Source: Podarcis liolepis
Lineage: Eukaryota
Length of the DNA stretch: 64,000 nucleotides
Assembly: GCA_965112155.1 (NCBI GenBank)
Contig: OZ218104.1
Strand: one strand, 5' to 3'
The notes beneath the pieces were generated by a model. The model saw nothing but the letters and a program-made list of their open reading frames with translations, was not told the DNA's origin and did not search any database. Of this stretch, positions 1 to 64,000 are shown piece after piece (within the stretch, counting starts at the first letter, position 1; every line of letters begins with the position of its first letter). Position numbers and translations under genes: made by a program.

Positions 1-689
1 TTTTTTAAGTAACACCGCCTCCCTCTCTCTCTTTCTCCTTTCTCGCTTGGCCGTTCGGCAAGTTAATAAGTTAACACTTAATAATAATAACAATAACTAG
101 GGAATCTATCATGGACTTTGCATGAGAGAAGGAAATAAATGACTGCAAGACACTTTAACTTGAAGATGAAATATCATCTAACATAAAGTAGAGTAGATAG
201 ATGCTTGTATCAAGCAATGGTTTTAAATAATTATATCTGCCTCTAGTATGTGATCGGCAGATGGACAATCAGAAGTATCTCTTTTGTAATCTTTGTTAAT
301 GCTTATCTGACTTTGCTTCCTTTTCTCTTTTTCCTCTCTTCTCTCTCCATACCTCTATTGTTTTTTTTTCCCGTTATTCTTTTGCTGCTTCTTCTCAACT
401 TTTGTATGGTGTGTGGTCCCTGACAGGGTTAAGGAATGATCAACATGTAGATGACAGTGATGGTTAGTTGATGAAGGACCCTGTGTGAGAGGCAAGGAAG
501 AGAAGAACTCCCAGGGTGAGAGAAGAACGGAAAGCTCCCAGGTGAGAGCTGGTAGGGTTCACCTTTCTCTGTGTGGGGCAAGCTAAGATCTACCTGTGAA
601 TTCTTCCCTCTTTCTCTCTTGATTTTTGTTTTTGTATAGATTCATCTGGCCTTTTATTGTACTGTAATGTGATATACACACACACACAC

Positions 690-898
690 ACATTAAAGGA
701 AGAACTGTCTTTCAGTAAGGGCTGTTTGACAGTGGAACGGAATCCCTTGGGAGGTGATAGAGTCTCCTTCCTTGGAGGTTTTTAAGCAGAGGTTGGATGG
801 TCATTTGTCATGGATGCTTGAGTTGAGATTCCTGCCCTGCAGGAGGTTAGACTAAATGATCCTCTTGGTCCCTTCCAGCTCTACAATTCTGATTCTAT
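690..898 (+). mobile_element. CR1 LINE 3' end fragment
   Basis: CR1-type 3' sequence (cttggaggtttttaagcagaggttggatgg...ggtcccttccagctctacaattctgattctat) ending in an attctat-type tail. Confidence 0.85.
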
Positions 899-1989
899 AA
901 AGATTTCTAGAGCAAGATGTGCAATATGATCACCAACATCATCTACCTGAAGTATTCAATTAAAAAACACATGGAAGAAAGGCAGGAGAAATGGAATAAT
1001 CTATAATAAGAATGGGTAGTAAGTTTATATTGTAAGAGCAAGAAAACCAGATTTCAAACCAAGCATCTGCTACACAACTCTGGTTATGTATGGGGATTTT
1101 TTCAACACACACAAAGTTGTTGTATTCTCCACAAGTACCCCCCCCCCCATGGGATAAATCATAATCTTTCATCTAACCCACAAACTGCAGCATTCATTTT
1201 TAAGATATGAAATCAATCTGTAAAGGGCTGATCCATACAACACCTTATGAAAAGGGAGAGAAAGCAGTTCCTTCAATGTGACTGCAAGAAACATTTACAA
1301 AAAAAGGACAGTGTGATTATCTGTCTTGGCATTTAGCTACACCAACTGAATTAATATTATTTAGCTGCACTGACAGAGCTCGTTCCTTGCAGATTCTTTA
1401 TCCTGGGATTTCTTAAATGTCTGCAGTCTAGGGGAGGGGCGAGGAGAGAAGAAACCCTTCTGGGACACAGCATAAAATCATTGAGCACTTTGACAGTAGC
1501 CTATGCAACAAATCCAAAACCATATTGAGTTCAAAGGATAATGATAAAGATCATCTGAAGTCAGAGGAAGCTAAAGGACATCCTTCCCGTAGCTCTGCAT
1601 GAGATTTGGAGTTTCCTCACATGTGACAGATACTTGCATAAAACTAGACCAGTCTGAAGTTCAATATTTTTATGTCTGTCAAACTGAACACTGATTGACC
1701 CCTTAATCTCCCTGCAGGTCACTAAATATCATCTTTTGAAGTTGTGTATGGAGAGACACCTTGATAAGCTCTGTCGAAGAAGCATTTCCTGACAATCATG
1801 ACTTCCTAAGCATTCTGATGTTCTCAGAAACAAATTTGTGTTTGCTGTTATTATATATTTTCCCCATGCTTTCATTCCATGTTACATTTTAAGAAGCTAA
1901 CCATTGCACAAATAAAATTCAAGCATTCTACGATGCACATATTTGGACACCACACTGAAATATTAAGATTTTCTTTAAAAATAAATAAA

Positions 1990-2485
1990 ATTGAGATGCA
2001 TATTCACACTCCTGTCTCAGGGACATCTCCGTTGGCATGGCCATGCCCACAGAATAGAAGATGACAGGTTTCCCAAGGACATGCTCTATGGGGAGCTGGC
2101 TTCAGGCACCAGGCCCATTGGTAGACCAACTCTGTGTTACAAAGATGTCTGCAAATGTGATATGAAGGCTGGCAGTGTTAACCCTGCTGTGTGGGAATCC
2201 CTTGCAGATGATTGCAGCCCATGAAGATAATCAGTCAGGTTATGTATCCACAGCAGTGACCAGAGGAAGAATGATTGCTGGAAGGAGTGCAGAAAAAAGA
2301 AACACAATGGTATACCTGCATCAGCACAACCAGATGCCTTCATCTGCCCCAGGTGCAACAAAACATGTCTCTCCTGTATCAGTCACTACAGCTACAGCAG
2401 GCATGGTAGCTCTCCAATTTTTGGACTTCACTCCTGAAAACACACTTTTCCATTGTCTTTTAAGACAGATGAATGCCAGCCAACT
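1990..2485 (+). mobile_element. RTE-clade LINE 3' fragment (ORF C-terminus and 3' UTR), degraded
   Basis: ORF 1991-2224 reads LRWHGHAHRIEDDRFPKDMLYGELASGTRPIGRPTLCYKDVCK, the conserved RTE C-terminal motif; a downstream FICPRCNKTC zinc-finger-like segment follows. Confidence 0.85.
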
Positions 2486-4650
2486 TAGTATACGCATCTT
2501 GGTACACATTGCTCAGCTGAAGAACAACACTGCAGAATTTGAAGTGCAAATTTCAGAGGATGGCTGTGTTTTTGTTCCAACAAGTATGAATTTGGTAAGC
2601 TTGCCTTTAAATGCAAACCGGATCTAATTTCTCCCCCATCCCTATTGAATACTCATGTAAGAAAGTCCTCAATGGGTCTTACTCCCTCTTAAGTGTTCTT
2701 TTGTGTCCTTTTAGGAGGCAGCTAAATTATGGTGAGGGTCTCTTGCCATGACTCTCTAAATAAAACTTTCTGTCTCATGAAAGGGGGAGAAAGTCCATTT
2801 TGATCCTCTCCTTCTACAGCTGCAGCTTTAGAAAGTCCTTCTGCTTCTCTGCTAAGTCAACACAAATCAAGCATAATCATACAAGTTTGTCCTTTATGTT
2901 TCATTGCACATGTTTCACCCTATTAGCCAAGGTCATTTGCTGGTGCTGGGAGCATTTTATCTTGGCAATGAAAGGAGCCTTGCAGTCTTACACCTGATAT
3001 TGAATTACAAACTGATCATACATGTATGGGCTTTGAACATTCCTGTATTTCTATGCTAAGTGTTTTAGATTCTACACATTTGTTTTGTTTTTAACTAAAA
3101 GTGGCAATATTTCTCCCCTGGTTAAACTAACAGTCTCCTCTCCTTGCTACTTCCAACACTACCATAGCTGTGCCAGACAGGAGGGAAGAATAGAAGGAAA
3201 AAGCAGGAAGACTCTGGGCTGTATCTAGCACTCTCTGTCCTTGAGTGCAAAGGCTTTTGCACTAGCAAAAAACTGAGGGGTCATTCACATTTAGCTTTGC
3301 TCCATGCTTTGTAGGCACAGGTCTGGGATTTCCAGGTCTGAGTCCAAGCAGGACTCTTTTTGTCCCAGCACTTTTCCTGGGGAAAGCCACATTTTACTCC
3401 TAACTGGAGCAAACAGCAATCCATCAAAAACATGATCATCATTTACTCCAATGCAGTGGTAAAACACACATACACCTCGTAAATATAGAGTGTGGTTTGG
3501 ATTCATGACATTTTTCTTCTCCTGAATCACCACAAAACTAATGTAGCAAAACACGAATTGCTATGAAAATTCAGGTTTTCATTGAAATTTGTACTGTCTG
3601 GATGCTTCTGCTAATTAGCAATCCCTGACACTTTCGCAATAAATTAAATTGTATATGGAAAAGTTAGCAGATTACCATAGTCGAGCCACTGCCAATTTAA
3701 CAAGAAATGTTAACAAAAGCGCTTGCTTTAAACATGACACACTCAATTACTTTTCACAGTTTAGGGAACATGATCATCACTGAAAATAAGATTTCTGATC
3801 ATAGCCATGTTGTATATGTGTACCTTTGTATCAGAATCTGTCTAGATTCTGCATTGCTTAAGTGGCTTTGACTTTCGTTACCCCATTTGTTACTCACTTA
3901 CCTTCTCTGGTTGTGATAGAGGTCCCCATGGCAACTGACAACCTAGTGGCTGTCCCCACCCCCCTAGAATGCACCAGCATGATACTATGGAAAATAAAAT
4001 GGTGGCTGCCAGGAAGCAGCTACCAACAAACAATCCAATTAGAAGAAGAAGCAACAAAAGAGAAAACAACAAATGTGAGTACCATAATAAGACAAATTTG
4101 AATACAATGGATGAATTATGAGACAAATAAGATTTTCAGCAAACAAGTAGGGTTTTTACTAAAGAAAATGAATGGAATTATGAAACAAAAGCAAAGCAAA
4201 ATCCCTCACAACTCTTCCTGAATTGGTTGAACAGTGATTTCCTGCAATTCACTCTAAAAGTACTGAGGTCCCTGACCTCACCTGTCTCATCCTATACAGC
4301 AAAGCCCCTTTAAGGTTGAAGGCACTGGCAAAGCTGAATCTCTCTTGCTATAGAATGAGATGCATTTCACTGTGACGTTAACTCATGGCTTAGAAGAAGT
4401 TAATGAAACCATTCAAGTTCAATACTTTAATCTCTCAAATTGGTTTATCTTAGCCTTGTGGCCGTTTCTTATTTCATAATATGCCTAACACAAAATATCT
4501 GCAAAGGCTTACAAAATTAAATGAAGGCAAGTGTGTACAATTTTGAGCTCATTAGGAGCCATTCATATGTTCATCTGTCTCATTAGAGATGTTTTCGTGA
4601 ACTGGGAAAGTGCTTTGGAATCTGCAATTTTTAATTTCCCTGCCAACTGG

Positions 4651-4788
4651 NNNNNNNNNNNNNNNNNNNNNNNNNNNNNNNNNNNNNNNNNNNNNNNNNN
4701 NNNNNNNNNNNNNNNNNNNNNNNNNNNNNNNNNNNNNNNNNNNNNNNNNNNNNNNNNNNNNNNNNNNNNNNNNNNNNNNNNNNNNNNN
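4651..4788. other. Assembly gap (138 N)
   Basis: Run of N. Confidence 0.95.
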
Positions 4789-4918
4789 ACTAAGAGAGGA
4801 GCACAAAGTACTGAAAAGATGTTCGGTTTCAGATGTTCAGTTCCCATTTTCACAGGTTTCTCACACTTCAGTTAAAGCTCAAGGGAAGTAGCTCCTCCCA
4901 TGGGACTTTATTCAAATC

Positions 4919-5175
4919 AGAAAGTCAGTGTGGTGTAGTGGTTAAGAGTGGTAGTCACGTAATCTGGGGAACCGGGTTCGCGTCTCCGCTCCTCCACATG
5001 CAGCTGCTGGGTGACCTTGGGCCAGTCACACTTCTTTGAAGTCTCTCAGCCCCACTCACCTCACAGAGTGTTTGTTGTGGGGGAGGAAGGGAAAGGAGAT
5101 TGTTAGCCGCTTTGAGACTCCTGAAGGGGAGTGAAAGGCGGGATATCAAATCCAAACTCTTCTTCTTCTTCTTCA
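4919..5175 (+). mobile_element. tRNA-derived SINE, Squam3/MIR-like, near full length with (TTC)n tail
   Basis: Pol III A box (tggtgtagtggtt) and B-box-like gggttcgcgtc; core gggtgaccttgggccagtcac; L2-like 3' end (gttagccgctttgag...ggcgggatat); (TTC)n tail. Confidence 0.85.
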
Positions 5176-5668
5176 TGTGCAAGTGAGACAAACACGACCA
5201 GTGGGCAAAGACAGTATGCAAGAAGACGGCCAAAGGTTGCATGCCCACAGCACCCAACACCTTCTTGGAATATGTATTAGTAGTAATGACAGTTTTATGT
5301 GTTTGGCTATAATCCTTAGCAAAGATAAAAATACATTCAAAATTGAGCCACAAATCTGACTCTTAATTTCCTGACTGCCAACTCAAATAAGAAAGCACAT
5401 AAGGTAATATAAGTTTTCTGGCCTGATAGCAAAACACACATGAAGTCACTTAGTGTAACAACATTCATCCTCCAGCTAAACTCAGATATTTTTCGTGAGA
5501 ATCCTTATATAGAGGACACCAAGTAATAAAGTGAACAATGTTTTCTACAGCCATCATTGAATATGTGAGGGGGGTTAATATGAATATCCCTCATCTCATT
5601 ACATTTAGAGATTTAGTTTGGAAGACCATTTCGGCTCTAAATTAATTCTATAGTGTTGAAAAATATGG

Positions 5669-5704
<36 letters not shown>

Positions 5705-6961
5705 ATATATATATTGGTGCTGTGAATATTTCTTAGTCATATTTCCATATATTTGCCCATTTTTTCCATGCATCATCATTCATTTATAATAATAATGTAA
5801 TAAACTGCAGAGATTGTGTGACTCAGACTTTATATATGCAGGGATTTAGGATTAAAAATTCTAACCCCTAACCCTAAACCTACACATATTAAAGTGTATT
5901 TTATAAAGCACATTTCTTATGTTACGGCAGTCCATGTACATATGGTTATTTTCTTTTCACAAAAACGCACACTCTTCTTCTGTTTTCCTACAAATTACCA
6001 GTAAATAGCTAAAAATAAAAGCTATCATTATTAATCTTTGTTCGGTGTTGTCTGGCTGCCCTGCAATTAATAACCGGTGTTAAATCCCCTTCTGAGAAAC
6101 AGGGTGAAGATAGCCATACCTACCAATACCATGTTGCTATGAATTCAGTACTCCCTTGCTGGATCTCAGTGATTTACTTTTTAAAAAATACTTTCCAGTC
6201 CAGTCCTATAGAACAGTTATGCATTATATAAATGGAGGCTTAATCACATCTGGGGAAATTGCTCAGTCCTTACGTTTCTGAAATAAAATCCTAGCTTAAA
6301 AAAAAAAAAGCGGGAAAAGAAAATATGTTTCAATTTTCCATTCTGGAATTCTATTTCAGCTTTCAATTGAACTTGTGGCGTGTGCAACCAACTATGAATG
6401 CTGTGAGCTCAATGGCTTGAAATAGCATCAGGAGAACAAATCTTTGTTTCACTCAGAAAGAAAGAGAAAGTATTTAAGGTATATCAGAAACTACGGGTGG
6501 ACATTTATGCTGAAAAGTATTACACACACTCTCTTTCTCTATCTTAGGGAATTCCTGTTATAATACATACATATTACTTGCATACATGCATATATGCATA
6601 TTATGCTTTTGGTTCATGCATAGAAACATTTCCTGTTATAAGGTATTTTCAGACTTGTGGCTGAAATGAGAACCAAGAAAGTCATAAGATATATCTCATA
6701 CGAGGACCACCTCCTCCACTGCAGGGAAACAGAATGTTGGGCTTACTATTGCAAGTCCTTTTTATACAGGAGTGGAGGGGATCTGACCAGCCCCAGGACT
6801 GATGATGTGGTGGAGAGAAGAGCAGTGATCAGTCCTATTCAAGCAGCCAGGCTATTTCCCCCCCCCCCTTCCCATCTCTCTCTCTCTCCCTTCTCTGTCT
6901 CTCTCTCAGTCTTAATCTCTCCTTTTTTCTCTTTCTCTTTCTATACTGTTTTGTTTTGATT

Positions 6962-7420
6962 GTTCATCATCAAACCTTTATTGGCATCACATACAAACAT
7001 TCAGAATAAATAGGCCAGTGTGATATTGTTGCCATTTCAACAGTACAGTCATTTGCCAAAGGGAAGAAGAGGCGAGCAATCTATTTAATCTCTGTGAGTC
7101 TCCAGCAGGGGCAGGATCCTGTAGCATACTTCGGCAACAAAAAATCAAATAGAGGAACTTAGCTACTGTCTTGGTGAGCTCCTGGTCTCTCCCCTGTAAT
7201 AAGAAGCATATAACCTCTGTCTCTTGTTTCCATGTTGGAATACATGGATGGTCTAGAAATTGTTGGTGGAGATCATCATGCATTTTACATTTAAGGGCCA
7301 TGTGAGCTAGAGTTTCCACCAGGTGGGCATCGCATGTGCAGATCCTATCTCCTTCTGCCTTGCTATTCTTGGCTACTGTTAGTTGTGACACTTGTGAACT
7401 GAGACAGAGCTGCCCTCCCA
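6962..7420 (-). mobile_element. Non-LTR retrotransposon 3' end with C-terminal Cys/His knuckle (RTE-X-like)
   Basis: ORF 6987-7421(-) contains RICTCDAHLVETLAHMALKC (C-C-H-C) followed by FLL...VAKFL; the minus strand ends gccAATAAAggtttgatgatga. Confidence 0.6.
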
Positions 7421-7583
7421 CTCAGAGTAAATGTCATCAAGTTGCATAATCCTGCCCAGCGGAAGTGAGTGGAAGCAACAACTAGATCACTTTGTGAAGT
7501 CCCGGAATGGAAGACACTTTAGCGAAGCAAAAGAGTAACAAATGCCTTCATTAGAGGACCATACTATATAGGGCCATACACTA

Positions 7584-7834
7584 CAGTCATACCTTGGTTT
7601 TTGAACAGCCTAGTACTAGGACGTTTTGGCTCCCGAATGATCAAAATCTGGAAGTGAATGTTCCAGTTTTTGAATGTTCTTTTGGAAGCTGTACATCTGA
7701 TGGGGCTTCCGTGGCTGCCGATTGGCTGCAGGAGCTTCCTGCAGCCAATCAGAAGCTGTGCTTTGGTTTTTGAATGCTTTGGAAGTTGAACGGACTTCCG
7801 GAACAGATTCTGTTTGACTTCCAAGGTGCGACCG
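7584..7834. mobile_element. Tc1/mariner (Tigger-like) MITE
   Basis: TIRs cagtcataccttgg / ccaaggtgcgaccg with TA on both sides; internal inverted repeat gattggctgcagga...tcctgcagccaatc. Confidence 0.8.
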
Positions 7835-9207
7835 TATAGGGTCATAACACATGGTGAGCTATATATTGTAAGCTTATACTGTAACCTATAAATCTCTGAT
7901 GTCCATATCAGCATTAGGAGCAACAGAAGCGATAATATGTGGCAGAGTGTAAGAGCTCATTCATATCGCCATTTGCCCTGTTGCTTTCTTCTGAGAAAAC
8001 CTGCAGTTTACCGCTAAATCAGACCAAATGGCAATCAAGTTTTCCATGGATTGCTATTTCAATTCAGCGGCAAAAAGTGTGTTTCTCAGAGGAAAGCCAT
8101 GAGGCAAATTCAAAATCACTGAGTTCTTGAGCTACCACTTTAATTCCCCAATAATGCTCCGGTGGTGCTGCATCAGGGACATTGTGGGAAATTAATGCAT
8201 CAGCTCATAGATCAAGCTGATTCAACCACCAGGGGAACAAAGGAAGTTGGGATGGGGAGCCCAGGGCAGGTGTTAGTGGTAGGCTTTGCCAGGATTCTGT
8301 GCCCTAACAACTGGCAAAGGATGCCATGTGCCAACACCAGACATTTAAAGTGTAGCAAATTGATCCAATAAATTTCATTTTAGCTTGCTGCACCTCTCAT
8401 TATGTGGGAGCTCAATAATATCAATATGCTGAACTGTACTACGCTCAACTGCCAATCTCATATGATTCTTCACAAGGTACATCTTGATTTTATATTGTCA
8501 TTTATTCTCATATTTAATGTTTGTTGTGTGTGGAGGGGAGATCTGTCATGTGCTATAGGAGATACAGTGAAATGCCTAATGTGTTATTTCAGAGTGTACT
8601 TATTGGTAGCAAAAGGAAGACTTATAAGGAAAAGTCAAAATTTTCTCCATAACTTACTCAATGTTCTTAGAATTGTTTGCTTTATGAGGGTTTGCTACAG
8701 AGGATAGATTAAAATGCCTGCTACTCTGTGATTTTTGCAAACTACACCTTGGCAAATATAAATCTGTCAAATATTGCAACTTAGTTTTGGTATTATTATA
8801 TACTAGGAAAATAGCAATATAGCATTACTTTCCAATATAACTGAACTTCAGGAAACATTTGAAAAAGCACGGAGGACTAGAGTTCAAATAAAATCTAAGT
8901 ATCTAAGATATGAAGAAGTTTATGGCGGTGCAATGTTTAAGATTGGTATTTCTCTTTTTATTAATTCTTGTAGAGCCCCCCACAATATTATTTTTTTGTG
9001 CTCCAGTTTATCATTTCAGCTTTCACTGCATTTCCAATAGCCTTACAGGGATTCCCCCCTGCCATTCCTTTCATCTGAAGATTCATCAGAACCTACTTTT
9101 GCAAAAGAAAAAATCCCTTGCTTTGTGTCAGATTCTTCCCTTTCCAGATCCAGTTTCAGTCAGAAAACTATTAACAAGAATATTAACCCCTGCTCAAACA
9201 TTTGGAA

Positions 9208-9391
9208 AAGGGTCACAGCTCAGTGGCAGAGTAGGAGGTCCCGGAATCAACCCCAGACATCTCCAGGTGGGGTTAGGAGAGCCCCCCTGTCTGATATCCT
9301 GGAGAGCCACTGCCAGTCATGTAGGCAATACTGAGCTAGATGGATCACCAGTACAAAAATGTAAAGCAGCTTCTTATTTCCCAACAATGTA
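9208..9391 (+). mobile_element. tRNA-headed squamate SINE (family with ...gagctagatggacc... body)
   Basis: Head cagctcagtggcagag...ggaatcaacccc and body ggagagccactgccagtc...actgagctagatgga; related copies at about 11783-11962(-), 18895-19065, 28548-28742, 32088-32229, 33290-33400(-), 37715-37868(-), 48090-48270 and 54875-55030. Confidence 0.75.
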
Positions 9392-9394
9392 GCA

Positions 9395-9593
9395 TAGCTT
9401 TTAGAGTGTTGGGAAACCAGGGTTCAAATCCCCACTTGGCCATGAAGCTCACTGGGTGACCTTTGGCCAGTCACTCATTTTCAGTCTAACCTACCTCACA
9501 GATTGTTGTGAAGATAAAATGAGAAGGTGAACTGTGTATGCCACTTTGAGCTCCTTGGAGGAAAGGTGAGATATAGCATAAGAAGAAGAAGAA
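9395..9593 (+). mobile_element. MIR/Squam3-like SINE, older copy
   Basis: B box gggttcaaatccc; core ctgggtgacctttggccagtcac...cctacctcacagattgttgtgaagataaaatg; (AAG)n tail. Confidence 0.7.
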
Positions 9594-11419
9594 AACATAT
9601 TTATAAAATCATTTAAAATGCTGCCACTTGTGTGGAGTTCAATAACCGGTTGGAGGGTGAATTCTTATCTTCCCAGGAAGACCATCATGGCACTGGAGAG
9701 ATCAACCTGGCCTCACTCACTTGTCAGTTAGGAAGGATCTTGCTTCCCTTCTTACTGCCAGGAAGAAAATGGTTCCAACTGCCAGTTGGCCAGATTATAG
9801 GGCTAAACAGAGACACACACTGGCCTCTACTACTGACCAGGAGACCTAGAGTTTTATCCACCTACCATACTCAGAGGAGTTCAGTTGAACTGAGTAAACT
9901 TAAGTCATTTGTGTCCATTGATTTCAATGGGTGGGCTTGACTTAGTTGGATCCGCCTACTAGATCTACCTGGAGATTGCATCCCCATGCCTCTTAGGAAG
10001 AACATGATGGCAGGAGGAGACCAATCTGGCCCTTCTGTTGATCAGTTAGGGCAGAGCTCTCATCTTCCTTCCTAGTGTCTTGCTCTACTCTTCCTTCCAC
10101 CTTGGTTTTTCTTTTTTGTAACATGTCTATTAGGTTGCAAGCTTACAAGAAGGGACAGGATTGTAAACTTGCAAACATGAACTGTATTTCCTCTCTATAC
10201 TACACTCACCCTGATCTTTCACCACACTGGTGAATGAATGTACTGCACAATGACAAACTAAGAATTAGAACAAACTAATTCTACTTTTGTTTCCATCCTC
10301 CTCCCTGCTGACTGCAAGTGACACAACCTGGAATGGTCATAAGGCAGGTGAGACTATCTAATGACAGGCTGTGGTTGGTGGGCCAGTGTCCTAATGGACT
10401 AGGCTCTGCTGTCAGGGAACCTCACTGTCTCACTTCACTCTTCAATGCAGCCAGGTAGAAAATATTAGCACCAACCTCATCGTACTTTGAAACTGAACCT
10501 TGGGTTTGTTGCTAGGCACATGACAGACATTGCATCGTTTAAAAGGGCGTTGCATTGCAATTGCCATGAACTCATACTCTTTAAAGTGAAGCTCAGTGAA
10601 GGCATTTTCACCCTGTGCTAAAAAAGTTTGTGGGTGTTGCACTTCTATCAATAGATGTTTGATGAAAACGCTTTGCAATGAAAATATCCATGCTACAAAT
10701 AAATGCTGTCAGTGAAGCAAACTGCATTTGAAGAAAATCAGGAGTGTGGATCTAACAGGGATTGTATCTGCAAAGACAATGTAAAATGCTGGCAAGGTAC
10801 AAGCGATCAATTCCACCCGGGCATTCAGCTGTATTCTTGTGGTGACACTTTACATAGGTCACAACTGACGCAATGCAAAATTTCAAATAGAATAGAGCAA
10901 GGTTATTGACAGTCAATGGTGTCAAAAGCTAACAAAAGATGCAGCAGCAGCATCTGCTGCCTTAGCAAATACAGGAGAACTGCTGTATGTGCTGGCAATA
11001 GAGTGGACCTATGGCATCTTAAAAACGTTATTTTGAAAACCCTATTACTGTGCCAGTATAGAACAGAAAAAGTAGTTAAGAAATATTTCAAGGGATGAAC
11101 AGATCTCCATTTTTCTGTATTTATTTATAAAGCATTTTACACAGCTTAATATAATAAAAATCTCTAATCAGTTCACATAGACACAATAAAAAACCCCAAC
11201 AACATGGGCTCAACTGTTCTTCTATGGTCCCTTTCCAGCTGACCACCATCTTTGTAAACCTGGTCCTATAGACTTGGGATGTGGCCTGTGGCCCTTCAGA
11301 TGTTATTGATGGTCATTGTTGCTGACCACTGGCCATGCTGGCTGCCTAATGGAAATTGGGATCCAACAACATCTGGAATGCTGTGGGATTCCCATTTCCC
11401 ATGGAGCTCCGTTAGTGCA

Positions 11420-11775
11420 AGTGTTTATAGAAAAAACACACAATAAGATAAATCCTTGTACTAATCTGAGCTATAGGAAAGGTTTAGCCCTTAAAGAATT
11501 GTCTAATGATCTGGATCTAATTATAAAAGAAGCTGATAAGGGAGGAGTTATAGCAATTATGAATAAATGGAAATACAAGGGGAAAGTAATGAGACAGCTG
11601 GGGGATTCGTCTTCTTGTATCTCATATGTAAAGTCTGTACAAAGAATCATTGACTTATTAAATGAAGGCTTGTCAAAGGGGCACATTGCAAAATCAAGTA
11701 CAGATATTTTAATATAATGCAAATCCTTGTATAGGAATTTCATATATTTGTTACCCGAGCTTCATAAAAATGAAT
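11420..11775 (+). mobile_element. Penelope-like element reverse transcriptase N-terminal fragment
   Basis: ORF 11316-11717 contains NLSYRKGLALKELSNDLDLIIKEADKGGVIAIMNK (PLE IKxADKG motif); after a stop and frameshift, LLPELHK matches the PLE LPKxHK motif. Confidence 0.8.
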
Positions 11776-12627
11776 CAAACATAGAACATAGAAAGTCACC
11801 TTATACTGAGAGGCCCCATTAGTTCATCTAACTCAGTACATTGACTGGCAATGGCTTATCTGGATTCCAGGCAATGGTCTCTACTGGCTGTACCTGAAGA
11901 TACTGGGGGTTGAAAATAGGACCTTCTGCATGCAAAGCCATGCCCTATATGGCCATTCCCCTACAACACTTATTCTTTTGCAGTGAACTTCAGTTTTTGA
12001 GCCATTATCTGTTTTAAGCCATTAACCCTTGGCCATCTTGGTTGCCCTCCTCTGCACACATTCCAGCTTGTCAATATCCTTCTTAAATTTTGATGTCAAA
12101 AGACTACGCTCTTGGTGGCAATTTCTCTTTTACAAAAAACAACTCAATACTTATTATCACACTGAGCATATGTGGAACATATTTTGTTATGATTGATTAA
12201 TGGATTCTATTCCCCATTTCCCCCCATTGTTTTCTTTTATTCAGCCTGCTACTGTTATTAACATTAAAAATACAAGAGCCCAACTGAACCAGATCAAAGG
12301 TTCCTTGAGTCATGCATCCAGCTTCCTACAGGGTTCACCCACTTTGGGAAGCCCACAAGTCAGACATGAAGACAATAGTCCTTCCCCACTATTGTTCTCC
12401 ACATGCTGCTCAGCCTGAAGTTTCTCTAGTGCCATCATGAATATATTCTGCACACTACTCTGTTGCCCACTGCCATGAATTGATCTAGCTTCCAGGAATT
12501 TGTCAAACAACATTTGTGTTGAGACACAACAGGCACCCACTATCTGCACTTTCAAGAAACAGTTGAGGACATTTTCATTTTGACAGGTTTTCCCAGCTGG
12601 ATAAATTGGTCCACTTGTTGGGCTTTT

Positions 12628-12629
<2 letters not shown>

Positions 12630-12691
<62 letters not shown>

Positions 12692-12698
12692 TGTGTGT
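12630..12698. repeat. Compound microsatellite (TC)n(TG)n
   Basis: Direct reading. Confidence 0.95.
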
Positions 12699-13619
12699 TC
12701 TTAACTGTTTTTAATTATTTTATGCATACATTTCCTTGAGACGATGGTTCAGAATGTGATTTATAAATCAATTGTAATAATCATTATCATCCTATTTTAA
12801 AACCATTTAAGCCAGTAGCCAACATCACACATGACGGTGAATTCCATATGTTAATCATGTACTCTTTGAATAAGTATTTTTCCCTTTTTCTTTCCTAAAT
12901 TCACTGTACAAACATCAGTCTCATTGGATCAATTTCACTGGATGACCCTGTGCTGTAGTGATATGAAAGAGGGGGATGGACATTGTACACAAATTACAAT
13001 AAAATTATTTCTACCAGATAAATAGATAAGCAGGGAGACAGGCACGCAGGCAGGCAGTTTCCCTCTCTTATCTAATTAGCTTTTTTGGAGGGGGGTTATT
13101 GTGCATTATGCAAATATGTTTATTTATTTACTTGTATTCATCCACTCACTCACTCACTTATTCATTTAATTTCTATCTTGCAATGTGCTTCAAAAAGACT
13201 CAGGGCTTCTTTTTGATACCTCAGATACTGAGGTTCCACTTCAGTACACACAATTATAGTCTTAAAATCTCTAGCAATGTTAAAAAGTGATTGCTTCACC
13301 TAACACAGGATTCTTCTTATCTGCTCCTCTTGGGAATCTATGATTACTGAGCCACTGGGGGGGGGGGGAGAAGTAAAATGAATGATGTGCTTTTTACCAC
13401 AGCTCTTTAGTTTTATTAACAGCAGACTTCCATTTGTATAGAATAATGGCTCCCTGTAAAATCTCTGCAAAATAGAGTTTCACATGGAATCACATGTATT
13501 TTGAGCATTATGTAGTATCAGCAGTTTTGAAGATCTGGACTCTTTCCTACCCTTAAACAGAAACTGCCTGGGCACCCAGCATCAGCTCTCAACATACATA
13601 AGGGATGTTAATGTTGATG

Positions 13620-14090
13620 TAGGGAAATAAGAAAGCCCAGTTGGATCAAGGCAAAGATCCATGTAGTCTAGCATTCTGTTCTCACAGTGGTCAACCACTG
13701 GAAGCAAGATTGGAGCACTACAGCACAGTCTGCATTTGTGATTCCCGGCAGCTGGTATTCAGAGGTATATCGCCTCCAACACCAGAGGTAGAAAACAGCC
13801 ACTATCCTCCATGCACTTCTCTAATACGCTTTAAGGCAGGAATCCCCAACCTTTGGCCCTCCAGATGTTTTGGACTACAATTCCCATCATCCCAGACCAC
13901 TGGTCCTGTTAGCTAGGGATCATGGGAGTTGTAGGCCAAAACATCTGGAGGGCCACAGGTTGGGGATGCCTGCTTTAAGGCTATCCAGGTTAATGGCCAT
14001 CACTACATCTTTGGGAAGTGAATTCCATAGTTTAACTATGTGTTGTGTGAAGAAGTCAGACCTGAATCTTCCAGTCTTGGGTTTCTGTTA
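13620..14090 (-). mobile_element. CR1 LINE 3' fragment interrupted by a hAT MITE
   Basis: Reverse-strand CR1-type sequence (gtgaattccatagtttaactatgtgttgtgtgaagaag; ttggatcaaggcaaagatccatgtagtctagcattctg). Confidence 0.7.
13837..13972. mobile_element. hAT MITE (palindromic, 136 bp)
   Basis: TIRs caggaatccccaac / gttggggatgcctg; perfect 8-bp TSD CTTTAAGG at 13829-13836 and 13973-13980. Confidence 0.9.
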
Positions 14091-14766
14091 ATTTCAGTGG
14101 GCCTAATGTTGAATACAAGCATCAAATGAAAAATAAAAGAGCATTTTTTAAAAAATAGGATGGGCAATTCAAAGTCATCATACTGTTTCCCACTCTCACG
14201 GGTCCACAGTTCCATGCCCCTAATGTTCTTCCAAGAGATCTTTAGAAAAGAGAGAAATTATTTCTTATCAAAGTGATAATGCCACCAAAGATTCAACACA
14301 AGCTTTGTTTGTTGCATAAATAACACCAGGAAAATACACACCTTGATATTCAGTTTAGGGGGTCCGAATAACAAATATGATAATCATTTGGTACACATTA
14401 GACGGAAGAAACAATCTACTTTTTGCCTCCATAAGAATTTGAGCTTGCACTCTGTGTGTCCTGAAACCAATCCAACCATACACAGATTTCTGTGAAGAAC
14501 AGAATGTGTGAAACATATGCTGACTTTGAATCCAATGGTTGCTGATCTTGGAAAGTTCATTTTTTTTAAAAAATGGATCTACTTCTATTTCAAGTTTAAC
14601 ATGTCCAAAGAGAAAGTAAAGAACACATGTAATAGAATGAACTGGAAGATATAAAATAGAAATAATTCAAAATCCTACCCCAAAATGAACATAATCTACA
14701 TTAAGTTCACTCAGAACACATGGAAACTACTTTCTGGTGTAGTTGAGAGATTATTTAAACTAATTC

Positions 14767-14908
14767 CAGTGCTCCCCCCAAAAAAATGTTTAGGGGTACT
14801 CTCATTGTGCTACTCATATTGAAATACTGCCCCTCAATGATGCCAAACTTAGATTCACAAAATGTTTAGGGGTATGTGTACCCCTGGGTACCCCCAGAAA
14901 AAGCATCA
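14767..14908. mobile_element. hAT MITE with CAGTGCT-type termini (short form)
   Basis: Starts cagtgct and ends agaaaaagcatca; 8-bp TSD ACTAATTC at 14759-14766 and 14909-14916. Confidence 0.8.
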
Positions 14909-14987
14909 ACTAATTCCATGAACTTTTGTTCATTCCAAGCACTGAATTGTTGGCAGTGACAGAGGATGGGGACAGAAAATAAAACAT

Positions 14988-15273
14988 GGTTGTTGTTTAG
15001 TTGTTTAGCCATGTCCGACTCTTCGTGACCCCATGGACCAGAGCACGCCAGGCACTCCTGTCTTCCACTGACTCCTGCAGTATGGTCAAACTCATGCTGG
15101 TAGCTTCGAGAACACTGTCCAACCATCTCGTCCTCTGTCGTCCCCTTCCCCTTGCACCCTCCATCTTTCCTAACATCAGGGTCTTTTCCAGGGAGTCTTC
15201 TCTTCTCATGAGGTGGCCAAAGTATTGGAGCCTCAGCTTCAGGATCTGTCCTTCCTGTGAGCACTCAGGGCTG
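14988..15273 (-). mobile_element. Bov-B (RTE) LINE, 5'-truncated
   Basis: Peptide MRREDSLEKTLMLGKMEGARGRGRQRTRWLD; 3' end ggggtcacgaagagtcggac...aaacaacaac; 9-bp TSD ATAAAACAT. Confidence 0.92.
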
Positions 15274-15538
15274 ATAAAACATAGGCTTTGTGAAACATAG
15301 ATATCAGGTGTATAACATGTTGAACCATTGGTTCATTTTGTATAGTCATCATTTCTACACTAATTATTAGCAGATCACCAGGTTTTCAGGCAAGTTCATT
15401 CTCAGCACTGCTTGCAGATTCAAGGGGTTGAACCTCAAACATTTTGCACACTTTTTTTTTTTTTTAGCTGTACCACTGAGATATGGCTGTTCCCCAAGTT
15501 TTCAAGCTTGAAAATTGGAGTATAGCGCTTGTACCATG

Positions 15539-16033
15539 TAGGGATGAATGAATCTTTACAGTATGTATGTCTTTGACATGTGTTCACTTATAAATCTATT
15601 GTTCTGTTTCTGCAGTAGTGAAAAACTGTATTATTAATACAATTATTTAAAAATAAATTATTTAAATAATTGTATACCATTATTTAAACATTATTTTGGG
15701 TGTATGTTTTCCACAAAATACTCATTCTAAATGTATTTTTTATCAACATCCACATTATAAACACATTTTGTCTTCTGCACTTAATATACATATAAATACA
15801 CATAATCCATCTAACATAATGCATATAAAAAGGTATCAATTTCCTTTAAAAAATGCATTTCGGTGTGATTTTGAGCTGAAAGTGCATGGCAAAATTTTGA
15901 GATGTGTGACATCTGAAGGATAACATAGCTATTACATTATGTACTTTCTAATGCTATGTACTCTAGTCTCTTAGGCGCAGATCAGGTGAGTTTGCATCTG
16001 AATTGACAAGGAATGAATTCCTCAAGCATTCCC
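15539..16033 (+). mobile_element. AT-rich non-autonomous TIR element with TAGGGATG...CATCCCTA-type termini (hAT-like)
   Basis: Dispersed family; other copies or fragments at about 2500-2644, 18258-18660, 24579-24817, 26509-27266(-), 29935-30320, 32608-32760 and 44465-44870. Confidence 0.6.
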
Positions 16034-17124
16034 AGTGAGATCTCCATGAGTTCTATAATTATTGCATCTAGTCTCTTACCAGTGCATATTGCTTTAATAA
16101 GGACATTACATTCAGAACAAGCAATCCACTGTTAAACTTTAATACCTCTGTTTACAACCCCTTGGGCATGTATCCAGTTTAAATACAATAACAAAACATC
16201 TAAAATCATGATTAAAAAAAATGTAAAATAAACATATCTCAGATATTCTGAATAGTTTTTGAAGGGGCCTGGAAAACACATCATGCATACCTTTGGATCA
16301 CAACTACACCATAAAATTAAAACACTCTCATAACAGCAGTCTTCAGAAAACTAGGATTTTCAACAGTCTTGGAAAATCCTAGTTTTCCCAGTTGTAGCTC
16401 TGTGAGGTCAGCTCTCTTAACAAAATACAGCTTTAATTGTATCATGTAGATGTAACCTTAAAGTGAAGATCCGATCCCCTGCCTCAAACCCCCTACAATT
16501 ATTAAGTTCACCACTGATTCAAATTTATCCATTGATTGAAGAGTTTCACGTTACTTGGTCACTAGTGAAAACCAAGTAACTAGTGAAAACCTTTTTCTCT
16601 GGTTATACTTTCTGGATGAAACATAGACATAATTGGTGGTTGAAAACTTGTTTTCTTCTACTCTTCTCCTGCCCCCTCAGCAATATGTGAACCTACCCAC
16701 TTCTCACTTTCTGACTCCATACACTTCGTCAATGCAGTTACTATTCAAAATTTGCCCTTCTTGGAATTTTACAGTGAAGTTCTCACTTGATGAGGCGATA
16801 TTGCAAACTGAAGTTAAGAAACAGAGAGATTTTTTTTTTAAAAAGTCAGATTTGTCTTTCCCTAACACATATGCACTTGATTTATTTTTAGCCCATTTGT
16901 TTACATCCCTTCCCCATATTCCACCTTTTTCCTTGAGCATCATTGGTCTAGCAATTTGGAACAAACAACAGGAACTCTAAGGAGAAATCCTTGTCTAAAA
17001 ACAGAACAAAAGGGGAAGGGACACTTACATTTTATAATGGAATTATGCAAAGCTAAAATAATTTTTGACCAAGGTGGCTGCAGTTAATGATACTATTTGA
17101 TATGAACCCCTTCTGTTACTGATT

Positions 17125-17440
17125 CTTTTTCTTTTGAGTTATGTTCAACCTGGTCTTTGTCAGCTCGTGGAGATTCTTTTAATTGCAGCCAGAATCTGCA
17201 TGACAAGACACTGGGAAAGGAATCAATTCCCATCTGTTAAGGAACAGTTTACAAAAAGCTGCCTTTGTTATGGAGATGAAGAAGCTCATGAGATATAAAT
17301 GGTTCTACTAAGCTATACAATTCAAAACTGTTCTGATGTCTGGACTTGTTTTATACTTTAAAAAAGGCATCACACTTTTTTCATACTCCAGTAAACTACA
17401 CTACATTTATTTTTACTTTATTTTTAAAATAATAATAATA
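17125..17440 (+). mobile_element. L1/Tx1-like ORF2 C-terminal fragment
   Basis: From 17161 the frame reads QLVEILLIAARICMTRHWERNQFPSVKEQF, resembling the L1 ORF2 C-terminal LLxAARxxIxxxW motif; AT-rich 3' region follows. Confidence 0.5.
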
Positions 17441-17876
17441 ATGGGTATCAATATAAGGAAACATTAGATTCTGGACATCTTGGCACAATTATTGGAACAT
17501 ATGCTGCCAAAGAAAGCTACTTCTTAAACGGCATCACAAGCTTTTTCTCAGATTTAAGATGCCCATAGCCAGCAAGTAGAAGCCCAGGAACTGGTGCGGT
17601 AAAGCTAAAAGTTAGAGACAGGTGTTCATAACCAGAAACAAGTCAAGGGCCAATAAAAGCTCATATTATAGGCAAAGGCCCAGTCTGAACACAAAGTCTT
17701 TCTTCACTTGCTCACTCTGATGTTGACTTGAGGGGGTTCTGGGTTCTCCCCCTACTGAACATTAAGCTAGATCCCTTGGAACAAAGACAGATCCCTTGAA
17801 ATATCCCCCTGAGTCACCTAAGCAATAAGAGGCATGATTTAGGTGTCCCATGGTGCTTAAAAATATAACCTGTCAG

Positions 17877-18228
17877 TGTTGTTGTTGTTTAGTTGTTTAG
17901 TCGTGTCCGACTCTTCATGACCCATGGACCAGAGCACGCCAGGCACTCCTGTCTTCCACTGCCTCCTGCAGTTTGGTCAAACTCATGTTCATAGCTTCAT
18001 CCAGCCATCTCGTCCTCCGTCATCCCCTTCTCCTTGTGCCCTCAATCTTTCCCAACATCAGGGTCTTTTCCAGGGAGTCTTCTCTTCTCATGAGGTGGCC
18101 AAAGTATTGGAGTCTCAGCTTCAGGACCTGTCCTTCCAGCGAGCACTCAGGGCTGATTTCCTTAAGAATGGATAGGTTTGATCTTCTTGCAGTCCATGGG
18201 ACTTTCAAGAGTCTTCTCCAGCACCATA
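17877..18228 (-). mobile_element. Bov-B (RTE) LINE, 5'-truncated
   Basis: KVPWTARRSNLSILKEISPECSLEGQVLKLRLQYFGHLMRREDSLEKTLMLGKIEG; (CAA)n tail on the minus strand. Confidence 0.92.
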
Positions 18229-21200
18229 ATTATATTTGCCCACCCATAACCTATCATTAGGGGGTGGGCAAATATGTTAATTTTGATTTCTCTCAGCTTT
18301 AAGTTCAGTTCCCCACATTTTCACATCAATTTAAGATTATTATTCTTTAAAAAATACTCCTCATAAAAATTCACTTGCATTTTAGTGCAAATTTATCATA
18401 GTACAGAAATGTTTGTATGCAATTTTCCATAATATAATATATTTTCTATATTATTTTTACTAATATTTCCATTATTGTGTATGCTATACTCCCACAATAT
18501 GCATTTTTGTATATGTTGTTTGTCCCAAGAACTTTATTGCAAATTGGAAAAGTTCACATTTCAAAGGGGAGCACTGTTTTAGTTCGTATATTGTTTCAGA
18601 AAGTGTACGTGTATGTTAATTTTGTCTTAAGCAAGAACTGAATCTTATTTCTCCCCTATTCATCAAGTTCAAATTCAGGCAAAACATTTTCTCATATTAA
18701 AGAGTTGGGCAATATGAAAGGACTATGCTTATGATGTCCTGTTGAACTTACCCCATGTTGGTCCCCTTACTCACCTATTTCCTTGTTTCTATTTTTTTTC
18801 TTGTAAACTCCTGTAGCACTGTAAACTTCTGTGGGTTAGAGACTACACTGCATCACAAGAGCTTGATATGTTCCCCTCTGCCTCAGGGGTGTGAGAGTGT
18901 GGCAGTAACTCTGTGGCAAAACACCTGCTTTGCATACAGATCCCAAGCGCAGTCCATAACATCTTGTTGTTGGGCCCTGCATGAAAACCAGGATAGCCAT
19001 TGTCTGTCAGTACTGGGTTAGATGGACCAATGGTCTGAATTAGTGTAAGACAGATCTCTATGTTCAGAGCCCTTGTGGATAGCGACTAAGCAAACCTCTT
19101 TTTTTTGCTAACTGCCATGATCTCAAATGATGCTATGGAAATACATGCATATAAAAAGATTGCATGTGAAGGTTGTGTAAGAACAGAAGGAGAGAGCAAA
19201 AGAGCAGCAGTTTCCTTGAATACCAAGCTGCACCAAAGCTAAAGCTCTTCTCGGTGAGCTGCATTAACAGAAATGTCCGTCATATTTATCAAAGTTTCTC
19301 ATTTATTTTCTATAGAACAATGCATTCCATGTGTTACTAATCTAATTGCTAGCTACACTAATTCCAGCAAAGTAATTCGCACAGCAATAATCCACATGCC
19401 TACGCATGTACCTATGTTACTCCCCCTACATAAAAAAATAAAATAACTGAACATGGTTCTCAAACATTCATTACCTTTTTCACAGTCACAGCTTCCCCTT
19501 TGCTTGCTTTTCTGAGTTATTGATGTGTCACAATGTGACCTCCTTTTTGGCACTCTAGACTCTAGGTCAGAAGACCAACCAGTGGCTAACAAAGGATGAC
19601 ATGGCTAAGCGGTGCTGTGAGGTCATGGAGAAAGCCAGGTAAATGGTGCAAGAAATAGATACAAACAGTTACTTTAGATTTGATCTCAAGCACTTTATAG
19701 TATCCCCCTTTGCAAACACAGGTGTGATTTTCATTGCAGAAAACAGACAGAGACAAAAAAAAAACCCCAACACCAATGGGGGAGGATTGGAAAATAAAAC
19801 AGTGGTATTCTGGATTTTTTTGTGATTTCTGATAACCTATCTGGGCATTCATGATAGCAGAAACACATGATGGCTCATGGTGTCCAATGGACCACCATAG
19901 AAACCCTTGTCGTGCATTACTGGCAGTGGCGCTATCAAGGCACAACCTGGGGGTGAAATGAATCAGAGTCCCCAAACAAAGCATGGCTGGCTTGTCACAT
20001 TTTGAAGTAACTGAAGTAGTTTGTACTACCTTCTATATAGCACCCACCAGCACTGCTTTATCAATGTTTGTTTCATTGCATATTTATTATTTTATTGTTT
20101 CTTTGTGACCTTTCCTCTCTTCCTCCAACCCACTGTGTGAATTGAGTCTTACATTCAAATTCTGAACTGCCATTAATATTAACTGTAGTTAGTGAAGGCA
20201 AGTGAGCTTCATAAACAATGGTTTGAAGTTGATTTGTTTCAAACCAACCATAGTTAAGGTTAACCATAGTCTGTCTTGCTCAGACAACATAACAAGCTGC
20301 TGCTGATCTAAACTGGAAGTGAAATCTTCCTAATTCCTCTTTGCAGCCATGAAAGAAGAGGAAGGGTGGGCATGTGAGTGTGAGGCTGAAGGAGGACTCA
20401 ATCTCAAAATGGCCAATGTATTTCACATATTTGCCTTTCTGCTAACACATCCCCATTTTTGTTACGTGACACTTGACAGTTATGACTTTCTGCTATATTA
20501 ATAGCAGATGTACCATCCATTATAAAATGTACCCAGAGTAATCTTGCATCACTTACATTTAGCAACCTATTTTATTTCTTTATTATTTTTCTCAGGCACA
20601 TGTAACAAATGGATGGATGTTGTGAATGCAATTCTGAAGGCCATCACAAAAATAAGGAATTTTATGTTTGTTTGCCAAAACCATTCACCAATATGTTTTT
20701 AAGAAATGCTAGGTTATAAAAAGGCTGTGTGGAACTTAATATGCTTTGAATGTCACCCCTCCAATTAATTCATTTCCCTCACCACCTCTTTTTGTTTAGC
20801 TCCAAAAGGCTCCAAAATATGCACAGTGATTGTGCTTAAAGACAAATATTCATTCAAAGATAATGTACTTAAGCAGTCTTGGTCTTAACTATTAAATTCA
20901 ATAAACTCATTTCTATTGAATTACTAGATATGCAAAAGGACCAGCAGCTTGCACTGCCATTGGATAGTATGCTGAAGCCGCTTGGAAACCTAAAGGAGAT
21001 TCAGCCCATTAAGTTTAAAAGCATTGAGTTTCTTATGATTAATGTTGTGGACAAAGGTGACTTTATTGTTAAACCAAAAATTTTGATAACATGGCACAGT
21101 TCAGCACATTCATAAATACCTTGCCATTCCCTGTCTTTTTCTAAGCCCTATCCAAGTCTTAGGACAGTGCAATCCTATTTAAGGCTGTGCCAAAGATCAA

Positions 21201-21639
21201 TGGATATTTTTTTCAAATGCTTGATCTTGAAGTTAATAATAAAACATTGTATATTTAGTGGTACATTACCCCATTTTATATCCATGACAACACTAAATAT
21301 CAAGTTAGACTGAGAGGAAGAGAGACTGTCCCACACTTATTTAGATATCTTTCTTGAAAAAAGCACCCGGGGAGGTTCAGTGGTATGGCATGTACTTTGT
21401 GGGGAGCAGGTCCCGGATTTGATTCCAAGCATCCCCAGGTAATGCCATTAGTATTCAACCCTCGACCCAAATATGCATTCAAACTACTTCATGTTCTTTT
21501 CCTTACTTTATGTGTCTTAACAGTGACCCAGTAGTGTCCTCCAAAGCCACCAGATGCAGACCAATGGGAAAGAGATAGGTTAGGGGTAGCTGCTAGCATG
21601 GCGCCCTCCAGTGCAACCACGGCCTTCAGCTTCAGTCAT

Positions 21640-22228
21640 TGTCACAGGAGTGTGCCGGTCAGTAATCTCACAATTCAGAGTTGGGGGTAACACTTCATTA
21701 GCAAAAACACAATCTCCACAGACTTGGCTGAGTGACAGGCCTAATGAGCACAGCAGCTTATTCATGGTGGCCATACTCCTTGAAGATCAGCTGCTGAGAC
21801 TGAAGTCCCCACCTCCTCACAGCCATCTAAGTCTTATCCTCTCCGGGGCTTTTTGACAGCCTCTCCCCCACCCTTTCTGTGCCTCTTCTGGTTCTGGGAG
21901 ACAAGAGAAGGAAAGCTTGTCTCAGTAGTAGGGGTGATTCTTCACCAGCCTGATGCATCTCTGCCTCTTTGCCTCCCTCCTCCCACAGTCCAGCTTCAGC
22001 TTCAGCTTCTGCCTCTGATTCTGGATTTCTCTCTGCTACAGACTCCCAGCTAACTAAGACCTGTTACCTCTTCAGCTTCTGACACCTCTTCCCAGTCTGC
22101 TCCCTTTTCTTCCTCTGACCACTTATCATTGTCCCACAACCACTCCATGGGGCACTGAGCCTTCTTCCCTTGGTGGTTCCCCAGCTGGTTCCTTCCTCCA
22201 CTCCTCTGAATCCAACCAGTCCATGACA
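21640..22228 (-). mobile_element. Solo LTR (589 bp)
   Basis: Perfect termini TGTCA...TGACA; flanks GTCAT / GTCAA (5-bp TSD with one mismatch); no internal gag/pol sequence. Confidence 0.65.
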
Positions 22229-22999
22229 GTCAATACCATATACCAATGATCAGGGGTAATGGGAATTGTAGTCTAAAACAACTGGAAGGACCACATTCAC
22301 AATCCCTGAGTTAGATGAACCAGTGATCTGATTCTATATAAGCAGTTTCCTCTGTCTGTATACACCGGACTCTAAAACTTCATAGCTTGGTCTCTTATAT
22401 TGGCCTCTAAATCACCTTGTCTTGAAATGAATGCATTTTTTCTTGAGGTTTCCTCTAATCACCAAGCAGCACCCTCAGCATAGCACATCAGCTATGCTTG
22501 ACAGTAACATGACAAGCACTATATATGACACTGTGGTGAATCATCATAGAAATTCATGGAGATATTGTGGTAACGGATAGTTAGCATGGTATAAATATGT
22601 CTGATAATAAAAAAAAACCCCTATGTCCCCTCTGCTCCCCATCTGGAAAAAGAAATTCTACACAGGTAATTTCTCTGCTAAAGAAGTGATTTCCCCTCCT
22701 GGCTCCTCAGAGAGTCTTTACATTTCTTTGAATTTACAGCATTAATTCACCATGCATGGAAGGTGAATAGTCAGAAGCTCTGGGGACCTGTTACCAGGTT
22801 CTTACATGACAGGAAACACACAACAGTACCAAAATGTCTCTGGAGGTTGTAAAAATTACCATCTAGTGATGTACAGCACCTGAATTCAGAGGATGTATGA
22901 AGTATAGCACAAGCCTATTAGCTGACTGTCTCCCCCTGAATCCAAGAGGAAGGGGAATAAAATGGGAAAAAGGAGCAGTTATAAACAGTGCGATCAGTC

Positions 23000-23480
23000 A
23001 CAATGCTTGTAGAAACAGCTCAAAACCTACTTTGCCTCTGTCTTCACCCAAAAAGAAAGTTGTGCTCAATCTGGTGAAAAAAGATTAAACAAGGCAAACA
23101 GAGATGCATGCAGCCCAAGGATGGAAAAGAGGTAGTAAGGGAACACAAAACTATTTTAAAAGAATGCAAATCTCCAGGCGTGATGAGCTGCACCCAAGGG
23201 TACTAAAGGAGCCTGCAGATGTAATCTCACAGATTCTATCTATAATCTTGGAAAATTCTTGGAGAACAGGTGAGGTCCCTGCAGACAGGAGGTAAGCAAA
23301 TGTTGTCCCTATCTTCAAAAATGGGGAGGGGGCAGACCCAGGTAACTACTGACCAGTCAGCTTGATGTCGATGCCAAGAAAGGTAATAGAACAGATAATT
23401 AAACAGTCTGTGAGCACTTAAAAAAGGATGCTGTGATTGCTAAGGCCCATCATGGGTTTCTCAAAAACAAATCATATCAG
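23000..23480 (+). mobile_element. CR1 ORF2 internal fragment
   Basis: DELHPRVLKEPADVISQILSIILENSWRTGEVPAD...ANVVPIFK...DPGNY*PVSL, the CR1 pre-RT motif, with stops. Confidence 0.88.
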
Positions 23481-23776
23481 CTTCTATAGAATGAAGATGG
23501 GAGACGATCATGCCTTTGAGATATATGAGTGGTATTCAACTAAGTTTTGCTCAGACTGAAATTAATGGGTCTAACAGTAAATGTATGCACAGGCTTAAAC
23601 TTGTCCTTCAAAGATGCTCATCTTGTTTAGTAAAAAAAAGCTATCCACAGTTGATCAAGGCATAACTGAGTCAACATTGGACACTAAGGGTTATAGCCAA
23701 TGCTAGTAGACCAAATTAATTTAATGACCATGACTAAATAAGGTTACTTAAGTTCAATTAAGTAATTGAACTCTGA

Positions 23777-24373
23777 ATTCTTGGGCTCCATGATCACTGC
23801 AGATGGTGACAGCAGCCACAAAATTAAGAGACGCCTGCTTCTTGGGAGAAAAGCAATGACAAACCTAGACAGCATCTTAAAAAGTAGAGACATCACCTTG
23901 CCAACAAAGGTCCGTATAGTAAAAGCTATGGTTTTCCCAGTAGTGGTGTATGGAAGTGAGAGCTGGACCATAAAGAAGGCTGATCGCCAAAGAATTGATG
24001 CTTTTGAATTATGGTGCTGGAGGAGACTCCTGAGAATCCCATGGACTGCAGGAATTTCAAACCTATCCATTCTTAAGGAAATCAGCCCTGAGTGCTCACT
24101 GGAAGGACAGATCGTGAAGCTGAGGCTCCAATACTTTGGCCACCTCATGAGAAGAGAAGACTCCCTGGAAAAGACCCTGATGATGGGAAAGATGGAGGGC
24201 ACAAGGAGAAGGGGAAGACAGAGGACGAAATAGTTGGATAGTGTCTTCGAAGCTACCAGCATGAGTTTGACCAAACTGCTGGAGGCAGTGGAAGACAGAA
24301 GTGCCTGGCGTGCTCTGGTCCATGGGGTCATGAACAGTCGGACATGACTAAATGACTAAACAACACAACAACA
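23777..24373 (+). mobile_element. Bov-B (RTE) LINE, 5'-truncated, about 600 bp
   Basis: ORF 23766-24233 FLGSMITADGDSSHKIKRRLLLGRKAMTNLDSILKSRDITLPTKVRIVKAMVFPVV...; (CAA)n tail; TSD AAGTTCAATTAA at 23750-23761 and 24374-24385. Confidence 0.95.
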
Positions 24374-24817
24374 AAGTTCAATTAATAAGGGGTGCTTGAA
24401 TACAATCTTATGGTTTACTTGCTGAGCATAAAATGAAAGGGCCCACAGAATTAATCACTCCTTCAATATCTTATTTGGGTAGCTCCCAAAGTCATAGCTG
24501 TGGTTTGAACCCAGAGAGCAAATTAAGCCTCTGTTTGTCCAAGCCCTCAGTTCTAGATGAAACTAGCCCATATGCGACTAGGGACGGCTGAGTCAGTTTC
24601 TCATTTTTTCCAATTTGAAGTTCAACCCTCTACTTTTCCACCTTAGTTTGAAGAATTTTTAGAAAGTCCTCAGCATTTTAATAAACATGTTTAGGTGTAA
24701 TTTTGCCTAAAGCACACCTTTCCCCAAAGCATCCCCCCCCCTAATATATTCATTTTTATAAACACCTTGCCCTAGTATATGCTTTGTTGTACATATTACT
24801 TGGCTGGAGAACTGCAC

Positions 24818-24986
24818 TTCAGCTAATGGGGCCTCTTGCTGCCACTGCTGCTGCGCCGCAGGAGCACGATTTCTGTTCTCATCCTGAAGCAAAGTTCTTA
24901 ATCTGAAGCACTATTTCTGGGTTAGCGGAGTCTGTAACCTGAAGCGTATGTAACCTGAAGCATATGTAACCTGAGGTACCACTGTA
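24818..24986. mobile_element. Tigger-like MITE, 3' half only
   Basis: Same family as 26896-27136; ends cctgaggtaccactg+TA; left end fused to a TAGGGA-type element. Confidence 0.8.
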
Positions 24987-25247
24987 TGTTCTAAAATATT
25001 GTAAATATATAAAAATATGTAAAACAGTCATACACCCTCACAGCTAATAATTTCAAAGTTGCCTTAAATATCAGGATCAACAGAAATGGTGTGCTTTTCT
25101 GTTTGTTTCTTTGCTTGTTTGCTTGCTTGCTAACTTTCTCATGAAAATTAATAATAACTAAATACTTTGGACTACAGCTCTCATCAACCAATGACCATGG
25201 ATAATGGGACCTGTAGTATAGCATATCTAGAAGGTCGAAAGGCAGCA

Positions 25248-25248
25248 T

Positions 25249-25280
<32 letters not shown>

Positions 25281-25304
25281 ATAATAATAATAATAATAAT
25301 AATA
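25248..25304. repeat. Compound microsatellite (TAC)n(TAA)n
   Basis: Direct reading. Confidence 0.95.
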
Positions 25305-25942
25305 AGGTTCTTATGGCCATGAAGCCATCTTGGTCAGTGGATAGGAGATACTTTACATTGGGCAATGGTGGTGTCGGGGGTGGGGGAGACTAACACAATG
25401 CTGTGGGCAAAGCAGCGACCGGTCGAAGATGAATAAATGATGCTTAATTTAGGTCACAATATTCAGTTTCCTTTATTTCAACATTTTGATGCAGAGCCTT
25501 GAAGTTTGCAAAGCAGAATTTACAGAGGGCTTCATGCCACTTTTTTTTAGTGTGCTTTCCTTTTTGATGAGCCACTGACAAACATCACTGGGTGTTGTTC
25601 TTGCCAGGCATTTTATTTTCTTACAATATACATAAGGGAGTATTTATTAATGCTTACATTATATGTTGGGGTAAGAGCCAAATGTATTTGAGGAAATAAA
25701 CAATGCTCCTGGGTCATTTGGGTGGGAGAAAGCTATTCTGATAACTGTTCAGTTGTTATCTGTGTTCTTCTAATATTGGTTGCTTCAGGGTAGGGAGTGG
25801 ATAGGAAATAATCTAAAATGCAACAGGTATGAAAGCTTTTTCTAGTACTTTTCATGAACAGATTTGTTTTATTTGCAGATAAGTAAGTAGAAAATAAGTG
25901 GTGAAAACAGAAGACACCCCTGCAAGGGATCTGTTATCCCAT

Positions 25943-26082
25943 NNNNNNNNNNNNNNNNNNNNNNNNNNNNNNNNNNNNNNNNNNNNNNNNNNNNNNNNNN
26001 NNNNNNNNNNNNNNNNNNNNNNNNNNNNNNNNNNNNNNNNNNNNNNNNNNNNNNNNNNNNNNNNNNNNNNNNNNNNNNNNNN
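25943..26082. other. Assembly gap (140 N)
   Basis: Run of N. Confidence 0.95.
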
Positions 26083-26508
26083 TGTCATCTCACCTTCCTC
26101 AAACTCTGATGGGACAATCATTCAAACACAGATTCTCACTGAGGAAACATCAACCAACCCTTCTGGGCTATATTCATCTGCAATCTGCCTAACAAAAGAT
26201 CAGTCAGGCCAAAGGCTAACAATATTTACTTTAAATATTAGCACAAGTTCTTTCTGGATAAAAGTCAATGAGAGTTCCTCCTCCTAAGAGAGTGGTAACA
26301 AGTAAGCTGCTCAACAGGTTCTGAGATGGAGAACTAGAATATGTTTTAAAATGTGGCATGTAAAATATATTTTTAACAAATATTCGCTGAAAGTAATGAA
26401 TTTCCTTCAGACACACCCAATATACTGCATTTATTTCAAAATGTGTGTATTTATTTATTTTTGCCTTGGGGGTGGGCAATGTAATACTTTAGTCCTAGCA
26501 CTCCTACA

Positions 26509-27266
26509 TAGGNNNNNNNNNNNNNNNNNNNNNNNNNNNNNNNNNNNNNNNNNNNNNNNNNNNNNNNNNNNNNNNNNNNNNNNNNNNNNNNNNNNNNNNN
26601 NNNNNNNNNNNNNNNNNNNNNNNNNNNNNNNNNNNNNNNNNNNNNNNNNNNNNNNNNNNNNNNNNNNNNNNNNNNNNNNNNNNNNNNNNNNNNNNNNNNN
26701 NNNNNNNNNNNNNNNNNNNNNNNNNNNNNNNNNNNNNNNNNNNNNNNNNNNNNNNNNNNNNNNNNNNNNNNNNNNNNNNNNNNNNNNNNNNNNNNNNAAA
26801 TAGATATATTATTGAAAATAATGTTCAAAAATATATTATACATGGGGAGACTGCTTTGCAAAAAGTATATATTAGGCACAATTGCCTGTATATTACAGTG
26901 GTGCCTCTAGTTAAGAACTTAATTCATTCCGGAGGTCCGTTCTTAACCTGAAACTGCTCTTAACCAGAGGCATGCTTTCACTAATGGGGCCTCTTGCTGC
27001 CGCTGCACCACCAGCACACAATTTCCATTCTCATCCTGGTGCAAAGATCTCAACTCGAGGTATCTCTTCCAGGTTAGCGGAGTTTGTAACCTAAAGCATT
27101 TGTAACCTGAGGCATTTGTAACTCAAGGTACCACTGTACATGTATCTTAGGGGAAATCAGCACTAAAATGCTGCCAAAATTTAAAAGATGAATTCACAAA
27201 CTGATTTGGGAATCTGGATAACTTAAGATAGGAAAAATTAGAAAGTGAGAGAAATGCCCATCCCTA
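26509..27266 (-). mobile_element. TAGGGATG-type hAT-like element spanning a 285-N gap (26513-26797), with a nested Tigger MITE
   Basis: Begins TAGG just before the gap and ends CATCCCTA; flanks CTCCTACA / CTCTTAGA (6/8 match, decayed 8-bp TSD). Confidence 0.65.
26896..27136. mobile_element. Tc1/mariner (Tigger-like) MITE
   Basis: TIRs cagtggtgcctc / aaggtaccactg with TA duplication on both sides. Confidence 0.88.
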
Positions 27267-28127
27267 CTCTTAGATCTGCCCCGTAATATCTGGTAGATGT
27301 GTCTTTATCTCTCCCCCCCCTTTTTTGAAATTAGCAGTTGTTCTGCTCGCTTTGGAGAGAAACATGTGTTCAATTTTAATGCCATGACAGTCAGCTAATG
27401 TTCTAAAACTTTGAATATGTGAGCACGCAAATGTGAAATTGTTCAAACATCCTTGACTCTTAATATGATAAAATGTACAAATGTAGAATTAAATAGGCAT
27501 AAGATCACAGACTTTAGAAATATTATGTAATAATCTAAATAGGAGACTGCAGCTAATGTAACCTCTTCAATGCATGAATGAAAATAAATACACTAAAATG
27601 AAATTATCCTAGTGCCTCTCTCTCTCTCTCTCTCCCTCTCTCTTTTTTGCAAATGTCTAATAAATTTGAAAAATACTTCTGATCAAAATGAAGACAAACA
27701 AGCCTCTTTGAGATGTAGGTTAACTGCTAACCTCTATATTTGTGTAAGTGTTGTAGCATAACTGCTCAATATTACAGCTGGTACTTAACACATTTAGGAT
27801 TGATTGAAAGTGTTTGGAAAGGATAAAAGCTTAGCAAACTAATTCAGGAAAAAATTATATTTATCTGAACCAATTTCTATAGCTTGACATGTTATGATTT
27901 ACCTCTAAGCCTCTAAAACAGCTTAGAAAATCTTTCTCCTCATGGTTTGACTGATTTCCTTCTACATACACTGCTTAATCCCTCCTGGGAAAACAATTAA
28001 TATCGAAGCAAACACCGCATACATTGACTATGATAAACTAAAAGATGTGTGAGATTAGAAGTGACGATGAACTGCACACAGCTGGATGATGCGGCATAAT
28101 GAAAGAGTCCTGGAAATTGAATGCCCA

Positions 28128-28170
28128 GGAAGGAAGGAAGGAAGGAAGGAAGGAAGGAAGGAAGGAAGGA
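28128..28170. repeat. (GGAA)n microsatellite
   Basis: Direct reading. Confidence 0.95.
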
Positions 28171-28467
28171 CAGAAAAAGAAGCTTTTAGACTGTCACTAT
28201 TTCTAGATGGGCTTCAATCACATGGCAGCAAGCTCAGGTTGCACAATTAAAATTGCTTTGGAACTCATGCATAACAACTCCTCCCTCATCAAATTGGACC
28301 TAGTCCAATAAGGAATATGGTGGGGAAAATTCATTGGAAAGCGTGGCCTAAGGTTTGTTTGGTGCAACGTTGTCAAACCTCTCCAGCAAATGCTCAATAA
28401 ACAGGCAGTGGCATCTAATTTCCCTTAAAAACAACAACAATGGGACAAATGCTCAATAAACACATCC

Positions 28468-28510
28468 GAAGGAAGGAAGGAAGGAAGGAAGGAAGGAAGG
28501 AAGGAAGGAA
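28468..28510. repeat. (GGAA)n microsatellite
   Basis: Direct reading. Confidence 0.95.
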
Positions 28511-29072
28511 AACAATTGCATGTGTCTACGTATGTAATTGATTTAAAAGGGCAATAGCCATAGTTCAGTGTCAGAGAACATGCCTTGAATGTAGAAGGGC
28601 CTAGGTTAAATTTCCAGCATTTTCACCCTGGACTAGGAAAGAGTCATGCCTGAAACTCCGAAAAGCCACTGTCAGTCATAGTCATCAGTGTTGAGCTAGA
28701 TGGACCAGTGGTTTGACTAAGTATAAAGCAGTTTCCTATGTTTTTGTGTTGAACACATTTTGGGAGGAACTCTCAAGTTCTCTTCAAATGTAACTTTGTT
28801 TTCTCTGAGTGCACTTTTAAACTGTAAATTCCTTGGGCAGATACATTCCTTCCTGTCCTCTGTAAACTTACATGCACACTGATGGCAGAAGATAAATAAA
28901 TAAGAGCAGCAATAACTCTTGTCTGAGTATTGGACTTAGACTAGAAACCTGTGTTCAAATCCCTGCACAGACATAAAGACATTACTTGAAGGCCTTGAGC
29001 CACGCATTGTAACTCAGCTGAAGGTCTCTCACAGTCTTGTTGTGAAGATAAAATGGCAGCAAGGAAAAACTA

Positions 29073-29314
29073 CGGTGGTACCTCGGGTTAAGAACTTAAT
29101 TCGTCCTGGAGGTCTGTTCTTAACCTGAAACTGTTCTTAACTTAAGGTACCACTTTAGCTAATGGGGCCTCCTGCTGCTGCCACGCTGCCGGAACACGAT
29201 TTCTGTTCTCATCCTGAAGCAAAGTTCTTAACCTGAGGTACTATTTCTGGGTTAACAGAGTCTGTAACTGAAAGCGTCTGTAACCTGAAGCGTATGTAAC
29301 CCGAAGTACCACTG
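29073..29314. mobile_element. Tigger-like MITE nested in a MIR-like SINE (about 28930-29345)
   Basis: TIRs cggtggtacctcggg / cccgaagtaccactg; flanks carry the SINE core ttgtgaagataaaatgg and tail ccctgagctccctggagaaaaggcaggatat. Confidence 0.85.
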
Positions 29315-31599
29315 CCCTGAGCTCCCTGGAGAAAAGGCAGGATATCAGTGTGATTAGCAGTAAATAATAATCTCATGAGCTCTGACTTTTGGGACTGTGC
29401 TATTAATATGCTACCATGTTTAAAGTTGGTCTTTAATAGGTTGTGATGTGACAAATATAGAACAAGGCAGTCAGAAAATACACCTGGATTTAATACCAGA
29501 GCCTGCAGAAATTCTGTACAGTGCTGTGGGATATATATTTTTAAAGTTCTTAATCAATGCAGGCACATTCACATCTGCTTATAGATTCTGGCTGTGTAGA
29601 ACTTGCTAGCAACTATAGCTTTCCTACTTTGAGCACTGAGCATGTGAATGTGCTGAGCCAGTGCATCAGTTCTTGCACAGCTTTAGACTTCAACTTCACC
29701 ATTAGGATTCTCACTTCCGCCTAAGTAAAAGTCGCCCATTGAAACATCTAGAAATTGTCACTCTGACATACTTTGGTTTCCCACCTCAGAAACAGGATGA
29801 TATTTACAGTATAAGCACTCATACCCTGAGGAAGCTCCCTATACCAACTCAAAGATATTTTTTTTTTCATTGTTGCAGCAGAATCATATATGGATTGGTG
29901 CTCACTAATTTTGGGTAGACCAATCAATCCCTTTCAGATCTCTCACTTTCTCATTTTTCAAATCTTGAATTTTGGTTTGCCACATTTCCATTGCAATCTG
30001 ATTTTTTTTGTAACTTTTCAAAAATCCATGAACAATTTAATGCACATTTCTCCTGGTGTCCACATTTTTGTGTGCAGTGTTGCTCAATATACACATGTAG
30101 GCAGACAATATTCCCTAACACTTATGTGTGCTGCTTTCACTGATATTCAATTTTAATGCACACACATTTTTGGAGACATTTGTGATTGAAGAACTGTATC
30201 GCAACACTTGGAGGATTGAGAATTTTGAAGCATAGCTGCATTTTTCTTTACATATTGCTTTGGGAAGTGTGAATTTGGTAAGCTGGCATTAAAACTGAAT
30301 CAATTTCCTCCCTCATTCTGAGTTATAGCCACCTTAAATTCTCTCTTTTTTTTCTAGGCTGGAGATAGTCTGACCCTCTTTAGTTATGCAGCCTGAAACT
30401 TTAGGAAATAATGCCAAATCACATATGTCTTCTGCAAGACCTTCAGGCCCAGCAGGGAGAGATACAGCTCTCCTCTCTCCAGAGAAGCTGGACTACTGAG
30501 CTCTCTTCAATTATAGGTATGTCTTGCTGCCGCCTTGCCACTTCCTTCAGAGCTGACTGACCTCAGGAGCCTGATTGCATGATGACACAAATCTGGCTGG
30601 GCCAGATGCTTGGAGGGTGATCTCAGGAGCATGCTCAGAGCCTAATCTGGGGAAACTCATGCTGAAAATTGATCTAGGGGAGCATGGCCAGTTTGGTTGC
30701 ACCGAGCATGGAGCTTCTGGGGGTATAGAACTGGCTTCCCTTAGGGTGACAATGAAACAATTCATTCAAATGACACAATCATTCAGATGTGGCCTGTGGA
30801 TTTCTGCACATGCCCAAATAACTGTGACATTGTTCTCTTTAATGAAAGCAAATGTCACCATCTAGTTACATTTGCAACCGAGAAGAGTTTGCCATGTTTG
30901 GCCTCCCCCTTCCATAATTTAGGAACAAGTACGACTTGGTGATAAAGTTTTAAATAAGAACACTTACCTTGACAGAAAACAGGAGAAAGAAACAAAGACA
31001 CTGCCCCTTGTGTGCTGTATAATGAGTCACTATTCTCATTTTTCACCTGAAATCAATCGTTACGGTGCTGCAGCAAACACTGCCTCATCTATACATATAT
31101 ATCATTTTTCCAAAGGATGCTCTAGAGAGGACATAGATCAATATGAATTCATTTTTCCTGGTAATGGAAAATATTTCAAATGTTCAGCTATCAGAAACCA
31201 TTGAGAACTTCAGGCGATGACATGCTTATGCTTCACCCCCAAAGTCTAGGACATATATAAACCTCCTGGATTCTGTGCATACCAGAATTACATTGCTAAG
31301 AAGTTAGATGGTTTACAATATCATATATATGCCAGCAGTCCCTACAGCAGAATCTCTGTCTTTTGGTGTCTCTCTCTGGTTAATTGCTGTCCCCCCTTTT
31401 GCCCTAATTTCTGTCCCGTAAAAAAAATTAAGAGTCCTGCTGGATCTGCCCATCTATTTGGTCCAACATCATGTTTCTCAGACTGCCCAATTAGATGTCT
31501 GTCAAAAATCCACAAGCAGCGCATGAGTGCATTGGCCCTCTCTCGCTGTTGTTCCCTAGCAACTGGCATTCACATGTATGGGGCTGCTGATCCTGGAGG

Positions 31600-32470
31600 T
31601 AGTACTTAAGATCCCTGCTGGATCAGACCAAATGCCTATCTAGCCCAGCATCCTGTTCACTTTGGTGGCCAATCAGTGGCCTGTTGGAAATCTACAGGCA
31701 GTGCATGAGTTCAATAGCCCTCTACTGCTCTTCTTTCCTCAATGACTGGTCTTCCGCTGTCGCCTCTGGTTCTAGAAATTGTATACTGTCATCATAACTG
31801 ATAGCATTCGGCAGCCTTATCCCACATGAATCCTAATCTAATTTTAAAGCCATGTGAGTTATTGGCTATCACTACAACTTATGGAAGGGGATTCCATAGT
31901 TTAACTATGCACCATGTGAAGCAGTATTTCATTTTATCTGTCCCAAATCTCCCACTGTGCAGCTTCATTGAATAACCTTGGATTCTAGTACTATGAGAGA
32001 GGGGGGGAAACTTATATCTGCCCACTGTCTTCAAGCGATGCATAACTTTATGAGCTTCCATCATGGTGCCCTTATCAGCACCTTATCAGAGCATCTGCTC
32101 AGCATTCAAAAGGTCCCAGGTTCAGGCCCTGGCATCTCCAGGCAGGGCTGGGAGAGACTTTGGTCTGAAAGTCTGATGAGCAGCTTCCTGTCGGTGCAGA
32201 GATAATACTGAGCAAGATAGACCATTGGCTTCTATTTGCCTCCTTTCTAAAGCAAAAGTACTAGCCAATGTAACATGTCCTCAAAGGCGAGTTTATCCAA
32301 CCTTTGCTGCCCTTTTTCCAGCTCTGTGCAATATCCCTTTCCAGGTGAAGCAACTGGAAGCATGCACAATGTTCCAAGTGTGATTACATCATAGATTTTG
32401 ATAAAGGCCTTATGATATTGGCAGTTTTATTTCCAACTCTTTTCCTAATCATCCATAACATGGAATTCAC
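31600..32470 (-). mobile_element. CR1 LINE 3' portion with an inserted SINE
   Basis: ORF 31879-32064(-) HSTRIQGYSMKLHSGRFGTDKMKYCFTWCIVKLWNPLP matches the CR1 ORF2 C-terminus. Confidence 0.85.
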
Positions 32471-33994
32471 CTGTTGGATGCCTTATTAAAATTTCCTACA
32501 TGTGAGTTATTATATTATCAATCTTCAGAGTTCAGTTCCCACCCTTTACCTGTAAAAGTGAAATTTGACTATGTGGGTGGATGCATCTAGTACACACGCA
32601 TGTTAATTAGGGATGGGTGAATCAGTCAATTTCTGTCTCTCTCATTTTCTCATTTTTGCAAGCTTAAGTTTAGTTTTCCACATCTCCACATCTGTTTGCA
32701 ATTAAAAAATATATATTCTGGTGAAAATGTATCAGTATTTTAATGTGAATTTCTACTAAGGTGTGTGTGTGTGTGAGAGAGAGAGAGAGACAGAGGGATG
32801 CATAGAAAATAAATGCACCACATTTAATGTTATTATACACCAACTTTCCTCCAAGGAGGTCAATGGGACATGCATTCTTTATTCTATTTATATCCCACCC
32901 TTCCTCCAATTAACTTGATTTAGTGTACACGATTCCCCCTGTTTTACCCTCACAAGAAACCTTTGAGGTAGGTTAGGTTGAGGGTGGGAGAGAGAGATGG
33001 AGACAAAGAGAAAGAAAGATTGCCAAAGGTCATACAATGTGTCTAATCACTTGAGTGGAAATATTAAACTGCTTTCATAGGATGCTACCTTATACTGAAT
33101 CAGGACATCACTCCATCTAGCTCAAAATTGTCTGCCACAGGGGTAGCCAATATGGTGTCACCAGATGATGTTGGACAACTACCCCAAACATCCAAACATC
33201 CAAAAGCATTGGCCATTATGGCTGTGTCTAATGGGAGTTGCCTGAGTCCAACAGCATATGGAGAACACGAAGCAGTCTTCCCCTGGTTTACACTGACTGG
33301 CAATGATTCTCCAGGGTTTCAGGCAGGAATCTTTTCCACTTCTACTTGGAGATGACAGAGACTGAATCTGAAACCTTCTGCATGCAAAACATGTCTTCTG
33401 TCCAAAGTCCCTTCCGAGTCCTATTCCAACACTCTAAACATTGTACCACACTGGCTCTGCTGGACAATGCATAATAGTGTAGAGTGTGAGGCATGGTAAC
33501 CGATTCTTGGCATGAACAGTGAAGTGTCGCAAGCACACAATTGTTTTCATCTTCAAAATGTAGATCAAGTTTGTACTGTGGTTGAAAGGTTTTAGGGACA
33601 TTACAGGCCTTAGTGTGAATGTGGATCTGATTCGCAGTCATGTACCCATTCGGGGTGGTGTGTTTTTTCTTGTGGTATCCTTATGTGAACTCAGTTCATT
33701 TAAATCCATGGCTCATAAAATGCAAATAAGCTCAGCCCACTCTTGCATTTTGCAAAAGTTACTTAATTGACTTTGATTCTCCAGGCCACCGTTGCAAGAA
33801 CTCCTTGCATAATGGATTTCACTATTTGCAGTTCTGCTACTGTTAATCATTCCCCACCATCACCAAGTATCCATTTGCATGCCCTCAAGATATTGCAATT
33901 AGTTTGCCATGTGGTATCATTGTTCTTGTCTTCCTACCCACTGGGCAGCTTGTGTTCCTGACCATCCCATCCATTTTAAAATCACACCTGCAAG

Positions 33995-34533
33995 CAGTGT
34001 CTTTTTTCTAGAAAAAAGATGCTGTTCCTCACCATGAAGTATTCTTCTCGGTTGCCTGGTTGAGGCTGCTGCTGGATGGGCCATACTGTGGGCTGGGCTC
34101 AGGGTGGGGCAATTGCCTGCAGAGCACCCAAAGCTGGGCTCACTGCTGGTGGAGGATATGGCCTTCTGCCTCTGTGGCATCCACAAGACCTTTGAGAAAG
34201 CTGGAGTCCTCTTGGTGCTGCCCAGCCCGGCTGCCGCTGCTGCTACTGCCACAAATCTGACCCACCTGGGAACCAATGAGCAGCTTGCACAGGCCTTGGA
34301 GCTGGCTGAGTGGTGGCAGCAGGTGAAGTGGCAGCCTGGCAGCTTCCTGCAGCTGTGCCACCACAGGACAAGGATAAGGAGGAAGTGCTGCCACCAAGAC
34401 TGGCAGTGCCATGGGGTCCACCACTGTTGGCATGAGAAAAAAGGTGCACCCACATGCTTGCTTTGGAAGTCAAGTCAAGATTTTTTTTGGGGGGGGGAGT
34501 GAGTACCAGTGAGTACAACCAGAAAAAGCACTT
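33995..34533 (+). mobile_element. hAT-type non-autonomous element carrying GC-rich, coding-like cargo
   Basis: Termini cagtgtcttttttctag / ccagaaaaagcactt; perfect 8-bp TSD CCTGCAAG at 33987-33994 and 34534-34541; same terminal type as 14767-14908. Confidence 0.8.
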
Positions 34534-35504
34534 CCTGCAAGCAATAAAATACTAAAGAGCATAAGAAAACAGAGGTGGCTTAGTCCCCCCCCCCCAATAC
34601 TTAAGGGGAGTAAACAAAGAAAAAGCTGTAACGGTGGAAAATACTAATTTTAAAAGGGGCCTGCTGCTGAAGAGAGATTTTAGGAATGGATTTCAGTCTA
34701 ACATAAATGGTATTATTTTTATTACCAGCAGTTAATAGAAAATTGTGGCACTGCTGTGGCAATGATATCTTACACTGCATGGCAAATTGTTTGTGTGACC
34801 ATGTGTGTCTCTTTGTGTATGACTTTTACCACAAAAAGCTGCCCAATTAGTATAATTAAGCACGACAACCTTCCCCTCTCCCACGGACCATCATGGTGGT
34901 AGACAGGTTTAGATTATTGTTAATGGCTACTGTCATCATCTCAATTAAACAGAATTCAAGTGAATACACATTGTAGCAACATAACAGTCCACACATTGAA
35001 ATGGGTTGCACAAGTATAATGGCCTGGTTCAATAAGCTGCTGCTTCTTGTGTTATATTTTAATGACTGAAGAAATTTGTACAACTCAATATTGTGAACAC
35101 TAACATGAAACCAGCTGGACTCAGCTGTGAGAAAGAGAACAAGCTTGATTCTTGCTAAAATCAATAATCGAATACAAGCTTGATTATTGCCAAAACGATC
35201 GTGTTCCCTAGTAATGAGAATTTAAGGATACTGGTGACAGTGTTGCCACTGGCTCAGACAGCACCTTAACATGTTGCCCTATAACTTTTCAGATAGTTTC
35301 AATATAGCTGAGATGAATAAATGGAAAAAAGGAGGTCAGGGGGGAATTGAGTGGGTGGTTGATCTGCAACCACATTAATATATACTAAAGTTTCCTGTTA
35401 GTCTCAGAGAAAAGGGGCATAGTTGTTCATCAACCAACATTTGTTCCCCTTCTATTTCTCTCCTAAGTTCCTTTCCATGTCAACACTCAGCTAACACAAA
35501 ACCT

Positions 35505-35887
35505 GCCTGGCATCTGTCTATATCAGGGGAAAATTGAAGAGTGTGCCTTTGGGGGTGAAGTCAAGCCGTTGGAAAGTTAGAGTGCATTCTGTGCCTGTAG
35601 AGACTGATTTGGGAGAGACATGTTTTGCTGCATCTGGGGCAAATGAAGGGGTCCGATGCTGGTGTTTTTATTCTTTCTGTGCTCTTCCCAATGGTCATTT
35701 CTCCTCTGGTCACTGCTGTGGATACACAACCTGACTAATTGTCTCCAAGCACTGCAAGGAATTACCACATGGTGGGCTTCATATTGCCAGCTTTAATGTC
35801 AAGTTTGCAGACAACTTTGTAATGCAGAGTTGGTCTACCAATGGGCCTGTTGCCTGAAGCCAGCTCCCTGTAGAATACGTCCTTGGC
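35505..35887 (-). mobile_element. RTE-clade LINE 3' fragment (same family as 1990-2485)
   Basis: Reverse complement matches 2070-2480 (agggagctggcttcaggcaacaggcccattggtagaccaactctg...). Confidence 0.85.
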
Positions 35888-37190
35888 CACAAAACCTAAT
35901 GGGAAGGATTATGAGAGCAGCTTTTGCAACTCCACTTTGGATGAAAATGGTTGTAGAAGTGGAGCCACAGCCAGCAACGCTGCCTTAAATACAAAACTGA
36001 AATAAGCTGTCAGGCTTCCCCAATCTGTCTGATGTTGCTCCGTATCCTATATCAAATCTGCTCTGATGCACTCCTCTCATTTTCTCCATATAATGTATTT
36101 ACTTGTTACCATTCTACTTCTTTTCCCTGTACCCAGCACCAGCCCAAAAGATTATTCTGTGTGAGGCAAAGGATATGGCACCCTCAATCTGATGTACAGA
36201 ATCTGACTAGACCAGAGCACTGTTGGGGCACTTGAGGGCAGCAGACTAGATTAGGGGGCTCAGAGCATGTTATTTTAAGGGACTCAGGGAGAATGGTGTA
36301 TGAAACTGCTGCCATCTACCACCTGAAACAGCCATCTCACTCTAATATTAGACAGGGCAGGTCCTGCATGTCCCAGCCTCACTCTTCTCTTTTACGGCCC
36401 TTCTAAACACACAGACATGCACAGAAACACACACATCTACAAAGTCTTTCTCATCACAGCATGAGCTTTTCTTTGTTTTCTGCTATCAGTTCAATCATCC
36501 CATCCCAATCTTTTTTTGGTTACTCTTTTATCCTTCCTTGTCCTTTCCTGTCACTTTAGAACACAATTTGTCTTACTAAGATTGTATACCTTGTGTGCAA
36601 GGACAGTGTCATATCTGTGTCTTTGGCTGATGCAAAAGAAATAAAGAAATAACGGTTGACTACTGCTATAATAATTAATATTCACATTGTTGATGCAAAC
36701 ACAAACACTTACCTAAGAGAAATTTTATGCAAGTCCAAAATTTCCTCAAATATTATTTCAGAGTGCTAAACTCTCTATTTTCAGACAGAAGCCTTCTTAA
36801 TCACCATTTGAATTTTACAGCCAATTGTAACCTAGCAGTCAAGTCCTTCCCCCACAGCAAATCACAAATTTGTTATACAGTATGCAATTTCCAAATGTCT
36901 ATTTCACACACCTGGACTTTTCTTCTCTATAACACAGCTTAAAAGATAAAGATATGTTTATGAAATGACAATTTATCTGATACAAATCACTGAAGTTGAA
37001 AATTGACTTGGACGTACCTCAGTTGGAATGTCACATGGCAGAGAAGGCTACTTATTAAATCCTGGACTGTATTAGTAACTTGAATGTCAATTTAAAATTT
37101 GCTTTTCAGAAAGAACTCTTTGGTTGAAGCTGATTTTAGCTTCATTTGGAAAATGTTGTATTAATGTTAGCTGCAGGAGAGCATAGGAAG

Positions 37191-37698
37191 TGTTAGGAGT
37201 CCAGATTCCTGGCTTGATAACACAGTAAGCGTACGTAATTAAAAAGGAGGATTTATTGCAAAAAAAACCCCAAGCAGTTATCTCTGGATGGCTCTAGCAA
37301 GCCTCTGGCCCCTATCACTCAGCTGACCCTTCTGAGGAGTTCTTCCTGTGTCAACAGAAGAGACTGAACCTTCAACATTTATGTTTCTTATTTTGCTTGC
37401 TGTCTAGCAGCCTTCCTATATGCCTGCACCTTGAACGTATTTGGTCAGCTGCGGCCCCTTCCTGTTCTGAAAAGCTGTCTTTGTGGCTTTCCACACCTGT
37501 TTGGGCTTACAGGGAGCTTTGGCTGTGTTCCAATCTGCTCTCCGTTTCTCCCTTATCAGCCGTCCATCCAAGGTCGGGGGAATCGGTGCTGGCAGCTGTG
37601 GGCTCTCCTGTCCTGGCATGAAAGCCCAGCCTCTCTGTTCCTGACTGCATTCTGCAGCCGGCTGTGAGATTACACTTGGAGCTGGTGTATTCATGACT
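37191..37698 (-). mobile_element. Probable solo LTR (about 508 bp)
   Basis: Termini TGTTA...TGACT (one substitution from TGACA); flanks GGAAG / GGAAC; minus-strand AATAAA near 37255. Confidence 0.55.
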
Positions 37699-38838
37699 GG
37701 AACTGGTCTTCTACCGAGTCATACCCTTGCCAGATCTAGCTCAGTACTGTCTACAATGGCTGGTAGTGGCTCTTCAGGCTTTACATTCTCAGGCCTCCCT
37801 GGATATGCCAAGGATTGAACTTGGGTCCTTCTGCATGCAAAGCATGCTCTACCACTGAGCTATGGCCTGCCTCTCTTTTAAAAAAGGGCAAGGTCAGGGA
37901 TTATGGAAGTTGTAAATAGCAACATCTGGAGGGCTACAGGTTCCCTCTGCTTTAAGACATCAGAATGATTGCTGTGTGCAATGGTGAGGCAAATTCTAGG
38001 ACCAGTGGGAGACTTCAGGAGGGAAGCTTTCTTGTCATACTATGTCAGAAGATACCCCAGAGCAATGGAGGGGCTCTTTCTGTGGGTGGTTATTTTGGCT
38101 GCCAGCCATCTCCTGAGTAGTACGAATGAGTGGGCAGTAAATTTAGACTGGCACAAATAAACATTCCAAACAGGTTAACTAATAGAGCCATGCCCTTTAT
38201 TTCAATCCATAAATTGTGTCTCATCTCTTCATTCTGGATGTGGGGAGAGGGCATCATACAGGGGCACAGCAAATATACTTATTGTTCAGTAAGCAAGTTA
38301 GGTGAGGTGAGACCCTGATAGGGCCCTGAAAACAATTCATAATCACTGTCCATTGCAAAAAGAGCCAGAAGCCTGAGCTGAGTGTTGGGGAGTCATTGTT
38401 AACACGGGGATCAGCACTCAGATGCTGCAAAATGTTCTAAGAACATGCCTGAGAATAAAAAAATGAAACAAAACAATGTAATGGAGGTGTTATTGGAAAA
38501 CAATTGAAATTAACAAATGATATTGATAAGTGAATGGAAGTCATTAAACTAATGGGATGGTATTTAATATAACTGAAATGTAATTGAAATCTTTTTTTAA
38601 AAAAAATCACATAAATTTCAGTGTAGAAGTGGATACACCAACTGCTGATTCTGCAGAAGGCTGATATTAAAAACCTGACGTATCAAAAGAGAATATTTAT
38701 CCAGGGAAATACATTAATAACTACAAGCAAATGGTTATTATTATTATGGGATTGGTACAAGAAGTGTGGAATATAGTAATATGAAAGGGGGGGAATACAG
38801 AAGATTAGAAAGAGATGGTGAATGCACAAGTTATTTTA

Positions 38839-38870
38839 TTTTATTTTTAAATCATATTTATTGAAATTTC
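38839..38870 (-). mobile_element. Extremely 5'-truncated retrotransposon tail (L1-like) with 18-bp TSD
   Basis: AATGCACAAGTTATTTTA at 38821-38838 and 38871-38888 flanks 32 bp that read gaaatttcAATAAAtatgatttaaaaataaaa on the minus strand. Confidence 0.6.
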
Positions 38871-39720
38871 AATGCACAAGTTATTTTAAAATATCTGAAT
38901 CACAAGGAACAAAGCTACTCAGTCCTATTTGGCACTGGGCTCAATATAATAAGGTGAGACCTGGGATGGAAGGTTGCTATAAGTATCTGCCAATCCTGGT
39001 TCATTCAGTATTTCATTCTTCCCATCTTAATCCAAATACTCCATATTTTGCAGCCATTTGTGATTTATTTAATTTTAAGAAGAAACTCCTTATGAAAACT
39101 CTGCAAAATTTTAATGTGAATTTCTCCGAATGATGCTCCTAAGTGGAGGCAATTTTGCCACACTTTAACTTCCCTGAGAAGATGACTTGCATAGTCTTAC
39201 CCAGGTGAGGAGAGAGGCTAGATGTCAGAACAGATCATAACCTGGGATTTTATACATGATTGAAACACCACTGTATACAACAATTGCAACAAATTAGAAT
39301 GGCATAAAGATTTCCATCCCAACTGATGTTCATGAAATGCAACTGAGAAGGAGTTCGTGTCCCAGCAACATGTACTTTGCCAATAAAAGTTGTGATTTCT
39401 ATGCTTGTTCAATGTTGACTCGTGATCATTGTTTCTGGATAGCCACCCCCCAAAACAATGTGTCCAAAAAGAAGTAACCCTCATGCTTCCTCCGTTTTCA
39501 TGATAACTGAAGGAGACAAAGGATGACTGTTCACAGGACTCTCGGTGCACAAATAATCCTCTGTATCATCTCACAAGCAAAATGATTTATCATAATTATG
39601 GCCTGACATTCACTGGTTTCATTACTCTTGAGAGCTATAAATTCTCATTTGAAAATGACCCTGTGGTTAGAAATGGCATAGCAGAACAGAAAGAGCTGTA
39701 ATGATGTTAAAATCTGAATA

Positions 39721-40150
39721 CCGAGACCACATATCACCAGCCTACATAGGCTCCCAGTACGTTTCCAAGCACAATTCAAAGTGTTGGTGCTGACTTTTAA
39801 AGCCCTAAACGGCCTCGGTCCAGTATACCTGAAGGAGCATCTCCACCCCCATTGTTCTGCACAGTCACTGAGGTCCAGCGCCAATGGCCTTCTGGCGGTT
39901 CCCTCACTTCAGGAAGCCAAGTTACAGGAAATCAGGCAGAGCACCTTCTCGATAGTGGCACCCGCCCTGTGGAACGCCCTCCCACCAGATGTCAAAGAGA
40001 ACAACAACTACCAGACTTTTAGAAGACACCTGGAGGCAGTCCTGTTTAGGGAAGCTTTTAATGTTTAATAGATTATTGTATTTTAATATTTTGTTGGAAG
40101 CTGCCCAGAGTGTCTGGGGAAACCCAGCCAGATGAGTGGGGTATAAATAA

Positions 40151-40206
<56 letters not shown>
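39721..40206 (+). mobile_element. L2 LINE 3' end with long (TTA)n tail
   Basis: VLVLTFKALNGLGPVYLKEHL...FSIVAPALWNALP...FRRHLEAVLFREAF; (TTA)n at 40152-40206. Confidence 0.92.
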
Positions 40207-40207
<1 letters not shown>

Positions 40208-40492
40208 CATAATTCCCAGGCAAATAAATGTGCCTGGGTCAAGTGACTCCAGAGTGTTTCTGGAGTCTCTGGTGTATCTATAGAGTTCTGGTAGAAGAAG
40301 AAATCTTCTTATTTTGGATACTGAGTAATGTTTTATCACCTTCATGCAGTGGCATGGTACCCACTGAGCCCTCTGATTCATAGTAGGAGTAGGAAGCATT
40401 TGAGGATGAGGATTTTGTTGTTGTTTAGTCATTTAGTCATGTCCGACTCAAGGACGTAGAAAAGGAGGGAGAGAAGAGACTATGCAGTAGAG

Positions 40493-40628
40493 CAGGCATA
40501 GGCAAACTTGTCCCTCCAGCTGTTTTGGGGCTACAATTCCCATTATCCCTGACCACTGGTCCTGTTAGCTAGGGATGATGGGAGTTGTAGTCCCAAAATA
40601 TCTGGAGGGCTGAGTTTACCTATGCCTG
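40493..40628. mobile_element. hAT MITE
   Basis: TIRs caggcataggcaaact / agtttacctatgcctg; perfect 8-bp TSD CAGTAGAG. Confidence 0.9.
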
Positions 40629-41259
40629 CAGTAGAGCCTGCTTGATGAAGCTCCTATCCCAGATGTACCAGGACCTGATGAGGCAGGAATTCCAGGGGCT
40701 GCCCTTCCCCAGTTAGGTTCTTGGTTGGGTCTTAGATTATTTACAAAAACATTTATATACCACTGTATCATAAAAATACATCACAGTGGTTTACAACAAT
40801 ATAAAAAGATAAAACGAAACAATAAAAACATTTAAAACATAAAAAGTTCAAAACAAGTTAAAACCAAAAAGAAGGAAGTGATTAAGTTATTTGGAAGAGC
40901 TTATGTTAGCTTTACCAATCTAGACCTCTTAGTGCTCACACTCGTCAAACAGGCCTGCCCTTCTCCAGAAGTGAAAACTATCAGCACAAATCACAAGGCA
41001 TTAAAAAACTGCAGACAGTAGCAGCTCTGCCTCTAGGCAACCTACAAAGGGAACCTTGCAGCCTCTCCCACCTCACATGGGTGAAGGATGCGTAAATTCA
41101 TTTGTCAGACTGGACATGAAACTTCTAGAAATAATCTATCACACTGCACTACAGTTCATCATGTCAAGAACAGGTTCCAACAATCTCTTCCTCTGGTGTG
41201 GACATAAAGTGGATTAGCAACAGCTTGTCATTTTGCCCAAACTGTCAAACTTACAGTTA

Positions 41260-41477
41260 GGACTCATCCACACCTCCTCTTGTTCCACTGCTTTCCCCTG
41301 GGCAGAACCATTCTCTAGTGCTCTATTGGAGCAAACAGCAATTAGGGTTTTCTGTGGATTGCCATTTGTTCTTATTTAGAGCTAAAGAGCAGGCTTTTCC
41401 TTGGGAAAAGAGTGGGGCAAGCAGAAAACTGCTCAGACCCATGCTTTCTTGGAATGGGACAAAGTTTGGATGAGCCC
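41260..41477. mobile_element. PIF/Harbinger-like MITE
   Basis: TIRs ggactcatcca / tggatgagccc with TTA on both sides. Confidence 0.7.
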
Positions 41478-42341
41478 TTAATGTGTATTATGGTTGCTTG
41501 GAACAAGCCATCTTAAATCAAGCCATCTGCAAAACAGCAGATTAATGCATGGATGTCATTATCAAGCATGATCCCAATCCCCTTTGCATGCATTGATTAT
41601 ACATATGTTAAAAAATATCTGAACAAGAGGTAAAGGAGATTGGACAAAGAAGGAGAGAGGTTGATTTATAATTCCGGAATAGTCTATAAGCAATAAGCAA
41701 CACTTACAGTAGGTTGCTAAAGTTTCCATCTCAACATTTCTCATACTAGAAATATGATTTAAAATGCATTTCACCAAATTTTAAGTTATATTAAACAAAT
41801 AGTTGGTATTGATTAATAGTCATTTCTCAGCTGTATGGCTTCTGGAACATAATGCCATTCATTGGCTTCAGATTATGAAAACAAGCTATCGCAATGTTGC
41901 TGTAATTTTTATTAGTTTGAGCCTAAGGCTTCCAATATCCCTGTTATTCAAGCTTTTATACAAATGGCCATCAAAACAGCTTCATGTTTCTCCAGCAAGA
42001 GTCAAAACAAGCCTTTTGACAGATTCAGATAGGGAACAAAGGAACAGAGTGCTCACAGACTGGTAGTACACATACCTCAAATTTCCATCCCCAGGTCATA
42101 AGCTCAAATGCAACTCCTGTGGCCAATTCTAATCATTTTCACTCGGTAGACTATTGTTTGTCAGGCAGAACAACCCTATACTCTCATTGCACCAAGACTG
42201 GAGATATATCACCACTACAGGGCAGAATGCACTGTATCCCATGCATGCTCAGCTTGGAAAAGGAGGTGAAACATACAAAAGTAAGGGTTTATAATTTTTT
42301 TAAGTGCTAAAACAAACTTTAGGTACACTAGTTGAGTCTCT

Positions 42342-43021
42342 CTCTACCCCCTCTGTTTGTCTTCCCCACTTCTGAAATCTCTCCGTTTGCTCCTCCCGAT
42401 TTCCCCTTTAACTTTCTATCCAGCTCTCCAATAATCCGCTTTTCGATACAAAGTCTCTAAAGTTTCCTTTCGTTTGTACACTTCTTCCAGTAGTTACTTT
42501 GCCCCGCGGAGTGAACCCCCGGCGGGGACTTCCTTCTCTTTGTTCTACAGCAGGCGAAGCTTGTTACTTTATCTCGCTCTTCCGATTAACTTCCCAGCGC
42601 CATCTTAGCTCCGAAATACAGGTCGGGCTCCTTAACTTAATCCATTAACATCTGCTGCGCCTTGAGGTCTATTCACCTATTTTTTATAATTCAACATTTA
42701 TCTTTCGGTTCCAAGGGCAGCAGTTCTAAAAGATTTCGGAAATCTGTCGCCACTTTTCAGCGGGGGCTCGAGACATAGCTGCACGGGGTCGCAGAGCTTA
42801 CCGAAGTGCGTCTCTCGGTCCCATTGCTTCAGAGTCCTCCCAAAATAGGGAAAGTTCCAAAAGGCTTCGGACCGACGCTGCTGGTAGCGTTTCCTTCCAG
42901 GGGGCCCCCCTGGAAGTTTGGGGGTCGCAGTGCCTTTGCGTTGCCCCTCAGAACCCCCGCGCAGCTCGGAGGAGTCGCTCAGCAACTTCTCCGCGCACCC
43001 ATACTGCTGGCGATCCAAACC
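42342..43021 (-). mobile_element. CpG-rich insertion, probably an L1 5' UTR segment
   Basis: Much higher CpG density than the flanks; YY1-type motif gcgccatctt near 42597; flanked by the 11-bp direct repeat GTTGAGTCTCT. Confidence 0.5.
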
Positions 43022-43276
43022 GTTGAGTCTCTTGAAACACTCTAACAGTGGTAAGGCTTGGAGAGGCCCCTGTTTGAAGTCCTGAAGGGGGCACTGCCAT
43101 TAATTGTAGACAATATTGAGCTAGATTGACTGATGGTCTAATGCAAAATAAGGCAGTTTCCTGTGTTCCGATGTTCTTCTATCAATCAAGAACTGTGCCA
43201 GCAACATTAAGAAGATGTCACCAGTGTAGTTATCATCACCACATAGGGTTGCCTGAGGGGGACTACCACAAGGTAC

Positions 43277-43431
43277 CTTATTTTTTCGTGTATTAGACTA
43301 GTTTCCCCCCCCCAAAAAAAATGTCAAAAATTAGGGGACGTCTTATACACGGCGCCATCTTTCTTAAATCTGAGTCCCCCAAAATAGGAGGCGTCTTATA
43401 CATGGGGGTGTCTTATAGACGAAAAAATACA
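43277..43431. mobile_element. Tc1/mariner (pogo/Tc2-like) MITE
   Basis: Imperfect TIRs ccttattttttcgtgtattagac / gtcttatagacgaaaaaatacag with TA flanks. Confidence 0.7.
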
Positions 43432-43509
43432 GTAAGTTCACATACAGGGATGAGATGAGCACTGACTCAATGTAGCAAATCCACTAAGAAAGAGCCACAC
43501 ACCCTAGGA

Positions 43510-43770
43510 CTGGCATGTCCAAAGTTCATTCTGGGGGCCTAATCCAGTCCGCCGGTCGATTTAATCTGGGTCCCGTGGCAGTATATGTCCTGGGGTAAAA
43601 TCCTAAAAAAAGCTCAGCAATTCAATGCTAAAAGAAGCTCAACAACTTTGCAGTTATATCCTAAAAAGCTCAATAACTTTGCAGTAAAATTGTAAACAAC
43701 TTCAGTCAGCCCTCACACATGTTAGCTTCATCAGATCTAGCCCTCTTTGAAAAAGATTTGGGCACCCCTG
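43510..43770. mobile_element. hAT MITE
   Basis: Termini ctggcatgtccaaa / tttgggcacccctg; perfect 8-bp TSD CCCTAGGA. Confidence 0.85.
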
Positions 43771-44084
43771 CCCTAGGAAGTATATGGACAGCACTGAGAG
43801 TACAAGAAAGAGGTTAGCTTTCATATTGGTCTTGTTCCCACAAACTGTTTGTTTTAAGGAGGTACAAAACAAGTTTTATATTTGAGATCTGTTTGTTGTT
43901 CTCAGATATCTGTGGGTTGGTGGTTTTAATGGTCACTGTAAAACTAGTTTTATTGTATTAATTTTTTATGTTGGGTTTTTATGCTGCTGTGGGAGCCCTT
44001 TGCAGGTTGAGCGTCGCAGGGTAAAAATAAATATCTGCAAGCACATAGGGAGAAGAGAGAATGAATTTGCAAAATTAGATGACC

Positions 44085-44380
44085 TTTTTTTATCCTTCCC
44101 TCATAATACTAGAACTCAGGGTCACCCGATGCATAAGCAATTTATGAAATTCACTGTCTGTGATGATGGTCAGAGGATTTAAAATGGAATTAGACAAATT
44201 TATGGGTAAGCCTGTCAGAAGGCAATACCCAGGATGGTACTGAGACTCAGGTTGCTGAGCGTGACGAACAGCACTGGAGAGCTGCTGTATTCTTATGGCT
44301 TCTCAGAAACTTCTGGCTCGCCATTGAGGCAAACAGCACATTGGACTAGATTGCCTTTTCATTTCATCAAACAGGATTTC
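44085..44380 (+). mobile_element. Old CR1 3' fragment
   Basis: cataatactagaactcagggtcacccgatg (HNTRTQGHPM) and ggaattagacaaatttatgg. Confidence 0.65.
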
Positions 44381-46077
44381 TTTGCTGCTTTTTAAATGAG
44401 TTCTATAAAAAAAATAGAAGGCAATTGAACAACACAAAATGTAACATTATAAATTAGGGGTAGATAGGGATTGACACATCTGTCAATTTCACTTTCTCTC
44501 AGGTTCTCTCCCCCCCCCCAAGAAACTTCAGCTTGGTTGTCCACATTTTCTTTCTAGTTTATTTTTTAAAAAATGCACTTCAGGAAAATCCACCAGCATT
44601 TTAGTGTGTACTTCTCTTAATAGACACAGTCTATTCCCTATTAGGCACAATTTTGCAAGCAATTTCCATTGATTTTATGCAGTTAGCACACTATTTTCTC
44701 TAACATATGCATTTATTTGCAAACTTCCTTGTAATATACATATTTATGTATACATTATTTGGTTGAAGATTTGCACCACAAATTTGCAGAAGTGTGAATT
44801 TTTCAGGGTAGCTGCAGATTGTGTCTAGTTTACATTTTGTTCTGGCAAATTTAAATTCTCTCATTCCCTGATTTAAATTCTCTCCCTCTCCGATTATTTT
44901 GGTGGAATGTGATTTCCTCAGCTTCCAGTCTCCCACATTCCATATGTGCATCCCAAGCCACTTACAATGTTATCTTTATGTTCCTAGTTACAGGAACTGG
45001 TCCTTGATCTCCTGTAAAAAGAGGCAGCAGGTGTCAAAATTGTCAATGTATTTGTACTGGATCTCATATATTTTAAAAGCAAGTAATTAGAATAATCCAC
45101 ATATACTTCAAAGCTATGAATAATTCATTCCCTGCACATCAATAAAATAATTATTACATATTATCATTCTTAGCTCTGTACTTCAATCTCACTCACATCA
45201 TGTCACTGCGAATGCAATGTGCCCTTTTATTTTTCATATTAATAAATATTAATAAATTAATTAATAAATATTAATAAATATTACTAAGAGAATGAGGGAA
45301 AGAGGAATAAGGTTTACCTTTAGCCATCAGTTCTAGTAGATTGGCAAGAACTCGAAAGTGTTCTTGCTCACTGTAGTCTTCAGTTTCTCACACATCCCAA
45401 AGTACACATGCCTATGACGAAGGCCACTTCTGTGCCATAAATAGAATACACTATTATACTGCTTTAACAGTCATGACTTCTGCCAGAGAATCCTGGAAAC
45501 TGTAGTTTAAGAGTGCTGAGAGTTGTTAGGAGACCCCCATTTCTCTCCTGGAGCTCCAGCTCCAGGAGTTCCCTGTGAAGAAAGATTGACTGCTAAACCA
45601 CTGTCAGAATTGTAGCTCTGACAGGCAAGATATAGTAACTTATATCATCATAGGGTGTGTGTGAAGTGAGGGCTGCAGAATAGAAGAAGAAGTGGGGCCC
45701 GGTGTACAAGGGGAGTTGAGGAAAGGGGAAAGGTTGCAGGAAAAATGGGTGAAGGTCCAAATGAGGGGTACAAAGGGGGTTGCAAATAGGAGGGAGTAGT
45801 GTCTGAAAGGGTCTGAAGATAGGAGGGGGGTGGCTTCATAGCTCAGCAGAAAAAGTGTGGTTAGTATAGGCAGTGTGTGGGAGGAGGAGATTGCAGGAGA
45901 TTACCATGGGGGTGGTTTGTGTGCAAGCATGGTGCAAAAAAGGAGGACAAAGAGGAGGCTTGGGCATGGGGGTGAAGGTGCAAAAGCAGACATTCAGAAC
46001 AGAAGAGTGAAGTGGCTTCAGAAATGGGCTTGGAAAGGTGAAAAGTGAGCATGGCATGGGAAGGGGAAACTCTAGAG

Positions 46078-46215
46078 CAGCGGCTCTCAACCTGTGGGTT
46101 CCCAGATGTTGTTAGACTACAATTCCCATCATCCCTGAGCTCTGGCCTTGCTAGCTAGGGGTGATGGGAATTGTAGTTCAACAACATCTGGGGAACGACA
46201 GGTTGAGAAAGGCTG
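46078..46215. mobile_element. hAT MITE
   Basis: TIRs cagcggctctcaacctgt / acaggttgagaaaggctg; perfect 8-bp TSD CTCTAGAG. Confidence 0.9.
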
Positions 46216-47582
46216 CTCTAGAGGGTTAATGTGGGTATATAGTGTGGGTATATAGCAATAGATACACATTCTGAAGTACTGTCTGTTGCCCAGGAATTTC
46301 TAGACACCATTAAATATTGACATTATTAAATGGGTAGTGAAAAATTGTAGTTTTAGGGATTCAGGGAACACCTGACCTGGATCAGCCCCTGAATCAATTT
46401 GAAGCTGGGGCTAATGATTAATTAGTGCTTTTAAAGTGCTATGTGTTCAGCATGTAGGAAACATGCTGGCTAAGAAGACCCCTGCAGCCAACACAACTGA
46501 ACCAGTTGTGCCAGGCCTGCTTAGCCTCCCTATTCTGCCCCCCCCATATTGTCCACTATGAGTCCTGACTTGGTGTGGTTCAGGCCACAGCTATCCCTGC
46601 CACTGCCACCACTCCCTCCTTCTATTCCATGGCTACTACTTAGCTGGCTGCCACCACTGCTGCATTCTGGGAAGTGTTTGCCTGAGCCAGACTCACCTCA
46701 CTCAGCCCCCAGACTATTGCTATTGCCATTGGGGCCATAATCAAGAGACCAACTAACCTCCATCACTGGTCTATCAATGGTCACAGTAGCCAGTTGTTTT
46801 CTCCACCCCCACCCCCCACTGCAGTCCTGGATTTAGGTCTCATCTTTCTGCCTTGGGACTTCTTGGCCATTGGCTACTCACATTTTAATCCTGCTGATGT
46901 CTCCTTCCCCAGCACATTCCCAGTGGGTAGAACTATGGTTCCCGTGATTTTTGAGAGAAGGCATGTCCTTTAAATGTGTTCTGAATGTGCATGAAAAGTA
47001 TTGCATTGATGTGACCTTTGTCTCTAAACTGCAGGAATTGACACTAGCAACATTTAAAAAATGTATCTCCAAAGGGAATGGAAAATGCATAAAATAGGGA
47101 GAAGTGATTTACCTGACTCAGATATGAGGGGAAAGGGCTGTCCCAGCTAAATAGGCACAGTTGAAGCATATGAAATACTTGTGCTTTGACACAGCCCATA
47201 GGCAGCCAATTGAAGACATGGACCATGACCTAACATCATGATGAGTAAATCTGGCAGATCTCAGATAATCTCATTTCTGTTCTGAAGACTGGAATAATGT
47301 ATTTCTTTGAAAGCCATGTGAAGGCTCATCTGTTTAATTTGTTTTGGGGCTTAGTCACAGAAATGCTGAGAACATGGTTCAGTGGTAATTGAAATCACTG
47401 ATAGTACAGGCACACAGTGGACACAGGATCAAGCTCTTAATTAAAAAATACACTAATCACACACAGTTCTAAATCCTGTTCTTGGGTGTACTTACTCCAT
47501 TCTAAGTGAAACTAATCAGAGCTGTGCACTGACTTTCACAGAGGGAACAGACTATATTTCCAGCAGCATAACTCTCCCATTT

Positions 47583-47675
47583 GGTATCTGCATGCACACA
47601 AAAGCTCATACCAATAACAAACTTAGCTGGTCTCTAAGGTGCTACTGGAAGGATTTTTTTTAAAAAAAAATTGTT
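47583..47675 (+). mobile_element. Short Penelope-like terminal (pLTR) insertion
   Basis: aaagctcataccaataacaaacttagctggtctctaaggtgctactgg resembles reptile Penelope termini; 10-bp direct repeat TCTCCCATTT on both sides. Confidence 0.6.
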
Positions 47676-47690
47676 TCTCCCATTTTAAAT

Positions 47691-48045
47691 CATAGAATCA
47701 GAATTTAGAGTTGAAAGAGATCCCATGGGCCTTCTAGTCTTCCTTCCTGCAATACAGAAACATCAACTAAAGCATCCATGACAGATTGCCATCCAACCTC
47801 TGCTTAGAAACTTCCAAGGAAGGAGAGTCCACCACCACCTTCCAGGGGGGAGGCGCTGTTTCACTGGTGAACAGCTCTTACCTTCTTCCTGATGTTTAGT
47901 CAGAATCTCCTTTCTTGTAACTTGAAGCTATTGGTTCATCTCTTACCCTCCAGAGCAGGAGAAAACAAGCTTGCTCCATCTTTCTCATGACAGCCCTTTA
48001 GATATTTGATGGTGGCTGTCATATCTCCTATCACTCTCCTCTTTT
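47691..48045 (-). mobile_element. CR1 LINE 3' end
   Basis: atcatagaatc tail; ccatccaacctctgcttagaaacttccaaggaaggagagtccacc is the reverse complement of the 690-898 family. Confidence 0.85.
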
Positions 48046-50659
48046 CCATCTCATCTGGTGCTGCTCAACCAGATGGCCAGGGCCAGGGCAGGGCCATTGC
48101 TCAGTGGTAGAGCATTTGCTTTATATGCAGATGGTCCAGATTCAACCCCAACATCTTCAGGTAGGGCTGAGACAGACCTGTCTGAAATTTTGTCAAGCCA
48201 GTGCCAATCAACGTAGGCAACTCTGAGGTAGATGGATCAGTGTTCTGACTTAGAACAAGGTTCCTATATTTCAGTGTCCATGGGAAGTACCCATTGCCAC
48301 CACTACATTGAAATGTTCTTTGGGACAGGAGGCCATCTCTTTCACCTAGGTAAATTTGCAGTGTTCCACATTATGTTGATTTCCACACATCAAAGTCAAT
48401 AATCTCTAAGGATGATATTATTAATATTTTAATTTATTAGTGTTGATGATAACCTTGAAGTCATGCACAGTTTAGGTAGGAGCAATGTGCCTTAAGGATA
48501 GCATGTTTCCTTAAGGATAGCATGCTTCCACATAAACATACCTTGAAATCACCTTGAAAAGACCCTCTTCATACTCATTACCATCTAAGAGAAGGTGGGT
48601 GGGTGGCACAACACGGGGTCTTTATGGCATACTGCCCCATTTTTAATCCCTTTCACAGATAGCAAAGTTAATCAGAGGTGAACAAAATTCCCATTTCAAG
48701 CAAATAATTAAGTTGTAACTGCAGGAAAGTGAATCCCTTTGAAAGAAGGAATTAGCTGTACTGAAGGAAAACCAAAAACTCCATTACATTAGAGTTGGGA
48801 AACTCTTTTCAAAACAAGAGCCACATTTCCTTCTGTGCAACCTTCTGAGGGCCACATGGCAGTGGTGGGTGGGGCCAGAGGCAAAAGTGGGGGCAGCAAC
48901 GAATGCAAATTATACCTCTGTATAGTAGGCTACTTTCTGCGCACACACACTCACTCAGCCACCCTTCTTTACCCCCAATTCAGACAAGCAAGAGACATTT
49001 TCAGAGGTGAAGAACACATGGGCATAGCCGGGGAGGGGGCAGGGAGGGGCAGCTGCTCCCGCAATCAATAAAAATAATAAAAATACATAGAAAACTGAGG
49101 TTCTGCCCCCCTAACAAAAGGCTTGCCCCCCCCCACCAAAAATTCTGGCTATGCCCCTGCTTATTGCCAATGTGGAACATCATGAGGACCAGATTGGAAT
49201 CAACTGCTGGGCCTTTGATTCACCACCACTGCTTTACAGTGGTTACATACACAGGACCGTTTATTCCATTTTCATGACGTTCCCCTATTAATTTCCACAT
49301 TATATTTGAGCTCTCACATAATATAAAAGCCACTTTCTGAAATATAGTAGAATATAGTGCAAGTTTAGCACATTTCCATATTATCTGTGAATGTTTTTTT
49401 CTTTTCTTCTGGAAACAAAAGCACAGAAATAGATAATAATTTATAATATTATTTCTACCCTGCCCATCTGGAGAGAGATGGGGCACTTGTTACCTAGAAT
49501 ATGCTGTGAAGGACATCTCTGGGGCAGAGGTAAACTCTCTAGGGCAGAGGGAAAATTAAGATCAGATCAAGACTGTACTAGAAAATCATGTTTACAACAG
49601 AAGAATAAATGCTTGGGCAAACAGAAACATCTTCTGATGGTACTTGAAAGCCATGAAAGAGGGCACTAGACAGAGGAAGGAAATTTCACATGCAATGCAA
49701 TGTCCAATGTAGAGTTGGAAGCTGCAATACTAACTTCACACCATGCACAGCGATGACACTAAAGTCCTACAGAGAGCAGATCAGTAGCAGCTCCCTCCTC
49801 TGGGAAGCTAGTTTATGGAAAGAAAAAAAATGGTACCTGGTGCCTTAAGAGGGGATTATTTACAGTTCCAAATTAAACCCTGTGAAGGCCCCTAGGCCTA
49901 GGGGGGCTTGCAAATTATCTCCTAATATGTTTTTGACTTTACCAACCAACAATTTTAGTAAACCAATTTCAAGATCAAATCAATATCTGTTGTTGCGTGG
50001 CCCCTAAAAAGCATGGTGCCCATAGGCTGGTCGGTGCTTACTCTGCCTATTTGGTAATCTGGCACTGATTCTTTAGCAGTATATTCTGAAATATAGGTGC
50101 AAGTTACCTTTAAAACTGAGTGGTTTAAAGTACTGTGTGTTATGTTACCAAACACATATATTTTTATGAAGTCGTTTGGACAAATTAAACACAGGGTTAT
50201 CTACTCAGGCAAGGAAAAGGGAGTAAAGGAGATAAGACCCTTGGATGAAACAATATCTTCAGGCTACAATTATCCATATCGGCTGCACGCTTATGTTCCT
50301 ATGTTGTTCAGATAAGAGAGTATTTCCCAACACTTTTAATGCATCACCTTCAAAATTACCTTGATTAAGATTTACTACAAATTTATGGCCACAAACCAAT
50401 GCCAATTCTTACATACTGAATTCAAGTGTGTGTCGGATAGTGGCTGAAACAAAAACATGTATGTGATTTTCATAAATGCTTTGCCCAGAAAAGGCATATA
50501 AATATTTTTTTAAGAGAGAGAGAACTAGGTAGTATCTGGGTCTTAGGAAGGAGCCGTAGATGTATAACTGATACTAATTTTTATTTAAGATTTTCACATG
50601 TCACAGAAGTAGTTTAAGGCTTACATGTAAATCAGAAGGATTGTCAAGAGGCTTTGCTT

Positions 50660-50662
<3 letters not shown>

Positions 50663-50696
<34 letters not shown>
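50663..50696. repeat. (TG)n microsatellite
   Basis: Direct reading. Confidence 0.95.
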
Positions 50697-50699
<3 letters not shown>

Positions 50700-50908
50700 G
50701 GAGTGCTACTCTACGTAAGTCCCCATAAAATGCTAAACATTCTAAATAGGTAAGTGAAATAGTGTCTCAGGGAAATATTACTAGTCTTATCAAAATTGAT
50801 TTGATATTCTTTAAATTTCACTTTAAGCAGACTGTGCAACAGCTAGGACTGCTTAAAGATTTCAGTTTTTCTGCATTTGGATATGAACCAATCTGATCAA
50901 AACTAATA

Positions 50909-51149
50909 CAGACAAACCTTGGTTCCCAAACGGCTCTGTTTTGGAACATTTCGGCTCCCAAACACTGAAAACCCAGAAGCAAATGCTCCGGTTTTCGAAC
51001 GGTTTTCGGAAGCCGACTGTCCAACGCAGCTTCCGCTTGAGTGCAGGAAGCTCTTGCAACCAATTGGAAGATGCGCCTCAGTTGTTGAACGTTTCAGAAG
51101 CTGAACGGGCTTCCAGAACAGATTACGTTTGACAACCAAGGTTTGAATG
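50909..51149. mobile_element. Tigger-like MITE (related to 7584-7834)
   Basis: TIRs cagacaaaccttggtt / aaccaaggtttgaatg; internal gcaggaagctcttgcaaccaattggaag. Confidence 0.75.
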
Positions 51150-51714
51150 AATGTTGTTCACAATATAGTTATCCATTAACTTTTACAATTTCCAAATGAT
51201 AGGACTCTAGAAAGTTGCTTTATATTGAGTCAGACCACTGAGCCCTCTACCTTGTTCTGTTTACACTGTCTAGCAGCAGACAGGAACATCCCAAGCAACA
51301 CCTTCAGATGAAAGGAGCTGGGTAGCATGTGAATGTTTTAAGATTTCTATTTAAAACAAATTGGTAAAAGAATTTCAAAACTCTTGTCATTCCATTCAGC
51401 CGCAGCTGCACACAGAAACTCAAACCCCAAATGACACCATCTGCTTCTTTTTCCTTCTCATGACTAATGATCAAAGGATCAAGTATCTTATAGTTGGACA
51501 AGTTTTGTTTTGTTTTCATTGGCACAACTTACTGGGAAACTTCCTGCAAACGATCAAAGAGTAATTATCTTTTCTCTGTTGTGCAATTTTTCTATTTATA
51601 GGGGTATATTTTTCAAAAGTCTGATCTGCACCTAAGTAGTCCTACAGTCCATTCCAACCCCATTATTCTGGTTGGGTCTACACATGTAGCTGAATGAGGT
51701 GGAAGAAAACAGGA

Positions 51715-51869
51715 CAGGGACAGCTCATTTGGTTAGAGCATGGTACTGATAATGCTAAGGTTGCAGGTTTGAACCCTTTATGTGGCAGCTGCATATTCCT
51801 GCATTGCACAGGATTGGACTAGATGATCCTCAGGTTCCCTTCCAACTCTACAGTTCTATGATACTATGA
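51715..51869 (+). mobile_element. tRNA-derived SINE with CR1-type tail
   Basis: A box cagctcatttggttagagc, B box ggtttgaaccc; 3' end ggactagatgatcctcaggttcccttccaactctacagttctatga shared with CR1. Confidence 0.85.
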
Positions 51870-51949
51870 GTTGATGCTGGGCTCCTCTTTCCATGCTAAG
51901 ACACATTATGGGGAGTGAATATGAAGGTATCAAGAACATAATTGGGACC

Positions 51950-52504
51950 TTGTGACAGCAGTCACAAAATTAAAACATGCCTGTTTCTTGGGAGAAAGTG
52001 ATGACAAACATAGACAGCATCTTAAAAAGCAAAGACATAAACTTGCCGACAAAAGTCTGAATAGTTAAAACTATGGTTTTCCCAGTAGTGATGTATGGAA
52101 GTGAGAGCTGGACCATAAAGAAGGCTGATCGCCGAAGAATTGATGCTTTTGAATTATGGTGCTGGAGGAGACTCTTGAGAGTCCCATGGACTGCAAGAAG
52201 ATCAAACCTATCCATTCTGAAGGAAATCAGCCCTGAGTGCTCACTGGAAGGACAAATCCTGAAGCTGAGGCTCCAATACTTTGGCCACCTCATGAGAAGA
52301 GAAGACTCCATGGAAAAGACCCTGATGTTGGGAAAGACTGAGGGCACAAGGAGAAGGGGAAGACAGAGGATGAGATGGTTGGACAGTGTTCTTGAAGCTA
52401 CCAACATGAGTTTGACCAAACTGCAGGAGGCAGCAGTGCCTGGCGAGCTCTGGTCCATGGGGTCATGAAGAGTCGGACACGACTAAACGACTAAACAACA
52501 ACAA
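51950..52504 (+). mobile_element. Bov-B (RTE) LINE, 5'-truncated
   Basis: ORF 52073-52468 MVFPVVMYGSESWTIKKADRRRIDAFELWCWRRLLRVPWTARRSN...; tail gagtcggacacgactaaacgactaaacaacaacaa. Confidence 0.95.
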
Positions 52505-55500
52505 TGTTAGACCAATGTTGGACCCATGGAGTATAATGAGGTTGACTCCCAGTGTACACATTTACAACCATAGTATAGGTTTTATCATCAGATTCCCAGT
52601 TGGAAAATCTTTAGGGAGATTCCCAATTGTTTTAATGTACAATCTTAAATGTTCACTAAATGAGGGGAGCACATACTTCAGCCTTATGAGCCTGAGATCT
52701 ACTTCGTCCTTTTTAGAACCCCATGAGAAACCAACTACAGCCTGGTGTGAAAAGACATCCGTTCTTTGTTTTCACAAGCTGGAAGTGAAAAAAAAAAACT
52801 CCTGCAAATCTCCCAGAGATTTACCAATAGATTCTACAGAATTCAGAATTTAATATAATAAAATACAATATTTGAGAAATAAAAAGCAGTACAATTCTAA
52901 CTAAAAATTACCATGAATAGTTAACATAATGGATGTGTGCTGTCTCCCCCTAGAATAAAATAGTGAAAACTGATTTGCATGCACTTTCAAACAAAAGCAG
53001 TCCTTTTGTTGTGATAAAACTGGAAGTAAATCTGCCACATCAGAAATGTTCATGTTGCTCACAATTATTATTGTTGTTTTGTGTTTTTGTTATTTGAAGG
53101 ACTGGTAGTATGTAGTTTTCTTTTCTGAAGTTCTCTTTAGCTACCTAATTACAGACTTCTGTATTAGTGCTGTCACCGAATGGTTTCACAGTGTGGAGCC
53201 ACATCAGTTCTTTTCTTGATTTTAGCAACTTCAATTATTGCTAATAAAAGCAGATCTTGTTCATGGGCTATAGACTGTGGGAGGCACACAATTAAAACCT
53301 CCAGGGATTCTGCTTTAATTCAAAATGGAGTCCTATGGCATCCAGAAATCTCAGGACTCAACAAAAGACTGAATAGAAAATGTCAACTATTGGGCCAAGA
53401 TCAAATTTGACAGTGTTAATGTCTCCCACAGAGGGGGCATTCAGACTATCTGAGGGCTACTTTTTAAAATTATTTCACAGTCAAATTACTGTGAGATGGA
53501 GTGCCAGAATACAACAATTCAACAATTCCCATTGTATTTTAGCTTAGTGTACAAAAAGTACAAAGGCACAGATAGAACACGGTTTTCTAAGATGTGTGCA
53601 CTAAAAAACACACCATATAGATGAGGATTATTTGAGATCATCATGATACAAAACAAGTACTACATTTCTGGAACACTGGTATAGAATCAATTGACAATGC
53701 AATTGAGAGTATTCTTTCTTCTTCTCCCATTTTCCCAGGTACTATATAAGGGCTGGTCCTTGCCAAGGGCTTCTGGAGGGATGGATCTGTTTGTTTGATG
53801 TAAGAAGCTAAGCTGGGTCCCCTGACTACAGTTGAGATTGTTAGTTCTTCTACTCTCCCCTCCCCAGGTGCTGACTCTTGTCTTCCAGCTCTCAACTGGG
53901 GGTGAGCAGTTGGAGCATAAAATGAAGAGGACACCAATGGAGGCAAGATGTGTAGAGAGAAAGACAAGAGGAAGAACCAAATGGCTCGAATAAGGTAGTA
54001 TGCATCCACCTGGAGTCATGAGAGGCAATTTGTTGGGAGTTTTGATGGAAATTTCCTTATTTTTTCTAGACTTTAGTGGCTATGGTTAGATTGTTTGTTA
54101 GCCTTTGGTTTTGTTTGTGATCTTATTTTGGATATTTTGGATATATTTTATATATCAGTTTATATATTGTGCTTTTATTATTGATATTAATGTTGCTTAT
54201 ATTATACATATACATATACTAACTCTCTCTCTTAATTGTGCTCTGTGTTTTGGAATTATATGGTTTTTGTTTGTTTTAAAGAAAAATGAAAAACACTTTG
54301 GGGTCATTTGTGACCAAAAGCGGTATATAAACACTTTTAAAAAAACAAAAAACCATCCCATCATTTCTTGTTCCTCTGTGAGTTTTCAGAAGTGAAACCT
54401 TTCAGGGTAGGTTTCACATGTATTATGGGTTGCACACATTCATTGTTATTTCTTTATTTCTTATCACATTTATAGCCCAAATTTCCTGTAAGAAGCTCAA
54501 GACCTATCTATTGCTCCTCCCACTGCTAACCACTGGAATGTGTGCCCCAGACAAGGGAATATGGCACCCTGATAAAAAAAAGGTTCCCCTACTCCTAATG
54601 TCAATAATTTCCTTTGAACATTTGAAACATCTTCCTACAGCAGGTGTGAGGAACTGCTTCCCCTGGCAATGGGTCATACTTGCAAGGGGTGATGGGAGCT
54701 GTAGTTCAGCAATATCTGCCAAGTGTTCCCCACTCTTGCCCTACTAGAGCTTCCTATTCAATGCACAAAACTCAGAAACAGAACCAACAGAGATGTGGGC
54801 ATTGGTGTGGGGCTAGGAAGTGTACCTCTGCTTCTCTCTCAACTGTTTTCACAAGGGGAAGAACCACAGGTGAGTGGTAGAGCTCAGACTTTGCAAGCAC
54901 AAGCTACAATGTTCAGTTCCATGTATGTCCAGGTAAGGCCTCGAAAGTCTCTTGCCTGCAAACTTGGAAAGCTACAACTAGTTTCTCTTGATACAGCTGA
55001 GCTAGATGAACCAACAGTCTGACTAGATAGCAGGCCATATGCCTGCTAGATGCAAGGGTATGTACATGCTAGGTGCTGGCAGTGGTCTGGCTTTGGGTGT
55101 AGTAGAGGCCACTGTCCTGTCACCAGCATTGGGGTAAGCTTCAGCTGTCAATACAGCTGGATTCTGTACATGAAATGAAACTCACATTTTGTCCTCTGCT
55201 TCATGAAGCATAACATCTTCTGCTGATCTTAGCCAGATGCCAGCTTAGAAAGAACACTTTATGAGCATTGGTGCTCAAATTTGTTTTCCCCTCCCCCAAA
55301 CCTTTTACTCCAATTTTTCTCTATTGCACCATGTCTATTGAATTTGAAGTCTGTCCTCCACCCCCCCCCCCCACTATAGCACTTCTAAAACTTCAAATGC
55401 TTAACAAAGTATGGGAGGTTCTAAATTAGTGGCCAAAGACTCCTTTCTCACGTTGTGTTTTGATGTGTTAAATGGTAAGTTTGAGATAAAGCTGATTAGT

Positions 55501-55997
55501 TCTTAGCAGAATGGAAATGCCATTTAACGTGAAATGTGATGAATTTACTACACCAGAACACAGACAGAACTAAATTGCGCGTTCATGTCTGTGGATGGGG
55601 ACTTCCCCTTATTTCATTTCTGTTTATTATCATCACTACACAATCTACATGGGGAAAAAATAGCCCCCCCCCCATCCTTCATGTTCCTCTCTATGGCTGT
55701 TTGAGTCCCCACAGAACTGACACAACATGTGATAGAGTTTACAAATAAAAGTACAAGACAGAATCTCCCCAAAGTTATACCCCATTGACCTCCATTCTCT
55801 TCAAAGGATTTAAATCCAGCCCGGGGCTTTTAAAGACATGAATTCTTACTTGTAAATCAGAAAGCCTTATGAAAGCTTAACAAGATTATAAAAAGAAAGT
55901 GAACAACAAAAGGATTCTCCCCACCATCACACACACACACCACAGTTGACTGTGTCCCTGAATGTGTGTGGGTGTATTTTGGATGTATGAGGTGTTA

Positions 55998-56460
55998 GGG
56001 GAGGGGTAGTACCTCTGTTGTGGGGACACATTGTACTCCTTCGGGGGTAGTCTGTCCACTTTTTGTTGCTACCCTGCACTCAGCTCTCATCTGTGGCTCC
56101 TAGAAGCTGTCAGCATGCAACAATGGCCACACCCTAGGAATTGGTTCCAAGTGGCTGGCTATACCAGGTGAAGGTAGCCAATGGGTATCAAACCTTCCAT
56201 GAGTTAGGGACTTCCTCTGCATGTGAAGACAGGCTTTGGCAGATTGGGCAGATGAGGCCAATAGTGGGTTCAACAGTCCAGAAGGTGGTTTCTGCATGTG
56301 CTGTAGAGGAAAGTGAGGGGCAGATGGGCTTGTCAACCTGTGAAGGTAGCCTATCTAGGAGAAGGAAAACTTTGATCCTAAACTCTCTGCTGCCTTTTGA
56401 GATATATTCAGAAGATAAGGCTAAATAGTAAACCCTACACAAATCTGGATTGGAGTCCCA
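55998..56460 (+). mobile_element. Probable RTE-clade 5' UTR fragment
   Basis: Recalled RTE 5'-region motifs (ggcttgtcaacctg...tctaggagaaggaaaact...taaaccc); no ORF support. Confidence 0.4.
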
Positions 56461-57412
56461 GCACTATCGACTTTTTTGTTCCACACACCAAGCATAATAA
56501 CTGGCACAATGGGCAGATATTTCTGCTACGTCTTTTGCCCAACAAATGGAGATATTTTAAAATAAAGAATTTGTTTTCTCTCAAGGGCGCCTCAATTACA
56601 GAAAGAGTGATAGACTTTACAATTTTTTGAGCCTCGTTGAGGTATGTGAGAGTGGGATGCATAGCATGTTGCATATCCAATGAGACTAATAGGAAATTTT
56701 CTCCAAGCACAGGCAAAGAAGTGGAGTAGAACATATGGCACAGCTCATCTGCAAAAGAGATATGAAACTGGGTTGAGAGAATCACTCCAAGCCTATGCTT
56801 ACAACAAGCCACCACATTATGAATCAGGGTGTTAAAACAGAGGAATCTTAAGAAACCTAAGATAAATTTTAAAATAATGCACACTAACAAGTACATTTTA
56901 AGGTTCACACACATTTTATATTCTGTCCTTCATCATAAATGCTTCCAGGGCAGAACACAGCAGTATAACAATAAAACATGATCAAAACTTGTCACATATA
57001 TCCAACACATCTGTTTTTCATATCTTCTGCAAATATTCAAAAGCCAATTCAAAGGTCTGGAGAAAGAGAACCATCTTCAGCTGCTGCCAAAAAAATAGAG
57101 TGTAGGTGCCAAGACCATAAACTCCAGGACGCCAATGCGAAAAACAGGGGTGCACATCTTCCGGGGATGAAATCCCAGTTGAGTCACATGACAAACACGA
57201 GATCACAGCCCTGAAAGATGTGTTATTTTCAGGGCTGTGCTCTCATGTGGTTTGGGGTGCTGCAGAAGATTGCAACCCAAAAAACAGCTTTTGGGGGTGA
57301 GATTGTGGTGCAAAATTGTGGTGCCCAAAAATGTGCAATTTTGAGCTCTGTGCTCTTGCATGAAAAAAAATGGATGTCCCATTTTTAGGACAGTGGAGGT
57401 GTATGCAAAACT

Positions 57413-58843
57413 CTATGGATCCATTCCAGTCCGGCTTCCGCGCTGGTCATGGGACCGAGACGGCTCTGGTTGCCCTAACAGATGATCTTCGTAGACAGCT
57501 GGATTGAGGCAGGTCGGGGCTGCTGATTCTTTTAGATCTGTCAGCAGCTTTCGACATGGTCGATCACGAACTCCTGGACCACCGCCTTGCCGACGTGGGG
57601 ATCCAGGGCACAGTCCTTCAATGGCTGCGCTCGTTTCTCTCTGGTCGGGGACAGAGGGTGGTGCTTGGGCGGGAATTATCATCGCTCCACCTCAGGGTGC
57701 GATACTCTCCCCGATGCTTTTCAACATCTTTATGCGCCCCCTCGTCCAGCTTGTCCGGAGTTTTGGGCTGGATTGCCATCAGTATGCTGATGACACCCAA
57801 CTCTATCTGTTGATGGGTGGCCATCCTGTCTCGGCCCCAGACACACTGACCAGATGTTTGGAAGCTGTGGCTGGATGGTTACGTGGGAGCCGGTTGAAGC
57901 TAAATCCTTCGAAGACAGAGGTCCTGTGGCTGGGACGGGACGATATGGGATGGGGGGGGGCAACTCCCATCTCTTGCGGGGGCGCAATTAGTGCCAGCAC
58001 CATCCGTTAAGAGTTTGGGTGTAATCTTCAACACCTCCCTTTCCATGGAGGCGCAGATTGCAGCTATAACAAAGGCGGCATTTTTCCATCTCTGCCAAGC
58101 TAAGCAGTTGGCTCCTTACCTCTCTCGCCCTGACCTAGCCACTGTGATCCATGCGACGGTCACCTCCAGACTGGATTATTGTAACTCGCTCTACGTGGGG
58201 CTGCCCTTGAGACTGACCCAGAAACTCCAGCGGGTGCAGAATGCTGCAGCGAGACTCCTAACTGGGTCTTCGCTGCGAGATCACATTCACCCGGTGCTAT
58301 ACCAGCTGCACTGGCTCCCGGTGGAGTACAGGATCAGGTTTAAGGTGCTGGTTTTAACCTTTAAAGCCCTATATGGCCTAGGACCCTCATACCTACGGGA
58401 CCGCCTCTCCTGGTATGCCCCACAGAGAAACTTACGGTCTTCAAATAAAAACATCTTGAAGGTCCCAGGCCACAGAGAAGTTAGGCTGGCCTCAACTAGA
58501 GCCAGGGCTTTTTCAGCTGTGGCTCTGATCTGGTGGAACACTCTGTCACAAGAGACTAGGGCCCTGCAGGACTTGACATCTTTCCGCAGGGCCTGCAAGA
58601 CAGAGCTGTTCCACCAGGCCTTTGGTCAGGGCACAGCCTGACTCCCTCCCTCGGCAATCTTCGTGGAGCTCTGGCCCAATGGTTGCCAGTGGCTTGATTT
58701 GAATTAATTTTATAATGAATTAATTTAGAGTGTTGTTTGTGCTGTACTTTTGTACTGTTTTATTGTTGTTAGCCGCCCTGAGCCCGGCTTCGGCTGGGGA
58801 GGGCGGGATATAAATAAAATTTATTATTATTTATTATTATTAT
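57413..58843 (+). mobile_element. L2 LINE, 5'-truncated 1.4-kb copy (RT domain to 3' end), frameshifted
   Basis: DPFQSGFRAGHGTETAL, DLSAAFDMVDH, PQGAILSPMLFNIFM, catalytic QYADDTQL, LKLNPSKTE, SRLDYCNSL, LHWLPV; (TTA)n tail; CpGs retained. Confidence 0.95.
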
Positions 58844-58893
58844 GGTGGAGGATTTTCTATTGTTGAGGTACCATTGATCAGGGAGCCATCTTA

Positions 58894-59204
58894 GGCCCCA
58901 TCTGCACTATACACTTAAAGAAGTATCATATGATTCTAACAGTCATGACTTCCCCCACAGATTCCTGGGAACTGTAGTTTGCTAAGAGTCCTGAGAGTTG
59001 TTAGAAGATCCCTGTATCCCACACAGAGCTACAATTCCCAGAGGAGGGTATGACTGTCAGATCACTTTGAGAACTGTAGCTTTGCAAGGGAAACAGGGCT
59101 CTCATAACAACTCTCAACACTCTTAACAAACTACAATTCCCAGGATTCTATGGGATGGGCTATGGCTGCTTAAAGTACTTTGAATATATAGTGCATACAG
59201 GCCC
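58894..59204. mobile_element. PIF/Harbinger-like palindromic MITE
   Basis: TIRs ggccccatctgcactata / tatagtgcatacaggccc with TTA TSD; partial relatives at about 45450-45625, 62109-62525 and 16300-16460. Confidence 0.8.
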
Positions 59205-60135
59205 TTATTACCTTATATTATAGAATCTTATATTGAGAAGCCCTGAACCTTGGCTTAGCAACAATTGGACCTCCCTGACAACATCAGTTCATGGTATGCT
59301 TAAGGTTGTCTATGGACCAGAGCTAAAATGTCAAACTGGTTTACATGCTTGGACATCACTGGATTCTCTGCACTTGGTGACAGTATGGATTGCTTCAGAT
59401 TGAAACACACTGTAAGTAGTGTGAAGGTTCTTTTGTTAGAACTGAGATGCCTCATTAACACATGCAAGTCATCGCTTGATATTGCCATCATCAAGGGATG
59501 AATATGTATGTGTGAATCAGCCTATGAGTGGGGAATTAATTCTTGCTCCCCTTATTCAAGACCACTACTGTAGCCACTACTCAAACACTTGCATACCCTA
59601 CTTTCTGGGGGCGAGGGGCGGGGAGAGAATATAATACAAATGAGATCTCTCACAGAAGGGCTGTTTAATTAAGAATAACTGGCTAAGCTTTGGTAGCATT
59701 AATTATCTCAAGGTTTTTGCAGCTTGATTACTTTCTGATGGGAAAGAGCTTCTCAGCCAGACCTATTCAAATCAAGATTCTTTTGTTTTGCTTTAGAGAG
59801 CCAAGAAAGATTTCCCGGGGGAGTATACACATAAGCCTCTGAGAAAGCAAAGCAGAGATGCTCAGAGTAAGAGTGACAGCTGGAGACTGAGGTTTTGCAG
59901 CATGAAAAATACTTGATTTTTCTAAAGTGAGTAACTCTGCTGCTATAAGACAAAGGAGCATGTTTCTAAACTGGGGAGGGGGGATGAATTTGGTCTTAAA
60001 GGAAATGGAGCATTTGCTATTAAATTGTGAAATAAAATGGTTACTTCTAATAGGAAATGGTTGACCACACTGCTGTCATTTCTAAGCAAATTGGTGTCAT
60101 GATTGGGCAAGATCCAGTCGTTATTGCACACTCTT

Positions 60136-60250
60136 AAAAAGGTAAAGATAAAGGGACTCCTGACAGTTAAGTCCAGTCACAGATGACTCTGGGGTTGTGG
60201 CGCTCATCTCACTTAACAGGCCAAGGGAGCCGGCGTTTGTCCTCAGACAG
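60136..60250 (-). mobile_element. Sauria SINE 3' fragment
   Basis: ACCTTT-type tail (aaaggtaaag on the + strand) and gactctggggttgtggcgctcatctc...gggagccggcg body. Confidence 0.8.
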
Positions 60251-62253
60251 TAAATTGTAGGAACTCCATGTCCCTTCATGTCCCAGACCACTGCGTTCAT
60301 CTACAGAATTCCTCCTCGTTGTCCTTCATTTATCACTTATTTGTTTAGTATCTACACAAGCTAAGGTTTTGACCATAATTGCACCAATACTTTGGAACAC
60401 TGTTCCTATTGAACTCAGACAAGCACCTACAATTCTGATATTTTGCCACTTGCTGGAAACGTTTCTGTTTCACTGAGCATTTTTAATTTTTAATTTATTT
60501 TATTGTATTCAGATTTTGCCATTTGTAAAGTTTTATAATTTTATGATATTTTAATTTATTTATTTATTTATGTATTTCCATTATGTGTGTGCATGTGTTT
60601 ACCATCAACTGCTTTCTAACATGCTCTGACACAATCATCTCACCTATTCTAAAAAACAAAAAACTATTGTCCATGGAAGGACAGAAAGTGAATGGCTATC
60701 TTTTTCTTAAAAAGCAAAGCCATGAAGCAGAATTATTTCTTTCTAGAATAATTAAACAAACTTATTACTAATAACTCACAGAGACAGAAACATCAGTGGA
60801 AGTGGTAGAGCCTTCCAGTGCTGTGATGGACAGAGTACCAGGCTGTTAGTATTCTCAACTCTGAAGCATCAGATAGAAAAATGCAAACACAAATACAAGT
60901 TTGATAGACTAATACCTATGAGAAATAGCCATTGGGCCATGTTCAAGGTCTTCTTGCTAACATATAAAACTCTGAACAATATGAAACCAGGTTACCCAAA
61001 GGACTCTGTGTAGACCTGTAACATCACCTATGTCATCTGGGAAAAATTTGCTCATGGCAGAATATTGCAGACTGGTGGCCTCAAAATGAGCATTTTCCTC
61101 TATTGCTCCTACATTCTGAAATTCTCTTCCCTGTGCCATATGGGAAACATCATCCAACAGTTGCTGCCAGTGGACTTTGACAGACACTTCTGTGAAACAC
61201 TGGAGAGATGCTACCAGTCAGTATAGACCGGGGTGCAGAATGCGGACCCCTCCAGATGTTGCTGGACAACAACTCCATCATCTCTGACCATTGGCCAAGC
61301 TGGCTGGGGTTGATGGAATCTGGAGTCCGACTACAAACCTAGAGGTTCCTCATCCCTCGTGAAGATATGGCTGAGCTATATGGAACAAACATCTCACTCA
61401 ATATAAAGCAGCTTCCTCTGTCCACCTGAGCAAATGTAAACATCAAATCATGCTGTTCCGGTAATGCAATTGCTGACATCCGTTTAAATGGAAACATGCT
61501 GGTTTTGACCTTTAAAAGTCTTGGACCTACACATATTCAGAGAGTGCTTCTATCTATATTAAACCCCACCTTCCCATCTTACCACCCTGCTTAGGAAGAT
61601 AATACAATCAATCCCTGCTGAGAATTCTGACAGTATTTGAAATCTTCGTCTTAAACCTTCTAGAGAGCTTGGGGAAGGGAAGGGGGAGTTCAGAAACAGT
61701 TCTCCAGGTAGATTGCTATCCCATCCTCTTGCACTGCCTTAAGCATTGCACACTGACTGAGCTACTGGAGCTCTTTAGCTCTGATGGTAAAGGAGGCAAA
61801 ATAATCCATGGGAAGAAGCAGAACCTCAGGAAGAGGAGTGTTATAAAATAGCCTTCCCAATTTTGAGTCAGCCTTGGGAAAGAGGAGTGCATATGACTAT
61901 TTTCTCTATTTGACATGGTATATCATGCAGGAATAGAACATTATGGGCAGAAATGGGGTGTATACATTGTCAAAATGTATTATAGTTCAACAAGAGGCAA
62001 AATATGGATACACTGTTAACTAACACATATGTTGAAGCAGCATACAGAATATGGGTTAAATTATAATTGACCAGTGCAATGCATTCTCACCTAGTTCAAT
62101 GGAATTATGGCCTCATCCACATGATACATTTAAAGCAGTTAGTGTACCACTTTAAACAGACATGGCTTCCCCCCCAAAAAACTGGGAATTGTAATTTGTT
62201 AAGGATGCTGAGAGTTCTTAGGAGACTTTCATTCCCTTCACAGATTTACAATA

Positions 62254-62473
62254 CAGTGATACCTCAGGTTAAGAACTTAATTCGTTCTGGAGGTCTGTTC
62301 TTAACCTGAAGACCACTTTAGCTAATGGGGCCTCCTGCTGCTGCTGCGCCGCTGCTGCTGCACGATTTCTGTTCTCATCCTGAAGCAAAGTTCTTAACCC
62401 AAGGTAATATTTCTGGATTAGCGGAGCCTGAAGCGTATGTAACCTGAAGAATATGTAACCCGAGGTACCGCTG
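62254..62473. mobile_element. Tigger-like MITE nested in a Harbinger-like MITE
   Basis: TIRs cagtgatacctc / gaggtaccgctg with TA duplication; the flanks continue the 58894-type element. Confidence 0.85.
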
Positions 62474-62594
62474 TACACAGAGTGGTTTAACAATCAATCC
62501 CTCTTCCCAGGGAACTCTGGGAAACAAAGCCCACCTTCAGCATAAAAAGCCCTAGAAATGCATTGAATTTTGCAACAGCAGCAACAACAACAAA

Positions 62595-62787
62595 TTAGTG
62601 GCTGGTTTCCCCAGCCACTCTGGGTGGCTTCCAACAAAATATTAAAAATACAATAAAACATCAGACATTAAAAACTTCCCTAAACCAGGCTGCCTTCAGA
62701 TGTCTTCTAAAAATCAGATGGTTGTTTATTTCCTTGACATCTGATGGGAGGGTGTTCCACAGGGTGGGTGCCACAACCAAGAAGGCC
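62595..62787 (-). mobile_element. L2 LINE 3' end (same subfamily as 39721-40206)
   Basis: Reverse complement closely matches 39945-40135. Confidence 0.85.
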
Positions 62788-62906
62788 CAAGGTGTGTTAC
62801 CCTACCCAATGTTAGCAGATTGGTAGTAAAACACATCATCATTTCTTCATAGACAAATTGTCAAATGCCTTTCTGAAGGATTGACATGTTGACAATTTCC
62901 CTTCTG

Positions 62907-63053
62907 AGGGACAACTCAGTTAGTAGAGCATGAAACTCTCAGTGTCCTGGGTGCGAGCCCCACTTGGGTGAAAATTCCTGCATTGTAGGGAGTTGGACTA
63001 GATGATCCTTGTAGTCCCTTCCAACTCTACAATTCTATGATTCTATGATTCTA
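62907..63053 (+). mobile_element. tRNA-derived SINE with CR1-type tail
   Basis: caactcagttagtagagc...gggtgcgagccc; ends gtcccttccaactctacaattctatgattctatgattct. Confidence 0.85.
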
Positions 63054-64000
63054 AGAAAGTGTCTGTAGGTTGGCAGAAACCGTATAATGTTTTTGGGGCC
63101 ATTTTTCTAACCAGGGACAGCTTTCCCCACATAACAATGCGCCAAAATAATGTTAATATTTGTTTTGCATTGTAGTATCCCCGCCCCCCCATAGCTGCTT
63201 TGATTTCTTTTTCAGACTCTGGATGAAGGCTAAAAAATGTTTTGTTTATTATTTTTCTTCCCTTCTTTTGCAGGCTTTTGCATGGATTTGCTAATTCAAA
63301 ATAGTTGTTTGCCTGTAAACTGTAAAATTGTATGCACTTGACTGCATTCTGGAGGCTGATCTGATATATTAACAATAAAGATTGATTGAGTGAACAAAGA
63401 GTTTACCATTTTGTTTGTATACATGTGTGGATGCATATGTGTGTATGGATGAATAAATATGCCTAGGGTAGATTTAATGGTTTCATAACGTTAACATTAT
63501 GTTGCTGATTTTTATATGTACACATTATGCCTGTGTGTGTTTAAATGGAATTATATTCTGTTCTGTTGGCAATAAACAAAAACAGAGGCCCTACATGAGT
63601 TTAGGGAAAACCTTACCCAGGTCCCATATGCCACTCCCACCCCCCTTCACTATGCTGATTCTGCTCAATGTCATTTCTGCCCAGAGTCATGACAAAATTC
63701 TTGCTATCACCTAACATAATGAAGCATTTCACTGAGGGAAAGGCAACTTGTCCCACAATTGAGGTTGGGAGGGAAAAAATCATTTCCATCATTGGATGGC
63801 TTTAAAATAATAATATAAAAATGCATGGACGGTAATGCGATCAGCTATCAATAGCAGCAACATACAGGATGTGCATTGCAAACAGGACAGAAACTAAAGA
63901 GTTACAGCAAAAAAGAAAAGACGAAAAGGGGGGGGGGGAGAGAGATAGCTAGTTTGGATGTTTGGTCATCCAGAGCACACATGCACAGAAAATAGAAATT

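Follow-up and report, generated by a model that had tools for sequence, protein, structure and literature searches.

A non-autonomous hAT family with a captured and amplified piece of NUDT19 in the lizard Podarcis liolepis

Within the stretch of Podarcis liolepis DNA analysed here (64,000 nucleotides; hereafter the window) lies a copy of a non-autonomous hAT element that carries a broken piece of exon 1 of the host gene NUDT19 and probably the beginning of the following intron. In the reading we favour, to which we assign a probability of roughly 0.9, this host DNA was captured in a single event that likely took place at the DNA level, was then likely moved in trans to at least 19 sites, and has since decayed to a state that is likely non-functional. 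The original prediction, that an element of this type had captured a GC-rich host exon and moved it, is supported by an intact NUDT19 donor and by dispersed, TIR-bounded copies. The part that did not hold is that of a clean exon, since the cargo consists of exon and intron-like DNA with deletions.

Structure and classification of the element

The features of the window that are needed below are listed with their coordinates and, where one applies, their strand.

33987-33994, no strand: left 8-bp target-site duplication (TSD) CCTGCAAG, identical to 34534-34541
33995-34043, plus strand: left arm, with the TIR (CAGTG..., YARNG type) and a subterminal GGTGCC/GGTACTCACCATGAAG-type block common to empty elements of ~135 bp
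34044-34364, plus strand: captured NUDT19 exon-1 piece, donor codons ~66-182, Nudix box included
34365-34467, plus strand: intron-1-like piece, from alignment to the donor and matches of sister copies
34468-34533, plus strand: right arm (AAGATTT and a G-run, GAGTAC repeats, TIR), common to DDX21-type and other cargo types
34534-34541, no strand: right 8-bp TSD CCTGCAAG, exact copy of the left one
34158-34502, plus strand: 114-aa open frame, likely incidental, with an ATG from CpG decay of a donor GTG
14759-14916, no strand: separate 142-bp hAT-type MITE (14767-14908) and its TSDs, exact ACTAATTC

Between its TSDs the element measures 539 bp (33995-34533) and has the termini CAGTGTCTTTTT on the left and ...AAAAAGCACTT on the right, with one mismatch, at the last base, which confirms the unit, perfect TSD and ends originally described. 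Its cargo (34044-34467) has a GC content of 59% and only 3 CpGs. The plus-strand frame that had been placed at 34104-34502 is open and in reality longer, reaching from stop to stop over 34038-34502 (154 aa), and an antisense frame of 185 aa (33917-34474) is open as well, as had been claimed. Around the window no host gene was identified, and three window ORFs gave no Pfam match. The 142-bp element has an exact 8-bp TSD of its own, as had been noted; its likeness to the 539-bp element is limited to the termini, the global alignment being weak, and it gave no BLAST match to the empty form of the family. It was therefore rejected as the empty parent, their kinship being by termini only.

Several properties place the family among the hAT elements. 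The 8-bp TSD is exact in the window and has 0-1 mismatch in 6 of 19 copies, and the family TIRs start with CAGTG, short TIRs beginning with YARNG being a hAT criterion (PMC3014272). Among 30 of the 62 loci with a PF05699 hAT domain, taken with 1.5-kb flanks, no autonomous hAT with the same ends was found, and one of these loci holds just a separate MITE insertion. T occupies position 2 in 13 of 20 family TSDs, and the T2/A7 pattern is one that we take to be of the Ac type. Membership of the Buster/Charlie hATs, whose TSD consensus is nnnTAnnn (PMC3517528), was rejected, a central TA being present in 0 of 20 hand-listed family TSDs.

The donor gene and the make-up of the cargo

The cargo is homologous to host DNA, is no transposase and lacks a TSD of its own, so that none of the findings named beforehand as speaking against a captured exon was obtained. 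The one intact donor exon that the original prediction had called for was located at G000:C7:31,754,760-31,755,476 (L009), on the minus strand of the contig that also holds the window and 17.7 Mb away from it, G000 being the window's own genome. No TIRs or arms surround the match, the reading frame continues on both sides, and the CpG island has been kept (GC 77%, 48 CpG in 353 bp, CpG o/e 0.9-1.1); host DNA between TIRs, together with an intact parent devoid of arms, is what characterizes Pack-TIR and Pack-hAT elements. The exon, of 239 aa, is 98% identical to the acyl-CoA diphosphatase NUDT19 of Podarcis muralis and 90% to that of Lacerta agilis, and the donor is named NUDT19 because of the match to the Podarcis muralis protein. 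Exons 2 and 3 sit 1.9 and 4.0 kb downstream of exon 1, and spliced RNA reads connect exon 1 to exon 2. Among 13 tblastn matches to the exon protein, L009 is the only full one. Judged by these sequence comparisons, the donor of the cargo is a single intact CpG-island gene, NUDT19. For the donor exon, Pfam gave a sub-threshold NUDIX match and a PDB search no match; the window frame had no NUDIX match in Pfam. The peptide that had been reverted by hand from the window copy proved partly wrong, the donor reading ..VAFRLCAIREAFEEAGVL.., which is the Nudix box. A NUDT19-like record of Lacerta agilis (P0002) has changes in the Nudix region and an unrelated C-terminus after exon 1; it may be a mis-annotation or a duplicate, and is slightly weaker as a reference for Lacerta.

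The exon piece at 34044-34364 aligns with L009 (BLAST q58-378; tblastn E 4e-18, 52%), and the CpG-corrected family majority is identical to the donor at 303 of 322 sites. A frameshifting deletion of 19 bp, which falls between 34116 and 34117 in the window copy, recurs in all 15 copies that span it, and about 177 bp belonging to the end of the exon are skipped at the exon/intron junction, likewise in 15 of 15 copies. The shared 19-bp deletion argues for one capture followed by amplification. Towards the right, 34428-34467 corresponds in alignment to the opening ~70 bases of the donor's intron 1, and in four of six segments tested, sister copies match donor 2049-2093 at 77-84% (best E 6.6e-8), a match of only 38-47 bp whose motif recurs in similar form (~45 bp) further into the donor intron. 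Short as it is, this match, with the lack of any exon-2 sequence, poly(A) tail or inner TSD, speaks against a retrocopy. The ~63 bp in between (34365-34427) begin like intron and do not align to today's donor. They likely represent an older state of NUDT19 intron 1, a second small donor being possible; a search with the 121-bp 3' piece returned itself and two copies only, and no second donor. At the left junction, CTTCT is common to the donor and to the NUDT19-type and DDX21-type elements (see below) and is absent from empty elements.

Copies of the family and age of the capture

A search of the window's own genome (1.57 Gb) with the window element gave 36 matches, the short ones among them being empty elements of ~110-145 bp that bear the same arms. 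The NUDT19 interior is present at at least 19 loci on 12 contigs, plus one 41-bp fragment. This count was pooled from four overlapping searches (with the element, the donor DNA, the donor protein and a second copy), of which the search by second copy added no further locus with the interior; as each search used a single sequence, all copy numbers are minimum values. Chimeric structure, junctions and deletions are common across the 19 loci, as in multicopy Pack-TIRs, where one chimeric structure recurs with distinct TSDs. Both ends and a TSD pair (0-1 mismatch) are kept in 6 of the 19 copies, and all TSDs are different; the other 13, without a recognisable pair, have been truncated, have decayed or contain later insertions. 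Two apparent TSDs were left uncounted, at L005 (decayed left end) and at L008 (in a GT repeat). Dispersed copies within the same TIRs and with different 8-bp TSDs, the second check proposed beforehand, were thus found, and they make the window element more than a product of chance. Near-full copies (n=14) are 65-78% identical to each other and 71-80% to the donor, with a mean non-CpG divergence from the family majority of 13% (n=18 copies), and by this measure the spread of the NUDT19 type appears as an old, star-like burst. Separately, three tandem segments that are 98% identical and ~31-36 kb apart (L116-L118, G000:C17:30.25-30.32 Mb) each end in the right arm of the NUDT19-carrying family.

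Eight residues of the protein distinguish Podarcis and Lacerta from six further squamates. At six of these residues the family shows the lacertid state and at two the older outgroup state, one of the latter depending on a CpG-correction rule that over-called at other sites; two more distant organisms are the same as G000 at the two older-state sites. From these six lacertid and two older states, the capture likely occurred within the lacertid line and predates the divergence of Podarcis from Lacerta. The insertion in the window is found at the same locus in two other organisms, about 1% apart, and a contig of one of them spans 33819-35320 with 17 differences.

Other cargos in the same arms

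The arms also enclose other host DNA. The DDX21 type comprises a TSD-bounded element of 701 bp (L070:1443-2143, minus strand) and two more copies (L071, L072), and its cargo is the CpG-island 5' UTR and start codon of a DEAD-box gene. The donor is L121:4550-5215 (G000:C5:32.277-32.278 Mb), where the exons that follow match nucleolar RNA helicase 2 (DDX21); the gene may also be DDX50. The bases that this type shares with the NUDT19 type at the left junction hint that cargos may have been swapped. In the contig-3 type, elements of 1303 bp (L075:1155-2457) and 1014 bp (L080:772-1785, minus strand), both with TSDs, and two partial copies hold ~1 kb of a CpG island from L122:4207-5238 (G000:C3:58.512-58.513 Mb). 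This cargo is flanked by two complete mini-elements in direct orientation with one TSD, which gives it the look of a composite transposon. A Hairy-Orange (HEY-like) exon sits ~13 kb from the contig-3 island.

A chimera type of ~14 copies (L123, L124, L100, L175 and others) joins an island of contig 18 to the 5' UTR of STARD13, with donors at L133 (C18:8.4597 Mb) and L135 (C4:79.2146 Mb). The contig-18 island adjoins a TNF-family exon. A fifth cargo type in the same arms (L136, C3:65.6577 Mb, and 12 other matches) is GC-rich and CpG-poor, and no CpG-rich donor was found among its 13 matches. Wherever the donor was located, it has kept its CpGs, while those of the copy have decayed. The right-arm pattern gave 21 matches, of which 3 are of the NUDT19 type, 5 of the chimera type and 2 of the fifth type, with 11 unassigned. 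It is probable, at a confidence clearly below that of the NUDT19 capture itself, that one lacertid hAT family gathered CpG-island 5' ends in series, as Pack-MULEs do, from no fewer than five loci (NUDT19, DDX21/50, STARD13 and the islands on contigs 3 and 18), joined and swapped its cargos and amplified each, which would make lizards the vertebrate model of how cut-and-paste transposons capture gene fragments.

Mode of capture and fate of the window copy

The family has the arms of an empty element of ~135 bp and an interior that matches the one intact CpG-island gene NUDT19. Host DNA was presumably placed between the arms through a template switch in the course of gap repair or replication, as suggested by the inclusion of intron-like DNA and by the few bases shared at the left junction; template switching is also what the FoSTeST model proposes for multicopy Pack-TIRs (PMC8277862). 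The shared deletions followed, then amplification with new TSDs, in which the spread likely depended on a transposase supplied in trans. CpG decay came afterwards, and the same arms repeated the capture with other gene starts. A different route, in which the DNA was acquired by end-bypass or composite transposition from a family member adjoining NUDT19 exon 1 and not by distant template switching, is unlikely, though it deserves some weight: a related MITE lies ~150 bp into donor intron 1 (L009 minus-oriented 2181-2310, 2050-2620), and the two mini-elements around the contig-3 cargo would suit it. However, the intron MITE belongs to a different subfamily, its interior after the arm being different, the NUDT19 cargo has arms on both sides and an internal junction in mid-exon, and the other four donors showed no such MITE remnant nearby. 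Far less probable than this is an origin of the NUDT19 piece as an RNA copy (a processed pseudogene or pre-mRNA fragment) that entered an existing MITE and was then amplified. An exon-only reading suits most of the cargo and the intron match is short, but the piece after the exon does match intron 1, the hallmarks of an RNA copy named above are lacking, and other cargos contain sequence that precedes start codons, as well as entire stretches of CpG island.

After a capture by template switching, which we prefer, the cargo lost the features of its island. Of 43 donor CpGs aligned with the window copy, only 3 are kept, 33 have become TG/CA, 3 TA and 4 other, and the CpG decay that had been suspected is therefore real. 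Over the 19 copies, 85 of 565 donor CpG sites are kept, against 386 changed to TG/CA, 23 to TA and 71 to other dinucleotides; decay to TG/CA/TA thus affects 409 of 565 sites, compared with 80 of 473 for GpC transitions. This decay points to likely methylation of the cargo once it had left its island. Changes outside CpGs are spread evenly over codon positions (0.128/0.099/0.123). The window copy is without the first 65 and last ~200 NUDT19 residues and is frameshifted, and the catalytic REAFEE has become HKTFEK. With its fold incomplete and its Nudix box changed, it is predicted not to be a functional Nudix hydrolase.

Another role for the window copy, either as a source of the 114-aa peptide from the CpG-born ATG or of small RNAs acting on NUDT19, is very improbable. 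It would be favoured by the frame, which follows that of NUDT19 for its first ~70 codons, is the only one among 14 copies to be unbroken over NUDT19 codons 98-181, and remains open in two other organisms too, where the indels listed inside it comprise a loss of 6 bp and a 5/5 pair whose members compensate each other. In G000, as read relative to the two other organisms and the family, a 5-bp loss, an A-to-G change and a 5-bp gain within 25 bp (34450-34475) jointly preserve the open frame; these changes possibly represent one repair event. An AATAAA at 34543, just past the element, also counts in favour of such a role. Yet one clean frame in 14 compares with 1.5 expected from the disruption rate, and because this is what chance predicts, the open frame is likely incidental. 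The dN/dS of the window copy (0.66) is no lower than that of its sisters (family range 0.36-0.76, transition bias uncorrected), and values below 1, found in all copies, are what transition bias and the donor branch would produce. Loss of the catalytic residues also speaks against such a role, and at 71-80% identity to the donor the copies are likely too dissimilar for small-RNA targeting today. In two RNA runs from a different species, covered to 12% and 6%, no read fell on the cargo (34138-34500), a weak argument given that the flanks were also silent, and one of them gave 21 reads of donor NUDT19; a search of sequencing runs listed no matching run recorded as RNA. The copy in the window is, then, likely a dead, non-functional passenger of the hAT family.

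Comparison with known systems

The case is of moderate interest, because its donor can be named and the family is probably a serial capturer, the window copy itself being likely junk. Such capture is common in plants, where Pack-MULEs form multi-gene chimeras, and has seldom been reported as repeated copies in vertebrates. Here a single family offers named donors, shared breakpoints, a chimera and, for each cargo, ~3 to 19 copies, everything having been taken from gene starts that lie in CpG islands. Its replicated junctions are material with which models of capture (gap repair, fork switching, composite moves) can be tested, as can a bias towards open, GC-rich DNA in a vertebrate, and captured copies of this kind can be mis-annotated as paralogues. 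Our literature search found no report of this hAT family or of NUDT19 capture; a library name in Repbase or Dfam is possible.

In lizards, the hATs of Anolis carolinensis form orphan non-autonomous families, among which hobo_AC captures extraneous DNA (Novick et al., 2011, PMC3014272). The present family resembles them in its 8-bp TSD, YARNG termini and orphan non-autonomous state; it differs in that none of the Anolis TIRs listed there reads CAGTGCYTTTTT, and the filler described consists of other transposons, the term 'host gene' being absent from the text of that article (PMC3014272). Bat Helitrons, as described in PMC4778049, are likewise DNA transposons of amniotes that multiply captured gene starts, but theirs is a rolling-circle mechanism with neither TIRs nor 8-bp TSDs. 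With plant Pack-MULEs and Pack-TYPE elements, which include the Pack-hATs of maize (Gisby and Catoni, 2022, PMC8903248), the family shares non-autonomous TIR structure, serial capture of gene fragments, multiple copies and GC-rich cargo (PMC8903248; PMC8277862). Unlike these, it resides in a vertebrate host, is old and decayed (~13% non-CpG divergence) and has no active element.

The closest parallels come from a survey of 100 genomes, which describes gene capture by TIR transposons in animals as mostly single-copy and reports four multicopy Pack-TIR cases (1.4%), of which Xenopus accounts for three and alligator for one; its supplement gives 0 Pack-TIRs for the lizard assembly anoCar2 (Tan et al., 2021, PMC8277862). 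One of these cases, Pack-hAT-N8_XT of Xenopus tropicalis, carries 291 bp of the CAPSL 5' UTR and, as presented there, has in common with the NUDT19 type its non-autonomous hAT arms, a GC-rich host 5' fragment, a distant donor without TIRs and several copies whose TSDs are distinct (PMC8277862). In contrast to its three copies and UTR cargo (PMC8277862), the lizard elements number at least 19 and carry a coding exon with a catalytic motif; here, five or more donor loci have been located for one set of arms, and one of its cargos is a chimera of two donors. The multicopy Pack-hAT is therefore a kind of element already known from Xenopus, to which this lizard family adds a member with a named donor, NUDT19.
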